From positions 768,001 to 832,000 of the forward strand of contig CAVWCF010000001.1 in assembly GCA_963753435.1 (NCBI GenBank): a DNA stretch of 64,000 nt, read 5' to 3'. Within the stretch, counting starts at the first letter, position 1; each line of letters starts with the position of its first letter. The notes below the pieces were generated by a model, which saw only the letters and a list, made by a program, of their open reading frames with translations, searched no databases and had not been told where the DNA came from. Positions 1 through 64,000 of the stretch are shown here, in pieces. Origin of the DNA: an uncultured Actinomycetota bacterium (GTDB taxonomy: Bacteria; Actinomycetota; Actinomycetes; CAVWCF01). The position numbers and the translations under genes were made by a program.

Positions 1-740
1 TTCGCACCGGATACCGCGGTCAAGTGGGCCAGCCCGGAGTCGCGCAGGTCGGCCACCAGCAATGGCGACAGCCTGCGCGTATCCCCGACGACGAGGCTGG
101 GTATCAACTCCCGCGCCGGCCCAGTCAGATGCTCGGTTGCGTCCCGTAGGCCGGAGCGCAGGTGCCCCGCCGCTCGCTGGTAGCCCGGGGGTGGACGAAT
201 CTGCACCGGTTCGCCGCGCACCGAGATGACCGCCGCAACGGGACCGGTCCGGTCCGAGGCCGTCAGGCGACCGCTGGCCCGCACCTGGCTGCCCAGCGCA
301 ACGTCGGCCCAGGAGTCGTCCGCCAGCACCAGCGCCGGAAGTCGCGACCCGGTCTGGGTGCCAGTACCAGCACCCGCAGTCGGACCGACGGCGTCCAGCC
401 GCACTGGGATCACCCAGCCGGTCCCGGAGCGGGTGGGCCGTGGGTCGGCCACGACAGTCGCGCTCGCGGTGACGCTGTGACCGATCCAGTCCTGCGCCGG
501 GTCGATCGCCACCGCCCACATCCGCAGCGTCAGGATGCCCAGCCCGGCGACCACGAAAGCCGCCACGATCGCCAACTTGTGCCAGTGCTTGGCGACTGCG
601 GCCAGCCCGACCGCGGCGGCCAGCACGGCTGCCGCCAGCACCATGGCCGGGCTGCCGGCGGTGAGCAGCAGCGCCGCCCAGAGCGCGACCGCGGCGGCGG
701 TGAACGGGCTGATCCGGTCCGGGCTGCGCCGCTCACCCAA
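1..740 (-). CDS. comEC: ComEC/Rec2 competence membrane channel, N-terminal part (runs off window start; start codon uncertain)
   Basis: Not in the ORF track. The minus frame from TTG 740 reads LGERRSPDRISPFTAAAVALWAALLL...LIPSLVVGDT...SGLAHLTAVSGA(N), the ComEC signature. Directly downstream of comEA. Confidence 0.85.
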   Translation of the reverse strand, partial: MGERRSPDRISPFTAAAVALWAALLLTAGSPAMVLAAAVLAAAVGLAAVAKHWHKLAIVAAFVVAGLGILTLRMWAVAIDPAQDWIGHSVTASATVVADPRPTRSGTGWVIPVRLDAVGPTAGAGTGTQTGSRLPALVLADDSWADVALGSQVRASGRLTASDRTGPVAAVISVRGEPVQIRPPPGYQRAAGHLRSGLRDATEHLTGPARELIPSLVVGDTRRLSPLLVADLRDSGLAHLTAVSGA

Positions 741-1434
741 CGCGAACGAGGTCACGCAGGTCCGCGAGTCGGGATTCGCCGATGCCGGACACCTCGCCAA
801 GGTCTTCGACGGACCGGAACGGTCCGTTCCTGGTCCGCCAGTCCACGATGCGGCCAGCCAGTACGGGCCCGACGCCGGGGAGCTCCTGCAGCAGGTCGGC
901 GTCGGCAGTGTTGAGGTTGATGACCGCGCCGCCGCCCGAGGCTTCACCGCCACCCGAAGCTGCGCTGGCACCCGGCGTCGCTGCGCTCACCCCGTCGACG
1001 GCAGCAGCGCCGGCGACGATCTGCTCCCCATCGACGACGGGTCTGGCCAGGTTCAGCGATTCGGCATCGCTGGCGCGGACCAGGCCACCGGCCGCGGAGA
1101 TCGCATCCAGCACCCTGGCGCCCGGCGAGAGCCGGACCAACCCGGGTCGCCGAACCGAACCGCTGACGTGGACCACCACTTCACCAGCAGTAGGCACCGG
1201 CTGGTTGCCCGGTTCGGTGGCAGCGGTAGTGGTAGTGGTCACGGCCGGACCCGAAGGCAGGTCAGGTGGGGCGACCACGCCGCCGGGTGACCTGGTGAAC
1301 CAGATCGCGAGCACGACGGCCAGCCCGATAACAGCCACGGCTACGCGCTTGACGGTCCGCTGATTCGGCGGGGCCAGCGCTTGCGCCCTTTCCCGGACCT
1401 GCTCAAAGAGTTGGTCGTGGACGGACTGCGGCAC
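733..1434 (-). CDS. comEA: ComEA DNA-uptake protein (TM helix, SLBB domain, helix-hairpin-helix)
   Basis: VVVHVSGSVRRPG, INLNTADADLLQELPGVGPVLAGRIVDWR, GPFRSVEDLGEVSGIG. Confidence 0.95.
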   Translation of the reverse strand: MPQSVHDQLFEQVRERAQALAPPNQRTVKRVAVAVIGLAVVLAIWFTRSPGGVVAPPDLPSGPAVTTTTTAATEPGNQPVPTAGEVVVHVSGSVRRPGLVRLSPGARVLDAISAAGGLVRASDAESLNLARPVVDGEQIVAGAAAVDGVSAATPGASAASGGGEASGGGAVINLNTADADLLQELPGVGPVLAGRIVDWRTRNGPFRSVEDLGEVSGIGESRLADLRDLVRVG

Positions 1435-1502
1435 ACGCGAACTTTGCGCCGCGTCCTGCCACTGTCCATTGGCGTCAGGGGCAGCGGTGGATCACTAGCC
1501 GG

Positions 1503-2348
1503 TCAGGACGGCTGTGGACCGGGGCTGACCACCACCGCGACCATCCCCGGCCCTACGTGGGCCCCGACCACGGCGCCGATCTCGGTGACCGGAACGTCGG
1601 CCCCGGTGCGGTCGTGCAGTCGGGTAGCCAACTGCTGCGCCCGGTCGGCGGCATCCAGGTGATGCACCGCCACGCGCGCCGGGCGTCCGCCGACACCGGT
1701 GACGGCCAGTTCCTCCAGGCGGTTCATCGCCCGCCCGAGTGTGCGCACCTTCTCCAGCGGCTCCACGACACCGTCGACCAGATGCAGGATCGGCTTGATC
1801 GACAAGGCCCCGCCGACGAAGGCCGCCGCCGGACCGATGCGACCACCGCGGCGCAGATACTCAAGCGTGCTGACCACGAACAGCACCTGGGAACCGGCGC
1901 ACACCTGCTCTGCAGCAACGGCGGCCTCCTCAACAGTCGCCCCAGCGGCTGCGGCTTCGGCCGCCGCGGCGGCGGCGTACCCCAGCACCATCCCGATCGA
2001 GCCGGAATCCACGCACCGCACCGGGATGTCGGCGTCCTTGGCCGCCAATTGCGCCGACTCGAACGTCCCCGACAGCGCCGAGGACAGGTGGATCGACACC
2101 ACCGCATCCGCGCCGGCGTCGCGCGCGGCGTCGTAGGCCGCCAGCATCAGGCTCGGTGACGGCCGGGCGGTGGTCACCGGTTCCCAGTTCCGCAACGCCC
2201 TGGTCAGTTCGGACGGATCGCTGGCGGTCTCGTCGGTGGCCACTCCCCCAATGACCACCTGCACCGGCACGACCCGGATGCCGTAACGCTCGGCGAACCC
2301 GGCAGGCAAGTACGCCGTGGAGTCGACGACGAGGGCGAGTCCGGCCAT
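1503..2348 (-). CDS. DegV family fatty-acid-binding protein
   Basis: VVDSTAYLP, HLSSALSGT, LEYLRRGGRIG, VGAHVGPG; usual leuS-degV-comEA order. Confidence 0.93.
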   Translation of the reverse strand: MAGLALVVDSTAYLPAGFAERYGIRVVPVQVVIGGVATDETASDPSELTRALRNWEPVTTARPSPSLMLAAYDAARDAGADAVVSIHLSSALSGTFESAQLAAKDADIPVRCVDSGSIGMVLGYAAAAAAEAAAAGATVEEAAVAAEQVCAGSQVLFVVSTLEYLRRGGRIGPAAAFVGGALSIKPILHLVDGVVEPLEKVRTLGRAMNRLEELAVTGVGGRPARVAVHHLDAADRAQQLATRLHDRTGADVPVTEIGAVVGAHVGPGMVAVVVSPGPQPS

Positions 2349-2402
2349 GCGCTTCAGGCTAGCCGCGAAGCCGAAGTCGCAGGCCGATTCGCGCCGCGCC
2401 GG

Positions 2403-4874
2403 TCAAGCCGGGACGACGTTGACCAGCCTCGGCGCGCGCACGATGACGGTGCGTACCCCCCGGCCGTCCAAGGCCTTGAGCACGGAGTCGCTGGCCAGGG
2501 CCAGTTCACGCAAGTCGTCCTCGGTGATGTCCGGGGACACCTCCAAGCGATCGCGCACCTTGCCAGCGACCTGGACCACGCAGGTGACGGCGTCGGCCAC
2601 CAGCAGTGCTTCGTCGACAGCGGGCCAGCCGGCGCGGGCCACCGTCGGCTCATGGCCGAGCCGGTGCCACATGTCCTCGGCTGTGTACGGGGCGACCAGC
2701 GAGAGCATCACGGCGATCGCCTCGGTCGCCTCGCGCACGGCCGGATCCGCGCCGCCCACGCCGCCGTCGATCGCCTTGCGGGTCACGTTGACCAACTCCA
2801 TGACGCGGGCCACGGCCACGTTGAAGCGATGCGCCTCCACCAGGCGGCCCACTTCGTCGATCGTGCGGGCGGTGGCCTTGCGCAGGGCCAGATCGCCGGT
2901 GGCTGGATCTGTGCCGACCGGCGCGGTCACGTCCCCGGACAACCGCCAGGCCCGCGCCAGGAACTTGCCCATTGCCGCCGCGGAAACGTCGGCCCAGTCG
3001 ATGTCGTCCTCCGGCGGACCGGCGAACACCATGGCAACGCGGATGGCGTCGACGCCGTGCTCGGACAGTTCGTCGGACAGTCGGACCAGGTTTCCGCGCG
3101 ACTTGCTCATCGCCGACCCGTCCATCTGAACCATGCCCTGGTTCAACAACCGCGTGAACGGCTCGGTGAAATCGACCATGCCCAGGTCGTGCAGAACCTT
3201 GGTGAAGAACCGGCTGTACAGCAGGTGCAGGATCGCGTGGGTCACGCCGCCGACGTACTGGTCGACGGGCATCCAACGTTGCGCCGCGGCCGGGTCGAAC
3301 GGCCCGTCGGTCTTGTTCGGGTCCAGGTAGCGCAGGAAGTACCACGACGAGTCGACGAACGTGTCCATCGTGTCGGTGTCGCGGGTGGCCGCCCCACCAC
3401 AGTTCGGGCACGAGACGTTGACCCAGTCCGCGGCCCCACCCAGCGGCGATGTGCCCTTGGGCTTGAGGTCCAGACCTTCCGCCGACGGCAGGGTCACCGG
3501 CAATTGCACTTCCGGGACCGGCACCTCGCCACAGTCGGCGCAGTGCACGATCGGGATGGGCGTGCCCCAGTACCGCTGCCTGGAGATCAGCCAGTCCCGC
3601 AGTCGGTAGTTGACCGCCGACTGGCCATGCCCGTTCTCGCCAAGCAACTCGATGATGCGCTTGATCGCCGCTTCTTTGGCGAGCCCGTCCAGAGGTCCGG
3701 AGTTGACGATGACGCCGTCGCCGGTCGTCGCCACCCCGGTGCTGCCCGGGTCCTCTGCGCCGGTGTCCACGACCACGCGAACCGGCAGGTCGAACGCACG
3801 CGCGAAGTCCAGGTCACGCTGGTCGTGCGCGGGTACCGCCATGATCGCGCCGTGGCCGTAGTCGGCCAGCACGTAGTCGGCCGCGTAGATAGGCAGCCGC
3901 TCGCCGTTGACCGGGTTGATCGCGTACCGCTGCAGGAACACCCCGGTCTTGTCGCGTTCGGTGGACAAGCGGTCCACGTCGGAGGTCTGCCGCACCTTCT
4001 CCAGGTAAGCGGCGAACTGCTCTACGACCTCCGGGGGTGACCCTTCGGCCAGTTCGGCAGCCAAGTCGGAGTCGGCCGCCACCACGAAGAAGGTCGCCCC
4101 GAAGAGCGTGTCCGGGCGGGTGGTGTAGATGGTCACCGGTTCCGCGCGGCCCTCGATCTCGAACAGCACGTCGGCACCGGTCGACCGGCCGATCCAGTTG
4201 CGCTGCATCAGCAGCACCTTCTCCGGCCAGTGGCCCTCCAACTCGGCCATGTCGTCCAACAACCGGTCGGCGTATTCGGTGATCCGGAAGTACCACTGGG
4301 TGAGCTTCTTCTTGGTGACCAGGCTGTCGCAGCGTTCGCAGCGACCGCCCACGACCTGCTCGTTGGCAAGCACGGTCTGGTCGGTGGGGCACCAGTTCAC
4401 CTGCGACGGCTTGCGGTAGGCCAGCCCGCGTTCGTACATGCGCAGGAACAGCCACTGGTTCCAGCGGTAGAACTCCGGGTCGCAGGTGTTCAGTACCCGG
4501 TCCCAGTCGAAGGAACACGCGTACCGCCGCATGGAAGCCTTCTGCGTTGCGATGTTCTCGTACGTCCAGGCGGCCGGGTCCACCCCGCGCTTGATGGCGG
4601 CGTTCTCCGCGGGCAGACCGAAGGCGTCCCAGCCGATCGGGTGCAGCACGTTGAAACCGCGCTGGACCCAGTACCGGGCGATTACGTCGCCGAGCGCGTA
4701 GGCCTCGGCGTGACCCATGTGCAGGTCACCGGACGGGTACGGGAACATGTCCAGTACGTACTTGCCCGGACGGTCATCGGCGGGGTCGCCGGAGCGGAAT
4801 GGCGCTAACTCGTCCCACACCGGCAGCCAGGTGTCCTGGATGGCGTGGGGGTCGAATCGTCGGTCATCGCTCAT
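2403..4874 (-). CDS. leuS: Leucine--tRNA ligase
   Basis: [13 protein letters not shown] (HIGH motif), [20 protein letters not shown] (KMSKS variant). Confidence 0.98.
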
Positions 4875-4898
4875 GGGCCGACGAAGGGTACTCCAGGC

Positions 4899-5735
4899 CT
4901 AGTCGGCGGTATCGCTCGCAGCGACTCGGCGCAGCAGGGCCCGGCGCCGGTACATGGCTGCATCCGCCGCCTGGACCAGCGACTCCAACGACTCCTGCTC
5001 CCATGGCGGAGACAATGCGCCGCCTACGGTCACCGCCGCGTCCCACAGGCCCGAGTCGACGGGGGGTACCCGGCGGATGTGTTCGGCAACTCGTCGTTCC
5101 AGGTCCAGCGGTGCGGTGCCGGTGCCTGGACCGACCACCACGAACTCATCACCGCCCATGCGCGCCACGACGTCGGTGCCTCGGGTCACCTCCTGCAGCG
5201 CATCCGCAACAGCCACCAGGACCTCGTCGCCGGCGGTATGACCGGCTTGGTCGTTGACGGCCTTCAGTCGGTCGACGTCGAGAAACAGGCAGTGCACGGC
5301 GTCCCCACCGCGGCGAGCCGACTCCACCATGGGCCCGGCGCGCATCACCAGACCGGCCCGGTTGGCCAGTCCAGTCAGCGGATCAGTCACAGCCAGCGCC
5401 CGTGCTTCGGCTACCGCGGCGGCCAACTTCGCCGCGGTGGATCTGCGGGCTCGGTAGACGAGCAGCCCGGTCCCGGTGGCCGCCAACATGGCAATCACCC
5501 AGACGGCCCAGCCGTCAGCTATGGCACCGACCCAGGCGGCACCGATCAGCCAGGCGGCCCAAAGCCAAACCAGCAGCAGCCCCGCTGCGCGCAGCGGCGC
5601 CACGAAGGCGGCGACCGAAACGAGCAGCAGGACGAAACCAACGGTTGCGATCGGCGCAGCGGCCAGACCCATCCAGACTGCGAGCCCGACCGCGGCGGTA
5701 CCGATACCGACGGCACTCAGAGCAGGTCGGTCCAC
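4899..5735 (-). CDS. Membrane-anchored diguanylate cyclase (GGDEF domain)
   Basis: About 4 hydrophobic helices, then TDPLTGLANR, DVDRLKAVNDQAGHTAGD, I-site RGTD and RMGGDEF. Start moved to GTG 5735 because the track ORF begins inside tRNA-Ala. Confidence 0.88.
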   Translation of the reverse strand: MDRPALSAVGIGTAAVGLAVWMGLAAAPIATVGFVLLLVSVAAFVAPLRAAGLLLVWLWAAWLIGAAWVGAIADGWAVWVIAMLAATGTGLLVYRARRSTAAKLAAAVAEARALAVTDPLTGLANRAGLVMRAGPMVESARRGGDAVHCLFLDVDRLKAVNDQAGHTAGDEVLVAVADALQEVTRGTDVVARMGGDEFVVVGPGTGTAPLDLERRVAEHIRRVPPVDSGLWDAAVTVGGALSPPWEQESLESLVQAADAAMYRRRALLRRVAASDTAD

Positions 5736-5791
5736 ACATCGGGCTTCGGCTGGCGGAAGCGGGAACTTGATGCCTGCAATTGACTTGAACT

Positions 5792-5867
5792 TGGTGGAGC
5801 TAAGGGGACTCGAACCCCTGACCTTCTGCATGCCATGCAGACGCGCTACCAGCTGCGCCATAGCCCC
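5792..5867 (-). tRNA. tRNA-Ala (GGC)
   Basis: GGGGCTATGGCGCAGCTGGTAGCGCG TCTGC-ATGGCAT-GCAGA AGGTCAGGGGTTCGAGTCCCCTTAGCTCCACCA; cloverleaf with encoded CCA. Confidence 0.97.
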
Positions 5868-5898
5868 AAGTGGTTGCCGAAGTGTACCCGCACACCGG

Positions 5899-6543
5899 TC
5901 AGCGATCGTCGCCGATCACCGGCTCGGGCAGGCTCCCGGCGTTGTGTTCGGTCAGCCGCCAACCGAACGGCGATGCCGGCGTCTCCTCCAGTACTGACCA
6001 GTTGCAGTTGGCCAGACCACCCAAGGCACCCCAAGCGGCCAGCGGCAGGCCCAGGAAACGCCCCAGCACCGCGCGGGCCGCACCACCGTGCGTGACCGCG
6101 ACGAGCACACCACCGGCCGGAATCTCGGTCAGGGCTTCGGTCAGCCCCGCCTCCATGCGATCGGCCACCTGCGAACGGGTCTCCGCGCCACCGGCGGCCA
6201 GATCGGATCCGGCCCGCCAGGCCGCGAACGCCTCGCCATCAGCAGCCAGGATCTCCGTGTCCAGCCGACCCTCCCACGCGCCGCCATGGGTCTCCCGCAG
6301 GCGGGCGTCGGTGTGCACCGGCAGTCCGGTGATCCGCGCCAACGGCTCAGCCGTGAGCCGGGCCCGGGACAGGTCACTGGCAGCGATGCGAGACGGCGGG
6401 AAACCGGCAAGAAGTCGGGCCGCATGCTCGGCCTGCTCCAAGCCGACGTCGTCCAGCGGCACGTCCTGGTGGCCCTGAAAGCGGTTGATGGCGTTCCAAG
6501 CGGTTCGGCCGTGCCGGACCAGAACGATGCGCCGCTGGTTCAT
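5899..6543 (-). CDS. Histidine phosphatase (phosphoglycerate mutase family)
   Basis: LVRHGRTAWN, LRETHGGAWEG, VTHGG. Confidence 0.93.
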   Translation of the reverse strand: MNQRRIVLVRHGRTAWNAINRFQGHQDVPLDDVGLEQAEHAARLLAGFPPSRIAASDLSRARLTAEPLARITGLPVHTDARLRETHGGAWEGRLDTEILAADGEAFAAWRAGSDLAAGGAETRSQVADRMEAGLTEALTEIPAGGVLVAVTHGGAARAVLGRFLGLPLAAWGALGGLANCNWSVLEETPASPFGWRLTEHNAGSLPEPVIGDDR

Positions 6544-6932
6544 GCGCCGGCCTTGGCTGCCCCCGGACCATCAAGGTCCGGTAGCTCCACCAACGGGCAG
6601 TCCTTCCAAAGGCGCTCCAGCGCGTAGAAACCCCGGTCCTCCTCGTGCATGGCGTGCACCACGACGTCACCGAAGTCCAGCAGCACCCAACGACCTTCTT
6701 TGGCGCCTTCGCGGCGCCGCGGCTTGGCCTGGTGTTCCTTGCGGGCCCGATCCTCGATCTCGTCCACGATGGCCAGCACCTGGCGCTCGTTAGGGGCGGA
6801 GCAGAGCAGGAAGACGTCGGTAATCACCAACTGCTCGCTTACATCAACCGCGAGCACGTCAACGGCCTTCTTGTCCGATGCGGCCAGGGCGGCGGTGCGC
6901 GCCAGCGCCACCGCTTCCGCAGTTGCCGTCAT
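6540..6932 (-). CDS. rsfS: Ribosome silencing factor RsfS (Iojap)
   Basis: DKKAVDV, WVLLDFGDVVVH, FYALERLWKDCP. Confidence 0.96.
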   Translation of the reverse strand: MTATAEAVALARTAALAASDKKAVDVLAVDVSEQLVITDVFLLCSAPNERQVLAIVDEIEDRARKEHQAKPRRREGAKEGRWVLLDFGDVVVHAMHEEDRGFYALERLWKDCPLVELPDLDGPGAAKAGA

Positions 6933-7026
6933 CGATTCCTCCTGAGCACGACGCCGTTCAGGCGCAGGCGCTCATTTTCGCATGCGGCCGCGGCCGCAAG
7001 TGACGCCGTCAGTTCCCGGACGCGGC

Positions 7027-8211
7027 TCAGGGCGCGTAGTCGGCGCCCAGAACCACGACGACATCGGCAAGGGTCTGCCCCTGTGGCGTCTGTTGAACTG
7101 CGGTCTCGGGCAGGCCTAGGGCGCGAGCCACCTGGACGCCGGAATCGACGGCATCGCCGGTCACCAGGACGACCGACTCGTCGTAACCGAACCCGGTCGC
7201 ATTGCCGCCATTGACGTACTCCAGCCCGGCAGCGACCAGCTTGCTGCGGGCCCCGTCACCCAGGCCCGGAGTACCTACGCCGTTTCGCACCAACACGCGG
7301 ATGCTGCTTCCCTGCGCGCCGTCGCGGGCAACACCGGCCAGCAGCCCGTCCAACAGCGATTGGGCGGCGGTGCGGTCCAGGGTGACCGCGGGAGTGGCCC
7401 CACCGGCGTCGAGCGGCCGCAACGGCAAAGTCTGGAACGGCAACGGATCGCTGGCCGCGGCCAGTTCCAGCAGCGCGGCGAGATCCGGCACGGCCAGGTC
7501 GGTTCGTGAGCCGGCGCCAAGCCCGGCGAGAGTGGTTTCGGTGTCCGCGCTCAGGCCCGCGATGATGCCCTTGAGCACCGGCTGCAACGCGGCAGCGCTG
7601 GCCTCAGGGGTGCGGACGTCTTCGGCCTTCAGGCCGCTGAGGGAGGCGGTTGCGTCCGCGCCGGAGCGTTGCAGGAGCGCCGTGGCCGCTTCCTCGGTCA
7701 CGCGCCACGTCCCGGCGACATTGATACGCAGTGCATCGGCGATGGCCGCCGCCTGCGCCCCGGCTCCGGGAGCTTGCCCGGACTTGGCGAAAGTGACCGA
7801 GCCAAAGCCGGCCACGTCAACAAGAAGGTCTGCTGGGATCAGCAGCACGGCGGTCCCACCTTGGCCGCCGCCGACCAGCAGCGCGCCCCCGATCGCGGTG
7901 TTGTCGGCCGAATCGATGCTCACGAGGACGGCTTGCCGGGGCAGTTGCGCACCCGCGGACGAATCGGCACCGCCGCCAAGAAGGATCCGGGCCGCCACGG
8001 CGACGACCACGACGGCGACAATCCCGGCCGCGACCCACCGCCAGCGCTGCGGCAACTGCGGCATCTCGGGCAACCGGGGCCGGCTGACATGGCGGGCCGG
8101 TACCACGGCGCGGGGGGCTCGGGGGCGCTCAGGTGCCAGCGTGCCGGAGCCGGCGGGCGCAGAATGGGCCGACGGCAGCGGATCGATTCCCTTACGGCGT
8201 TTGCCGGCCAT
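7027..8211 (-). CDS. Membrane protein with degenerate LCP-like region and LytR C-terminal domain
   Basis: One TM helix; LLIPADLLVDV; C-terminal VLVRNGVGTPGLG...ADVVVVLGADY; usual position between nadD and rsfS. Confidence 0.75.
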   Translation of the reverse strand: MAGKRRKGIDPLPSAHSAPAGSGTLAPERPRAPRAVVPARHVSRPRLPEMPQLPQRWRWVAAGIVAVVVVAVAARILLGGGADSSAGAQLPRQAVLVSIDSADNTAIGGALLVGGGQGGTAVLLIPADLLVDVAGFGSVTFAKSGQAPGAGAQAAAIADALRINVAGTWRVTEEAATALLQRSGADATASLSGLKAEDVRTPEASAAALQPVLKGIIAGLSADTETTLAGLGAGSRTDLAVPDLAALLELAAASDPLPFQTLPLRPLDAGGATPAVTLDRTAAQSLLDGLLAGVARDGAQGSSIRVLVRNGVGTPGLGDGARSKLVAAGLEYVNGGNATGFGYDESVVLVTGDAVDSGVQVARALGLPETAVQQTPQGQTLADVVVVLGADYAP

Positions 8212-8219
8212 TTACTCCC

Positions 8220-8807
8220 CTACCGATACAGCCCGCGCTTGTCTATGTACTGCATGACCCCATCGGTCACCAGGTACCTAATCGGCAGGTTTGCGGCCAC
8301 ACGTGAGCGGCAATCGGTGGATGAGATCGCCAAGGCCGGGATCTCCACCAGGCTGACCGATCCGGACGGCAGCCCCGGGTCCGCCAGTCGGTGCCCCGGT
8401 CGGGTCACACCGATGAAGTGAGCCATGCTCACCAACTCGTCGGAGCGTTGCCACGACAGGATCTGCGCCAGGGCATCGGCGCCGGTGATGAAGAACAGCT
8501 CCGCGTCCGCACCGAACTCCGCGCGCAGGTCAACAAGGGTGTCGGCGGTGTAGGTCTCCCCGGGCCGGTCCACGTCCACTCGGGACACGCTGAACCGCGA
8601 ATCTGCGGCGGTGGCGATGACACACATCAGGTAGCGGTCCTCGGCCGCGGACACGTGGCGTTCCTGCTTCTGCCACGGACGACCGGTAGGTACGAACACG
8701 ACCTGGTCCAGGTTGAACTCCTGAGCCACCTCGCTGGCGGCGACGAGGTGACCCAGGTGGATGGGGTCGAAGGTGCCGCCCATCACCCCTACGCGGGCTG
8801 GCGGCAC
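8220..8807 (-). CDS. nadD: Nicotinate-nucleotide adenylyltransferase
   Basis: [23 protein letters not shown]. Confidence 0.97.
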
Positions 8808-8810
8808 GGG

Positions 8811-8954
8811 TCAGCGATCGGGGTTGAAACGCGTGACGACGTACAGGGCGATCGCCAGGACCGCGAAGCCACCGACCCCGAACAGCCAGGCTGGGGCCCC
8901 CGAACTCTCCGCCTCCGCGGCCTCCGAGAGCGCAAGCAGCGCCAATCCACTCAT
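8811..8954 (-). CDS. Small single-TM conserved actinobacterial protein (47 aa)
   Basis: MSGLALLAL...WLFGVGGFAVLAIALYVVTRFNPDR; GGAGG upstream; typical slot before nadD. Confidence 0.7.
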   Translation of the reverse strand: MSGLALLALSEAAEAESSGAPAWLFGVGGFAVLAIALYVVTRFNPDR

Positions 8955-9026
8955 CGACTCACCACCTCCGCGATGGCCCCCGTCGGCCGGGCGACCGGGA
9001 CGCACACTATCGGGCAGGATCGGCGC

Positions 9027-9902
9027 ATGCGGATAGCTGTGTGTGGACTAGGCCGGATGGGCCGACTGATGGCCGGGCACCTCGTGGCGGCCGGCCATGA
9101 GGTGACTGTCTGGAACCGGACGCCCGGGCGGGCCGCCGAGCTCGTTGCTGCCGGAGCCATCGAAGCGCCGACCCCGGCTGCGGCCGCCCGCGACGCCGAA
9201 GCCGTGGTTGCCGTCTTGTTCGGTCCGGACAGCGTCGCCGAGGTCTTGACCGGCGCCGAAGGCGTCCTGGTCGGACTGGCCGCCGATTCCCTCGTCATCG
9301 ACACGACGACCATCGGTCCTGCCGACGCCAGGCGGTTCGCAGCGCTGGTGCAGGACTCCGGCGGCCGCTACCTGGATGCGCCGCTGATCGGCTCGATCGG
9401 GCCGGCCACGACGGGGACGTTGGGTTCCTTCGTGGGCGGCTCGGAAGCCGACTTTGCGGCGGCCCTGGACATCCTGGGTTGCTGGTGCGACCCGGCGGCC
9501 GTCGTGCACGCGGGCCCGGTGGGCGCCGGCTCGGCGGTGAAGATCGTCCGAAACCTGGGCCATGCCGTTGCCGTCGCCGGCCTCGGCGAGGCCCTGCGCC
9601 TGGCGGCCGACCTCGGGATGGACCGACAGTTGGCGCTCGGCGCGCTCGCGGCGGGACCGCTGTCCTGGACGCTGCAGGCAACCGGTTCGACCTTGGCCGA
9701 TCGCGACTACGCCGACGCGGAGTTCACGGCCGCCCTGCTCGCAAAGGACGCGGGGCTGGCAGTGGCCGCCGCCGAGCGCCCCATGCCGCTGGTGTCGCTG
9801 GCGCAAGCCTGGGCGGACACCGCCTGTGCAGCTGGAGCCGAGCAGCGGCACTACCTGGCTGTCGCCGACTTCATCGAATCCGGCAGCGGGCAGCCGGAAT
9901 AG
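9027..9902 (+). CDS. NAD(P)-dependent oxidoreductase, 3-hydroxyisobutyrate dehydrogenase family
   Basis: MRIAVCGLGRMG Rossmann motif, VWNRT, YLDAPLIGS, GSAVKIVRN; start set at ATG 9027. Confidence 0.9.
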   Translation: MRIAVCGLGRMGRLMAGHLVAAGHEVTVWNRTPGRAAELVAAGAIEAPTPAAAARDAEAVVAVLFGPDSVAEVLTGAEGVLVGLAADSLVIDTTTIGPADARRFAALVQDSGGRYLDAPLIGSIGPATTGTLGSFVGGSEADFAAALDILGCWCDPAAVVHAGPVGAGSAVKIVRNLGHAVAVAGLGEALRLAADLGMDRQLALGALAAGPLSWTLQATGSTLADRDYADAEFTAALLAKDAGLAVAAAERPMPLVSLAQAWADTACAAGAEQRHYLAVADFIESGSGQPE

Positions 9903-9907
9903 ATGAA

Positions 9908-11185
9908 TCAGGTGCGGATCTGACCGGTACCGGTCACGACGAACTTCGTCGACGTCATCTCCGGAAGGCCCATCGGGCCACGAGCGTGCAGTTTCTGCGT
10001 GGAGATGCCGATCTCCGCGCCGAAACCGAACTCACCCCCGTCGGTGAACCGGGTCGACGCGTTGACCATGACGGCGGCGGAATCAACACCGGCCACGAAC
10101 TCCGTAGCCGCGGCCACCGAGTCGGTGACGATCGCCTCGGTGTGTCCGGATGACCAGCGGCGGATATGCGCCAGCGCCTCGTCGACGGAGTCCACAACCC
10201 CGGCGGCCAGATCCAGCGAGTAGTACTCCGCAGCCCAGTCGTCGTCGGTGACCGCCTGCACCGTCACGTCGACGTCGGCGGCAGCAGCGGCGACGCGTTC
10301 GTCGCCGTGCAGGGTCACCCCGGCGGCGCTGAGAGCCGCGATCGCCCGGGGCAGGAAGGTTGCGGCGATGTCGGCGTGGACGAGCACGGTCTCGGCCGCG
10401 TTGCAGACGCTGGGTCGCTGGGTCTTGGCGTTCAGCAGAATGTCAATGGCCATGTCCGGGTCCGCGGCGGCGTCGATGTACACGTGACAGTTACCGATCC
10501 CAGTTTCGATCACCGGCACGGTGGATTCAGTGACGACGGACTGGATGAGCGACGCGCCGCCGCGCGGAATGAGGACATCGACCAGACCGCGCGCGGTCAT
10601 GAGGTGCTTGACGGACTCGTGCGAGGTGCCTGGAACCAGTTGCACCGCGTCGGCAGGCAGCCCGGATTTGACCAGCGCCTCCCGCATCACGTCGACGAGC
10701 ACGGTGTTTGAGTCGAACGCGGAAGAGGATCCCCGCAGCAACGCCGCATTGCCGGACTTCAGGCACAGGCCCGCAGCATCCACCGTCACGTTCGGGCGCG
10801 CCTCGTAGATGATGCCTACGACGCCCATGGGCACCCGGACCTGTCGCACCTGCAGCCCGTTCGGGAGCGTGTACCCGCGAATCACCTCGCCGACCGGGTC
10901 CGGCAGGTCGGCCACGTCGCGCAACGCGTCGGCGATGGCTGCGATGCGGTCTTCCGTCAGCGTCAACCGGTCGATCAAGGCGGGGCTGGTGCCCGCGGCA
11001 GCAGCACGGTCGGTGTCGGACGCATTGGCTTCGACGATTCGCGGGGTCTCGGTGACCAGGGCGTCGGCCATCGCCAACAGGGCAGCGTCCTTGTCCGCCC
11101 GCGAGGTGGTCGCAAGTTGCACGGATGCCGCCCGCGCCGCGCGGGCGCAGTCCAGAACGGCGGTTCGATCAGACGAGTCGTTCAT
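9908..11185 (-). CDS. proA: Gamma-glutamyl phosphate reductase
   Basis: [54 protein letters not shown]. Confidence 0.98.
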
Positions 11186-11219
11186 GGCAGCAGGGTACGA
11201 GGCGCCGCCGGTAGGCCGA

Positions 11220-12362
11220 TCAGCCCGGCCGCCGCTCCTCGGTCAACAGGACCAGGTCGTCGCGGTGGACCACTTCGCGCTCATACGCCGGCCCGCGCTC
11301 GGCGGCCAGGTCCTTGGTGGAGCGCCCGATCAGTTCGGGCAGTTCCGCTGCGTCGAAGTTCACCAGGCCGCGGCCAATGACCGTGCCGTCGGAACCCACC
11401 AGGTCCACCGCATCACCAGCGACGAAGACCCCAGTCACGGCGACGATCCCGGCGGGCAGCAAGGAAGCCCCCCGTTCGGCCACCGCGGCAACCGCACCCG
11501 GATCCAGCGTCAGCGTGCCGCGACCGTCGCTGGCGTGGGCCAGCCACAGCAGGCGCGTGGACCGACGGCTCCCGCGCGGCGGGAACCACGTCCCGACAGC
11601 GGTGCCGGTGAGCAGGTCGGCGGCAGCACCAGCCGCTCCCAGCAACACCCCCACGCCATCGCTGGTGGCCATCTGTGCGGCCGCCACCTTGGTACCCATC
11701 CCACCCGTGCCGACCCGGCGACCCCGGCGCCGCGAGTTCAGCGGAACCCCATCCAGGTCAGCCGGTCCGTGCACCTCGTCGATGACTGTCGAGCCGGCCT
11801 TGGCCGGGTCGCCGTTGTACAAGCCGTCGACGTCGGAAAGGAGCACCAGCAGATCGGCGTGGACCAGATGTGCGACCAGAGCCGCCAACCGGTCGTTGTC
11901 CCCGAAGCGGATCTCGTCCGTGGCCACGGTGTCGTTCTCGTTGACGACCGGCAGAACCCCCAACTCCAGCAGACGGAACATGGTGCGCTGCGCGTTTCGG
12001 TAGTGCCCGCGTCGAGCCACGTCATCGGCGGAGAGCAGCACCTGCCCGACGGTCACCCCGAACTCGGCGAACGCCTCGGTGTAGCGGTGCACCAGCAACC
12101 CCTGACCAACGCTGGCTGCCGCCTGCAGCCCGGCCAGGTCGCCGGGACGACCCAACTGGCGCAACGGGCCCATGCCGGCGGCGACGGCGCCGGAGGAGAC
12201 GAGCACGACCTCGCAGCCGGATTTCCGCTTCGCGGCGATTACCGCGGCCAGCGCGTCGATTCGGTCCGTGTCCAGGCCACCGTCCGCGCGAGTGAGCGAA
12301 CTGGAGCCGATCTTGACGACGATGCGGCGCGCGGCTTGCACCGCAGCACGGCGATCGCTCAC
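11220..12362 (-). CDS. proB: Glutamate 5-kinase
   Basis: [34 protein letters not shown] domain. Confidence 0.98.
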
Positions 12363-13717
12363 CAGTCCTCCAGCCGCAGATCCTCGCCACGACGGCCCAG
12401 CAGGTGCTCAGCGCCGGCGACGATAGTGGGCTCCCAGTCGAACACAACGGCATCGTCACCGGCGCCGATGACAACTTCGGCACCGGGGTCGGCCCCGAGC
12501 TCGACCAACCGCTTCTCGACACCCAACCGGGCCAAGCGGTCGCCCAAGTAGCCAACGGCCTCGGCGTTTGCGAAGTCGGTCTGGGCAACCCAACGCTCCG
12601 GGCGCGGGCCCGTGACGATGAACCGATCGCCGGAACGCCGTACCTCGAAACCCTCCTCATCGACTGCGGCCGGACGCAACACGATCCGGGTTGGCTCCAG
12701 GATCGGCGTCGCCTGCCGGTGCTCGGAAACAATCTGCGCCAAGGCGAACAGCAGCGGCTTGATCCCGGCACCGGTGGCCGCCGAAACCGCAAACACCTGC
12801 ATCCCGCGGGCCTGCAGCTCCGGCGTGACCATCTCGGCCAGTTCCGCGGCGTCGGGGACGTCCACCTTGTTCAAGGCGACGACCCGGGGCCGATCGGTCA
12901 GGCCGCCGTAGGCGCTCAGTTCCGCCTCAATGGCGTCGATGTCGGACAGGGGGTCACGGCCCGGCTCGAGGCTGGCGCAGTCCACGACATGCACGAGCGC
13001 TGAGCAGCGTTCGATGTGCCTGAGGAACTCCAGGCCCAGGCCCTTGCCCTGGCTGGCCCCTGGGATCAGCCCGGGGACGTCGGCCATGGTGAACCGAACG
13101 TCACCGGCTTGGACCACGCCCAGGTTCGGGGTCAAGGTGGTGAACGGGTAGTCAGCGATCTCCGGTCGCGCCGCACTCACCGATGCGATCAGACTGGACT
13201 TGCCGGCACTAGGGAAGCCGACGAGCCCCACGTCGGCGAGCGTCTTCAACTCCAGAACGACCTGGGCCGACTGCCCGGCTTCCCCTCGCAAGGCGAACCC
13301 GGGCGCCTTGCGCCGCGAGGACGCCAGGGCCGCGTTTCCGAGGCCACCGCGCCCGCCGGCAGCGAGGACCACGCTCGTACCCGCACCCACGAGATCGGCC
13401 AGTACCTCACCGGCCGGCGTGGCAACGACCGTCCCGTCCGGGACCGCGATGATCAGGTCCTCGCCGTCCGCGCCGGAACGATTTCCACCGGCTCCGGGCC
13501 GGCCCTTTCCGGCGGCCCGGTGCGGGTGGTAGTGGAAGTCCAGGAGGGTGGTCACCGAAGGATCAACTCGCAGGATGACGTCCCCGCCACGACCACCGTT
13601 GCCGCCGTCTGGCCCACCCAACGGCTTGAACTTCTCCCGGTGCACTGAGGCGCACCCGTTGCCGCCGTCGCCGGCGGCCACCGAGATGGTGACCCGATCC
13701 ACGAAGTGGACTGCCAC
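12359..13717 (-). CDS. obgE: GTPase ObgE/CgtA
   Basis: [40 protein letters not shown]. Confidence 0.98.
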
Positions 13718-13744
13718 AGCGCCTCCTTTGGCGTGACGCTAACG

Positions 13745-13786
13745 AATCAGGGCGGGTCGGATCCGCTGATCCGGCCCGCCCTGATT
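13745..13786 (-). terminator. Strong hairpin between rpmA and obgE (terminator or processing stem)
   Basis: AATCAGGGCGGGTCGGATC-cgct-GATCCGGCCCGCCCTGATT inverted repeat; no clear U-tract. Confidence 0.6.
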
Positions 13787-13802
13787 GACGTTAGAAAAGT
13801 GG

Positions 13803-14057
13803 CTACTCCGCAGGAACGACGTTGACGACGCGACGTCCCCGGCGGGAGCCGAACTCCACTGTGCCCTCGGTGAGGGAGAACAGCGTGTCGTCACCGCCGC
13901 GGCCGACGTTCGTACCCGGGTGGAAGTGGGTTCCGCGCTGGCGGACCAGGATCTCCCCGGCGTTCACGGTCTGGCCGGCGAAGCGCTTGACGCCAAGCCG
14001 CTTGGACTCGGAGTCGCGGCCGTTACGTGTGCTGGACGCACCCTTTTTGTGAGCCAT
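13803..14057 (-). CDS. rpmA: 50S ribosomal protein L27
   Basis: [29 protein letters not shown]. Confidence 0.99.
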
Positions 14058-14067
14058 GGCAGCGCCC

Positions 14068-14379
14068 CTACTTCGTCTCGATGCCGGTGATCCGGATGCG
14101 CGTCAGCGGCTGGCGGTGGCCGGCGCGGCGACGGTACCGGGTCTTGTTCTTGTACTTGAGGATGGTGATCTTTGGGCCCTTGGTGTCCTCAATGACCTCA
14201 GCGGTCACCTTGAACGAACCGAGGGCATCCCGGTCGGCGGTGACGGTGCCGGAGTCCACTACTAGGACGGCGGGCAGCTCAACGACGGATCCCGGCGTTG
14301 CCGCCAGGCGGTTCACCTCCAGCTCATCACCGACGGAAACCTTCTCCTGCCGGCCGCTGGCACGGACGATCGCGTACAC
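14068..14379 (-). CDS. rplU: 50S ribosomal protein L21
   Basis: (M)[13 protein letters not shown]...[18 protein letters not shown]; GTG 14379 with GAGGAG RBS. Confidence 0.97.
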
Positions 14380-14488
14380 CGCGGAACTCCTCGTCATTCG
14401 CTGCAGATTGCCCGCCCCATGGGCGCGCACACGTTCGGAACGGAACGCAGTCGCTGAGGGTACCCCAGCGGGCGCCTCCCCCTCAAAC

Positions 14489-15127
14489 TCAGGCGCCCGA
14501 GCCCGCTGCCAGACGCAAGACCCGGTCGGCCACGGCATCCGCCTCGACCTCGTCGTGGGTCACCAGAACGGCCGGGGTTCCCAACCGACGCAGCAGCGCG
14601 GCGACATCGGCGGCCAGGCGCAGGCGCAACGGCCGGTCCAGGGCCGCGAACGGTTCATCCAGGAGTAGTGCTCGCGGCACCGGGGCCAGGGCCCGAGCCA
14701 AGGCGATGCGCTGCGCTTCGCCGCCGGACAGGGTGGACACGCGGCGATCGGCGAAGCCGGGCAGCCCGACGAGGTCAAGCAGTTCCCGGGTCCGCTCCTG
14801 CCGGCGGCGGCGGTCCAGCCCATGCAGCCCGAAGGCCACGTTCGCCCCGACGTTCAAGTGCGGGAACAGCAACGGGTCCTGAAACACCAGCCCGAACCCG
14901 CGGCGGTGTACCGGCACCTGGCTGACGTCGGCCCCGTCGAATTCGACCACCCCCGCGTCCAGCGGCAACAAGCCGGCGAGCGCCGCCAGCAACGTGGACT
15001 TGCCCGACCCGGACGGGCCGAGGACCGCGAGTACCTCACCGGGGGCAACGCTGAGGTCGACGCCGTCCAGCACCGGCACGCCGTCGTAGGCAAGCCGCAG
15101 CCCGGTTGCGCTCAGTCCGCTGCTCAC
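14489..15127 (-). CDS. thiQ: Thiamine ABC transporter ATP-binding subunit
   Basis: GPSGSGKST, LSGGEAQR, LLLDEPF; last gene of TPP-riboswitch operon. Confidence 0.8.
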   Translation of the reverse strand: MSSGLSATGLRLAYDGVPVLDGVDLSVAPGEVLAVLGPSGSGKSTLLAALAGLLPLDAGVVEFDGADVSQVPVHRRGFGLVFQDPLLFPHLNVGANVAFGLHGLDRRRRQERTRELLDLVGLPGFADRRVSTLSGGEAQRIALARALAPVPRALLLDEPFAALDRPLRLRLAADVAALLRRLGTPAVLVTHDEVEADAVADRVLRLAAGSGA

Positions 15128-16710
15128 AAGGCCCCCACACCCGGGATCCTGGCCCTTTCGGCCAGCAGCACGACAGCCACCACCAGCACGCTCAGCAGGA
15201 CCGCCAACGCGGCTGCTTGGCCGAGGTTCGCCTCGCCGGGACGGCCCAGCAGCCGAACGACCTGGACGGTGACGGTTGGCGCACCGGCCCGCGACACGAA
15301 CGCGGTCGCGCCGAACTCACCCAGCGATACCGCCGCGGCCAGTCCGGCGGCGCCCAGCAGCGCCCGGGCCAGGTATGGCCCTTCGACTGTTCGCCAGGCA
15401 CGGAGGGGGCCGGCCCCGAGAGCCGCGGCGACGTCGAACAGGCGGCTGTCGATCGAGCGCAGCACGGCAACCACCGCGCGCAAGACCAGGGGCAGCGCCA
15501 CAAGGGCCTGCGCCAGCGGAAGCAACCACCAGGTCGATCGCAGATCCACCGGGCCGTTGACGCTGAGGAGCAGCAGGCCGAACCCCAGGGCAACGGCGGA
15601 CACCCCCACCGGCAGTGAAAGCAGGACGTCCAGGGACCGGCTGCGCGACCGGCTCAGCGCGATGGCGGCGGCGGCTCCGAGGACAAGGGCGATGGCAGTG
15701 GCCAGGGCAGCGGTACGCAACGAAACGAGCAGAGACTCCAGCAACGGCGCCGATGCCGTGGTTGCCGAACCGCTTATGACTCCGCGATACCAGTCCAACC
15801 CGAACCCGTCGCCCACCGACACCGATGCCACAGCGAGGGCAACCAGCGGCAGCAGCACCCAGCCGGCGGCCAGATACGCGGTCGCCGCCCACCACCGCTG
15901 ACCGGTCGTGCGGATCGGCCGGCGTACCTCCGCGGCGACGGCCAGCGGCTGTCGCACCGCCACGCGACGTTCCAGGGTGCCGGCGACGAACAACGTCGCG
16001 ACAACGACAACCAACTGCAAGGCGGTCAGCACGGCCGCGGCGGGGAAGTCGAGGAACTGCGAGACGCGCCGGAATATCTCCACCTCCAGAGTCGGCCAAG
16101 CCGGATCCCCCAGCACCAACACCACGCCAAAGGAACTCAGGCAGAAGAGGAAGACCAGCACGGCGGCGGCCGCTACCGCCGGGCGCACCAGCGGCCAGGT
16201 GACGTGCCGGAACAGCCGCAGTCCGGACAAGCCCAGGCTGCGACCGACCGCCTCCAGCCGCGGATCGATGTGCCCCCATAACGAGCCGACGATCCGCACC
16301 AGCACGGCCAGGTTGAAGAACACGTGCGCGGCGAGCACGGCAGCTGTGGTGCCGGACCACGCGCTGGGCAGCAGGACCCGGTACGCCAGACCCACGACCA
16401 CCGTGGGCATCACGAAAGCCACGGTGAGCAGGGCCAGCACCGCGGTCCGTCCTGGCAGTTGCAGCCGGTGCAGCGCTCCGGCCACTGGCAGTCCGAAAAC
16501 GATCGTCAGCAAGGTGCTGACCGCGGCCAGCCCGACCGTGTACCCGACGACCCGCCAGGTGTACGCGTCCGTCAGCACCGGCCACGCCTGCGGCCCCAAC
16601 CCTTCGGCCAGCAGCAGGCCTACGGGCAGTACGACGAAGACCGCGACGACGGCTACCGGAAGCGCGGCAGCCGTCAGCGCAACACGATGTCGGTCCACTC
16701 TTGCACCCAC
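15124..16710 (-). CDS. thiP: Thiamine ABC transporter permease (duplicated domain)
   Basis: About 12 TM helices, AHVFFN, SLGEFGAT; operon context. Confidence 0.82.
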   Translation of the reverse strand: MGARVDRHRVALTAAALPVAVVAVFVVLPVGLLLAEGLGPQAWPVLTDAYTWRVVGYTVGLAAVSTLLTIVFGLPVAGALHRLQLPGRTAVLALLTVAFVMPTVVVGLAYRVLLPSAWSGTTAAVLAAHVFFNLAVLVRIVGSLWGHIDPRLEAVGRSLGLSGLRLFRHVTWPLVRPAVAAAAVLVFLFCLSSFGVVLVLGDPAWPTLEVEIFRRVSQFLDFPAAAVLTALQLVVVVATLFVAGTLERRVAVRQPLAVAAEVRRPIRTTGQRWWAATAYLAAGWVLLPLVALAVASVSVGDGFGLDWYRGVISGSATTASAPLLESLLVSLRTAALATAIALVLGAAAAIALSRSRSRSLDVLLSLPVGVSAVALGFGLLLLSVNGPVDLRSTWWLLPLAQALVALPLVLRAVVAVLRSIDSRLFDVAAALGAGPLRAWRTVEGPYLARALLGAAGLAAAVSLGEFGATAFVSRAGAPTVTVQVVRLLGRPGEANLGQAAALAVLLSVLVVAVVLLAERARIPGVGAL

Positions 16711-17732
16711 GTTTCCCGGCCGGCAGCGATCTGTTCCGGGGTCACGCTCAGCGGTTCACTCGGCTGCAGCGCGAACTCGAACTCCGCGGGCAGCGCAGTG
16801 CCGTTGACTGCCGGGAAGACGAACATGTTCAGGGGAACGTCCTCTTGCACCGTCGGCGTCAGCAGGAAGTCCACAAGTTGTCGAGCGTCCTCGCCGCGGT
16901 CGGAGCCACGCAGTACTCCGGCGAACTCAACCTGCCGGAAACAGCCGTCATCCATCACCGAGGTGCTGGGTTCGCTCGGCTTGGGCTCGGCTGCGAAGAC
17001 GATCTCCGCCGGCGGGGACGTCGCGTAGCTGAGGACGATGGGTCGACTGCCCCCGCCGCCACCGGCGGTGAACTCGCCCGTGTACGCCTCCGTCCACCCG
17101 TTTACGACCAGGACGCCGTTGTCGGCCAACTGCTGCCAGAACTGCTGCCATTGCTCGGTGGGTTCGGGGTTGTCCGGGTCGCCGTACCGAGCAACGCTGG
17201 CCAACAGGAAGGCCAATCCCGGTGACGAGGTGGCTGGGTTCGGCATCACGAACAGGTCCTGGTAGTCCGGCTTGGTCAGGTCGTCCAGGGTGCGTGGGGC
17301 TGGCACCCCGTTGGTGGCGAACCACTCATCGTCGACGTTTACGCATACGTCGCCGTAGTCGATCGCGGTGACGACACCGGCGCCTAGATCCCCGATCTGC
17401 TTCGGAACATCGGCCAGGCCAGCCGCGGCATAGGGCTCGAAAACTTCAGCATCGACCGCACGCGACAGCAAGGTGTTGTCGACCCCGAAGAGCACGTCAG
17501 CGTCCGGGTTGCCGCTGGTCAGGACCGCCCGGTTGACGACTTCGCCGGCGTCACCGGCGGTCACGATCTCCACTTCGATACCGGTCTGCTCGGTGAACTG
17601 CGCAAGCACTGAGTCGCTCAGCACGAATGAGTCATGGGTTAGCAACACCAGCGGCCCGGCCGGGGTCGACTCCTGCGTCGTGCAGGCAGCCGCGACTAGT
17701 GAAAGCGCCGCAATGGCAAGGAAACGTCGCAT
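16674..17732 (-). CDS. thiB: Thiamine ABC transporter substrate-binding lipoprotein
   Basis: Lipobox VAAAC, LTHDSF, ADVLFGVDN, TSSPGLAFL, VLSYATSPPAE, CFRQVEFAG. Confidence 0.9.
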   Translation of the reverse strand: MRRFLAIAALSLVAAACTTQESTPAGPLVLLTHDSFVLSDSVLAQFTEQTGIEVEIVTAGDAGEVVNRAVLTSGNPDADVLFGVDNTLLSRAVDAEVFEPYAAAGLADVPKQIGDLGAGVVTAIDYGDVCVNVDDEWFATNGVPAPRTLDDLTKPDYQDLFVMPNPATSSPGLAFLLASVARYGDPDNPEPTEQWQQFWQQLADNGVLVVNGWTEAYTGEFTAGGGGGSRPIVLSYATSPPAEIVFAAEPKPSEPSTSVMDDGCFRQVEFAGVLRGSDRGEDARQLVDFLLTPTVQEDVPLNMFVFPAVNGTALPAEFEFALQPSEPLSVTPEQIAAGRETWVQEWTDIVLR

Positions 17733-17735
17733 GTA

Positions 17736-17830
17736 GATCCCTCCGCTGGCATTACCCAGATCAGGTTCACGGGTCCAGCGGCGGCGGCCGCTATCTCAGC
17801 CCGGCGATCCTCGCGAGCTCCCCGTCTTCA
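17736..17830 (-). ncRNA. TPP riboswitch (THI element)
   Basis: Minus strand GGGGAGC...GGGCTGAGA...GACCCGTGAACCTGATCTGGGTAATGCCAGCGGAGGGA, ending at the thiB RBS, consistent with translational control. Confidence 0.95.
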
Positions 17831-17844
17831 GTTATGCGGGCATC

Positions 17845-20198
17845 CTAGGCAGACGCCGGTTCGCCCTCCTTGGCAGGCTCGGGCGACTTCTTGGACCCGG
17901 AGCCCTTGCCCGACCCAGAACCGCCGCCGGCATCGCCCCGGTTGGTCGGCTTGCCACTCCTGCGGCGCTTCTCCGGGACCTGGGTTCGGGCCGGCGGCTT
18001 GGGGTCAACCGGCGAAGTGTGCACGTGCAGGCCGCGGCCGTTGCATTCGGCGCAGGGCTCACTGAAGGACTCCAGTAATCCGGACCCGATCCGCTTGCGG
18101 GTCATCTGCACCAGGCCCAAGGAGGACACCTCGGCCACTTGGTGCTTGGTCCGGTCACGAGCCAGGCACTCAGTCAGCCGGCGCAGCACCAGATCGCGGT
18201 TCTTCTCCAGGACCATGTCGATGAAGTCGATCACGATGATTCCGCCGATGTCGCGCAGACGCAGTTGCCGGACGATCTCCTCGGCGGCCTCCAGGTTGTT
18301 GCGAGTGACCGTCTCCTCGAGGTTGCCGCCGGAACCGGTGAACTTGCCGGTGTTGACGTCGACGACCGTCATGGCTTCAGTCCGGTCGATCACGAGCGAT
18401 CCGCCACTTGGCAGCCACACCTTGCGGTCCAGGGCCTTGGCCAACTGCTCGTCTACGCGCAGCGAGGCGAACACGTCGCCGTCTCCGCTCCACCGCTCGA
18501 CCCGCTGGGCCAGATCGGGGGCCACGTACCCGACGTAACTGTCCACGGTGTCCTCGGCGTCGCGGCCGGAGACGATCAACCGGGCGAAGTCTTCGTTGAA
18601 GAGGTCGCGGATGACGCGGATGGTCAGGTCCGGCTCGGTGTACAGGGAGGCCGGGGCGCTGGCCGTCTTCGCGTTCTCCTCGATGACCTCCCACTGCGCC
18701 CGCAGGCGTGCGACGTCACGCGACAGTTCCTCCTCGGACGCGCCCTCGGCTGCGGTCCGGACGATGACGCCGGCGTCTTCGGGGACGATCTCCTTCAGGA
18801 TGGCCTTCAGCCGGGTCCGCTCGGTGTCGGGCAGTTTGCGGCTGATGCCGGTCAACGAGCCGTCCGGCACGTAAACCAGGAACCGTCCCGGCAGCGTCAC
18901 CTGGGCCGTCAGCCTGGCTCCCTTGTGGCCGATCGGGTCCTTGGTCACCTGCACCAGCACCGAGTCACCGGACTTCATCGCGTGCTCGATGCGCTTGGGC
19001 TGACCGTCCAGCCCAGCGGCGTCCCAGTTGACTTCGCCGGCGTACAGGACGGCGTTGCGGCCGCGACCGATGTCCACGAACGCGGCTTCCATGCTCGGCA
19101 GAACGTTCTGCACCCGGCCCAGGTACACGTTGCCGATCAGCGACGCGCTGCCCTTGCGGTCCACGTAGTGCTCGACGAGAACACCGTCTTCTAGCACCGC
19201 GATCTGGGTTCTGTCGCCGTCGTCACGAACGGCCATGACCCGGTCCACAGACTCGCGGCGGGCCAGGAACTCTGCCTCGGTGAGGATGGTCGAACGGCGA
19301 CGCCCGGTCCGTTGGCTGCTGCGGCGCCGCTGCTTCTTGGCCTCCAGCCGGGTAGAACCCTTGACGGAGGTCACTTCGGATCGCGGCTCACGCTCGTGAA
19401 CGACGGTGCGCTCGGGGTCGTCCCCAGCACCTTCGCCGCCACCCCCGCCGGATCCACGGCGGCGGCGTCGACGTCGACGCCGCGAGGAAGGACCGCCTTC
19501 GCCGTCCTCGTCCGCGTCCGTGTCCTCGGTCGAGTCCGCCGGTGCCTCTTCGGAGTCGGTCGCTGCTACGCCGTCGGCTTCAGCGACGGCGTCGGCCGAC
19601 TGCCCACCCCGGCCTCGCCCACGCCCGCCGCGGCGGCGGCGGCGCGGCTGGGTGCCGGCCTCGTCATCGCCACCAGCGTCCGCGGCGGCTCCTTCGGCCG
19701 GGCCCGCAGATTCGCTTTCGGCGCCGTCGGCGGCGGCTTTCGTCGTGCGGGTGCGGGTGCGCTTGGGCGCAGCCACCTCTGCAGGCGCTTGGAACAGCGG
19801 CACCGCCGGCACGGCTGGGACGACGGAACCGGCCGTGGTGACCGTTCCCCCGTCGGCGCCGGAGTCCGTCGCGGTCGCCTCCGGGGCGTCCTTGGCAGCG
19901 GCCTTCTTCGCCGTCTTCTTGGCGGTCGACTTCTTGGCCGTGGCTTTCTTGGCCGTGGCCTTCTTGGTCGTCTTCTTCGCAGCGGCCCTCTTGGTGGCCT
20001 TCTTCGCCGACCCGGCGTCCCCGCCGGAATCGCTGGCCGCCTCGGTCCCGCCCCCGCCGGGTGTGCAGCCGGCGGTCCAGCGGGCCTGCTGGCGCGACGG
20101 CGAGTGGTCGTCTTCTTCGCCGGAGCGTCACCGGCCCCGCTGGCAGAACCAGCAGCGGGGCTAGTGGAGTCGGATGTGTTCGTGGTCTCGTCGGCCAT
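17845..20198 (-). CDS. rne: Ribonuclease E/G, with apparent frameshift near 20050-20075
   Basis: Core GNVYLGRVQNVLPSMEAAFVDIG, EAMTVVDVNTGKF, RLRDIGGIIVIDFIDM, CAECNG. The N-terminal MADETT...RRRASRPAGPP segment (ATG 20198) is in a different frame from the AKK repeats and core. Confidence 0.92.
19891..20007 (-). repeat. Histone-H1-like AKK(A/T/S)T low-complexity repeat in the RNase E N-terminal region
   Basis: AKKATKRAAAKKTTKKATAKKATAKKSTAKKTAKKAAAK, in the rne core frame. Confidence 0.85.
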
Positions 20199-20284
20199 TG
20201 CCGTTCTTCTCCCTCGGACCCCGGGCGCTTAGCGCCGCGCTGGGTCGCGCGTTGTGCACCACGGTCGCTGCCGTGGTGAAGCCG

Positions 20285-21085
20285 TCAGGTGGGCTCGCCC
20301 TCCCCGCGGTCAGCGAGGAGCGGATCCCCGACGCCCACGCCGGACGGCAGCACCGGACCTTGGGCCAACCGCCGGATCTTCGGCGGAACCGGCCACTCAA
20401 GACCGGTCGCGGTGCGCATCGCAACTAGAACGTCGTCTGGGCGAACGGCGGGTGTTTCGTGCCGAACGACCAGGTGAAGTATCGCACACACAGACCCGTC
20501 AGCCGCCGCAGCGCCAAACGAAGCCCCCGGGGTGTCGGCCGCGGCCACGCTGGGCGCCTGGACCTGCAGGAGCAGGATTGGCGCCCGGGCGTCGAGCCGG
20601 CGGACCCCCTTCTTGGTGAGCCGCTCGACCTCGACGGACTCCCGGGCCAACAGCCGTTGCACGGATTCCTCGGCCTCGACCGGACCCACACCTTCGATGC
20701 TGATCTCCCACTCACTGGCCTCCAGGCGGTCAGCGAGCGCGCCGCCACCGGCGGCCACGACCTCCACGATGTCCAGGCCCACTGGAAGGGCCGCGTCCAA
20801 GACGGATCCAACCCACGCCGGGTCGCATTCAGCAGCGAGGCCCAGCTCGAAGTACTCCGCCTCGCTGGCCGCTCCCGTCGGGGCCGCTCCCGCGTAGGAG
20901 ATGCGGGGGTGCGGGGTGAAGCCGGAGCTGAAGGCGATCGGCACCCCGGCGCGGCGGATCGCTCGCTCCAGCGAACGCTGGAAGTCGCGGTGACTCAGGA
21001 AGCGGAGCCGACCCCGCTTTGCGTAGCGGACCCGCAAGCGCTGAACCGGTGGAGCCTGGGGGGCGGGCGGCTGCCTTCGGCTCAC
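20285..21085 (-). CDS. Radical SAM-linked protein (TIGR03936/DUF2344-like)
   Basis: RLRVRYAKRGRLRFLSHRDF, FSSGFTPHPRIS; paired with upstream radical SAM gene. Confidence 0.9.
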   Translation of the reverse strand: MSRRQPPAPQAPPVQRLRVRYAKRGRLRFLSHRDFQRSLERAIRRAGVPIAFSSGFTPHPRISYAGAAPTGAASEAEYFELGLAAECDPAWVGSVLDAALPVGLDIVEVVAAGGGALADRLEASEWEISIEGVGPVEAEESVQRLLARESVEVERLTKKGVRRLDARAPILLLQVQAPSVAAADTPGASFGAAAADGSVCAILHLVVRHETPAVRPDDVLVAMRTATGLEWPVPPKIRRLAQGPVLPSGVGVGDPLLADRGEGEPT

Positions 21086-23007
21086 TTGCTACCCGCCGGC
21101 ATGGCCAGCGGAAGCAATTGCCTGCCCGTGGGGCCGATCTGGATCTCAGTGCCCAACTGCGGGCAGACGCCGCAGTCAAAGCAGGGCGTCCATCGGCAGT
21201 CCTCGACCTCGACCTCGTTGAGGGAGTCCTGGTAGTCCTCCCACAGCCAGTCCTTGTCCAGACCGCTGTCGAGGTGATCCCAGGGCAATACTTCGGCGTG
21301 GTCGCGTTCCCGGGTCGTGAACCACCCAAGGCTCACCGGTTCGGGCAGCACATCGGCGGCGCTGACCCACCTGTCGAAGTCGAAGTGCTCGCTCCAGCCG
21401 TCGAAACGGGCCCCGGCCCGCCAGGCGGCCTCGATGACGGAAGCAACGCGGCGGTCGCCACGGCTCAAGAGTCCTTCGATGATCCCCGGCTTGCCGTCGT
21501 GGTACCGGAATCCGATCGCCCGGGCGTAGTCGCGGTCGGCCCGGATCTCCTCACGCAGCAGGCGCAGCCGTTCGTCGATTACTTCGTGGTCTGCCTGGGC
21601 GACCCACTGGAACGGCGTGTGCGGCTTGGGCACGAAGCCGCCGATCGAAACCGTGCAGCGGATGTCACGACGGCCACTGGCCTCGCGTCCGGCGCGGATC
21701 ACCTCCCGAGCCAGGCGAGCGATCTGCAGCACGTCGTCATCGGTCTCTGTCGGTAGGCCGCACATGAAGTACAACTTCACCTGCCGCCAGCCGGCCGCGT
21801 AGGCGGTAGTCACGGTCCGGATCAGGTCCGCTTCGGTGACCATCTTGTTGATGACCGCACGGATGCGTTCGGAGCCGCCTTCCGGAGCAAACGTCAGCCC
21901 GGAGCGACGACCGTTGCGGGTCAACTCGTTGGCCAGGTCCACGTTGAAGGCGTCCACCCGAGTACTTGGCAGCGACAGCGAGGTCTTGGACTCCTCGTAC
22001 CGGTCCGCCAGCCCGCGAGCGATGTCGGTGATTTCGCTGTGATCGGCGCTGGAAAGTGACAGCAGCCCGACTTCTTCGTAGCCGGTGGCTTGCAGGCCCC
22101 CGGCCACCATCTCGCCGATCCCGGTTATGGATCGTTCCCGGACCGGCCGCGTGATCATGCCGGCTTGGCAGAAGCGACAGCCTCTGGTGCAGCCGCGGAA
22201 GATCTCGACGCTCATGCGCTCATGCACGGTCTCGGCCAGGGGCACGACCGGCTTCTTCGGGTACGGCCACTCGTCCAGATCCGACACCGTGTGTTTGCTA
22301 ACCCGCCACGGGACCCCAGGCAGGTTCGGCGCGACTCTGCGGATTCGGCCATCCGCGGTGTACTCGACGTCGTAGAAGCCCGGCACGTACACACCTGCTT
22401 CGATGGCCAGCCGCTGCAGCAGGGCCGCGCGACCGCCGACCGATCCCCCGGACTTGAAGTCGGCCACCACAGCACTGATCCGCAACACCGCTTCTTCGCC
22501 GTCACCGAGGACCGCAGCGTCGATGAACTCTGCGATCGGCTCGGGGTTGAAGGCAGCGTGCCCACCGGCGATGACGATCGGGTCTTGCGACCCGCGATCG
22601 CGCGCGTGCAGGGGAATGCCGCTGAGGTCCAGGGCGGTGAGCAGATTCGTGTAGCCCAGTTCCGTCGAGAAGGACACGCCGAGCAGGTCGAAGTCGCGCA
22701 CGGGCAGGTGCGACTCCAGAGTGAACTGCGGGATCTGGTGTTCGCGCATGAGCGCCTCAAGGTCCGGCCAGACGCTGTAGGTGCGTTCGGCCATCGTGCC
22801 CGGCTGCTCGTTGAGTACCTCGTAGAGGATCTGCACGCCCTGGTTCGGCAGTCCAACCTCGTAGGCGTCGGGGTACATCAACGCCCACCGCACAGTCGCG
22901 GCGTCGAAGTCCTGGTAGGAGGCGTTCAACTCGCCACCCACGTACTGGACCGGCTTGCTCACCAGCGGAAGCAGCGGCTCCAGTCGGGCGAAAACGGACT
23001 GCGGCAT
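21082..23007 (-). CDS. B12-binding radical SAM protein (TIGR03960-like)
   Basis: KPVQYVGGELN, YPDAYEVG, RGCTRGCRFCQAG, C-terminal CxxxxCxxCxxC. Confidence 0.92.
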   Translation of the reverse strand: MPQSVFARLEPLLPLVSKPVQYVGGELNASYQDFDAATVRWALMYPDAYEVGLPNQGVQILYEVLNEQPGTMAERTYSVWPDLEALMREHQIPQFTLESHLPVRDFDLLGVSFSTELGYTNLLTALDLSGIPLHARDRGSQDPIVIAGGHAAFNPEPIAEFIDAAVLGDGEEAVLRISAVVADFKSGGSVGGRAALLQRLAIEAGVYVPGFYDVEYTADGRIRRVAPNLPGVPWRVSKHTVSDLDEWPYPKKPVVPLAETVHERMSVEIFRGCTRGCRFCQAGMITRPVRERSITGIGEMVAGGLQATGYEEVGLLSLSSADHSEITDIARGLADRYEESKTSLSLPSTRVDAFNVDLANELTRNGRRSGLTFAPEGGSERIRAVINKMVTEADLIRTVTTAYAAGWRQVKLYFMCGLPTETDDDVLQIARLAREVIRAGREASGRRDIRCTVSIGGFVPKPHTPFQWVAQADHEVIDERLRLLREEIRADRDYARAIGFRYHDGKPGIIEGLLSRGDRRVASVIEAAWRAGARFDGWSEHFDFDRWVSAADVLPEPVSLGWFTTRERDHAEVLPWDHLDSGLDKDWLWEDYQDSLNEVEVEDCRWTPCFDCGVCPQLGTEIQIGPTGRQLLPLAMPAGSK

Positions 23008-23071
23008 GAAGAACCTTTCGGGGAAGGCACAAGGGTAGCCGCGAACGGGGCAAACTCGTTTCGGCGCTCAG

Positions 23072-24241
23072 CTACAACTGGCTGCGGGCATGAATGTTCT
23101 GCAACAGCCCGATGGCCATCAGATTGGCCAGCATCGCCGAACCCCCGTAGGAGACGAACGGCAGTGGCAGCCCCGTGACGGGCATGATTCCCAGAGCCAT
23201 GCCGATGTTCTCGAAGGCCTGGAAAGCGAACCACGCGCCGATGCCCACTGCGGCCAGCGCACCGAACAGATCAGCCGCGCCCATCGCGATCCGCAGCGTT
23301 CGCCAGATGACCACGGACAGCAGCAAGATGATCGCCCCGGCCCCGATGAAGCCCAGTTCCTCGCCGGCAACGGTGAAGATGAAGTCCGTCTGCTGCTCCG
23401 GCACGAACCGGCCCGTGGTCTGCGTGCCCTGGAACAACCCGGTCCCGTCCCAGCCGCCGGCTCCGATGGCGATCCGCGCCTGGTTCACGTTGTAGCCGGC
23501 ACCGCGCGGATCCAGTTCGGGGTTGGCGAACGCGGCGAAGCGGTTCACCTGGTACTCGTCCAGCACGCCGAGCGCCACCGCTGCGGCGATGACGGCGACG
23601 CCACCCGCCAGCAGCGAAAGCACCCACCGGGCCGGTGTTCCGGCCACCGTCAGGACCGCGATGACGATGACACCCAGGATGGCCGTGGTTCCGAGGTCCG
23701 GCTGCAGCATGACCAGGACGACGGGGATAGCCGCGATCGCCAACGCCAGGCCGACATCGCGCCCTTCGGGCGCAGCCTCACGGTCCCGGCGTTCGGCCAG
23801 GATCACGGCCAGGCCCAGGCAGAGGGCGAACTTGGCGAACTCACTCGGCTGCAGGCTGAAGCCGCCGGGCAGCACGATCCAGGAGTGCGAACCGTTGATA
23901 GTCGAGCCCAGCGGCGAAAGCACTGCCACCAGACCGATGACGCTGCCGACGTAGACGACTGGCGCGTAGGCGCGGAGCAGGCGGTAGTCGGACAGGAACA
24001 CGATCACGCCGACGACCGCGCCCACGACGAGCAGCAGCAGATGCTTCTTCAGGAAGGACTCTGGGTCCTCGCCAGCGCTGATGAGCCGCGGCCGAGTGGC
24101 CGACCAGACCAGCAACGAGCCGAGCAACACGAGCCCACCGACCGCGGCCAGCAGCAGCCAGTCCAACCGGCGCAGCAGCGCAATCGGGGCGCTGTTGGTG
24201 CCCGGGCGGGCCGGCGATCGGTTCAGTCCGAGGGCGGTCAT
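23072..24241 (-). CDS. rodA: Rod shape-determining SEDS protein RodA
   Basis: QPSEFAK, QPDLGT, PEQQTDFIF, GIMPVTGLPLPFVSYGGS. Confidence 0.96.
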   Translation of the reverse strand: MTALGLNRSPARPGTNSAPIALLRRLDWLLLAAVGGLVLLGSLLVWSATRPRLISAGEDPESFLKKHLLLLVVGAVVGVIVFLSDYRLLRAYAPVVYVGSVIGLVAVLSPLGSTINGSHSWIVLPGGFSLQPSEFAKFALCLGLAVILAERRDREAAPEGRDVGLALAIAAIPVVLVMLQPDLGTTAILGVIVIAVLTVAGTPARWVLSLLAGGVAVIAAAVALGVLDEYQVNRFAAFANPELDPRGAGYNVNQARIAIGAGGWDGTGLFQGTQTTGRFVPEQQTDFIFTVAGEELGFIGAGAIILLLSVVIWRTLRIAMGAADLFGALAAVGIGAWFAFQAFENIGMALGIMPVTGLPLPFVSYGGSAMLANLMAIGLLQNIHARSQL

Positions 24242-26442
24242 GAGGTGAGCCTCCGCATCGGCCGCCGCCGCGGCGCGGCGGTCGCGGTCGGTGTAGCAGC
24301 GGTACCTGCTGGCGTTGTGGGCGCGGATGCGTCGCCCTCGGCGCCCAGCACCGTGCCGTCAGTGCGGATGGTGGGCAATGCCGCCGGCGGTGCCCCCGTC
24401 GGGAAGATCGCGTTGGCGGGGTTGACGGTGCTGCCGGTGACCCCGAACAGCGCCTCGTAGATCGCGCGCACGGAGCGACCGGAAGTGCCCGAACCGGTGC
24501 CACCCTGGCTGACCATCATGACCACGGCGTACTGCGGATCGTCAGCCGGTGCGAACGAAGCGAACCAGGACGTGGTCTGCTTGCCGGCCACCTCACCGGT
24601 TCCGGTCTTCGTGGCAACCGGGATCTCGCCCAGCGGGAACCCGGCGAACGGTGCCCGCCCGGTGCCGTCAGTGGTGACTCCGGCGAGCGCGTCGATGAGG
24701 TAGCGGCGGACCTGGTCGGACACGGGTATCTGCCCGGCGACCTGGGGCGTGAACTCTTCAACGACGTCGCCGTCCGGGGACATGACGGCGCGGGCCACCT
24801 GCGGGGTGTAGATGGTTCCACCGTTGGCCAGCGACGCGTAGACGCTGGCCATCTGCAGCGGTGTCACCAGCGTTTCGCCCTGCCCGATGGAGAAGTTGAC
24901 GGCGTCACCGGCCCGGTAGCGGAAACCGTCAACGCAGTTCTCCTCGGCGATCGCCTTGAGCAGGCGCGCCCGACTGGCGTCGGTCACCTCCGGGTACCCG
25001 GTCTCGGCCCGGCGGCAGTAGGTGTCCTTGTTCTGCTCCCAGTTGCTCTCCCGGGACTCCCTCGTGACGATCCGCCCACCCTTCTCGCTGGGCAGGTCGA
25101 TGCCGGTCGGCTCCCCGAGACCCCAGCCGAGTGCCTCGTTGACCATGTAGTCCTTCGGTGCATCGACTGGGCGGTTGCCGCCGTCGCGCACCCACATGTT
25201 GTAGGCGAAGTCGTAGTACACGGTGTCGCACGACACCTCGATGGTCCGCTTCAGCGTGATGTCGCCGTATGCGCGGGATTCGTAGTTCTTGAAGGTTCGG
25301 TTGCCGACCTCGTAGCTGCCGGTACACGGGTAGGTGCCGTTGAGGGAATATCCGCCCTTGACCGCAGCCGACGTGGAGATCACCTTGAACGTCGACGCCG
25401 GGGCGAACTCACCGGTGACCGCGCGGGAGATCAGCGGAGTGCCGGACTCCTCGCTCGTCAGTGCGTCGTAGTCGTCTTGGCCGATGCCGCCGACCCACAC
25501 AGTCGGGTCGTAGGAGGGATAACTGGCCATGGCCAGGACGGCCCCGGTCTTCACGTCTAGAACCACGGCCGCACCGGAGTCAGCCTTGTAGAGGCGTCCG
25601 GACTTGTCCTCAAGGCCACGAGCGCGCTCGATGGCCTCCAACAGGGCTTTCTCGGTGACCGCTTGCAGGCGCGCGTCGAGGTTGGTCACCACGTAGTTGC
25701 CAGGGACCGCGGGGTCCTCACCGATCGTTCCGCTGACGACTCCGGCCTTGTCCACGGCAAGCCGCTTCACTCCTGGTTCGCCGCGCAGATGGGTGTCGTA
25801 CTGCCGCTCTAGCCCGGCGCGACCGATGCTGTCGCTGCGGCGCAGGACACTGTCGCTGCCTGCTGCCTCGGCGACCTCCTCGTCGGTGACCGGTCCGAGG
25901 TAGCCGAGCAGGTGTGCGGCGTTGGCACCTTCGGGCGCGGGGTACTCCCGGACGGCTTCCACCTGGGCGGTGACGCCGGGGAAGTCTTCGCGACGCTCCA
26001 GAATTTCCAGCGCCGCCGTCTCATCGACGTCCCGGGCGACCGGGATCGGCTGGTACGGCGAACCGTTCCAGCAGACCGGCGGCTTGGGTGCGCCGTCCTC
26101 GCCGCACAGGAGCAAACGTTGGGCCAGCTGCTCCCCCGTGCCGCCGATGAGGCCGGCCAGGCGGTCGAGCACGCCCTCGTCCTCGGCGTTGGCGATCTCG
26201 GTGCGGTCCACCGAAACGACCAGCGAGGTGCGGTTGCGCACCAGCGCCTGGCCGGACGAGTCCAGGATCAACCCCCGCACCGGTGAGGTGATTACCTCCC
26301 GCTCGCTGTTGGCGGTAGCCGCCGCGGTGTAGGTGTCCCCGGTCACGACCTGGAGGTACCAGAGGCGACCGAGCAGCGTCGCCATCAGTGACAGCACCAG
26401 TACTTGCAGGACGACGAGCCGAAGCCGGGACCGGTCGCTCAC
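24238..26442 (-). CDS. mrdA: Penicillin-binding protein 2
   Basis: RLWYLQV, PASTFK (SxxK), SCD (SxN variant), KTGT. Confidence 0.95.
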   Translation of the reverse strand: MSDRSRLRLVVLQVLVLSLMATLLGRLWYLQVVTGDTYTAAATANSEREVITSPVRGLILDSSGQALVRNRTSLVVSVDRTEIANAEDEGVLDRLAGLIGGTGEQLAQRLLLCGEDGAPKPPVCWNGSPYQPIPVARDVDETAALEILERREDFPGVTAQVEAVREYPAPEGANAAHLLGYLGPVTDEEVAEAAGSDSVLRRSDSIGRAGLERQYDTHLRGEPGVKRLAVDKAGVVSGTIGEDPAVPGNYVVTNLDARLQAVTEKALLEAIERARGLEDKSGRLYKADSGAAVVLDVKTGAVLAMASYPSYDPTVWVGGIGQDDYDALTSEESGTPLISRAVTGEFAPASTFKVISTSAAVKGGYSLNGTYPCTGSYEVGNRTFKNYESRAYGDITLKRTIEVSCDTVYYDFAYNMWVRDGGNRPVDAPKDYMVNEALGWGLGEPTGIDLPSEKGGRIVTRESRESNWEQNKDTYCRRAETGYPEVTDASRARLLKAIAEENCVDGFRYRAGDAVNFSIGQGETLVTPLQMASVYASLANGGTIYTPQVARAVMSPDGDVVEEFTPQVAGQIPVSDQVRRYLIDALAGVTTDGTGRAPFAGFPLGEIPVATKTGTGEVAGKQTTSWFASFAPADDPQYAVVMMVSQGGTGSGTSGRSVRAIYEALFGVTGSTVNPANAIFPTGAPPAALPTIRTDGTVLGAEGDASAPTTPAGTAATPTATAAPRRRPMRRLTS

Positions 26443-26539
26443 AGGCGGCGCTCCTTGCGGTTTCGGGCTCAGGTGGTGCGACGGATGCGCGGCCGTTCGG
26501 GTTCCGTCTCATACACAGTTCCGTCACTGCCACGTTCCA

Positions 26540-27058
26540 TCACAGCCGCGCCGGGGAGTCGTAGGCGGCCGCCCGGCGAGCCAGGGCGGTGACCCCGGGG
26601 ACCACAAACGGCGCGAGGACCACAGCGTAGACGACCGCGGAGGGCACGGTTCTCAGCAGAACTGCAGCATCGGCACGATCATCACCGACGAGAAGCAGTA
26701 GCAGGCCGTAGCCGACCGTCACCGCGGCGACCAGCCCCGCAGACACCACCAGCAACTCCCACACCGCCCGTTCCCCCGGACGCCGCATGCGCCCGGCGGC
26801 CCAGCCAGCCAGCACGTAGAGCAGCGCCCACGCCCCGAGGGGGCCGTCGGCCGGGGAGATCAGGTCCCAGGACAACCCGGCGGCAAACCCGACCACCGAC
26901 CCGGATACCGGCCCCCACGAGATGGCCAGGGCGATCACCACAAGCAGTAGCAGGTCGGGGGTGGCCCCCGGCAAGGGCAGCCGCGTCAACACCACCGACT
27001 GGACGAACAACGAGCTCAGCAGCAGCGCGGCTGCCAGGGCCACCTGGCGGACGTTCAC
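26540..27058 (-). CDS. mreD: Rod shape-determining protein MreD
   Basis: Hydrophobic, PDLLLLVV, GFAAGL; position after mreC. Confidence 0.92.
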   Translation of the reverse strand: MNVRQVALAAALLLSSLFVQSVVLTRLPLPGATPDLLLLVVIALAISWGPVSGSVVGFAAGLSWDLISPADGPLGAWALLYVLAGWAAGRMRRPGERAVWELLVVSAGLVAAVTVGYGLLLLLVGDDRADAAVLLRTVPSAVVYAVVLAPFVVPGVTALARRAAAYDSPARL

Positions 27059-27912
27059 GGGGTTGCGGCCTCCGGCAGCACCGCGTCTCGCGGGTCGGTC
27101 CGTGGCGGCTGCACGACCACGCCAACGGTGTCCAGAGCCGTCATGTCGGCGTAAGTGCGAACCTGCGCCACCCGCTCCAGCGAGCCGGCGACCCGGCTCA
27201 CCGAGATGACTTCACCGATCGGCACCCCTGGGACGAAGGGCGTGCCGTCGGGTGAGCCGAACGAAACCACTCGCGCCCCCTCCGCGACTGTCACAAGCGG
27301 GTCCAGGACCTGCATCTGCAGCGGGGACAGCCCCTGACCACTGACCACGCCCAGTTCGCCGGTGCCCTCCAGCCGCGCGCCCACCGAGGACTTCGGGTCG
27401 ACGATGAGGAGCACCGCCGCCGTGCTGGCGGTTACCGACTTCACCCGGCCAACCAAGCCGTCGCCGTTGATCACCGTCATGTCCTCAGCGATGCCGTCGT
27501 TGCTGCCGGCGTCAATGGTCACCGTCCAAGCGAACCCTTGCTCGGGGCCGATGGCGATAACGCGGGCGGGGACCGTCTGGTACTGGCCCGCCTCGGCGAC
27601 GCGCAGCAAGGCGTCCAACTCGGCAGCCCGTCGGCGGGCCTCCTCCGAGGTGCGCAACTGCGCACGCAGCTCGTCATTCTCGGCCTCCAACTCGGCCAGG
27701 CGAGCGGCTTCGTCCGCGCCGATCCCGCCGAAGAAATCCCCGATCGGCCGGACGACCGAGTCAACCGCCCGCTGGACCGGCCCGAAGACCGCGCCCGCCG
27801 CCCCGCGCAGACCGCTGAACGGCGAGGACCCGCGCACGTCAAGCAGGATCAAGGAGATCGTGGCTACCAGGAGCACGCCCAGCACGATCCGCGTGCGTCG
27901 GTCATCCCTCAT
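27055..27912 (-). CDS. mreC: Rod shape-determining protein MreC
   Basis: TM helix, coiled coil, TIDAGSNDGI, GLVGRV, PGVPIGEV. Confidence 0.95.
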   Translation of the reverse strand: MRDDRRTRIVLGVLLVATISLILLDVRGSSPFSGLRGAAGAVFGPVQRAVDSVVRPIGDFFGGIGADEAARLAELEAENDELRAQLRTSEEARRRAAELDALLRVAEAGQYQTVPARVIAIGPEQGFAWTVTIDAGSNDGIAEDMTVINGDGLVGRVKSVTASTAAVLLIVDPKSSVGARLEGTGELGVVSGQGLSPLQMQVLDPLVTVAEGARVVSFGSPDGTPFVPGVPIGEVISVSRVAGSLERVAQVRTYADMTALDTVGVVVQPPRTDPRDAVLPEAATP

Positions 27913-27941
27913 CTGCGCTCAGCCAAGCGGCGCTGCGCGCA

Positions 27942-28973
27942 TCAACTGCGCGGTTCGGAGATCAGCACCTGCTGGAGCTTGTCGAAGTCCTCCACGCACT
28001 TGCCCGACCCCATCGCAACGGAGTCCAGCGGCGTGTCGGCGACCAGGATCGGCATGCCGGTCTCGTGCTTCAGCCGCTCGTCCAGACCCTTGAGCAGCGC
28101 GCCGCCACCGGTCAGGACGATCCCGCGGTCCATGATGTCGCCGGACAGTTCCGGTGGGCACTTATCCAGCGTCTCCTTGACCGCGTCGACGATCGAGTTG
28201 ACCGGCTCTTCCAGAGCCTTACGGATCTCTTCGCTGGAAACCACGATCGTCTTGGGTAGACCGCTGACCAGGTCGCGACCGCGGATCTCGGCGTTGGGCT
28301 CATCGGGCATCGGGAAGGCCGAGCCGATGGCCATCTTGATCTCCTCGGCCGTGCGCTCGCCAAGGAGCAACTGGTACTCCTTCTTGACGTGCTGGATGAT
28401 CGCGCTGTCCAGTTCGTCGCCGCCGACGCGGATGCTCTGGGCGGCGACAATCCCGCCGAGGGAGATCACAGCGACCTCGGTAGTTCCGCCACCGATGTCT
28501 ACGACCATGTTTCCGGTCGGCTCACCCACCGGCAGCCCGGCGCCGATGGCTGCAGCCATTGGCTCCTCGATGATGAACACACGACGGGCGCCAGCTGCGT
28601 ATGCGGCGTCTTTGACGGCTCGCTGCTCCACCCCGGTGATTCCCGACGGCACACAGATGACGACGCGCGGCTTGGCCAGGTGGCGGCGCTTGTGCACCTT
28701 CTGGATGAAGTAGCGCAGCATGCGCTCGGTGGTATCGAAGTCGGCGATTACGCCGTCCTTGAGCGGGCGGATGGCAACGATGTTGCCCGGGGTGCGACCG
28801 ATCATCCGCTTGGCTTCGGCGCCAACGGCCAGGATGTTGCCGGCGGTCTGGTTGATCGCCACCACGGACGGCTCGTTCAGGACGATGCCGCGACCGCGGA
28901 CGTAGACGAGCGTGTTGGCAGTGCCGAGGTCGACGGCCATATCGCGGCCGACGAAACTGGTTTGACTGGCCAT
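27942..28973 (-). CDS. mreB: Cell shape protein MreB
   Basis: [35 protein letters not shown]. Confidence 0.98.
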
Positions 28974-29107
28974 AACGGGAAGGGGCCTCCGGGCTTGACG
29001 ACTTGAGTCCGAGGAGCGGCGAAACGGTTTCCCGCCGCCACTGCGCGGCCCCCCATGGTAGCCGGGCTACGGACCCTCCCAATCCACGTCCCAGCAGGTT
29101 GGGTGGC

Positions 29108-29515
29108 TCAGGCCTGAGGGAAGAACAGCCCGATCTCGCGCTCAGCCGACTCCGGGGAGTCCGACCCGTGGACGATGTTGTTCTGCACCATCGTGGCGAA
29201 ATCCCCGCGAATGCTGCCCGTAGTCGCGGACACGGGATCGGTGGCCCCGGCCAGTTGCCGGAACGCCTCGATCGCGCGGTCACCCTCGACGATCATGGCC
29301 ACGAGCGGTCCGGACGTGATGAACGTCACCAGATCGGCGAAGAACGGCTTCTCCGCGTGCTCGCCGTAGTGCGTGCGTGCGGTCTCGGCGTCCAGTGTCC
29401 GCATCTGCAGGGCGGTCACCCGCAGGCCCTTGCGTTCTATTCGGCCAATGACCTCGCCGATCAGTCCTCGGGCCACGCCGTCCGGCTTGACCAGGACCAG
29501 GGTGCGTTCGCTCAC
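29108..29515 (-). CDS. ndk: Nucleoside diphosphate kinase
   Basis: [27 protein letters not shown]. Confidence 0.98.
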
Positions 29516-29854
29516 TCAGGCCTCCTCTGCAGAGTCCGGAACAGTACCGCCGCTGGCTGCCGCGCGCCCCAACACGATGGCGGTCACCCAAAGGGCGGCG
29601 AACACGCCACCGACCACGAACATCACCGGGATCACGAACCCAGTGGCCACGACACCGACCTGAATCAGCGATCCGAGCACGTATCCAAGTCGGTAGCGCA
29701 GCAGCGCCGCAGCCAGGATGCAGGCGAGCGCCAGACCGGCGCCGACGGCCACGGCCCGACCGGTCGGTACGTCCTCGACAGTGGTCGCCACCGGAATGGC
29801 CAACAAGACCACGACCGATTCGAAGGCCAGGACGCTGGCGGCCAGCACCCGCAC
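29516..29854 (-). CDS. DUF4233-like membrane protein
   Basis: LAASVLAFESVVVLLAIPV; 3-4 TM helices; conserved folC-X-ndk order. Confidence 0.8.
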   Translation of the reverse strand: MRVLAASVLAFESVVVLLAIPVATTVEDVPTGRAVAVGAGLALACILAAALLRYRLGYVLGSLIQVGVVATGFVIPVMFVVGGVFAALWVTAIVLGRAAASGGTVPDSAEEA

Positions 29855-29856
29855 GA

Positions 29857-31203
29857 CTACGCCTCCGCCATCCCGGCCAGTAGCCGCGCCTGCGCCGCCA
29901 AGGTCACCGAGCCGGTGACCAGCAGGGCCCCGTTCGGGGTCGCCGCCGCCGCTTCGCAGCCGGCGGTCCAGGCGTCCGGTAGTCGCTCGATCACTTCCAC
30001 CCGTTCGGCGCCGAATGCGGCCGCAGCCGCTATTCCAAGTTCCGCAGCAGGCATCGCCCGCGGCGACGGCGCCGTGGTCACGATCACCCGGTCCGGCCGC
30101 CCGGCGGCGGCGAGTGTCCCGGCGACGTCCTTGTCGGCGAGCATGCCGATCAGCAGCGTGAGTTCGTCTACGGCAAAGGCCTCGGTGAAGCCCGACACGG
30201 CCGCATTCATCCCCGCCGGGTTGTGCGCGGCATCTACGACGACCAGCGGTTGTCGGCCCACGACCTCCAGCCGTCCTGGAGAGGTGACGGCGGCGAATCC
30301 GGCCGCCACGGAGTCCGGGTCCAGTCTGGTCCGGCCGCCGCCGAGGAACGCTTCTACCGCCGCCAGCGCCACGGCGGCGTTGGCAGCTTGGTGCGGCCCG
30401 TGCAGGGGCAGCAGGAAGGGCGGGTAGTCCCCCGCCGTTCCGCGCAGCGTCAGCAACTGGCCGCCGACTGCAACTGAGCGATCGAGCACTTCGAAGTCGG
30501 CGCCCTGACGCAGGGCCCGGGCGCCCAGCGCCGTCACCTGGTCGTCCAGCACCGTCTGCGCGGTCGGGTGCTGTGCGGCCAGGACGGCGATCGATTCGGC
30601 CGACAAGATGCCCGCCTTCTCCGCGGCGATCGCAGCCAGGTCAGCGCCGAGGTAATCCATGTGGTCCATCGCCACCTGCGTGATTACCGCTACGGCGGAC
30701 TCGGCGACATTGGTTGCATCCCAGCGACCACCCATCCCCGCCTCAATCACGGCAACGTCGACCGGGGCATCGGCGAAAGCTGCGAACGCGACAGTCGTCA
30801 GCGCCTCGAAGTAGGACGGAATGGGCTGGTCCGCCTCCTTGCTGCGTTCGTCCGCCCACCGCAGTGACGGCTCAATGTCGTCGTAGGCGGTGACGAACCG
30901 CTCGGCCGAGATCGGCTCGCCGGACAGGTGAATCCGCTCGGTGATGCTGTGCAGGTGCGGGCTGGTGAACAGGCCGGTCTTGAATCCGAACGTCCGCAGC
31001 AGGGAGTCGATCATCCGGGCGGTGGAGGTCTTGCCGTTGGTTCCGGCCACCTGGATGACCGGGGCGGCCAGGTGGGGCGAACCCAGCACGTCCACCAGGA
31101 ACGCCATCCGGTCCAACGTGGGGTCGATTCGGGATTCCGGCCATCGGGAGGTCAACTGCGACTCGACTGCAATCAGTCGCTCTTGGGCGTCGGCGTCGGT
31201 CAC
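29857..31203 (-). CDS. folC: Folylpolyglutamate synthase/dihydrofolate synthase
   Basis: [42 protein letters not shown]; start GTG 31203. Confidence 0.96.
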
Positions 31204-31245
31204 GGGTGGGAGTCTAGGTTCGACCCGCACCTAGGATTCCCGCTC

Positions 31246-33813
31246 ATGACCGACGCGCAGGCTCCCACTCCGCCGGACAAGCCCACCTTGGATGGCCTCG
31301 AGGTGCGCTGGGCGCAGTCCTGGGAAGAGCAGGGGACCTACCGGTTCGACCGGGCCAAGTCCCGGGCCGAGGTGTACTCGATCGACACCCCGCCACCGAC
31401 TGTGAGCGGCTCACTGCACGTCGGGCACGTATTCAGTTACACCCACACCGACCTCATTGCGCGGTATCAGCGCATGCGCGGCAAGTCAGTCTTCTACCCG
31501 ATGGGCTGGGACGACAACGGCCTGCCGACCGAACGGCGGGTGCAGAACTACTACGGCGTCCGCTGCGACCCGTCACTGCCGTATGACCCGTCGTTCGCCC
31601 CGCCGGAGGCCCCCGGCAAGCAGCAACTGCCGATCAGCCGCGGCAACTTCATTGAGTTGTGCGAGCGCCTCACCGAGGAGGACGAGAAGGCGTTCGAGGA
31701 GTTGTTCCGCCGGCTCGGGCTGAGCGTGGACTGGCAGCAGACCTACCAAACGATCGACGCCAACGCCCGCGCCGCCAGCCAACGGGCGTTCCTGCGGAAC
31801 CTGGGCCGCGGTGAGGCCTACAGCGCCGAGGCGCCGACCCTCTGGGACGTCACGTTCCGGACCGCGGTCGCGCAGGCCGAGTTGGAGGACCGGGAGCGGC
31901 CCGGCGCCTACCACCGACTGGCGTTTCACCGGGCCGACCAGGTTCCGGTGGAGATCGAGACGACGCGACCGGAGTTACTGCCCGCCTGCGTTGCGCTGGT
32001 GGCCCACCCCGATGACGAGCGCTACCAACCGCTGTTCGGCAAAACCGTGCGCACCCCGCTGTTCGACGTCGAAGTGCCGGTCCTGCCGCACACGATCGCC
32101 GACCCGGACAAGGGCACGGGGATCGCGATGATCTGCACGTTCGGCGACCTGACCGACGTGATCTGGTGGCGGGAACTGCAGTTGCCCACGCGGGCGGTCA
32201 TCGGTTGGGACGGCCGCTTCGTCGCCGATGTCCCGTCCGGGCTCGAAGGCGAGCAAGCGCGTACGGCCTACGCGCGCCTAGCCGGTTCCACCGTCTTCAC
32301 CGCGCAGCAGACGATCGTTGAGATGCTGCGCGGTTCCGGCGAACTGCTGGCCGAACCACGCCCCATCACGCACCCGGTGAAGTTCTTCGAAAAGGGCGAC
32401 AAACCGCTGGAGATCGTCACCACCCGCCAGTGGTACATCCGTAACGGCGGGCGCGATGAGCTGCTGCGCGACCAACTGCTGGACCGGGGTGCGCAACTGC
32501 ACTGGCACCCGACCAACATGCAGGTCCGGTATCGCAACTGGGTGGAGGGGCTTAACGGCGACTGGCTGATCAGCCGGCAGCGCTTCTTCGGCGTCCCGCT
32601 GCCGCTTTGGTACCGCCTGGACGCCAACGGCGAGCCCGACTACGACAACCCGATCGTCCCCGCCGAATCCAGCCTGCCGATCGACCCGTCCTCGGACTCC
32701 CCACCCGGTTTCACCGAGGATCAGCGCGGCGTCGCGGGTGGGTTCATGGGTGACCCCGACGTCATGGACACCTGGGCTACCTCGTCGCTGAGCCCACAGA
32801 TCGCCGGCGGCTGGGAACGCGACACCGACCTGTTCGAACGTGTCTTCCCGATGGACCTGCGGCCCCAGGCGCACGAAATCATCCGCACCTGGTTGTTCTC
32901 CTCCGTAGTCCGGGCCAACAGCGAGCACGACTCCCTGCCCTGGACGGACGCGGCGATCAGCGGCTGGATCCTCGACCCGGACCGCAAGAAGATGAGCAAG
33001 TCCAAGGGCAACGTCGTCACGCCGATGGACCTGCTCGACAAACACGGCTCCGATGCCGTCCGCTACTGGGCCGCCATGGGTCGGCCCGGCACGGACACCG
33101 CCTTCGACGAAGGTCAGATGAAGATCGGCCGGCGCCTGGCGATCAAGGTGCTGAACGCCAGCAAGTTCGTCTTGGGTGTGGGTGTAACCGCGGACTCGGC
33201 GGACCCGGCGCTGGTCACCGAGCCGCTGGACCGGGCGACACTGGCCCGGCTCGCGGAGGTGGTCACGACCGCTACCGCAGCGTTCGACGACTACCACTAC
33301 ACCCGCGCCCTCGAGGCGGCCGAATCGTTCTTCTGGTCCTTCACCGACGACTACGTCGAGCTCGTGAAAGAGCGGGCCTACGGCGGTCGCGGGGAGGCCG
33401 CGCAAAAGTCAGCACAGGCAACGCTGGCGCTGGCCCTGACGGCTCAGTTGCGCTTGCTGGCGCCCTTCCTGCCGTTCGTCACCGAGGAGGTGTGGTCCTG
33501 GTGGCAGGACGGGTCGGTTCACGCTGCCGCCTGGCCAACGGTCGCGGAGTTCGCGGAGGCCATGGATGAAGCCGACGCGAAGACGGTCGACGCCGTGGCA
33601 TCGGTGCTCGCGGAACTCCGCAAGGTGAAATCAGAGGCGAAGGTCTCGATGCGCGCGGAACTGACTGGCGTGACCGTGACCGGGCCCGCGGACGCATTGG
33701 CGGCGGCCGAAACCGTCATGGGCGACCTGGTTGCGGCCGGCCGCGTGGTGGCCGGACTGACGTTTAGGCCAGCAGATTCGCCGATCTCGGTCACGGCCCA
33801 GGTCGTGTCGTAG
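31246..33813 (+). CDS. valS: Valine--tRNA ligase (short actinobacterial type)
   Basis: [34 protein letters not shown]; start ATG 31246. Confidence 0.97.
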
Positions 33814-33842
33814 GGATCGGTTGGAGCGCGATCGCCTGAGGG

Positions 33843-35123
33843 TCAGGCGGACTTCTCGCGCGGCGCCCGCTTGGAGCGCTTGGCCGTACGCGGCACCAGC
33901 GTCGGGTTGACGCTCTTCTGCACGACGTCCGGCGTGATGACCACTCGGGCCACGTCGTCCCGGCTGGGCACGTCGTACATGACGCTCAGCAGCACTTCTT
34001 CCATGATGGCGCGTAGGCCTCGGGCACCGGTGCCGCGGAGGATCGCCTGGTCGGCGATGGCCTCCAGGGACTCCGTGGTGAACTCCAGCTCAACGCCGTC
34101 GAGGTCGAACAGACGCTCGTACTGGCGCACCAGCGCGTTGCGCGGCTCGGTGAGGATCTTGATCAGCGCCTCGCGGTCCAGGTTGCTCACGCTGGTCAGC
34201 ACCGGCAGCCGGCCGATGAACTCGGGGATCATCCCGAACCGCAGCAGGTCCTCGGGCATCACATCGCCAAGCGAATCGCCGGCATCCTCATCACCGGCGG
34301 CGTGCAGCGGGGACCCGAAGCCGATCCCCTTGCGCCCGGCGCGCTGCTGGATGATCTCCTCAAGCCCGGCGAACGCACCACCAACAATGAAGAGGACGTT
34401 GGTGGTGTCGATCTGGATGAACTCCTGGTGCGGGTGCTTGCGCCCACCCTGTGGCGGAACCGACGCGGTCGTGCCTTCGATGATCTTCAGCAGCGCCTGC
34501 TGCACGCCCTCGCCGGACACATCCCTGGTGATCGACGGGTTCTCGCTCTTGCGCGCGATCTTGTCGACCTCGTCGATGTAGATGATCCCGGTCTCGGCCT
34601 TCTTGACGTCGTAGTCGGCGGCCTGGATCAGTTTGAGCAGGATGTTCTCAACGTCTTCACCTACGTAGCCGGCTTCCGTGAGTGCGGTCGCGTCGGCGAT
34701 GGCGAACGGGACGTTCAGCATGCGCGCCAGCGTCTGCGCCAGCAGCGTCTTGCCGCACCCGGTCGGGCCGAGCAGCAGGATGTTGGACTTGGCCAGTTCG
34801 ACCTGTTCGTCTTTGTGCCGGCCTTCGGCCCCGGCCTGAATGCGCTTGTAGTGGTTGTACACGGCCACGCTGAGCGACTTCTTGGCCGGCTCCTGCCCGA
34901 CGACGTACTCGTCGAGGAACTCGTAGATCTCCTTCGGCTTGGGCAGTTCGCCGAACGGGGTCTCGGTGGCCTCCGACAACTCCTCTTCGATGATCTCGTT
35001 GCAGAGGTCGATGCACTCGTCGCAGATGTAGACGCCGGGTCCGGCGATGAGCTTCTTGACCTGCTTCTGGCTCTTACCGCAGAAGGAGCACTTCAGCAGA
35101 TCGCCGTCGCCTATCCGCGCCAC
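33843..35123 (-). CDS. clpX: ATP-dependent Clp protease ATP-binding subunit ClpX
   Basis: CSFCGK zinc finger, [19 protein letters not shown] loop. Confidence 0.99.
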
Positions 35124-35265
35124 AGCGCTACCCCTCCCGATCGGTGAACCGGACCGGGCAACCGTACCCCGCAGGCTCTAACTTGGCTCGGTCATCGCGA
35201 GCGCGCCACGCCGGAATGCGTGCGCCGAGGGCGAACGCTCCTCGACCCGATCGGCGTAGTGGCCC

Positions 35266-35892
35266 TCAGGAGGCCTTGGCCGCTGAAGGCGAGCCCTTGC
35301 GCGAGTTGACCACGCGGTCGACCAGGCCGTACTCGACGGCTTCTTCTGCGGTCAGGATCTTGTCCCGCTCGATGTCGGTCGCCACCTGCTCAATGGTGCG
35401 CCCGGTGTGCCGGGCCAGCATTTCTTCCAGCAGGGCGCGCATGCGCAGGATCTCGTTCGCCTGGATTTCGATGTCGCTGCCCTGGCCACCGCCCTCGGAG
35501 TAGGGCTGGTGGATCAGGATGCGCGCGTTCGGTAGCGCGAGCCGCTTGCCCGGCGTGCCGGCCGCCAGCAGCACCGCCGCCGCAGACGCCGCCTGCCCCA
35601 TGCAGATGGTCTGGACGTCCGGCTTGACGAACATCAACGTGTCGTAGATCGCGGTCAGCGCCGTGAACGAGCCGCCCGGGGAGTTGATGTACACCGAGAT
35701 GTCCCGGTCTGGGTCCATGGACTCCAGAGTCAGCAACTGCGCCATAACGTCGTTGGCCGAAGTGTCGTCGATGGGGGCGCCGAGGAAGATGATGCGCTCC
35801 TCGAACAACTTCGTGTACGGGTCGAGCTTCTTGAAGCCGTAACTGGTGCGCTCCTCGAAGGCCGGCAGCACGTAGCGGGCCGTCGGTTCCAT
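35266..35892 (-). CDS. clpP2: Clp protease proteolytic subunit 2
   Basis: [21 protein letters not shown]; AGGAGG RBS before ATG 35892. Confidence 0.95.
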
Positions 35893-35909
35893 GCTGCGTC
35901 CTCCTGCGT

Positions 35910-36527
35910 TCATTCCGCACCCCCAACGGGCCCGGCGTGACTGACGACGTGATCGACGATGCCGTATTCCTTGGCCTGGTCCGCGGTGAACCACTTGTCC
36001 CGGTCGGAGTCCTTCTCGATGGTTTCCACCGACTGCCCGGTGTGCCCGGCGATCAGTTCCGCCATCTGCCGCTTGATGTAGATCATCTGCTCCGCCTGGA
36101 TCTTGATGTCGCTGGCGGTTCCGCCGATGCCACCGAGTGGCTGGTGCATCATCACGCGCGTGCGCGGAGTGGCGTGGCGCTTGCCGGCCGCACCGGCGCA
36201 CAGCAGGAACTGACCCATGGAAGCCGCCAAGCCGATTCCGTAGGTGGCGACGTCGTTGGGGATGAGCTGCATGGTGTCGTAGATCGCCATGCCTGCGGTG
36301 ATCGAGCCGCCAGGAGAGTTGATGTACAAGGACACGTCCTTGTCGGGGTCCTCCGCAGCGAGCAGCAACAACTGCGCCGAGATGGCGTTGGCCATCTCAT
36401 CGCGTACCTCGCCCTGCAGGAACACGATGCGCTCGCGCAACAACCGCTGGTAGACCGAATCATCCAGCGACATGCCGGACGAGCCATTGGACCGGGCCTG
36501 GCCCGGAACCAGTTCGGAGGTGCTCAC
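35910..36527 (-). CDS. clpP1: Clp protease proteolytic subunit 1
   Basis: [40 protein letters not shown]; GTG 36527 with AAGGGAG RBS. Confidence 0.95.
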
Positions 36528-36620
36528 GCGGGACTCCCTTGCTAGTGCGTTTTCGCCAGTGCGTTGGTTCGACAACCCCGTTGCCGCCGAACTTGGCGCC
36601 GCGGCGCTGTGGTGACATGG

Positions 36621-36683
36621 ACCCTAACGCCGCAGGCTGCGCTCGCACTCCCGGCGCCGCGCGTGTTCGCTACCGGGCGAAAC
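36621..36683 (-). promoter_or_regulatory. clpP1P2 promoter: TAGGGT -10 and ClgR-like palindrome
   Basis: GTTCGCTACCGGGCGAAAC at 36665-36683 resembles the ClgR CGC-N5-GCG box (spacer here is 6 nt); TAGGGT at 36621-36626. Confidence 0.5.
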
Positions 36684-36686
36684 GGC

Positions 36687-38045
36687 CTACTGCTCGGTCT
36701 CTGCGCCGTCGGCGGCGTCGGCGGCGTCATCCGGCAAAGCCGCCGCTTCCGCCTCCGCGCCGGGCACGGGCTCAACCGGGGCGTTCAGCTTGCTCAGGTC
36801 GACGGCGTTGCCCGACGCGTCGGTGATCACGGCCGTCTCCAGAACCAGCGCCAAGGCCTTGCCCCGCACGACGTCCGCCAGCATTCCGGGGGCCTGGCCC
36901 GCGCTCATGACCTCACGCGCGAACACCTCCGGCGGCACGCCATAGCGGGCGGCCTGCTGAACCAGGTACTGCGTCAACTCCGCCTCGCTTGCGGACAACT
37001 CCTCCTTGGCCGCGACCGCGTCCAGGACGAACTGCCGGCGCAACGACTGACGCAACTCGTCGGCGATTTCCTCACCGTGCGGGTCGTCGGCCTCCTTGCC
37101 TTCACCCTCGAGGTGCTCGGCAACCTGCTGAGCGACGAACTCCTCCGGGATCGGGACCTCGACCAGCCCAAGCAGCGCCTCCAGCGCCCGGTCGCGCGCC
37201 TGCATGCCTTGTTCCAGCAGCCGGTAGCGACCCAGTTGCTCGGCCAGCGCTTCACGCAATTCCGCCACCGTGTCGAACTCACTGGCCAACTGGGCGAAGT
37301 CGTCATCCAGGTCGGGCAGCAACCGCTCGTTGACGGCGGTCACGGTCGCGGTCACCTGCGCCTCGGATCCGGCGTGCTCACCGAACTGGATCGGCGCCGC
37401 CACTGTCACCGACTCCCCTGCGGACAACCCCACCAACGCCTCGTCGAGCCCGGGCACGCCAATTGAGTCCGAGCCCACCTCGTAGGACTGCCCGGAACCG
37501 CTGGCCTCCGGCAACGGTTGGCCGTCGACCTCGGCCAGCAGGTCCAGGGTGACGAAGTCGCCGGTCGCCACCTCCCGGTCAACCGGGTTCAGGGAGCCAA
37601 AACGCTTCCGCAGCCCGTCGATCTCCTCATCGACATCGGCTTCGGTGACCTCGGAGTCCTCCACGTTCACGGCCAGGCCGCGGTGGTCGGGCAGATCCAG
37701 GTCCGGCTGGACCGACCACTCCACGGTGAACGTCAGCGCCTCGCCGTCAGTGAACTCGCTGACGTCCAAGTCGGGGCGGCCGATCGCCTTGATGTCGTTC
37801 TCCGCCAGGATCGACTGCAGGAACTGCGGCAGCGCCGCATTCAGCGCCTCGTCCAGCACGACCTGGCGTCCGAAGCGCTGGTCGATGAGGGAGGAAGGGA
37901 TCTTCCCCTTGCGGAAGCCGGGGATGTTCACCTGAGCGGCGATGGACCGGTACGCGGCATCCAGGCTCGGCTTGATGTCCTCGAAAGGCACCTCGGCCGT
38001 GACCTTGACTCGGGTGGGATTGAGATTCTCCAGGGCGCTCTTCAC
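36687..38045 (-). CDS. tig: Trigger factor
   Basis: MKSALENLNPTRVK, IPGFRKGKIP, ELPDLDDDFAQ-like motif; upstream of clpP. Confidence 0.97.
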   Translation of the reverse strand: MKSALENLNPTRVKVTAEVPFEDIKPSLDAAYRSIAAQVNIPGFRKGKIPSSLIDQRFGRQVVLDEALNAALPQFLQSILAENDIKAIGRPDLDVSEFTDGEALTFTVEWSVQPDLDLPDHRGLAVNVEDSEVTEADVDEEIDGLRKRFGSLNPVDREVATGDFVTLDLLAEVDGQPLPEASGSGQSYEVGSDSIGVPGLDEALVGLSAGESVTVAAPIQFGEHAGSEAQVTATVTAVNERLLPDLDDDFAQLASEFDTVAELREALAEQLGRYRLLEQGMQARDRALEALLGLVEVPIPEEFVAQQVAEHLEGEGKEADDPHGEEIADELRQSLRRQFVLDAVAAKEELSASEAELTQYLVQQAARYGVPPEVFAREVMSAGQAPGMLADVVRGKALALVLETAVITDASGNAVDLSKLNAPVEPVPGAEAEAAALPDDAADAADGAETEQ

Positions 38046-38072
38046 CGGACATCCTTGTCTGTCGTGATCGAG

Positions 38073-38145
38073 TCGGGGCGGGGAGAGTCGAACTCCCGAT
38101 CTCCTGCCCCCAAAGCAGGCGCGCTAGCCACTACGCCACGCCCCG
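38073..38145 (-). tRNA. tRNA-Pro (TGG)
   Basis: CGGGGCGTGGCGTAGTGGCTAGCGCG CCTGC-TTTGGGG-GCAGG AGATCGGGAGTTCGACTCTCCCCGCCCCGA; CCA not encoded. Confidence 0.95.
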
Positions 38146-38197
38146 TGCGGGCGCACGTATCCTAGGCGACGCTCCGGGCAGCCCAAGTCGCCCGTGT

Positions 38198-38272
38198 GCG
38201 GGTGTAGCTCAATGGCTAGAGCCCCAGCCTTCCAAGCTGGATATGCGGGTTCGATTCCCGTCACCCGCTCCA
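38198..38272 (+). tRNA. tRNA-Gly (TCC)
   Basis: GCGGGTGTAGCTCAATGGCTAGAGCC CCAGC-CTTCCAA-GCTGG ATATGCGGGTTCGATTCCCGTCACCCGCTCCA. Confidence 0.97.
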
Positions 38273-38334
38273 CGCTCCGCTGGTTCGCCCCGAATGGCAG
38301 TCTTCGGGCATGCCTGTCCGCTCCGGAGTCCAAC

Positions 38335-39135
38335 GTGCCCGCTGATCTGGGGACTCCCGAGTTCGACCTTTCCGGCCGCGTGGCGCTGGTCAGCGGAGCG
38401 GGTGCCGCCGACGGCATCGGTATGGCGACCGCGGACCTGCTCGGCCGGATGGGCGCCGCCCTGATCATCGCCTCGACCACCGACCGGATCCAGTCCCGCG
38501 CCGAGGAGCTGCGCGCCGTCGGGATCGACGCCATTGGCGTCGCCGGTGACCTGACCGACCAGGCCGCTGCCGGAGCGCTCGTCGGCGCGGCCGTTCAGCG
38601 GCACGGTCGGCTCGACGTCGTTGTGAACAACGCCGGGATGACGTCGATCGGCGATCCGATGGACGACCGCGGCCTGCTGGAACTCGACCTGGACCGTTGG
38701 CGGCACGAGTTGTCGCGCAACCTCGACCCCTGCTTCACCGTTACCCGGGCGGCCATGCCGCAGTTGCTGTCCAACGGCTGGGGCCGGGTGGTCAACGTCG
38801 CTTCCGTCACCGGACCCTTCATGGCCATGCGCCAAGCCCCCGCGTACGCGGCCGCCAAAGCCGCGATGGTCGGCCTGACCCGGGCGTTGGCGGTCGACCA
38901 CGCCGGGGCCGGCGTCACTGTCAACGCCGTCGCCCCGGGCTGGATCGCAACCGGGTCGCAGACTCCCGAGGAAGCGGTCGAAGGAACGCTGGTCCCGATC
39001 GGCCGCTCGGCCCAACCGGCAGAGGTGGCCGCGGTGATCGGCTTTCTCTGCTCCCCCGGTGCCTCCTACGTGAGCGGTCAGGTGTTGGCAATCGACGGCG
39101 CGAACACCGTCGGCGAGGAACGCCGACCCGTCTAG
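38335..39135 (+). CDS. Short-chain dehydrogenase/reductase (FabG-like)
   Basis: ALVSGAGAADGIG, VVNNAG, YAAAK, VNAVAPGWI; start moved out of tRNA-Gly to GTG 38335 (uncertain). Confidence 0.9.
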   Translation: MPADLGTPEFDLSGRVALVSGAGAADGIGMATADLLGRMGAALIIASTTDRIQSRAEELRAVGIDAIGVAGDLTDQAAAGALVGAAVQRHGRLDVVVNNAGMTSIGDPMDDRGLLELDLDRWRHELSRNLDPCFTVTRAAMPQLLSNGWGRVVNVASVTGPFMAMRQAPAYAAAKAAMVGLTRALAVDHAGAGVTVNAVAPGWIATGSQTPEEAVEGTLVPIGRSAQPAEVAAVIGFLCSPGASYVSGQVLAIDGANTVGEERRPV

Positions 39136-39174
39136 GCCTCCGCGATCAGCCGGACCGACCAGGAACGCCCTAGG

Positions 39175-39700
39175 TCAAAGGCGGCGGTGCAGGACCAGTA
39201 GGTCGGCGTACGTGCCGTCCGGCCGGCGGAAGCCGTCGGGCACCCGGCCGATCTCGGCGAATCCCAGGGAACTCCAGAGTCCAACCGCGCGGGTTATCGG
39301 CCACGACCGCGTTGAACTGCATGGCCAGGTAGCCCAGTTCGCCGGCGCGACTCAGGATGCGCTCGGCGAGTGCCCGACCGATGCCCTGACCGGCGGCGGT
39401 CGGGTCGACCATGAAGGCCGCGTGCGCCACATGGCTGCCCTGGCCGGGTTGATTGGGCTTCAACACCGCCGACCCGACGACGCTCCCCGCAGATTCGGCC
39501 ACCCATACTTCGGCCGGCGGCGGGAGCATCCACAAGTCACGGGCTTGCGGCTCATCGGTTTGCGGCGCCCACGTGTACGTGCTTGCAGCGGCCACGATCT
39601 TGTGCCAGAACGGCCAGATCTCCGCCCAGTCCTGGGGGATCGCCGGACGCAGAACCAACCCTTCGCCCTGAGCGCCCGCGACATCTCCGGCTGGACTCAA
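39175..39700 (-). CDS. GNAT N-acetyltransferase with apparent frameshift near 39290
   Basis: GSHVAHAAFMV, GQGIGRAL, AMQFNAVVADN; the conserved C-terminus AVGLWSSLGFAEIGRVPDGF...LHRRL* (stop 39175) is in another frame. Confidence 0.8.
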
Positions 39701-39807
39701 AGTCGGCTCCCATTCGGTAGGGGCTGCGGATCCCGCAACCTACTGCGGCAGTCGCAGTCGGCTGATCATCGTCCGGATCCATCAACGGATCCGCGCCCGG
39801 CAAACGC

Positions 39808-39841
39808 CGAAGCGGGAGGGCCCGTGGGCCCTCCCGCTTCG
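39808..39841 (-). terminator. Intrinsic terminator downstream of the fasciclin gene
   Basis: CGAAGCGGGAGGGCCC-gt-GGGCCCTCCCGCTTCG perfect inverted repeat, followed by GCGTTT on the minus strand. Confidence 0.75.
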
Positions 39842-39853
39842 ACTAGGGGTTTG

Positions 39854-40411
39854 TCAGCTGACCAGCGTGGCCGGGTCCACGTCCGGCGGGATCAGCACCG
39901 CGTCGATGCCGTGGATGACGCCGTTGGACGCCTCGATGTCCGGGGCGACGACGGTCGCACCGTTGACCTGCACACCGTCGGCGGTGCTCAACGTCACCGT
40001 CTGGCCCTCAACGGTGGCGACGTCTCCGTCGGTCACCTGGTCAGAGGTCACCGCGCCGGGCACGACGTGGTAGGTGAGGATCTTCACCAAGACCGCCTGG
40101 TTCTCCGGCAGCAGTAGCGCGTCCAGGACGCCGGCAGGCAATGCGTCAAACGCGGCATTGTCCGGCGCGAATACGGTGAACGGACCGTCGCCGTTCAGAG
40201 TGTCAACCAGGCCCGCAGCCTCAATGGCGGCGACCAGGGTGGAGTAGTCCTCCGCACCGGACGCAACCTCGACGATGGTGCCGGCGTCAGTTGCCGGGGC
40301 CTCGGCGGTGGGGCTGGGGCTGCTCGCAGCGTCGTCGTCACTGTCGCTGGAACATCCGGTAAGTACCAGGCCGGCAGCGACAGCTGCCACGCCCAACAGT
40401 CGCATTCTCAT
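39854..40411 (-). CDS. Fasciclin (FAS1) domain lipoprotein, MPT83-like
   Basis: Lipobox VLTGC, STLVAAIEAAGLVDTL, FTVFAPDNAAF, ILTYHVV, NGVIHGIDAVL. Confidence 0.95.
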   Translation of the reverse strand: MRMRLLGVAAVAAGLVLTGCSSDSDDDAASSPSPTAEAPATDAGTIVEVASGAEDYSTLVAAIEAAGLVDTLNGDGPFTVFAPDNAAFDALPAGVLDALLLPENQAVLVKILTYHVVPGAVTSDQVTDGDVATVEGQTVTLSTADGVQVNGATVVAPDIEASNGVIHGIDAVLIPPDVDPATLVS

Positions 40412-40566
40412 GGTGGCTCCTTAAGAAGTCCTCCGCGGCGATCGCGGTCATTGGGTCTTTCCCCCATGGCACCGCGTTTGGATGCACCCCGATGCAAATT
40501 GCTTGGCCGCTGATTGTTCGGCCCGCCCGGGATGCGGTCTCGGTCCCGATACGGCACAGTGGTTTC

Positions 40567-41499
40567 ATGTTCAAGAACTTCTGGTACGCCGTTGAGTTCT
40601 CCAAGGTCGTCAAGCCCGCCGGGAAGCCCGTCCCGGTCAGGTGCCTTGCGCAGGACTTCTCCCTGGCGCGCCTGCCCAGCGGTCAGGTACTCGCGTGGAA
40701 CGTGGACCGTCCCGCCAACGAGTTGCTGCCCGTCACGGAGAAGTACGGCTTCGTTTGGATCTTCCTCGGCGACCCGGACTTCCCGGTCGACCAGCGGCCG
40801 CCGATCCCGGATTGGCCGGAATGGGACGACCCCGCCTTCGCCGGCCACAACGTGACCGGCGAGTGGCTCTGGAACGCCGGCGTGGAACGAATCGTGGAGA
40901 ACGGCGTTGACGTCGCCCACACGCCGTTCGTGCACGCGGGTCAGTTCGGCAACCCGAAGCGACCAGAAGTTCCCGAGTACGAGGTCATCACCACCGACTG
41001 GAGCGGCGAACTGACTGTCGCGCTGCACCCGCCTGCGCCCAAGGGTGTCTTCTCCGTGGTCAGCAAGCGCGGCGATCTGGACAACCGTCCGCCAGTGGTC
41101 ACGAGCACCGCTTGGTTCCTACCCAACCTGATTCGGTTGAAGGTGCGACTGCCCTTCGGTGAGTTGTGCCTTTACGACACCAACATCCCGATCGACAAGA
41201 CGACGACCCTCACCAAGTTCGTCTCGCTGCGTTCCTTCTTCACCGGCAAGTGGGCCGACCGGGATGCGTTGCGGCGCGTCTACCCGATCTTCAAGAGCGA
41301 TGCCGCGGTGGTCGAGGCGCAGCGACCAGAACTCCTGCCGTTCGACCTTTCGGCGGAGTTGCACGTTCGTTCCGACCGCATGGCCATCAGCTACCGCAAA
41401 CGGCGGCAGGAACTCCTTGAGGCCGGCTGGGGACACGCGGACACCGACCGCTACCTGGGGTCGACCTTGGCGCTGGAGGCGGCAGACTCCGTGGCATGA
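40567..41499 (+). CDS. Rieske non-heme iron oxygenase family protein (PAO/VanA-like catalytic domain) lacking the Rieske [2Fe-2S] motif
   Basis: N-terminal KNFWYAV and PVTEKYGFVWIFLGD frame the Rieske fold, but no CxH or CxxH is present; mononuclear Fe motif ENGVDVAHTPFVH and distal D (FKSDAAVVEAQ) are intact. Confidence 0.8.
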   Translation: MFKNFWYAVEFSKVVKPAGKPVPVRCLAQDFSLARLPSGQVLAWNVDRPANELLPVTEKYGFVWIFLGDPDFPVDQRPPIPDWPEWDDPAFAGHNVTGEWLWNAGVERIVENGVDVAHTPFVHAGQFGNPKRPEVPEYEVITTDWSGELTVALHPPAPKGVFSVVSKRGDLDNRPPVVTSTAWFLPNLIRLKVRLPFGELCLYDTNIPIDKTTTLTKFVSLRSFFTGKWADRDALRRVYPIFKSDAAVVEAQRPELLPFDLSAELHVRSDRMAISYRKRRQELLEAGWGHADTDRYLGSTLALEAADSVA

Positions 41500-42215
41500 C
41501 GGAGTCGCCGGTGGTTACCGGCTCACTGCTCTTCGAGCTCGCTGACCGGTTGCGGGATCGGCTGGTCGGCAGGGTTAACGGACAGGCCAGCCCGGAAGGC
41601 TTCGCGCTGCACCTGGCCGACGGCACGACTATCGGGTCCGTCGAAGTGTGGCGCTCTGATCAGGTCCGGATAGCCGTAGAGGTCCGATTGGCCGACCCGG
41701 TGCGCGGCCTAGCGGCGTCCATGCTGCACGCGTTCTCGCCGCGGTCGTCACAGTCGCCGCATCTCGTGTGCGACATGGCGCTGCTCGGCCACAAACTCGC
41801 TGTCGGCGCGGACTTGGTACCGCGAACCGACCCGGCCGACACCCCAGAGTGGGCAACACAGGTCTGGGGACCATTGCTGCCCGCCCACGAGCTCTACCTG
41901 GCCACCCCGGGGGTGCGCACGACCACGGATGTAAGCGCGCGGTTGCGATGGCTGTGTTCGCCGTGGCTGATAACCACTTCCCAAGGCTTCGAAAACACCG
42001 ACGCCGCCGAGCGCATTCTGGAAGCTCTCATCGACCGATTCGCCGAGCTCAGTGGGCCCCCCGGGCCTTCCGCCGATGCCCTGTGGGCGGACCGCGATCG
42101 TCGCTACCTGGCGGCACTGTTCGCCGAAGAAACCGACCCTGTTTGGGAAGTCATGTCCGAACTGATCGGAGAGCCCACCCGCGACCGCCTGGTCTCGCTC
42201 ATGGTCGACGGCTGA
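41496..42215 (+). CDS. Red chlorophyll catabolite reductase / ferredoxin-dependent bilin reductase-like protein
   Basis: SMLHAFS...PHLVCD...DLVPRTD...SPWL...RDRRY...F..ETDPVW...LIGE pattern recalled from bacterial RCCR-like proteins; ATGA overlap with the upstream oxygenase gene. Confidence 0.6.
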   Translation: MTESPVVTGSLLFELADRLRDRLVGRVNGQASPEGFALHLADGTTIGSVEVWRSDQVRIAVEVRLADPVRGLAASMLHAFSPRSSQSPHLVCDMALLGHKLAVGADLVPRTDPADTPEWATQVWGPLLPAHELYLATPGVRTTTDVSARLRWLCSPWLITTSQGFENTDAAERILEALIDRFAELSGPPGPSADALWADRDRRYLAALFAEETDPVWEVMSELIGEPTRDRLVSLMVDG

Positions 42216-42268
42216 TCGGAGCCGACAAGTCATCGGCGGGCATCGACCGCATCCGGTAGTAAGGGCGC

Positions 42269-43495
42269 ATGAGCCCCGTTCTGCGTGCAGCAACGGCCGC
42301 GGACCTGCCGGCCATCCGGTCAGTTGACGAGTTCGCGTTCGGCACCGAGATCCCCGACAGTGTTTGGACGGCGTGGACCGAGGCGTTCCCGGTTGCCAGG
42401 GCATACGTTGCCGAGTCGGACGGCACCATCGTCGGCCAGACCGCGTCGCACCGGTTCCAGATGTCCGTCCCCGGCGGCTGGGTCCCCACGGCCGGTGTCA
42501 CTTTCGTGGCAGTGCATCCGCTGCACCGACGCCAAGGCTTGTTGCGCGCCCTGATGACGCGCCAGCTGACCGAACTAGCCGCTGCGGGAGAGCCGATCGC
42601 ACTGCTCTGGGCCTCCGAGCCCGCCATCTACGGCCGCTACGGCTTCGGGCCGGCGGCTGAGCACCTTGACCTCACGGTGCCGGCGGACCCGGCCGCGCTG
42701 CCGGTCCTGCCTGGGGAGGAGTCCCTCCGGGTGGACACCCCGGCACCAACGCAGGCCCGATCCGCCGCCGAGGCCGTCCTGAAGCGAGTGGCCGCCCAAA
42801 GAGCTGGCGTGCTGTCGACCGACGCCGACGCCTGGCCGCTGCGGGTCTTGGACGCCCCCGAACGGCGTGGTGGCTCCGGGAGATTGCGGGCCGCGGTCGT
42901 CTCCGACGGCAGCGGCCAACCCGTTGCCTACGCCCTGTTCGCGCCGACGCAGAGTTGGGACCACGGCCAAGCCGACGGCTCGGTCGCGATCCGCGAGTTC
43001 GCTGCCGTCGACGCGGTCGCCCGGAGTCGGCTGTGGCGGTTCCTGATGTCCCTGGACCTGATGGCCCGGCTGCACTGGGAGTACGCGCCCGCCGACGAGC
43101 CACTACCGCTCATGACGCACGCGTCCCGGCAGATCGTCACGGGTCGTCGCGACAGCATCTGGGTCCGGGTGCTGGACGTCGAAGCGGCGCTACTAGCACG
43201 CACCTACGCGACGGCGCTCGACGTGGTCCTGGAGGTCCACGACGGCCTGATGGCGGACTGCGCCGGACGCTGGCGGCTCACCACCGACGGCGCAACGGCG
43301 ACCTGTGCCCGAACCGAGGACCCCCCGGACCTGAGCATGTCGGTGGCGGCCCTGGGTTCGGCCTACCTCGGCGGCCAGGCATTCGCGAGGCTGGCCGAGG
43401 CCGGGTTGGTCACCGAGCAGACGCCGGGGGCACTGGCGGCAGCCACCACTGCCTTCGGTTCGACTCTGCAGCCATGGTGCCCATTCGTCTTCTGA
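42269..43495 (+). CDS. Eis-like GNAT acetyltransferase with SCP2-like C-terminus
   Basis: VTFVAVHPLHRRQGLLRALM, LWASEPAIYGRYGFG, WVRVLDVEAALLARTY, LGSAYLGG, PWCPFVF. Confidence 0.92.
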   Translation: MSPVLRAATAADLPAIRSVDEFAFGTEIPDSVWTAWTEAFPVARAYVAESDGTIVGQTASHRFQMSVPGGWVPTAGVTFVAVHPLHRRQGLLRALMTRQLTELAAAGEPIALLWASEPAIYGRYGFGPAAEHLDLTVPADPAALPVLPGEESLRVDTPAPTQARSAAEAVLKRVAAQRAGVLSTDADAWPLRVLDAPERRGGSGRLRAAVVSDGSGQPVAYALFAPTQSWDHGQADGSVAIREFAAVDAVARSRLWRFLMSLDLMARLHWEYAPADEPLPLMTHASRQIVTGRRDSIWVRVLDVEAALLARTYATALDVVLEVHDGLMADCAGRWRLTTDGATATCARTEDPPDLSMSVAALGSAYLGGQAFARLAEAGLVTEQTPGALAAATTAFGSTLQPWCPFVF

Positions 43496-43501
43496 ACGGC
43501 C

Positions 43502-43978
43502 CTAGGGCGTGGCGGGCAAGTCCGGCAGCACGTGGGAAACCTCGTATTCGCTCAGCATGTCGATACGACGCTGGTGCCGGTCGTCGCCGGAGAAGGGCGT
43601 AGACACGAATGCGTCCACGATCGCCAACGCATCCTGCTCGCTGTGCATCCGCGCACCCAGGCTGACGAGGTTGGCGTCGTTGTGCTGCCTGGCCAGGCGT
43701 GCCGTCTCCTCGCTCCAAGCGAGCGCGGCCCGCGCCCCCGGGACCTTGTTGGCCGCCATCTGTTCCCCGTTGCCGGACCCACCCAGCACGATCCCGAGGC
43801 TGCCGGGGTCAGCCACCACTGCCGCCGCTGCGGCCAGGCAGAACGGGGGGTAGTCGTCAGCCGGATCCAGGACCGCTGGCCCATGGTCCACCAGTTCGTG
43901 CCCGGCCTGCCCCAGGTGCTCGCGGAGGCGTTCCTTCAACTCGAAACCGGCGTGATCGGCACCCAAGTGGATTCGCAT
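43502..43978 (-). CDS. rpiB: Ribose-5-phosphate isomerase B
   Basis: GADHAGFELK, DDYP, GGSGNGEQMAANKV, ARQHNDAN, RHQRRI. Confidence 0.96.
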   Translation of the reverse strand: MRIHLGADHAGFELKERLREHLGQAGHELVDHGPAVLDPADDYPPFCLAAAAAVVADPGSLGIVLGGSGNGEQMAANKVPGARAALAWSEETARLARQHNDANLVSLGARMHSEQDALAIVDAFVSTPFSGDDRHQRRIDMLSEYEVSHVLPDLPATP

Positions 43979-44091
43979 AGCGGCGAAGTGTCGCACCCGG
44001 GATCGCCCCGGTCAGCGCCGGTTGGATTCGGCGCAGCCGCGCGGCGCACCCTAGGTTTGCCCCGTCGAGACGATCACCCAGGAGGAAAGCG

Positions 44092-46626
44092 GTGCCCAAC
44101 ATCGCCAGGGATGCGGCCCATCGCCGTGCTCAGCAGGTCGCGGTACTCAGCTACGCGGTGGATCTCGACCTCACAACCGAGGACACCTTCCGCTCCGAGA
44201 CGACGGTGCGACTGCACTGCCAGCAGCCCGACGTGAAGACGTGGTTGGACCTGGTCGCGGACCGGGTGGAGTCGCTGACCATCGACGGGGAGAGCACTGA
44301 GGTCGACTACGACGGCGAGCACCTGCAGCTTCCGGTGCTGCCCGCTGGCGACCACGAGATCAAGGTGGTCGCCGACTGCAACTACATGCACTCCGGCGAG
44401 GGACTGCACCGGTTCACCGACCCGGCCGACGGCGAGGTGTACCTGTACACCCAGCACGAGCCGATGGACGCGTGCCGGGTGTTCGCATGCATGGATCAGC
44501 CGGACCTGAAGGCGACTTGGCAGCTGAGCGTCACCGCCCCGGCGGAGTGGACGGTGCTGTCGTGCAGTCCGACGCCGGACCCGGAACCGGCCGCGAACGG
44601 GATGAGCCGTTGGGTGTTCGACCCGACGCCGCGAATCTCCACCTACATCACCGCGCTCGTCGCCGGCCGCTACTCCGGCGTGACGGACTCGGTGACCGTG
44701 CAGGGGCGCACCATCCCGCTCGGGGTCTACTGCCGCACCTCTCTCGTGGAGCACCTGGAGGCCGAGCAGATCTTCGACATCACCAAGCGCGGATTCGAGT
44801 TCTTCACCGAGCAGTTCGGCACGGAGTACCCGTTCGCCAAGTACGACCAGGTGATGGTCCCGGAGTTCAACGCCGGCGCCATGGAGAACGCCGGTTGCGT
44901 GACGTTCCACGAGGACTACGCGATCTTCCGCAGCCGCGTGACCGAGGCTGCACGTGATTGGCGGGCCAACACAATCCTGCACGAACTTGCCCACATGTGG
45001 TTCGGCAACCTGGTGACGATGCAGTGGTGGGACGACCTGTGGCTGAACGAGTCGTTCGCCGAGTTCATGGCCTACCACGCGATGGCCGAGGCGACCACGG
45101 AGTACCGGGACTCCTGGACGGGCTTCTCCGCCGGCCGCAAATCGTGGGGATACCGGCAGGACGCGCTGTCGACAACCCACCCGATCGCTGCCGACGCTCC
45201 CGACCTGTTGACCGCCCAAACCAACTTCGACGGCATCACTTACGCCAAGGGCGCATCGGTGCTGCGCCAGTTGGTCGCCTGGGTCGGCGTCGACGCGTTC
45301 ATGGCCGGGGTCCGCGCCTACATGGCCAAGCACGCCTGGGGCAACACCCGCCTGGTCGATCTGCTCTCGGAACTGGAGACCACGTCCGGGCGGGACCTCT
45401 CCGAATGGACCCAGGCGTGGCTGCAGGAAGCCGGCACCAACACCCTGCGACCGGTGCTGTCCGTCGACGGAGACACGATCAAGTCCCTGACGGTGGCACA
45501 GTCCGCTCCAACCGGGCACCCGCAACTGCGTCCCCACCGCATCGGCATCGGTCTGTACGACAACACCGACGGCCAACTGGTCCGACGGGACTCGATCGAG
45601 CTGGACATCACCGGGGCCAGCAGCGACGTTGCCGCGATCGCCGGTAAGCGAGTCCCCGACCTGCTGCTGCTCAACGACGGGGATCTCACGTTCGCGAAGA
45701 TCCGGCTGGACGCCGACTCCGCCGACACCGCGACCAAGTCGATCGCTGCGATCTCGGACTCACTCACCCGGGCCCTGATCTGGAGTGCGTCGTGGGACAT
45801 GACCCGCGACGCGGAACTGCCCACGAGCAGCTTCCTGCGACTGGTCGCCGGCGGGGTGCAGACCGAAACCCACCAAGTCGTGCTGCAGACGGTGCTGCGC
45901 CAAGCCGCGGCGGCGTGGTCGCAGTACAGCGCTCCCGCCAATCGCGACGCCAACCGGGCAGTGCTCGTGGACGCTTATCGGGAAGCCCTGCACTCTGCCA
46001 AGCCTGGCTCCGACCACCAACTTGCCTTCGTTCGCGCCTTCGCCGAGCTGGCGGTGTCGGCTTCGGACCTGGACTGGCTGGCCGGGCTACGTCGCGGCAG
46101 TGAGTCCCTGGACGGGCTGACGGTGGATACCGACCTGCGTTGGGACCTGCTCGACCGGCTGATCACCGTCGGGTATGCCGAGCCGGCCGAGGTGGAATCC
46201 GAACTGGCCGAGGACGACACGGCCAACGGTCAGCGCCGGGCGGCCGTCCTGCGTGCGGCCGTGCCCACCGCACCGGCCAAGGAGGCCGCCTGGCAGGCGG
46301 CGGTGTTCGACACCTCGTTGCCCAACGCGCTGCAGACGGCGACGATCACCGGCTTCACGCGGGCTGATCAAACTGAACTGCTCGCTGCCTACCGCGACCG
46401 CTACTTCGCCGACGTCACCAAGGCCTACAAGGTGCAAACGACCGAGATGGCGACGAACGTCGCCCAAGGGCTGTTTCCAGCGCTACTGGTGGAGGAGGCC
46501 ACGGTGGCCGCAGCGGAGGGGTTCCTCGACGGCGACGGGCTGCCACAGCCGCTGCGCCGGGCCGTGGAAGAGGGCCGTGATGGCGTGGCGCGGGCCATCC
46601 GAGCGCGGGCGCGCGACGGCGCCTGA
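44092..46626 (+). CDS. pepN: Aminopeptidase N (M1 family)
   Basis: GAMEN, HELAHMWFGNLVT...WLNESFA, YAKGA; AGGAGG RBS. Confidence 0.97.
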   Translation: MPNIARDAAHRRAQQVAVLSYAVDLDLTTEDTFRSETTVRLHCQQPDVKTWLDLVADRVESLTIDGESTEVDYDGEHLQLPVLPAGDHEIKVVADCNYMHSGEGLHRFTDPADGEVYLYTQHEPMDACRVFACMDQPDLKATWQLSVTAPAEWTVLSCSPTPDPEPAANGMSRWVFDPTPRISTYITALVAGRYSGVTDSVTVQGRTIPLGVYCRTSLVEHLEAEQIFDITKRGFEFFTEQFGTEYPFAKYDQVMVPEFNAGAMENAGCVTFHEDYAIFRSRVTEAARDWRANTILHELAHMWFGNLVTMQWWDDLWLNESFAEFMAYHAMAEATTEYRDSWTGFSAGRKSWGYRQDALSTTHPIAADAPDLLTAQTNFDGITYAKGASVLRQLVAWVGVDAFMAGVRAYMAKHAWGNTRLVDLLSELETTSGRDLSEWTQAWLQEAGTNTLRPVLSVDGDTIKSLTVAQSAPTGHPQLRPHRIGIGLYDNTDGQLVRRDSIELDITGASSDVAAIAGKRVPDLLLLNDGDLTFAKIRLDADSADTATKSIAAISDSLTRALIWSASWDMTRDAELPTSSFLRLVAGGVQTETHQVVLQTVLRQAAAAWSQYSAPANRDANRAVLVDAYREALHSAKPGSDHQLAFVRAFAELAVSASDLDWLAGLRRGSESLDGLTVDTDLRWDLLDRLITVGYAEPAEVESELAEDDTANGQRRAAVLRAAVPTAPAKEAAWQAAVFDTSLPNALQTATITGFTRADQTELLAAYRDRYFADVTKAYKVQTTEMATNVAQGLFPALLVEEATVAAAEGFLDGDGLPQPLRRAVEEGRDGVARAIRARARDGA

Positions 46627-46629
46627 GGT

Positions 46630-46992
46630 TCAGCCGGGGCGGGTGTGCGCGGCCAGCGCCGCAAGCCCATCGACCACGCCGTCCACCAGCCGGCCAGACG
46701 AGAACTGCGAAACCATCGTGCCGACGGCCAACGCACAGCCACGATCGTCTACCCGTCTGGACGCTGCGGCGCCGGTAACGACCTCCACCGCCCGCGCGTC
46801 CGGATCCACGGCGACCAGGACGGTCGCACTCGGATCGGCCAGGCGAGCATGCAGCCCCTCGGCCGCCTTGCGCGGTTCGGGCGCAAGCGCTCCCACGTAG
46901 ACGGAGAACTGCAAGCCCGTGGTCTGTTCGGCCTGCGTCACCGCGGCACTGATACGCCGCCGCTGCTTGGCCGTCACCTCACCAGCGGGCAC
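46630..46992 (-). CDS. DUF5130/TPM-fold protein (CtaI-like)
   Basis: AEQTTGLQFSVYVG, VLVAVDPDARAVEVVTG; position after pepN as in mycobacteria. Confidence 0.8.
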   Translation of the reverse strand: MPAGEVTAKQRRRISAAVTQAEQTTGLQFSVYVGALAPEPRKAAEGLHARLADPSATVLVAVDPDARAVEVVTGAAASRRVDDRGCALAVGTMVSQFSSGRLVDGVVDGLAALAAHTRPG

Positions 46993-47302
46993 CGCGGCCC
47001 CCGGTGGACTCGGCAGCGGTCACGGATTCGTCGGCACCGGGATTGATCCAGGTCGCGCCGTCGGGCGACTCCTCGGCGTCCGGCTCCTCGGCCGCCCCCG
47101 CGCCACGGGTCCCCGGCAGCATCACCAGGGCGACGATCACCGCGATGACGAGCAAGGGAATCCCGGCAAACAACAAGATCGCTTCAGCCGCACTCAAAGA
47201 TGAGATGTCCTCCGGTGGCTGCGGTTCCAGCGCGGCAGCGCCGCCAGCCGAAAGCGCGAGGAACAACCCGGACAGGCCCACAATCGCGGTCATGCGCAGC
47301 AC
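46979..47302 (-). CDS. Small membrane protein, CtaJ-like
   Basis: TM helix LLFAGIPLLVIAVIVALVML and C-terminal GGRGARW (compare GGASGKW); directly upstream of the DUF5130 gene. Confidence 0.6.
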   Translation of the reverse strand: MLRMTAIVGLSGLFLALSAGGAAALEPQPPEDISSLSAAEAILLFAGIPLLVIAVIVALVMLPGTRGAGAAEEPDAEESPDGATWINPGADESVTAAESTGGRGARW

Positions 47303-47346
47303 GTCCGCACGTTATCCGACAGACCCGCGCTGCGTAGGGTCACCCG

Positions 47347-49434
47347 GTGACCTCGAACGAACCGGCCCCGGATGCCGTGCCCCGCGATGACGTCGTAGAA
47401 ACCCTGCACGGGGTCGAGGTAGTCGACCCCTACCGCTGGTTGGAGGATCCCCAGAGCGAGGCGACCCGCGAGTGGGGGGCAGACCAGGACAGCCGATTCG
47501 CGGCCGCTCAGGCCGACTGGCCGCTGCGGCAACATTTCGCCGACCGGGTCACGCAACTGCTGCAGGCCGGCAGCGTGTCCGCACCGGCCTGGCGGGGACA
47601 GCGGCAGTTCTTCACCCGGCGCACGGCGACCCAGGAGCACTCCGTGCTGCTCACCGTCGACGCCGACGGTGTCGAACGGGTGCTCTTTGATCCCGTGGCG
47701 GTCGATCCTTCCGGCGGTACGACGTTGGACTCCTGGCAACCCAGCAAGGAGGGACATCTGCTCGCCTACCAGGTGTCCGAGGGCGGCCGGGAGGAGTCGG
47801 TGCTGCGGGTAATGGACGTGGCGACCGGCCGCGATGTCGATGGACCCATTGACCGCGCCCGGTACTCGCCCGTGGCTTGGCTACCCGGTGGCGAGGCGTT
47901 CTACTACGTGCGCCGACTGCCCGCCGCCGATGTCCCCGAAGGCGAGGCGCAGTACCACCGGCGCGTCTACCTGCACCGACTCGGCGCCGGCGCCGATACG
48001 GACGTGGAGGTCTTCGGTGCCGGTCGCCTGATGACGGAGTACTACGGCGTCTCGGTGTCGATGGACGGCCGCTGGCTCGTGGTTTCGGCAAGCGAAGGCA
48101 CCGCACCGCGCAACGACTTGTGGCTGGCCGACCTGTCCACCGGCGAGTTGGGCGCACCCAACCTGCGCACAGTGCAATCCGGCGTCGACGCCCAGACCGG
48201 GCTGCATGTGGGTCGCGACGGACGCCTGTACGTGTTCACTGACGCAGACGCGCCGCGGGGCCGGCTGGCAGTAACCGATCCATTGGCCCCCGAAGCCGAC
48301 AACTGGGTGGATCTGGTCGGTGAAGACCCCGAAGCGGTGCTGGACGGCTTCGCCATCCTGGACGGGCCAGAGGCACCGCCGACCCTGCTGGTTTCCTGGA
48401 CCCGGCACGGCGTCGGTGAGATCACCGTTCATGGCCTGGACGGCAAACGCCGGGGCGCCGTGGCGTTGCCGGGCTTGGGCAGCATCTCCGGGATCGCCGA
48501 GCGGCCGGAGGGTGGGCATGAAGCCTGGTTCGCCTACACAGACGAGACCCACCCGGTCTCCGTCTGGCGCTACGACGCCCGCGACGAGTCGCTGTCGCTG
48601 TGGGCCGACCCGCCGGGCACAGTGCAACCACCGCCGGTTCGCAACCGCCAGGTCACCTACCGCAGTGGCGACGGGACCGAGGTCCGCATGCTGCTCACCG
48701 AGCCGGCCGATGCCGTCGGCCCGCGGCCGGCGCTGCTCAACGGCTACGGCGGCTTCGGGCTGTCGTTGACGCCCGCCTATTCGGCCGCGGCGCTGGCATG
48801 GGTCGAGGCCGGCGGGGTGTACGCGGTCGCGAACATCCGCGGTGGCGGTGAGGAAGGCGAGTCCTGGCACCGCGACGGGATGCTCGCCAACAAGCACCAC
48901 TGCTTTGAGGATTTCGAGGCCGCCGCACAGTGGCTCATCGACGAAGGCATCACGACCGCCGAGCAATTGACGATCATGGGCGGGTCCAACGGCGGGCTGT
49001 TGGTGGGCGCCTGCCTGACCCGTCGACCAGACCTGTTCGCGGCAGTCGTTTGCAGTGCCCCGTTGCTGGACATGGTGCGCTACGAGAAGTTCGGTCTAGG
49101 CGCGACTTGGAACGTCGAATACGGCTCCGCCGCCGATCCCGAGCAGTTCTCCTGGCTGTACTCGTACTCGCCCTACCACCACGTTGCAGACCAGGTTGCC
49201 TACCCGGCCGTGCAGTTCCAGGTCTTCGACGGCGACACTCGGGTGGATCCGCTGCACGCACGCAAGATGTGCGCTGCGCTGCAGCACTCCACCACCGGCG
49301 GGCCGGTTGTGCTGCGGCGCGAAACCGACGTCGGGCACGGTGCCCGGGCAATCTCCCGCTCAGTTGCGCTGATCGCGGACACCCTCGGTTTCGCGGCCAC
49401 CATGACCGGTCTGGGTGAGGCTTCGCAGAGTTAG
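47347..49434 (+). CDS. Prolyl oligopeptidase (S9A)
   Basis: DPYRWLED, GYGGF, ANIRGGGE, GGSNGGLL, DTRV, GHG. Confidence 0.95.
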   Translation: MTSNEPAPDAVPRDDVVETLHGVEVVDPYRWLEDPQSEATREWGADQDSRFAAAQADWPLRQHFADRVTQLLQAGSVSAPAWRGQRQFFTRRTATQEHSVLLTVDADGVERVLFDPVAVDPSGGTTLDSWQPSKEGHLLAYQVSEGGREESVLRVMDVATGRDVDGPIDRARYSPVAWLPGGEAFYYVRRLPAADVPEGEAQYHRRVYLHRLGAGADTDVEVFGAGRLMTEYYGVSVSMDGRWLVVSASEGTAPRNDLWLADLSTGELGAPNLRTVQSGVDAQTGLHVGRDGRLYVFTDADAPRGRLAVTDPLAPEADNWVDLVGEDPEAVLDGFAILDGPEAPPTLLVSWTRHGVGEITVHGLDGKRRGAVALPGLGSISGIAERPEGGHEAWFAYTDETHPVSVWRYDARDESLSLWADPPGTVQPPPVRNRQVTYRSGDGTEVRMLLTEPADAVGPRPALLNGYGGFGLSLTPAYSAAALAWVEAGGVYAVANIRGGGEEGESWHRDGMLANKHHCFEDFEAAAQWLIDEGITTAEQLTIMGGSNGGLLVGACLTRRPDLFAAVVCSAPLLDMVRYEKFGLGATWNVEYGSAADPEQFSWLYSYSPYHHVADQVAYPAVQFQVFDGDTRVDPLHARKMCAALQHSTTGGPVVLRRETDVGHGARAISRSVALIADTLGFAATMTGLGEASQS

Positions 49435-49471
49435 CGGTCGCCGTCGCGGCCGATGGTGGACACAATGAAGC

Positions 49472-51016
49472 ATGCGCGCATTGGTCACCGGGGCGACCGG
49501 CTACATCGGCGGACGCCTGGTACCTGAACTGCTGCAGGCCGGCTGGCAGGTGCGCGTCCTGGCGCGGCACCCGGAACGGTTGCGCGATCGACCCTGGGCG
49601 GATGCCGTCGAAGTGCACGCCGGAGATGTGACGGTGGCTGCGGACGTTGATCAGGCCCTCGCCGACGTGGACGTCGCCTACTACCTGGTGCACTCGCTGA
49701 CCCGGCACGACTTCGAGGCCGCGGACCGGCTCGCGGCGCAGACGTTCGCGGCCGCCGCCGCGCGTGCCGAGTTGCCCAGGCTCGTCTATCTGGGCGGGCC
49801 GGAACCCACCACGCAGACGCTCAGCCCCCACCTGCGGTCTCGGGCCGAGGTGGGCCAGATCTTCCTCGACAGTCCCGTGCCGACCGTGGTTCTGCGGGCT
49901 CCGGTGATCATCGGCTCGGGCTCGGCGTCCTTCGAGATGTTGCGCTACCTGACCGAGCGGCTGCCGGTGATGGTTACCCCGCGGTGGGTGGACAACCTGA
50001 TCCAGCCCATTGCTGTTCGCGACGTGCTGCGCTACCTCGTCGGGGTCGCCGATGTGCCCCAACCTCTGAATCGGGCGTTCGACATCGCCGGTCCGGATCG
50101 GCTCAGCTACCTGCAGATGATGCGCCGCTACGCCAAGGTGGCGGGCCTGAACCGGCGGATTGTCGTCAAGGTCCCGGTCCTGACCCCGGGGCTTTCCAGC
50201 CGCTGGGTCGGACTGGTGACACCGGTGCCGCCCGGGATAGCCAGGCCGCTGATCGAGTCAATTCGCAACGACGCGGTCGCCACCGAACACGACATCGCCG
50301 AGTACGTGCCGGACCCGCCGACCGGTCTGATCGGGTTCGACGAGGCGGTCGCGCTGGCCCTGCAGCGCATCGGTGAGGCGAACGTGGCCACTCGCTGGTC
50401 GCAGGCGTCGGTGCCGGGGGCCCCCAGCGATCCGCTCCCCAGCGACCCGGACTGGGCCGGCGGGTCCATGTACACCGACGAGCGCCGGATCGATGTCGCC
50501 GCGCCACCGGATGCGCTGTGGCGGGTCATCGAAGGAATCGGCGGGGACAACGGCTGGTACTCCCCCAAGTGGGCCTGGGAGTTGCGCGGACTGCTTGACC
50601 GAGCAGTCGGCGGAGTGGGACTACGCCGGGGCCGCCGCGACCAGAACCGGGTGCAGATCGGAGAGTCGCTGGACTTCTGGCGGGTGGAAGAACGCATCCC
50701 CGGCCAACTGCTGCGACTGCGCGCGGAGATGCGCCTGCCTGGTCTGGCCTGGCTGGAACTGCGCGTGGACGACCCTGCCGCGACGTCCTGCACCTACTCC
50801 CAGCGCGCAGTGTTCGTCCCGCGCGGCCTCGCCGGGCACGCCTACTGGTGGTCCATCGCCGCCCTGCACGGCATCGTGTTCGGCACCATGACACGTCGCA
50901 TCGCCCGCAAGGCAGAACGTCTGGCCGCCACGGCCCCGCCGCTAGAGGCTGGAATCGACCCGTTGGACCAGCCCGAGCCGAGAACGGGGCCGGGCCGGGA
51001 GACAATCACCGGGTGA
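49472..51016 (+). CDS. Atypical SDR / NAD(P)-binding protein with DUF2867 C-terminus (YbjT-like)
   Basis: [47 protein letters not shown]. Confidence 0.9.
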
Positions 51017-51390
51017 CTTCGGACAGTTTCTACGACGCCATCGGCGGCCACGAGACCTTTCGCCGACTCGTGGCCCGGTTCTACGAGGGCGTCGCGACCG
51101 ACCCGGCGCTGCGGCCGATGTATCCGGAGGAGGACCTGGGCCCGGCCGCCGAGCGGCTGCTGATGTTCCTGGAGCAGTACTGGGGTGGCCCCAAGACCTA
51201 CCAGGAGCAGCGCGGCCACCCGCGCCTACGGATGCGCCACGCGCCGTACGAGATCGACGAGGCGGCTCGTGATGCGTGGCTTCGGCACATGCGCGACGCC
51301 ATGGACGAACTCAAACTGCCACCGGAGCACGACGATCAACTGTGGGAGTACCTGATCATGGCGGCGTTCGGCATGCAGAACACCGAGTGA
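51013..51390 (+). CDS. glbO: Group II truncated hemoglobin
   Basis: [31 protein letters not shown]; GTG 51013. Confidence 0.93.
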
Positions 51391-51437
51391 TTGAGCAGTC
51401 CCAGCAGCTGCGTCGAAGTGTCCCCGCCAATGACGCG

Positions 51438-52088
51438 TCAGCCGAAAAGCAACGACAGACCCGGCACATCCAGATCCCGCAGCGCCACTGACCCCCCGGG
51501 CAAGGCCAGGCGCCGCCAAGCGCCCGCCTGCAGCGCCACCGCATCGCCGTCGGGTCCCAGCAACCCCAAGCGATCCGCAGCGTGCGCGGCCCGCAACGGG
51601 ATCCCGCCGACCACGGGCGTGCGCCACACCTCCCGGGCCCACTGGTCCAGCCGCTCCTGACTGCGTTCGGCCTCGGGAACGGACTCGGCCTTGGCACGGA
51701 ACGAAGTCACTCCGCTGGCTACCGACGCGTGCAGTGACTCGACGGTTACCTGCCCGATCCGCGTCCAGCCGCTTCGCGGTGGCAGCAAGCCCGCCCACCC
51801 CGGTCCGGTCACCGACGCCGGCACGGCGAACTCCTCCCCCAAGGCAGGGCCCATCGCGTCCAACAGACGCTGCCCGGACACGGTCACGTCCAACTCCGCC
51901 GGTTCGGCAAGGGCGACGGGGCGCAGGGCCAGCACATCAAACGGGGGGCCCGACCACACGCCCAGGACGGTGCCGCGGGCCTGCAGTCGGACGGCGGCAC
52001 GCGTGTCCAAACCGAGGACGCGCTGCAGGTACGCGGCCAGGCCTTGGGCCTCAACCGCGCCGGCGGGGCGCAGGACGGTGGTGCTCAC
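51438..52088 (-). CDS. Conserved actinobacterial hypothetical protein (Rv2474c-like)
   Basis: AVRLQARG, WAGLLPPRSGW; usual position next to the thioesterase and ettA. Confidence 0.7.
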   Translation of the reverse strand: MSTTVLRPAGAVEAQGLAAYLQRVLGLDTRAAVRLQARGTVLGVWSGPPFDVLALRPVALAEPAELDVTVSGQRLLDAMGPALGEEFAVPASVTGPGWAGLLPPRSGWTRIGQVTVESLHASVASGVTSFRAKAESVPEAERSQERLDQWAREVWRTPVVGGIPLRAAHAADRLGLLGPDGDAVALQAGAWRRLALPGGSVALRDLDVPGLSLLFG

Positions 52089-52495
52089 GCGGCGGGCTCG
52101 TACAAGCGCTTCAAGAACTCCTGCTCGGCCTCGGTCAGTCGCCGGGGGCGCTGCTCCTTGAGGTCGTACGGAACCTGCACCGAAGTCGCCCTGGCATACG
52201 TGGGGCCATCCAAGTCGTGCACCTCGTAGGCGAAGTCGAAGGCGGAGTTTCCGATCCGGGTCACCCAGACGTCGACCAGCACCGGCTCGGGCCGGTAGAC
52301 CAAGGGCGCGGTGTACTTGATGGTCAACTCCGCCAGCACCACGCCTTCGGCCATCGTGGCCGGCCCGGCGTGACCTCCGCTGAACAACAGGTCAACGCGG
52401 GCCTGCTCCAAGTACCGGGCCAGGTGCACGTTGTTGACGTGGCCGAACGCGTCCATGTCACCCCAGCGCATGGGGCAGGGGTAGCGGTGCCGCAC
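52085..52495 (-). CDS. Acyl-CoA thioesterase (4HBT/hotdog family)
   Basis: RWGDMDAFGHVNN, YLEQAR; start GTG 52495. Confidence 0.9.
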   Translation of the reverse strand: MRHRYPCPMRWGDMDAFGHVNNVHLARYLEQARVDLLFSGGHAGPATMAEGVVLAELTIKYTAPLVYRPEPVLVDVWVTRIGNSAFDFAYEVHDLDGPTYARATSVQVPYDLKEQRPRRLTEAEQEFLKRLYEPAA

Positions 52496-52497
52496 GT

Positions 52498-54168
52498 TCA
52501 GTTCCGCGTGAGCTTGCGGTACGTAGTGCGATGCGGGCGGGCCGCCTCCGGGCCCATGCGCTCGATCTTGTTCGCCTCGTACGACTCGAAGTTGCCTTCG
52601 AACCAGAACCACTGGGAGTCGCCTTCGTAGGCCAAGATGTGGGTGGCGACCCGGTCCAGGAACCAGCGGTCGTGGCTGATGACCACGGCGCAGCCGGGGA
52701 ACTCCAGTAGCGCGTTTTCCAGGCTGGACAAGGTTTCCACGTCGAGGTCGTTCGTCGGCTCGTCGAGGAGCAGCAAGTTGCCGCCCTGCTTCAACGTGAG
52801 CGCCAGGTTCAGCCTGTTGCGCTCACCCCCGGACAGCACGCCGGCCGGCTTCTGCTGGTCCGGGCCCTTGAATCCGAACGCGCCCACGTAGGCGCGGCTG
52901 GGCATCTCCACGTTGCCGACCTTGATCCAGTCCAGGCCGTCGGAGACGACCTCCCACAAGGTCTTGCCCGGCTCGATACCGCCGCGACCCTGGTCCACAT
53001 AGGAGACCTGAACCGTTTCCCCGACCTTGATGGCTCCGGAGTCGGCCTGCTCCTCGCCGATCAGCATCTTGAACAGGGTTGTCTTGCCGACCCCGTTGGG
53101 CCCGATGACCCCGACGATGCCGTTGCGGGGCAGCGAGAAGGAGAGGTTGTCGATCAGCAGCCGGTCGCCGAAACCCTTGGAAAGGTGGTCGGCCTCGACG
53201 ACCACGTTTCCGAGTCGGGGGCCGGGCGGGATCTGAATCTCCTCGAAGTCCAACTTGCGGGTCTTCTCCGCCTCGATCGCCATCTCCTCGTAGCGGGCCA
53301 GGCGGGCCCGGCTCTTGGTCTGGCGGGCCTTGGCGTTGCTGCGCACCCACTCCAACTCGTCGGTCAGGCGCTTGCGCATCTTGGCGTCCTTCTGACCCTC
53401 GACCTTCAAGCGAGACGCCTTGGTCTCCAGGTACGTGGAGTAGTTGCCCTCATACGGGTACGCCCGGCCGCGGTCCAGTTCCAGGATCCACTGGGCGACG
53501 TTGTCGAGGAAGTAGCGGTCGTGGGTAACCGCAACGACGGTGCCCTCGTACTTCTCCAAGTGCTGTTCGAGCCAGAGCACCGACTCGGCGTCGAGGTGGT
53601 TGGTCGGCTCGTCCAGCAGGAGCAGGTCCGGCTTGCTCAGCAGCAGCTTGCACAGCGCGACCCGGCGCCGCTCCCCACCGGACAGCACGGTCACGTCGGC
53701 GTCCGGCGGCGGGCACCGGAGGGCGTCCATGGCCTGGTCCAACTGCGAGTCCAGGTCCCACGCACCGCGGTGGTCCAGCGACTCCTGCAGGGTTCCCATC
53801 TCCGTCATCAGGGCGTCGAAGTCCGCGTCCGGCTCACCCATCGCAGCGGAGACCTCGTTGAACCGGTCCAGCATCGCCTTGGTCTCAGCGACGCCCTCCT
53901 GAACGTTCTCCAGAACCGTCTTGGACTCGTTGAGTTGCGGCTCCTGCTCCAGGATGCCGACCGTGTAGCCGGGGCTGAGCTGGGCGTCACCGTTAGATGG
54001 CGTGTCCAAACCGGCCATGATCCGTAGGACGCTGGACTTGCCGGCGCCGTTTGGGCCGACGACACCGATCTTCGCGCCCGGGTAGAACGCCAGGGTCACG
54101 TCGTCCAAGATCACTTTGTCGCCGTGCGCCTTGCGCGCCTTATGCATGGTGTAGATGAACTCAGCCAT
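52498..54168 (-). CDS. ettA: Energy-dependent translational throttle protein EttA (ABC-F)
   Basis: MAEFIYTM, two ABC cassettes (GPNGAGKS, GPNGVGKT), LSGGERRR/LSGGERNR. Confidence 0.97.
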   Translation of the reverse strand: MAEFIYTMHKARKAHGDKVILDDVTLAFYPGAKIGVVGPNGAGKSSVLRIMAGLDTPSNGDAQLSPGYTVGILEQEPQLNESKTVLENVQEGVAETKAMLDRFNEVSAAMGEPDADFDALMTEMGTLQESLDHRGAWDLDSQLDQAMDALRCPPPDADVTVLSGGERRRVALCKLLLSKPDLLLLDEPTNHLDAESVLWLEQHLEKYEGTVVAVTHDRYFLDNVAQWILELDRGRAYPYEGNYSTYLETKASRLKVEGQKDAKMRKRLTDELEWVRSNAKARQTKSRARLARYEEMAIEAEKTRKLDFEEIQIPPGPRLGNVVVEADHLSKGFGDRLLIDNLSFSLPRNGIVGVIGPNGVGKTTLFKMLIGEEQADSGAIKVGETVQVSYVDQGRGGIEPGKTLWEVVSDGLDWIKVGNVEMPSRAYVGAFGFKGPDQQKPAGVLSGGERNRLNLALTLKQGGNLLLLDEPTNDLDVETLSSLENALLEFPGCAVVISHDRWFLDRVATHILAYEGDSQWFWFEGNFESYEANKIERMGPEAARPHRTTYRKLTRN

Positions 54169-54209
54169 GGCCGCAGGGTACGGGCGGACCCGTGGTGTCC
54201 CGTAATCGC

Positions 54210-54641
54210 TCAAGCAGCCTCGCTGGCCGCCGTCGCGGCCGCAGCGATGCTCGGTTCGTCCCCGGCGCCCTCGGGTCGGCCGCGCCGCGCGGTCCGGAAC
54301 ACCGATACACCACGGGCCAGGTCGTGACCGACGGCCAGCGCCTCCACCTCCACATTGATGCCGGTCCGGTCATCCTTGGCCCAGTTCTTGATCCGCAACC
54401 GGCCTTGCACGATCAGCGGGTCGCCCTTGCCCACACAGGACGCAACGTGATCGGCCAGTGTGCGCCAACAGACCACCGTCACGAAGTTGGTCTCCGCGTC
54501 GCTCCACCGCCCGGACTCCCGATCGAACCGGCGCCTGGACGAGGCCAACCGGAACGAGGTGACCGGAACTCCGGTGCCAGTGCTGGCGACGCGCAGCTCG
54601 CTGGCAACGTTTCCCACCAGCGTCACCATCGTGTCGTTCAT
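54210..54641 (-). CDS. ssb: Single-stranded DNA-binding protein, secondary paralog (SsbB-like)
   Basis: VTLVGNV, FRLASSRRRFDR, VVCWRTLA, KGDPLIVQGRL, AVGHDL; no acidic DDxPF tail; AAGGAGG RBS. Confidence 0.85.
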   Translation of the reverse strand: MNDTMVTLVGNVASELRVASTGTGVPVTSFRLASSRRRFDRESGRWSDAETNFVTVVCWRTLADHVASCVGKGDPLIVQGRLRIKNWAKDDRTGINVEVEALAVGHDLARGVSVFRTARRGRPEGAGDEPSIAAAATAASEAA

Positions 54642-54803
54642 GACTTCCTCCTTTGTCGACTGCCCGAACGCTCGTGCGTGCCAGGCGCAGTCGCGGCAGC
54701 ACGGGTCCGGCTGTGGAAAAGCGCCGGCCGTGACACCTGGGGACGGGGGGATGCAAACAACCTCCGCACGACACCGGGACACCGCCCGCGAGACACTGTT
54801 CTC

Positions 54804-56111
54804 ATGCGAACTTCGGCGCTGCGGGCCGCCCGATTGCTGGCCATTCCGGCCTCGGCGGTGGGTCTGGAGGCGGTCGGACTGCTGCGGCGGCTGGGCGGTG
54901 CTCCCGCGGCCGATGTTCGCCAGCAGTTGCGGACTGCCCACGCGCAGCGAACCCGCCGCTCGCTAGGCCAACTCAAGGGCGGCGCGCTGAAGGCCGGGCA
55001 ACTGTTGTCCACCGTCGAGGCCCTGTTCCCGGAAGACCCGGAGTCGACCTGGCGGCACGAACTCGTCGCGCTGCAGGAGAACAACCCACCGGTGGCCTTC
55101 GCAGACATCCAGAAGGTCCTTCGTGACGAATTGGGCCGCGATTGGCGGGCCGAGTTCGAATCCTTCGCCGAGGAGCCGGTGGCCGCTGCCTCGCTCGGGC
55201 AGGTCCACCGGGCCCGCATGCACGGCCGGGAAGTGGCGGTCAAGGTGCAGTACCCGGGCATCGCCGACGCGGTGGCAGCAGACGTTCGGATGCTGGCCGT
55301 CGCGTTGCGCCTGGCCGGCCTGGTCGCCCCTGGACTGGCGATGCCCCCGCTGGTGGCGGAACTGCGAACCCGCCTGGCGGAGGAACTGGACTACCGGCAC
55401 GAAGGCAGCACCCAGCAGCGTTTCGCCGACGCGTACGCAGGCGACACAGGGGTTGCCGTGCCGCAGGTGCGCCTGGCGCTGGACCGGGTTCTGGTCACCG
55501 ACTGGCTCGACGGCGAGCCCTTGGTGCGGGTTACTCCCGGTTCCCCGGCCGCCGACGCCGCCGGCATCGCCTATCAACGGTTCTTCCTGGAGTCCCCGGC
55601 GCGCGTCGGGCTGCTGCACACCGATCCGCACCCGGGCAACTTCCGCTGGACCGCCGACCGACGGCTGGGCGTGTTCGACTTCGGCTCCGCCTTGTCGATG
55701 CCCGGGGGTCTCCCGGACACGTTCGGTCGGCTGATCCGCGTGCTGCAAGGCGCAGACGGCGATGCCGTGCTCGATGGTCTGCACGCAGGGGGGTTCCTGA
55801 GGCCCGGACGCACCGTCGAGGTGGACAAGCTCATCGACTACCTGTCCCCTTTCACCGAGCCGTCACGCCACGAGACGTTCACCTACAGCCGCCAGTGGCT
55901 GCGGTCGCAGTTCGCCCGGGTCAACGACCCACGGAACCCCGAGTTCGCTGTCGCGCTGCAACTGAACTTGCCCGCCGAGCACCTGTTCACCCATCGGGTC
56001 TGGTTGGGCATCGTCGGCGTGCTGTGCCAACTGAACGCGACCGTCCCGGTGGCCGCGGAACTGCGCGAATGGTTGCCCGGTTTCGCCGACGAGGCTGCGA
56101 CAAAGGATTGA
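54804..56111 (+). CDS. ABC1/AarF/UbiB family atypical kinase
   Basis: LKGGALKAGQ, AAASLGQVH, VAVKVQYPG, HTDPHPGN, DFG; start ATG 54804. Confidence 0.92.
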   Translation: MRTSALRAARLLAIPASAVGLEAVGLLRRLGGAPAADVRQQLRTAHAQRTRRSLGQLKGGALKAGQLLSTVEALFPEDPESTWRHELVALQENNPPVAFADIQKVLRDELGRDWRAEFESFAEEPVAAASLGQVHRARMHGREVAVKVQYPGIADAVAADVRMLAVALRLAGLVAPGLAMPPLVAELRTRLAEELDYRHEGSTQQRFADAYAGDTGVAVPQVRLALDRVLVTDWLDGEPLVRVTPGSPAADAAGIAYQRFFLESPARVGLLHTDPHPGNFRWTADRRLGVFDFGSALSMPGGLPDTFGRLIRVLQGADGDAVLDGLHAGGFLRPGRTVEVDKLIDYLSPFTEPSRHETFTYSRQWLRSQFARVNDPRNPEFAVALQLNLPAEHLFTHRVWLGIVGVLCQLNATVPVAAELREWLPGFADEAATKD

Positions 56112-56177
56112 CCTAACCACGGCACGACTTGGACCCGCACAAGGCAGGCTTACGACTGTGGGATTGGAGGTGTTCGC

Positions 56178-56621
56178 ATGCTGAGTCCGGAGATGACCGC
56201 CTTCATGGAGGGCGTGCGCCGACGCCGCTCGGAACTGCGCCAGGCGATGGGGGACCTGGAGCGGGCACTGGCGCGGCCGGCGAATCCGGAGTGGATCGGC
56301 CGCGTCCGGCAGGCGCTGGACCGGATGCACAGTGACCTGCGCGCGCACGTGGTCGCCAGCGAAGGCGCGGACGGCCTGTACGCGCAGATCCTCGCCGACG
56401 CTCCACATCTTTCGGCCCGCGTCGAACAACTGGTCCGAGAGCACGAGGTGTTGGCAACCGCGGTTGCCGCGATGGTCACCGCCGCAGAATCCGACTCCCC
56501 CGACGTGTCCGCGCTGCGCGAGAGCGGCACGGACTTCCTGGTGCGGCTGTCGCGACACCGGCAGGCGGGCTCGGACCTGATGTTCGACGCCTACGACCTG
56601 GATGTGGGCGGCGAGACCTGA
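56178..56621 (+). CDS. Hemerythrin-like four-helix protein
   Basis: LRAHVVASE, LVREH, LSRHRQAGSDL, YDLDVGGET pattern; GGAGG RBS. Confidence 0.65.
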   Translation: MLSPEMTAFMEGVRRRRSELRQAMGDLERALARPANPEWIGRVRQALDRMHSDLRAHVVASEGADGLYAQILADAPHLSARVEQLVREHEVLATAVAAMVTAAESDSPDVSALRESGTDFLVRLSRHRQAGSDLMFDAYDLDVGGET

Positions 56622-56678
56622 GGCGGCAACGACCGAGGCGGTCGCGCCTTTGCAGGCAGCGGCGCCTGTCCGCTTGGG

Positions 56679-56933
56679 CTAGTTGTCCAGGATCGATGGA
56701 TCGGTCAGGTGCGGTTCGATGGCCTTGAGGCCCTGGCCCACGAACGGTGCCGGTGACGTCGCCTTGATGACCTTGACCACGTGCTCTTCGCGCACCTCGC
56801 CACCTTCGCCGACCTCCTTGGTCAGCCCCTTGGTGAAACTCTTCTTGGTCACGCTCCGGAATGGCATCGGTGCGGACTTGATGGCTGCTTCGAATACTGC
56901 CTGGGAGTTCTCGGTCCAGTTGAACTCAGCCAT
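56679..56933 (-). CDS. Small DUF2621/PCP_red-like helical protein (84 aa)
   Basis: WTENSQAVFEAAIKSAPMPFR...EEHVVKVIKATSP; GGAGG RBS before ATG 56933. Confidence 0.5.
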   Translation of the reverse strand: MAEFNWTENSQAVFEAAIKSAPMPFRSVTKKSFTKGLTKEVGEGGEVREEHVVKVIKATSPAPFVGQGLKAIEPHLTDPSILDN

Positions 56934-56966
56934 TCTTTCGACCTCCAATGTCACCGGCTGTCACGA

Positions 56967-57194
56967 TCATTCGTCGGTATCGACTCGGGTACGGGCGTGC
57001 TCTTCCAGCCGCAAGCCGATGGTTTCGTCCTTGGCGATGGCGAAGTTCGGGCAGGCCCGGATGCACTTGCCGCAGTCATCGCATCGATCAGTGATCTGGT
57101 AGTAGTCCTTGAACTCCACCACGGCGTCCATGGGGCAGATGTCCCAGCAGGTACCGCAGATCAGGCACTGCTCCATGATGTAGGGATGAGCCAT
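56967..57194 (-). CDS. 2x[4Fe-4S] ferredoxin (75 aa)
   Basis: CLICGTCWDICP and CDDCGKCIRACP; TGATG overlap with the upstream gene. Confidence 0.92.
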   Translation of the reverse strand: MAHPYIMEQCLICGTCWDICPMDAVVEFKDYYQITDRCDDCGKCIRACPNFAIAKDETIGLRLEEHARTRVDTDE

Positions 57195-57922
57195 CAGTAA
57201 CCCTCCCCCGTGGACACGTTCTTCAGGTTCTCGATGATCAGCGGCAGTAGCTCCCAGTGGATCACGCAGAACATCTCCGAATCGTCGAGCTGCATGAAGG
57301 TCCGGGCGGGCGGATCGCCGAAGTCGAAGGTGATGGTCTTGTCGTTGAACACCTGCGGGAAGGACATGCCACACCAGTTGGTGCCACCGAGGGCATGGAC
57401 CAGTTCCCCGGTCTTCCACGTGTAGGCCTTGCACAGCCGCATGACCCGTTGCGGGTCGGTGATGATCATCACTGCTTCGGGGTCGGGCATTTCCTCCAGC
57501 TTGCCCATGAGCAAGTACTTGTGCTTCTCCTCGTAGTGCGGCAGTTGCTGGTTGACCCGACGCATGACCGCCTTGCTCGAGTAGGCCCGGTTCTCCCCGA
57601 CGATCATCTCCAACCCTTGGTCGAAGTCGGACTTGCTGAGTCGCCGGTTGCCGACACCGCAGTAGACCGCGCCCCCACACACGACGTTGTTCCTCGTGAT
57701 GCAGGTCAGCCCATCGCGGTCCAGCGACGCGGTCGCTTCGTAACAGGGGAAGGTCATGCCCTCGAAGGCCTGGACGCCTTCGGGTCGGGTGTTGGTCCGC
57801 CTGATGCCGAGGATCTTCCGCTTGTACCCCTCGGACTCCTGCAGGAACTTGGCGTACTCAGCGCTCTTGCTCAGGGTCGCCGTGCTCTCTGCCGCCTGTT
57901 GCGCTGCCTCCTGTTGAGCCAT
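57194..57922 (-). CDS. DUF169 (COG2043)-like Cys-rich protein
   Basis: VVCGGAVYCG, PEAVMIITDPQRVMRL, NWCG, FGDPPAR, EMFCVI...IIENL; 7 Cys. Confidence 0.72.
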   Translation of the reverse strand: MAQQEAAQQAAESTATLSKSAEYAKFLQESEGYKRKILGIRRTNTRPEGVQAFEGMTFPCYEATASLDRDGLTCITRNNVVCGGAVYCGVGNRRLSKSDFDQGLEMIVGENRAYSSKAVMRRVNQQLPHYEEKHKYLLMGKLEEMPDPEAVMIITDPQRVMRLCKAYTWKTGELVHALGGTNWCGMSFPQVFNDKTITFDFGDPPARTFMQLDDSEMFCVIHWELLPLIIENLKNVSTGEGY

Positions 57923-58019
57923 GGGGTCAGCGTGGCAAGCCGCGCCTAGTGCGGTTAGGGCCTATCGGCCCGGCCATCCGCCCTTGATTGGACCACGCGC
58001 GGCTCGAGTCGCCACCCGG

Positions 58020-59657
58020 TCATCCGGATGCGAGGTCGCGCCGTTGCCATCCCGCCAGGCCGACCGACCCCAGCGTTACCGCCACCAGCGTCAAGGCGAC
58101 GAGGGGCACTGCGATCCCGGTCGGGAAGGGGGCGGGCAGCGTCGGCGAGTGAACGAAGGGGGACAAGTTCATGAGCCATTGCGGTACTTGCCACAACGGA
58201 CCGAACTCCCCCAGCACGATGGCGGCGGCGTACAAGCCCCAGACCACACCCAGCAGCCGCGGCAGCCAGCCGAAGGCGGCCAGGACGAGCGCGATGAACA
58301 GCCACACGGCCGGCAGGTGCGCCAAGCTCGCTCCGACGACAGGCGCGACCTCACCCGCATCGCCGACGGCCAGTGCGTTGCCGACCCCGATCGCAACACC
58401 GGAGACCAGGCTCAAGATCGTGACCGCCACTGCGGTCGAGACCGCATGGCTGAGCGCCCAGGGCGTGCGGGAGACCCCGGCGGATAGAACCAACTCGGCG
58501 CGGCCGGCGGACTCCTCCGAGTGCAGATGCCCGGCAGCCGCGATCCCGTACGCGGCCAGGATCACGCCCATAAGACCGATCTCGGCCGCTAGGAACGCAT
58601 CCACCAACGCCTGCTCGCCGCCGAGGGACTGGATGATTTCCTGAATGTTCGGCGACGTCAGGAAGCCGCTCACGTTGCTCGCGATCGAACCGAGCAGGAG
58701 CCCGAAGAGCGCGAAGGCCGCCGCCCATGCGAGGAACAGCCCGCGCTGCATCCGCACCGCCAGACTCCATGGACTCGACAGAGCTCCGTGCGCCGGGCCG
58801 GGACGATCGGGGATCAGGCCGCTCCCGAGATCCCTGCGTGCGCGAAGCCCGAACGCGAGCGGGACCAGGATCAGGATCAGCAGCAACGGGAACAGGACCA
58901 CCCACCACCGGTCCCCCGCGAACGCTCGGATCTGTTGGTTCCAGCCGATCGGGGACAACCAGGACAGCACCGAGGGCGGTGACGACAGGTCGCCGACGGC
59001 ACGCAGCACGTAGGTGATGGCGAGAACGACCAGCGAGACGCCTACCGCCGATCGAGCGCTGGAAGCTACCTGCGCAGCGATCGCAGCGACGGCGGCAAAG
59101 GCCAGACCGGTTGCGGCCCAGCCGACGCCGAACGCCAACGAACCCACCAACGGCAAACCCGCCAGCGCCAGACTGGACGCCGTCAAGATCCCCAGAATCG
59201 CGCTGGCCGCAGCCCCGACGATCAGCGCCGCGGCCAGCGGTGCCGCCCGCCCGAGAACGCCCGCGCCGAGCAACTCCAAGCGCCCCGCCTCTTCCTCGCC
59301 GCGCGTGTGGCGGACGGTGATGACGATCATCAGGACCGCCACGAGAGCCGTGCCGAAGGCGCTGAGCTTCAGCAAGGACACTGCCCCCAGCGATGCCGGG
59401 TCGTACACCCGACCGTAGAGCGCGATCAGCGAGGCACTTGAGTTCACAACCTCGGCCGCGGCGATGCGATCTTCTTCGCGCGGGTAGAGGTCGCTGGTCG
59501 CGGCAGCAGAGAACCCGGTCAACATCGCGAACGCAACAGACCAGCCGGGGATGAGCCAGCGGTCCCGGCGCAGCGCCAGCCGGACCATCGTTGCGGTACC
59601 GGCCCAACGCCCAACGGTCACGGTCCTGGCGGGCGCCGGGCTGACAAGCGTGCTCAC
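58020..59657 (-). CDS. ABC-2 type exporter permease (polyether-ionophore-resistance-like)
   Basis: LALRRDR, RHTRGEEEAGRLEL, WLSPIGW, LSPFVH, RRDL; about 12 TM helices. Confidence 0.85.
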   Translation of the reverse strand: MSTLVSPAPARTVTVGRWAGTATMVRLALRRDRWLIPGWSVAFAMLTGFSAAATSDLYPREEDRIAAAEVVNSSASLIALYGRVYDPASLGAVSLLKLSAFGTALVAVLMIVITVRHTRGEEEAGRLELLGAGVLGRAAPLAAALIVGAAASAILGILTASSLALAGLPLVGSLAFGVGWAATGLAFAAVAAIAAQVASSARSAVGVSLVVLAITYVLRAVGDLSSPPSVLSWLSPIGWNQQIRAFAGDRWWVVLFPLLLILILVPLAFGLRARRDLGSGLIPDRPGPAHGALSSPWSLAVRMQRGLFLAWAAAFALFGLLLGSIASNVSGFLTSPNIQEIIQSLGGEQALVDAFLAAEIGLMGVILAAYGIAAAGHLHSEESAGRAELVLSAGVSRTPWALSHAVSTAVAVTILSLVSGVAIGVGNALAVGDAGEVAPVVGASLAHLPAVWLFIALVLAAFGWLPRLLGVVWGLYAAAIVLGEFGPLWQVPQWLMNLSPFVHSPTLPAPFPTGIAVPLVALTLVAVTLGSVGLAGWQRRDLASG

Positions 59658-60580
59658 GGCCGGCCTTCCGACTCCTGAACCCCGGCCGGTGTGCCGTAGT
59701 GGCGCAAGAACAATTCCTCCAGCGTGGGCGGCTGGCTCGACAGGCTCTGCACGCCCGCTAGCGACAAGGCCGCGAGCAGCGGCTGCATGCCGTGCGTTTC
59801 GACTTCGGCGCTGATTCGGTGGTCCTTCACGAGGAGGCCGTGCACCCCCGGCAGCTGATCCAGTCCGGGCGGCACCGTGGTCACGTCGGCGGTGACGAAG
59901 GTTCGGGTTAGGTGGCGCAACTGCTGCAGCGGTCCGGTCTCGACGACCACCCCGTCACGGATGATGCTCACCCGATCGGACAACGCCTCAGCCTCGGACA
60001 GGATGTGGCTGCTCAACAGGATCGTGCGACCGTCGTCCCGCATTCGGCGGACGATGTCGCGGAACATCGCTTCCTTCAGCGGGTCCAGTCCCGCCGTCGG
60101 CTCGTCCAACAGGTACAACTCGGCGTCCGCCGCCAGGGCGGCGATGAGCGCCACCTTCTGGCGATTGCCCCGCGAATAGGCACGCGTGCGTTTCGTAGGG
60201 TCGAGGTCGAACAGCTGCAGCAGTTCGTCCCTACGCTCCCGGTTCTGGCTGCCTTGCAGCCGGGCCATTAGGTCGATGACTTCCCCACCGGTGAGGTTGG
60301 GCCACAGCGCGACGTCGCCCGGCACATAGGCCATCCGGCCATGCAGGGCGGACGCGTCCCGCCAGGCATCCCCACCGAGTACGCGGACCTCGCCGGAATC
60401 TGCCCGCAGTAGCCCCAACAGGATGCGCAGCGTGGTGGTCTTGCCGGCGCCGTTGGGGCCCAGGAAGCCATGGACCTCACCCGGAGCCACCTCCAGGTCC
60501 AGCCCGGCAAGGGCCTGCGTGGAGCCGAATGCCTTCGTGACCCCGCGGAGTCGGACGACCGGTTCCCGGCTGTCGCTCAT
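59654..60580 (-). CDS. ABC exporter ATP-binding protein
   Basis: GPNGAGKTT, YSRGNRQKV, LLDEPTAGLDP, SSHILSE, PTLEELFL. Confidence 0.93.
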   Translation of the reverse strand: MSDSREPVVRLRGVTKAFGSTQALAGLDLEVAPGEVHGFLGPNGAGKTTTLRILLGLLRADSGEVRVLGGDAWRDASALHGRMAYVPGDVALWPNLTGGEVIDLMARLQGSQNRERRDELLQLFDLDPTKRTRAYSRGNRQKVALIAALAADAELYLLDEPTAGLDPLKEAMFRDIVRRMRDDGRTILLSSHILSEAEALSDRVSIIRDGVVVETGPLQQLRHLTRTFVTADVTTVPPGLDQLPGVHGLLVKDHRISAEVETHGMQPLLAALSLAGVQSLSSQPPTLEELFLRHYGTPAGVQESEGRP

Positions 60581-60662
60581 ACGTCCACGCTAATCCGTAA
60601 GCGTTGGCCAACGACCGGCCAAAGGACCCACGCAACCAACGCTGCCGCCGTTGCCGGAACGA

Positions 60663-60740
60663 TGGTGGGGCGGGTGGGACTTGAACCCACGACCTGTCGG
60701 ATTATGAGTCCGCCGCTCTGACCAACTGAGCTACCGCCCC
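60663..60740 (-). tRNA. tRNA with CAT anticodon, probably tRNA-Ile2 (lysidine)
   Basis: GGGGCGGTAGCTCAGTTGGTCAGAGCG GCGGA-CTCATAA-TCCGA CAGGTC GTGGGTTCAAGTCCCACCCGCCCCACCA; lacks initiator features; lies near tRNA-Asn/dnaG. Confidence 0.88.
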
Positions 60741-60817
60741 CGACTGCTGCCACTCGGTGAGGACAAGCGGCAGCGGGATGCGCCGAAGTCTAGGTCCAGC
60801 GCTACGGCGCACGGCCG

Positions 60818-61591
60818 CTACCGCAACGGCCGGGACGGGTAGCCGGTGTCGAAGTGCATGTAGTCGGGGACCGAGATGTTCTGCCAGATCCAGCCTTCGT
60901 CGGTGAACGCCGCCCAAACGGGTCCACCCTCGACGATGACCCCGGGACCCTCCCGGGTAGTCCCGAACTCGTCGCTCGGACTCCAGCAACGGCACCGGGG
61001 GTCCTGCCAGGGGTTCTCGTACGGGTTGATGTCGATGGCGCGGCCATTGGCATGTGGTGATTTCGACGCTGGCGCGTTGGCCTGTGCGGCGGACCGGCAG
61101 TTGTACGCGCCGGTGTTGTCGTCAGCCATGCTGGCCTCGTTGTCACCGCCGTAGGCGTCGAGCGGAACCATCTGGCGAATGGGGAACTCCGCCTCGAATA
61201 TCCGCGTGAAGATGCGCGCCAGGCTGTCGGCGACGTCAGCGTTGACAACGATTGCGCCGCGGCGGACCTCACCCTCGAAGTCGTAGTGGTTGACCTCAAG
61301 CCGGCGCAGGGTCTGCTGCGTCATCGGGCATCCAGGCCGCCACATCCCGGCTGCCACCATTGCCTGCCACTGGTCGTCACTGATGGCCAGAATCTCCGGG
61401 TCAGCAGACGGTGGTTCGGGAGTTGGGGTGGCGGTTGGACTTGGGGTCACCGGCCGGGAAGTCACCGGTGCCGGGCTGGTGCTGATCGGGTCCGAGGCGG
61501 GCGCACTGCTGTCCGATCCGGTGCACCCGAGCAGGCCAAACAGAAGTACCGCGGCTCCCGCCGCAGCCGGGAAACGGACGTGCCGCACCAA
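60818..61591 (-). CDS. M15 family metallopeptidase lipoprotein (D-Ala-D-Ala carboxypeptidase-like)
   Basis: Lipobox LLGC, WRPGCP, DNTGAYNCR, SPHANGRAIDINP, DYMHF. Confidence 0.88.
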   Translation of the reverse strand: MVRHVRFPAAAGAAVLLFGLLGCTGSDSSAPASDPISTSPAPVTSRPVTPSPTATPTPEPPSADPEILAISDDQWQAMVAAGMWRPGCPMTQQTLRRLEVNHYDFEGEVRRGAIVVNADVADSLARIFTRIFEAEFPIRQMVPLDAYGGDNEASMADDNTGAYNCRSAAQANAPASKSPHANGRAIDINPYENPWQDPRCRCWSPSDEFGTTREGPGVIVEGGPVWAAFTDEGWIWQNISVPDYMHFDTGYPSRPLR

Positions 61592-61649
61592 TCACTCCAA
61601 CCGCGTTTGTTCGCCAGACGATAGGCAGAGTTGGTCGCGGAATGCGACG

Positions 61650-63053
61650 TCAGCAACGGTAGAAGCGTGCCGCGGTGTCGCTGACCACGCCCGTGGAACC
61701 AACGGCCGTGACCGCCCCCGCCCCCAGCGACGCCCGCGCGTTCTCGGTGGCGGAAGTAACGCAGGTGCCGGAGGTGAGCAGCATCGGAGCGTTCTCCCTA
61801 TCGGCGATGGGGACCGCGGAAAGGGCGTCGGGGAAGTTGAGCCCGGTCGAGAGCATGACGGTTGCCGAAGACCCGAATTGCTTGGCGATGACCGCGGCCG
61901 TGGCGTATCGATCGGACCCGGCGAGTCGACTCACGGTGCCGCTCGTGTAGGAGCGCAAGAGGGTCTCGACCCCGGACGACACGACGCCGGTGCTACCGAG
62001 AATGACGATCCGGCCCGGGCGCAGGCGTTGCAGCGCCGCGGCGGTGGCGTCTGGGATCGACTTGGTCGATACCAGGAGCATCGGGGAACCGTTGCGCGCC
62101 GCCAGCGGGCCACCCGCCAAGGCGTCGGGGAAGTTGGACCCGGTCGCGACATAAACGATGCCCACCCCGGGCGCGAATGCCTCCGACAGCGCGGCGGCTG
62201 TCGAGTACCTGTTGGCTCCGGCGACGCGCTGCACCGGGCCCGAGGTGTACGCCGCCAAGGCTGCTTCCACCGCGGCGGAGACAACACCAGTGCTGCCGAC
62301 GACAACGATGCGTTGCGGGCGCAGGCGCTGCAGTTCGGCCGCCACCGCCGGCGGAATCGAGTTGACGTCGACCGGCAGGACCGGTCCTCCGGCTCGAGCC
62401 GCGATGGGGCCGGCGGCCAGGCCGTCTGGGAAGTTGCGCCCGGTTGCGATGTAGGCGACCGGAACACCGGGCGCGAACGTTGATTCGCTGAGGCTGGAAG
62501 CGGTGGCGTACCGGTCATCGCCGGCCAACCTCTCGACGGTGACCGTCGGCGGCGGCACGTCCTCAGCGAGGCTGCGCGTGGTGGCGATGAAGTTCATCGT
62601 GGCCCAGACGCGACCGTTCTTCACGACGACGCCGAGACCGACCCAGTTGACCTTGCTGTCGAGGATGTTGGCGCGGTGCCCGGACGAGTTCATGAAGGCG
62701 TTGTAGACCGAGGCGACGCTGGATGCGTACCCGACGTTCTCGGACAGCCGCGTCCAGGAACTCGTCACCCGCGACGAGATCTGACTCGCGTACGCGGGGT
62801 TGTGGTACAGCCTGTTTTCAGCCGCCATGCGCGCCGACCACGGCCGCGATACCAAGTCGTTGGCATCCCTTGAGAGCTTCACTGGGGCAACGCCGGCGGC
62901 TGCGCGGGAGGTGTTGATGCGGTCCAGCAGGTCGAACTCCGCAGACGTGACCGCCGACGCGGCCGAAGGCTGCACCACGACCAGGCCGACGAGAAGCAAC
63001 GCCGCCATCGCCAACAGCGCGACGACGCGCTGGGTGCTACCAACTACCGACAT
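61650..63053 (-). CDS. Secreted CAP (SCP) domain protein with three cell-wall-binding repeat 2 (CWB2) modules
   Basis: Signal peptide; INTSRAAAG, ENVG, FMNSSGHRANIL; repeats RLAGDDRYATA, RVAGANRYSTA, RLAGSDRYATA, each with a TGxNFPD(A/G)L motif. Confidence 0.88.
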   Translation of the reverse strand: MSVVGSTQRVVALLAMAALLLVGLVVVQPSAASAVTSAEFDLLDRINTSRAAAGVAPVKLSRDANDLVSRPWSARMAAENRLYHNPAYASQISSRVTSSWTRLSENVGYASSVASVYNAFMNSSGHRANILDSKVNWVGLGVVVKNGRVWATMNFIATTRSLAEDVPPPTVTVERLAGDDRYATASSLSESTFAPGVPVAYIATGRNFPDGLAAGPIAARAGGPVLPVDVNSIPPAVAAELQRLRPQRIVVVGSTGVVSAAVEAALAAYTSGPVQRVAGANRYSTAAALSEAFAPGVGIVYVATGSNFPDALAGGPLAARNGSPMLLVSTKSIPDATAAALQRLRPGRIVILGSTGVVSSGVETLLRSYTSGTVSRLAGSDRYATAAVIAKQFGSSATVMLSTGLNFPDALSAVPIADRENAPMLLTSGTCVTSATENARASLGAGAVTAVGSTGVVSDTAARFYRC

Positions 63054-63312
63054 GACCTCCCCTGCCTACGAGGGGTAGATCGGTTCGCGGGGAGGCCGTG
63101 CGTACGACCGATCGGGTGGTCCGGTCCCGGCGCTAGACCGGACGGGTGACCTCAGGCGAGCGGGACCTAGGTCCTTGTGATTCGAATTGGATTCGAGTTG
63201 CCTCGATTGTGGAACCGCCCGTGCCCCCAGTGGTCCGTAGCAGAATCACTTCCAAGGCGCGGGCGGCTCCACGCGAAGTGTCAGACCACGCAACGTCTAA
63301 ATCAACAAAGGC

Positions 63313-63344
63313 AGAAGCCGCATGCGATCAGCACGCGGTTTTCT
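63313..63344 (-). terminator. Hairpin terminator after tRNA-Asn
   Basis: Minus strand AGAAAACCGCGTGC-TGATC-GCATGCGGCTTCT followed by GCCTTTGTT. Confidence 0.6.
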
Positions 63345-63351
63345 CGGCTCG

Positions 63352-63427
63352 TGGCTCCCGCGATTGGACTCGAACCAATAACCTGCCGGTTAACAGCCGG
63401 CTGCTCTGCCAATTGAGCTACGCGGGA
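63352..63427 (-). tRNA. tRNA-Asn (GTT)
   Basis: TCCCGCGTAGCTCAATTGGCAGAGCA GCCGG-CTGTTAA-CCGGC AGGTTATTGGTTCGAGTCCAATCGCGGGAGCCA. Confidence 0.97.
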
Positions 63428-63479
63428 TTGGCGGGGTGGAACGGTACCAGCCGGTTGAGGCCATCCCGAATGCCCAGGA

Positions 63480-63941
63480 TCAGGGCAGCAATCCCTTCAG
63501 TCGTTCCACCTCACGGGTCGCCTCGGCCCGAATCTCGGGATCATCGGCATCAAGGTTGTCGAAGATCACGGTCCAGTGGATCTCCCCTCCCGAGGGCGGT
63601 CGGCGAGCCATGATCACCGCGCTGCCGCGAGACAGCGGCACCCGCTCAGACAGGACGATGCTGGCCTCCACCCGTTCCCGCACCACCTCGGGTAGCCGGG
63701 TCTCGTCCAGCCCCAGGGTCAGCCTGATCTCGCCGAGGTCACCTCGCCGCAACACCAAGACCCCCTCATCCCAAGAGGCCCGGTGCACCGACTCCCATGG
63801 GACCTGCTGGCCGTCCGCCAGCACCAGACACGACTCTGTGGCCACGACCCACCCGGTGGCCGCCTCTGCCCAGCCCAGCGCCCGCCCGCCCGGCGGTACC
63901 AACGCGGCGGCTTCGGCCGGGGCGCGCCGAAACAGGCTCAT
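63480..63941 (-). CDS. Conserved actinobacterial hypothetical protein
   Basis: PWESVHRASWD, RLPEVVRERVEASIV; ATGA-coupled to the upstream gene. Confidence 0.7.
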   Translation of the reverse strand: MSLFRRAPAEAAALVPPGGRALGWAEAATGWVVATESCLVLADGQQVPWESVHRASWDEGVLVLRRGDLGEIRLTLGLDETRLPEVVRERVEASIVLSERVPLSRGSAVIMARRPPSGGEIHWTVIFDNLDADDPEIRAEATREVERLKGLLP

Positions 63942-64000
63942 CCCGCCCCGACTAGCCGATCCCGCAGGGCGCGCCGCTGCTGTTCCAGATCTAGCAGTTG
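63938..64000 (-). CDS. dnaG: C-terminal end of probable DNA primase (runs off window end)
   Basis: QLLDLEQQRRALRDRLVGAG* resembles actinobacterial DnaG C-termini; dnaG-X-tRNA-Asn order. Confidence 0.5.
   Translation of the reverse strand, partial: QLLDLEQQRRALRDRLVGAG

Follow-up and report, generated by a model that had tools for sequence, protein, structure and literature searches.

A Rieske-less oxygenase subunit and an RCCR-like reductase encoded together in an actinobacterial genome: a candidate accessory module of tetrapyrrole catabolism

Two overlapping genes of an uncultured actinobacterium raise the question of whether a bacterium can cleave and reduce tetrapyrroles with a compact two-gene unit. 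The preliminary description of the locus had read the pair as a PAO-like Rieske oxygenase followed by an RCCR-like reductase. Our analysis indicates that the pair is real, under selection and unusual; it is not a PAO, and it is not self-contained. In a literature search that covered mainly open-access journals, no paper was found on this operon, or tying genes to the consumption of chlorophyll and its breakdown products by bacteria. RCCR-related bacterial sequences served as outgroup in the accessible part of one study (PMC10151467), and the accessible part of another deals with plant RCCR only (PMC9306834). For oxygenases without a cluster, the precedents found in that search were NdmC/NdmD, the cross-subunit Asp bridge and the two-chain CAO.

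The gene pair and its surroundings

The window, i.e. the whole stretch of DNA that was analysed, comprises 64,000 nucleotides (G000:C1:768001-832000) of a genome of 2.17 Mb that is 98% complete. Both open reading frames of the preliminary description were recovered, coupled by an ATGA overlap at 41496-41499, and the motifs quoted for gene 1 (ENGVDVAHTPFVH and FKSDAAVVEAQ) and for gene 2 (PHLVCD, DLVPRTD, SPW, RDRRY and DPVW) are present. The following features were considered:

39854..40411, minus strand: divergent gene for a fasciclin-domain lipoprotein, a neighbour only (Pfam, E 1.9e-37)
40531..40566, plus strand: predicted leaderless promoter, consisting of GATGCG (40531-40536), 18 nt, CACAGT (40555-40560), 6 nt and ATG (conservation)
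40567..41499, plus strand: gene 1 (protein P0001, 310 aa), VanA_C-type non-heme iron oxygenase subunit without Rieske cluster (Pfam, alignment with intact homologues, dN/dS)
40693..40716, plus strand: approximate site of an in-frame deletion of about 47 residues, gene 1 residues 43-50 (alignments, bridging contigs, same deletion in P0006-P0014)
41496..42215, plus strand: gene 2 (protein P0002, 239 aa), putative divergent member of the RCCR/ferredoxin-dependent bilin reductase family (family profiles against PDB, Atlas, column counts, dN/dS)
42269..43495, plus strand: Eis-type GNAT acetyltransferase gene, 3' of gene 2 (Pfam)
G000:C1:1555000-1586000 (L028, L029), strand not given, outside the window: core catabolic cluster of about 30 kb (gene content)

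The pair had been credited with a leaderless-type promoter of its own, and this prediction agrees with the conservation seen in relatives. CACAGT stands 6 nt before the ATG, and the layout GATGCG-N18-xAxxxT-N6-start recurred in 8/8 aligned upstream regions. GATGC was located 36 nt 5' of the start in 9/9 distinct upstream regions of homologues with the same deletion as gene 1 (the deletion clade, see below), versus 0/35 for intact homologues, 4 of these 35 listed regions being incomplete. The strict pattern occurs twice in the whole genome. A generic sigma-70 scan gave no sites, so that the predicted promoter rests on conservation; the generic promoter/terminator scan stayed at chance level. 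A short direct repeat, GATGC-N5-GATGC, lies at 40481-40496 between gene 1 and the fasciclin gene; it has 13 sites in the genome and was not seen in more distant relatives.

The Eis-type gene also follows gene 2 in five close relatives (L041, L042, L121, L123 and L124). It was not found near the three other deletion-clade genes or in the core operon, and it is probably not part of the module. The gene lists of L041 and L123 show no fasciclin gene on the upstream side. Farther upstream, an SDR gene right behind a tRNA-Gly (38209-39015) and a GNAT-like ORF with an apparently frameshifted C-terminus (39170-39700) form a stretch unlike that of relatives at the same locus. A search against Rfam returned tRNAs only, plus a sub-threshold overlap on one of them. 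Near-identical DNA was detected in metagenomes from sediment, freshwater sediment, runoff and soil (8 runs, share at least 0.21). Four estuary metatranscriptomes contained short near-identical contigs of both genes; as these runs had been picked via this very stretch, and as the shares were small and possibly stem from DNA, they were not counted as evidence of expression or habitat.

An oxygenase subunit that has lost its Rieske ligands

The catalytic domain of gene 1 matched VanA_C (PF19112) with E 1.2e-21 and 78.2 bits (cut-off 23.5), and no Rieske-family or PaO-family entry of Pfam was matched. Alignment with intact homologues revealed a feature that had escaped the first reading: a clean gap of about 47 residues, in which the CxH and CxxH motifs, and thus both pairs of ligands of the Rieske [2Fe-2S] cluster, are gone and the flanking strands are kept. 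Without these motifs, the protein is unable to work alone in the usual Rieske way. The 2-His-1-carboxylate iron site (His/His/Asp) and the bridging Asp D115 are retained.

The PAO identity was rejected. None of 26 family members matched PaO (PF08417), all being of the VanA_C type, and a PaO search of the genome gave no match, its control being positive in 2/14. The likeness to PAO is restricted to the gene logic, a Rieske-family oxygenase upstream of an RCCR-like reductase; the difference lies in the VanA_C catalytic domain without PaO domain and, for gene 1, in the missing cluster. The closest solved relatives of the family are GxtA/SxtT, NdmA/B and DdmC, with saxitoxin precursors, xanthines and dicamba as respective substrates. 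One homologue of gene 1 was named from Candidatus Nanopelagicales.

Among the best 120 of 387 matches of gene 1, 15 homologues lack the ligand motifs: nine carry the same deletion (P0006-P0014, 58-95% identity), five are N-terminally incomplete and one has another gap. N112, D115, H118, H123 and D245 are invariant in 11/11 deletion-clade sequences. The clade formed one branch on the columns of the catalytic domain alone (support 90/99 in a tree without three unaligned rows; 98 in a second tree without P0014). Gene 1 is under purifying selection, with a dN/dS of 0.05 against both L121 (310 codons) and L122 (222 codons), compared with 0.13 for the neighbouring Eis gene. Contigs of runs X1 and X3 span the deletion site free of gaps, X1 possibly being the source sample of the window itself. 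With the intact enzymes, the clade shares 65 conserved positions; 19 others are replaced, including Y106 and W162, and a conserved C-terminal tail motif was found in 0/12 deletion-clade sequences versus 24/25 intact ones. The replaced positions and the lost tail could represent losses of interface.

Ligand-less copies with other lesions occur as well. In L138 (354-1697), L145, L147 and L140 (3011-4129), the ligands were lost or degenerated by substitution, not by deletion. In L138, the ligand-less copy is followed by a hydrolase gene and then by an intact paralogue, all in one operon, so that the intact copy lies two genes downstream. A separate origin of the ligand-less genes of L138 and L140 is not established (p-AU 0.285). 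Seeming second Rieske-less copies in family f9 turned out to be intact on closer look. The f9 genomes (L035, L034 and L246-L250) measure 1.0-2.5 Mb. The oxygenase is present in up to three intact copies per genome and RCCR-like genes number four to six, a gene content which suggests that these small genomes invest strongly in the pathway. Three alphaproteobacterial members of the oxygenase family (L095, L113 and L119) have no RCCR-like neighbour within 10 kb.

Two known systems resemble gene 1 in part. NdmC of the caffeine N7-demethylase NdmCDE (Pseudomonas putida CBB5) is likewise an iron oxygenase without Rieske cluster that is fed by the cluster of another protein, and the sequence of gene 1 displays the corresponding traits of a kept iron site, an absent cluster and selection. 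Unlike NdmC, gene 1 does not adjoin an NdmD-like Rieske-reductase gene or a GST gene, its candidate donor being a full-length paralogue 750 kb away; moreover, the base of the Rieske domain is still present in P0001, the loss being confined to the ligand segment. The chlorophyllide a oxygenase (CAO) of Micromonas pusilla is a chlorin Rieske oxygenase whose functions are split over two polypeptides, according to the part of PMC9615114 available. In our case, both metal sites are retained in the intact paralogue and the split would therefore be one-sided, unlike that of the Micromonas enzyme; the predicted role is catabolic.

A divergent relative of linear-tetrapyrrole reductases

As a single sequence, P0002 gave no match in Pfam (E up to 1), NCBIfam or PDB and had only three close homologues; a profile was therefore needed. 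The search of 61 genomes yielded matches in five, including two paralogues in the genome of the window itself. A profile of 13 rows matched HY2 and RCCR in PDB (E 1.5e-5 to 5e-5) and retrieved 370 representatives at E up to 0.001. A second profile of 99 rows, built from full-length matches among the best 150, reached Arabidopsis RCCR with E 7e-14 and tomato HY2 with E 2e-7 in PDB. All non-chance PDB matches of the family were linear-tetrapyrrole reductases. Atlas placed RCCR/FDBR on top (0.96, 231 shared features), a recognition below its threshold and weak when taken alone, and its 30 matches for gene 2 comprised RCCR/FDBR sets only. PF06405 (RCC_reductase) was not matched by P0002 at E up to 1, and an orthologue scored 18.8 bits, below the cut-off of 24.9. 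The Pfam comparison with RCC_reductase and Fe_bilin_red that had been proposed for gene 2 thus yielded nothing for the single sequence; the family profile matched the RCCR and HY2 structures.

Acidic residues that act as proton donors, one on the sheet and one on the distal helix, mark the RCCR/FDBR superfamily, and P0002 has D93 and D214 at these places. The column of D93 contains Asp or Glu in 91/99 profile rows, that of D214 is acidic in 85/99, and both residues are invariant in the 16/16 rows of the P0002 subfamily. D93 aligns with the RCCR glutamate E154. D214 aligns with Asp263 of tomato HY2, which the available part of PMC11879140 names as proton donor; the position of HY2 Asp123 is a Met in P0002. 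The 16-row subfamily stands apart with support of 100/99 and has H78 in 15/16 rows. In the branch of P0002 itself, Leu replaces the Arg after the RD motif that is kept in 86/99 rows, and Gly replaces a His kept in 56/99. The pocket contains H78, with H104 and R205 replaced, which points to a substrate that may differ from that of the core reductase. Gene 2 showed a dN/dS of 0.08-0.13. Profile matches and the two kept acidic residues support the membership of gene 2 in the RCCR/FDBR superfamily as a divergent member, and to this extent its earlier reading as an RCCR/FDBR-type protein appears sound.

Compared with plant RCCR/ACD2 (PF06405; PDB 2zxk, 3aga), the best PDB match of the gene 2 profile (model positions 33-243), the gene also resembles its counterpart in being encoded beside a Rieske-family oxygenase; it differs in that P0002 alone misses PF06405, belongs to the separate H78 subfamily and has lost the conserved Arg. 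The FDBRs (HY2 6kmd, PebA 2x9o; PF05996) are approached through the match to tomato HY2 and the equivalence of D214 and Asp263, and are set apart by the Met at the Asp123 position and by the lower score of HY2 relative to RCCR. A heme oxygenase gene was not seen in the flanks of gene 2 that were examined. RCCR-like domains of the gene 2 family also occur in the protists Diphylleia rotans (P0129; two such domains together with an NAD-binding one) and Rigifila ramosa (P0238; with ankyrin and FYVE domains). Diphylleia feeds on algae.

The core cluster and the place of the gene pair

The genome contains one other member of the gene 1 family, an intact enzyme encoded at C1:1567957-1569222 with an RCCR-like gene immediately behind it. 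It is part of the core cluster, which encodes this Rieske oxygenase, two RCCR-like proteins (RCCR-A and RCCR-B), an alpha/beta hydrolase, an unclassified beta protein, an SDR, two Amdase-family proteins, a nitrilase-like protein, an HMG-CoA-lyase-like protein, a CoA transferase, aldehyde dehydrogenases, a flavin reductase, an ABC transporter and a regulator, which we take to be of the IclR type. Downstream genes include those for an isochorismatase, a methylisocitrate-lyase-like protein, an FAD monooxygenase and a maleate-isomerase-like protein of the Amdase family. Enzymes of this kind suit the conversion of maleimides; a set of nitrilase, Amdase, isochorismatase, lyase and FAD monooxygenase also fits pyridine-type catabolism. 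RCCR-B of this genome passes PF06405 with 46.8 bits (cut-off 24.9). The beta protein shows a likeness to DUF3598/BFA1 that is no more than a lead (score 0.87), and the SDR presumably resembles chlorophyll b reductase, a name absent among 120 matches and lacking PDB support. A related hydrolase matched chlorophyllase weakly (E 0.015); a search for Mg-dechelatase gave 0 matches, its control being silent too. The lumichrome pathway of Nocardioides was set aside as identity of the cluster, as that operon is P450-led and comprises 25 genes (PMC12746152, in whose accessible part PAO appears just in a reference).

Among the best 80 of 375 genome loci, an RCCR-like gene neighbours the oxygenase in 73, and 4 of the 75 intact loci among them are without such a neighbour. 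Each gene of the core operon occurs in 65-71 of these 75 intact loci (RCCR-A 70, RCCR-B 69, hydrolase 69, beta protein 70, SDR 71, Amdase 68) in one gene order, which is kept across many actinomycete genera. Cultured strains of Nocardioides, Actinoplanes, Catellatospora, Micromonospora and Streptomyces possess the operon. In a class-level sample of 401 genomes, the oxygenase family occurred in 16 and RCCR-like genes in 17, all 16 being shared; the 16 belong to five families and are kin, not independent cases. A phylum-level sample contained the oxygenase family in 3/401 genomes. A metagenomic protein of 642 aa (P0178) is a natural fusion of Rieske, VanA_C and FDBR-like domains. The probable true counterpart of PAO/RCCR is this intact cluster, which the same contig carries at a distance of about 750 kb from the pair.

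The pairing postulated for genes 1 and 2 is thus conserved at the level of the families; the two genes themselves are separable. They are adjacent in G000, G001, G002 and four metagenome loci (L121-L124). In three incomplete MAGs (G061-G063), the deletion gene likewise occupies the rpiB-pepN locus and gene 2 is missing, their best score with the gene 2 subfamily being 163 bits versus at least 288 for orthologues. Conversely, scores indicate a gene 2 orthologue in G010, G155 and G175, and the copy of G054 groups with these. In G010 and G054 it again stands at the tig-tRNA-pepN locus, and none of the four genomes has a deletion-type gene. The distribution fits an old pair with differential loss, and together with the missing Rieske cluster it speaks against a self-contained two-step module. 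In all six genomes with the deletion gene (6/6), there is in addition a longer paralogue with an RCCR-like gene next to it; both ligand motifs were read directly in four of them and one in G002, the copy of G063 being in frameshifted pieces. As the six genomes are kin, this co-occurrence may reflect shared ancestry. P0001 is 38% identical to its own intact paralogue, compared with 51% to an enzyme from Catellatospora; the two paralogues do not group, a grouping that was not rejected either (p-AU 0.145). An operator-like motif has eight copies in the genome, of which three belong to the core cluster; 30/123 related loci contain a related pattern. At the window pair, no exact or one-mismatch copy was present; matches had two to three mismatches and were obtained without shuffle control. 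In L043 and L056, the deletion gene is preceded by a near copy of the motif.

The reading that we tentatively prefer is that the pair forms an accessory module of a larger bacterial tetrapyrrole pathway, in which gene 1 would draw its electrons from the core paralogue and gene 2 would act as reductase on an open-chain product. In favour of it count the deletion with kept iron ligands, the selection, the homology of gene 2 to RCCR/FDBR, and the intact paralogue with its conserved operon; against it count the 38% identity to the proposed partner, the possible interface losses, the separate regulation, the separability of the genes, the kinship of the genomes and the non-PAO family of the oxygenase. 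Because of the reductase family, the presence of at least six RCCR/FDBR-like genes in a small genome and the maleimide-suited downstream enzymes, we infer a tetrapyrrole as substrate, most likely chlorophyll catabolites. In Rieske trimers, the cluster faces the iron across subunits via a conserved Asp, as described in the available part of PMC9939785, so that a mixed oligomer with the core enzyme could make the site of gene 1 (D115/H118/H123/D245) work on a second substrate or position. P0001 would then provide a second active site supplied with electrons in trans, the core paralogue being the most likely donor. Precedents are NdmC, which works without a cluster by use of that of NdmD (PMC4408171), and the CAO of Micromonas, which consists of two chains (PMC9615114). 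Gene 2 would take two electrons from ferredoxin and, with D93 and D214, reduce a methine bridge of the ring-opened tetrapyrrole. The nitrilase, the Amdase/maleate-isomerase-like proteins, the CoA transferase and the lyases of the core cluster would bring pyrrole-derived maleimides into central metabolism, and the pair would broaden the pigments or isomers accepted by the core pathway.

Several other explanations were weighed against this accessory module. The view of gene 1 as a remnant in decay, or as an artefact of assembly, hardly deserves credence: an essential cofactor motif is lost and frameshifts affect other genes in the assemblies of relatives, but the identical in-frame deletion in nine homologues of 58-95% identity (best 120 of 387 matches), a dN/dS lower than that of the Eis gene, the 65 positions common with intact enzymes and the bridging contigs speak against it. 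The original proposal, in which the two genes alone act as a PAO and RCCR unit on pheophorbide a with plain ferredoxin/FNR, is very improbable. Translational coupling, a conserved promoter, the homology of gene 2 to RCCR and the retention of the pair in three genomes and four metagenome loci agree with it; the missing Rieske ligands, the missing PaO domain and the occurrence of either gene without the other do not.

A less remote, though still unlikely, alternative keeps the tetrapyrrole pathway and replaces the partner of gene 1: a stand-alone Rieske ferredoxin or reductase would be the electron source, or the protein would act on an activated substrate without outside electrons or serve as an iron-containing binding or carrier protein. 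The low identity to its own paralogue, the loss of the tail and of Y106/W162, a separate promoter without the operator-like motif of the core cluster and the three small Rieske proteins of the genome (one in a suf operon, one stand-alone) favour such an arrangement. The bridging Asp D115, invariant in 11/11 though perhaps kept for the iron ligand alone, the longer paralogue in 6/6 genomes and the ligand-less and intact copies within one operon in L138 favour the paralogue as partner. Somewhat less probable is a fourth explanation, by which the whole gene set, the pair included, degrades an N-heterocycle or aromatic compound and the RCCR-fold proteins were recruited for another reduction. It agrees with the substrates of the nearest characterised oxygenases (saxitoxin precursors, xanthines and dicamba) and with downstream genes that also fit pyridine-type catabolism. 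It conflicts with the non-chance PDB matches of the gene 2 family, all of them linear-tetrapyrrole reductases, with the number of RCCR/FDBR-like genes in the genome (at least six), with the resemblance of the beta protein to DUF3598/BFA1, still a lead only, and with the homologues named from the protists Diphylleia and Rigifila.

Beyond the accessory module itself, it is conceivable, if doubtful, that heterotrophic soil and sediment actinobacteria mineralise chlorophyll catabolites by means of a non-PAO oxygenase, an RCCR-like set and a maleimide branch, the cluster-less subunit being, in this lineage, a swappable second active site that inserts into the oligomer of the core enzyme and comes with a matching reductase. 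The core operon sits in cultured strains, and the question of the substrate is therefore directly testable. If the proposed electron transfer holds true, the pair would be a natural case of a Rieske enzyme lending electrons to the active site of a paralogue. Electron lending in trans is so far known from a few systems, e.g. NdmCDE and algal CAO, and such a case would help to understand and engineer Rieske oxygenases.

Further loci of the genome merit mention. Two copies of the operator-like motif mark possible regulon members, one at G000:C1:1181840 near a membrane-protein gene of no assigned function and one at G000:C1:82205 between a CoA transferase gene and another regulator of the type found in the core cluster. 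At G000:C1:1302701-1304344 (L030), an NAD(P)-binding epimerase-like domain is fused to an RCCR-like domain, the two being separate adjacent genes in G010 and G054; a PNPOx/flavin-reductase-like gene comes next and ends in a weak PCP_red tail. L038 (C2:126917-127774) and L039 (C1:506530-507414) are stand-alone members of the RCCR/FDBR family. One of them passes PF06405 and lies beside glnA; the other passes Fe_bilin_red (PF05996), has a weak PCP_red tail and stands behind genes for a pyruvate:ferredoxin oxidoreductase and a DHODH-like protein. A weak third stand-alone candidate is located at C1:894716-895567.

Follow-up and report, generated by a model that had tools for sequence, protein, structure and literature searches.

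NdmC, the catalytic subunit of the methylxanthine N7-demethylase NdmCDE of Pseudomonas putida CBB5, lacks a Rieske cluster and is fed by the NdmD chain (accessible part of PMC10380055). In the two-gene CAO of Micromonas and other algae (MpCAO1/MpCAO2), the iron motif and the Rieske cluster reside on separate chains, both of which are needed (accessible parts of 10.1101/2025.02.10.637544 and PMC9615114). In chlorophyll breakdown, plants couple the Rieske oxygenase PAO with the reductase RCCR (accessible part of 10.1101/2021.10.07.463469).

Here we describe a gene for a Rieske-less mononuclear-iron oxygenase (P0001; 310 aa; 40567..41499, + strand), recognized by translation, Pfam, an AF2 model and Foldseek in a window of 64,000 nucleotides, the whole stretch of DNA analysed, from the genome of an uncultured actinobacterium (G000). 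Like NdmC it encodes a catalytic subunit without a Rieske cluster, and as in the two-gene CAO its iron motif stands on a chain separate from a Rieske-bearing one. However, the NdmD-type Rieske and NdmE-type GST genes of the NdmCDE system are clustered, whereas neither kind lies beside the P0001 gene, whose donor is likely encoded elsewhere. The split of the algal enzyme is reciprocal, but the candidate partner of P0001 is a paralog that retains both centres, so dependence would run in one direction. No complementary partner of this family carrying the Rieske cluster without the iron motif was found in G000. The plant couple resembles the bacterial family in pairing a Rieske oxygenase with an RCCR-fold reductase, but the bacterial operon adds hydrolase, nitrilase-family, SDR and Asp/Glu racemase-family genes, and the PaO Pfam domain was absent from P0001 at E≤0.1 and from its paralog at E≤1.

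Architecture and recurrence of the Rieske-less gene

Translation from 40567 gives MFKNFWYAVEFS...DFSLARLPSGQVLAW-NVDRPANELL-PVTEKYGFVWIFLGD in a single open frame of 310 aa. In the AF2 model, residues 1-67 (40567..40767, + strand) retain strands of the Rieske fold (E5-11, E22-26, E29-35, E41-45, E56-59 and E62-67; block pLDDT 90-97) without the cluster-binding subdomain. Alignment and spanning contigs place a ten-residue linker, N45-L54 (40699..40728, + strand), in the position of the CxH...CxxH subdomain. P0001 has a distance of 57 residues between its N-terminal KNxW motif and the KY(G/N)xxx(W/F) strand, as against 103 in the full-length paralog of the same genome, a net shortening of 46 residues exactly at the expected CxH...CxxH site. 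P0001 contains 2 Cys and matches VanA_C (PF19112) with an E value of 1e-21, and Pfam returned no Rieske domain at E≤0.1.

The motif E111-N112-x2-D115-x2-H118-x4-H123 (40897..40935, + strand), which by homology supplies the bridging Asp and two Fe-ligand His, is invariant in 24 of 24 alignment rows and aligns with the same motif of GxtA/SxtT. D245 (41299..41301, + strand), by homology the third Fe ligand, is invariant in the 10 clade rows and conserved at 90% or more across 126 rows. Compared with an α3 VanA_C-type α-subunit, P0001 has the 2-His-1-Asp ligands and bridging Asp (by alignment) and the SRPBCC-type catalytic fold (PF19112, AF2 model and Foldseek), and the Rieske CxH...CxxH site is absent. 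The model, built from 126 sequences, reached a pLDDT of 92.6 and a pTM of 0.90; an earlier one built on 10 sequences (pLDDT 54.7) was set aside. Its top Foldseek matches were GxtA/SxtT at TM 0.75, with GxtA/SxtT and NdmA spanning TM 0.71-0.76. The α3 enzymes GxtA/SxtT, NdmA/NdmB and DdmC (VanA_C) thus share with P0001 the fold (TM 0.75 to GxtA), the Fe motif and a C-terminal ExHxxSD...YRR motif, but they carry their own cluster, and at ~20% structural-alignment identity their substrates are not transferable. H94, Q126 and P240 are invariant residues specific to the P0001 clade, with P240 in the helix that bears D245. By its domain content and aligned ligands, P0001 is a Rieske-family oxygenase subunit minus the [2Fe-2S] subdomain that has kept its mononuclear-iron ligands.

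The junction is spanned gap-free by contigs from three studies, namely a 1377-base contig (run X1, possibly the source sample), one of 181 bases (X3) and a 186-base contig from an RNA library (X16). Neither a joint in the gene nor a longer allele is listed among the spanning contigs; this support comes from assembled contigs rather than raw reads, which a rare longer allele could escape. Parts of the gene are also represented in contigs from RNA libraries (X15, X16 and X19), which stop short of demonstrating transcription. The identical junction occurs in 18 sequences, all in frame and down to 58% identity; it is common to nine database proteins (58-95% identity), 5 of the 27 genome loci and 4 of the 5 metagenome loci, the fifth of which starts downstream of the junction. 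Among the 120 homologs listed (387 found), 15 lack PF00355, and 9 of these 15 are clade members. P0038, P0068, P0102, P0104 and P0111 also appear Rieske-less in this listing, but these five calls are truncated at the N terminus and group with full-length proteins. P0119, known from a single 1183-base contig, carries a different, larger deletion at a distance of 0.02 from its full-length neighbours; it is likely a one-off and was excluded.

On trees of the catalytic domain only, the Rieske-less sequences form one clade (supports SH 0.98, 99 and 96/98). NG86 dN/dS was 0.03-0.24 in 14 close clade pairs, compared with 0.05-0.23 in 8 of 9 full-length control pairs; the distant clade pairs (31 of 45) gave 0.36-0.81, values at which dS is saturated and GC3 is 0.86-0.98. 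The close-pair ratios indicate that the P0001 gene evolves under purifying selection. A preceding reading of the window from its letters alone (the sequence-only reading) had described Rieske-fold flanks joined by about 10 residues (NVDRPANELL), a missing CxH...CxxH region with just 2 Cys, and an intact frame with retained Fe ligands, all of which agrees with the 310-aa translation, the Pfam result and the presence of D115, H118, H123 and D245. It had also judged decay and an indel error improbable and proposed looking for the deletion in independent genomes and for support across the junction; recurrence within one clade of 18 sequences, the signature of selection and the gap-free contigs of X1, X3 and X16 bear this out.

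Similar spacing occurs outside the clade. The best 150 of 1735 profile hits include 72 with both marker motifs, and 11 of these beyond the clade's representative have similarly short spacing and are spread over several distant branches; P0254 and P0209 are among the 11. P0254, presumably NdmC-like in view of its gene context, has the same internal deletion as P0001 at an identity of about 28%. P0001 is nested among full-length actinobacterial proteins, apart from P0254 and P0199 on a tree that does not include NdmC itself; the separate branch and low identity argue that the P0001 deletion is independent of that in P0254. Relatives of P0254 on rhizobial plasmids stand in a trio of Rieske-domain gene, Rieske-less oxygenase and GST gene (L129:5339-7487 and L130:5333-7484; the query gave 207 records at 80% cover or more), which by its gene content is an NdmCDE-like system. 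Several other relatives differ in layout. P0209 (537 aa, Logan only) has a rearranged order, with a Rieske-less oxygenase domain followed by a complete C-terminal Rieske domain; P0160, P0162, P0164, P0204 and others, algal-looking proteins of 580-670 aa that are extended at the N terminus, rank among the nearest of the family's distant relatives; and P0169 lacks the cluster region, perhaps through a gene-model error. Because short spacing recurs on distant branches and NdmC and MpCAO are precedents, the Rieske-less architecture is a known, recurrent kind. From its tree position and gene context, the P0001 clade is an independent case of it, of neither the NdmCDE nor the two-gene CAO type.

The locus and the operon of the full-length paralog

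The neighbours of the P0001 gene are fasciclin, RCCR-like, Eis-like, rpiB and pepN genes, and the Rieske-less gene lies upstream of eis, rpiB or pepN in 11 of 11 loci, as far as the loci extend. The base composition of the region gave no sign of an island. A promoter-like element recognized by conservation (40531..40560, + strand) consists of GATGCG (40531-40536), 18 bases and the -10-like CACAGT (40555-40560), with 6 bases to the ATG. In the general form GATGCG-N18-nAnnnT-N6-start, GATGCG and the hexamer's A and T show no variation across the upstream regions aligned (10 of 10); a sigma-70 consensus scan upstream of the gene found no match. A leaderless transcript from the gene's own promoter is likely. 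Genome-wide, the promoter-like motif has 7 matches before ORFs of at least 60 codons, and the 6 shown include no gene of the paralog operon described below, so the motif gives no evidence for co-regulation of the two. GATGCG...TAGCCT...ATG also precedes the gene at G000:C1:124845 (- strand), perhaps by chance, and the 211-aa product of that gene presumably resembles the TIGR03085 family. In genome G041, an ORF divergent from the Rieske-less gene (L036:3956-about 4700, - strand) may encode a heliorhodopsin, judging by a motif.

The gene that follows (41496..42215, + strand; 239 aa) overlaps the oxygenase stop (ATGA) and probably encodes a diverged protein of the RCCR/ferredoxin-dependent bilin reductase fold. 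The protein alone gave no Pfam match; its alignment profile matched Arabidopsis RCCR (E 0.0012) and phytochromobilin synthase (E 0.005), and tblastn against the operon RCCR-like gene of full-length loci gave E values of 1e-7 to 1e-21. The operon copy itself matched PF06405 at E 8e-4, below the cut-off. By these matches the downstream gene is probably a diverged copy of the operon's second RCCR-like gene, and the window would thus hold a second oxygenase and RCCR-fold module. Its dN/dS of 0.08-0.17 indicates purifying selection, and it is found beside the Rieske-less gene in 8 of 11 loci and absent from the other 3. The DSH and FHLD histidines are lost in 7 of 7 downstream copies and kept in 10 of 10 operon copies. 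In the downstream protein, two acidic residues remain that have aligned counterparts in plant RCCR, where they are presumably catalytic.

The full-length paralog (G000:C1:1567957-1569222; 421 aa) is 46% identical to P0001 over the catalytic part, carries both the Rieske cluster motif and the iron motif, and is unlinked to the Rieske-less gene. G000 has only four other Rieske proteins, and no further member of this oxygenase family was found there besides P0001 and the paralog. P0001 is probably no recent duplicate from the co-resident operon, as it does not group as the paralog's sister (AU p 0.049, borderline).

The operon lies outside the window, at about 1563900-1574700 of G000:C1 (L027:5862-16744, - strand), and is conserved in actinobacteria; cultured carriers such as Actinoplanes exist. 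Its order is nitrilase-family, RCCR-like, alpha/beta hydrolase, oxygenase, second RCCR-like, 323-aa protein, SDR, membrane protein and Asp/Glu racemase-family. The gene after the oxygenase is RCCR-like in 21 of 22 full-length loci, and the upstream trio is also present in 16 of the 22. In gene content it looks like a tetrapyrrole-catabolism pathway. The 323-aa protein matched unnamed clusters only, plus a DUF3598 lead at 0.87, and the hydrolase matches PETase/cutinase structures, with chlorophyllase only at E 0.26. A literature search, mostly without subscription papers, found no description of this operon or of the Rieske-less clade. A third RCCR-family gene of G000 stands alone beside glnA (G000:C2:126917-127774, - strand), and a separate RCCR-family match occurs in the four other genomes searched.

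Co-occurrence and the predicted complex

Each of the 6 genomes found to carry the Rieske-less gene also encodes a full-length paralog; these genomes represent about two lineages, and many of the genomes examined are incomplete. The 61 genomes around G043 comprise 3 with both genes, 2 with the full-length gene only and 56 with neither, and among 401 genomes of the class 16 match, 3 with both and 13 with the full-length gene only. The Rieske-less gene without the paralog was found in none of these 61 and 401 genomes. G000 and G001 split from G041 and G042 in both the Rieske-less and the full-length subtree. In three of the six genomes (G001, G002 and G043) the paralog is in frameshifted pieces, for which assembly indels are the likely cause because other genes there are also fragmented. 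The genomes of family f9 (G010, G095, G211, G231 and others) are small and carry two or three full-length paralogs; no Rieske-less copy was found in them.

The clade has a second loss, at the C terminus: the tail motif IxSPxxR/K is present in 0 of 17 clade members, compared with 138 of 144 full-length proteins. The prediction puts the lost tail on the electron-donor face, and 21 of the 29 residues predicted for that face have no counterpart in P0001. Family-conserved positions are kept at 42 of 50 sites in the catalytic part, whereas residues 1-80 keep 18 of 31 (p 0.018). Invariant positions make up 18 of 29 in the predicted acceptor face and 76 of 171 elsewhere, a difference that falls short of significance (p 0.11).

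A predicted complex of P0001 with the paralog scored 0.82, and the best of 3 controls scored 0.00. The runs shared at least 98% of contacts, with a partner pLDDT of 88. This mark was attained by 116 of 157 solved pairs and 2 of 215 mismatched pairs. The score may reflect memory or likeness only, because α3 trimers (SxtT, NdmA) have been solved and close cousins pass too. In the prediction, the cluster loops of the paralog (H48, H70) and the beginning of its tail (346-350) contact P0001 residues 111-122, 133-135 and 247-269. From the interface list and conservation, QRPELLP...ELHVRSD (residues 251-270; 41317..41376, + strand) is the predicted docking face for the partner's Rieske cluster.

Electron source, substrate and significance

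We favour, with a probability of roughly 55%, the reading that P0001 serves as an acceptor-only subunit and draws electrons from the complete paralog, on whose Rieske cluster it docks. The sequence-only reading had suggested electrons from a Rieske-bearing paralog encoded elsewhere, to be sought in the genome and modelled with P0001, and this idea has gained ground. A paralog-fed mechanism is the best supported because the paralog exists, co-occurs in all six genomes and has its cluster loops placed on P0001 in the predicted complex. The same reading had overlooked the loss of the C-terminal tail, the likely RCCR-fold identity of the downstream gene and the existence of Rieske-less subunits such as NdmC and MpCAO1 as a known kind.

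In the proposed mechanism, the paralog's cluster loops would dock on P0001 residues 111-122 and 247-269, and electrons would pass from the paralog's cluster through D115 to the Fe of P0001, as across α3 subunits. Having no donor face, P0001 would end the oligomer as A-B or an open A2B instead of closing a ring; because the ring could not close, the paralog's electrons would be diverted to a second pocket, P0001's own, and the same pathway would thereby gain a different substrate or regiochemistry. In support of the acceptor role, no Rieske-only or GST gene adjoins the P0001 gene. Counting against it, co-retention would also be expected from a shared pathway without contact, and the paralog is complete and self-sufficient, with most genomes that have it being without the Rieske-less gene.

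Alternatively, P0001 could be a stand-alone oxygenase transiently reduced by a soluble carrier (a small Rieske or plant-type ferredoxin), the paralog being kept through the shared pathway. An acceptor face would fit any Rieske donor, G000 encodes Rieske ferredoxins of 108 and 125 aa, and the P0001 gene has a promoter-like motif of its own; P0209, which joins a Rieske-less domain to a whole C-terminal Rieske domain, indicates that donors other than a sister oxygenase occur. However, the 108-aa ferredoxin belongs to the suf operon, and the 125-aa protein does not track the Rieske-less gene: it was found in 4 of the 6 and also in many genomes that lack the family (7 of 61 and 32 of 401). No carrier gene is adjacent in 11 of 11 loci, as far as they extend, and we regard this alternative as unlikely.

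We consider it about equally unlikely that P0001 has a non-redox or regulatory role without O2 turnover, binding iron and a pathway pigment (sequestering, channelling or sensing) or capping or damping the paralog oligomer. The altered RCCR-fold neighbour, with its lost histidines, and the clade-specific invariant changes, including P240 in the helix of D245, would fit such a role; the Fe triad and D115, all kept in the clade, argue against it, as do the acidic residues retained by the RCCR-fold neighbour and the absence of that neighbour from 3 of 11 loci. An assembly artefact or decaying pseudogene is very improbable: it can point to the truncated calls and to P0119 as a likely one-off among other Rieske-less entries, but it is opposed by the shared in-frame junction, the low dN/dS in close pairs, the contigs of three studies and the conserved chromosomal site and upstream motif.

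For the favoured acceptor-only subunit, a linear or cyclic tetrapyrrole breakdown product is a candidate substrate at about even odds, because the oxygenase pairs with RCCR-fold genes as plant PAO does with RCCR. A broader picture, tentative and rather doubtful as a whole, is that actinobacteria of sediment and soil break down chlorophyll-derived pigments by an undescribed pathway of the PAO/RCCR type. One lineage would have added to it an acceptor-only subunit that steers the complete enzyme's cluster towards a different substrate or bond, a switch of specificity achieved by deleting a paralog's donor half.

If the acceptor-only reading is correct, Rieske-less oxygenases would have a third mode of operation, in which a complete enzyme lends its cluster to a donor-less paralog, as distinct from the dedicated donor chain of NdmC and the reciprocal split of the algal CAO. 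The likely novelty relative to both lies in a complete enzyme as partner, with no dedicated Rieske-only donor. The pair would then be a natural case in which to test electron transfer across subunits, and would suggest a rule for designing mix-and-match oxygenases. The recurrence of the clean deletion in several distant branches is a reason not to discard Rieske-less genes as pseudogenes. The paralog operon offers candidate genes for the consumption of tetrapyrrole pigments by non-photosynthetic bacteria.
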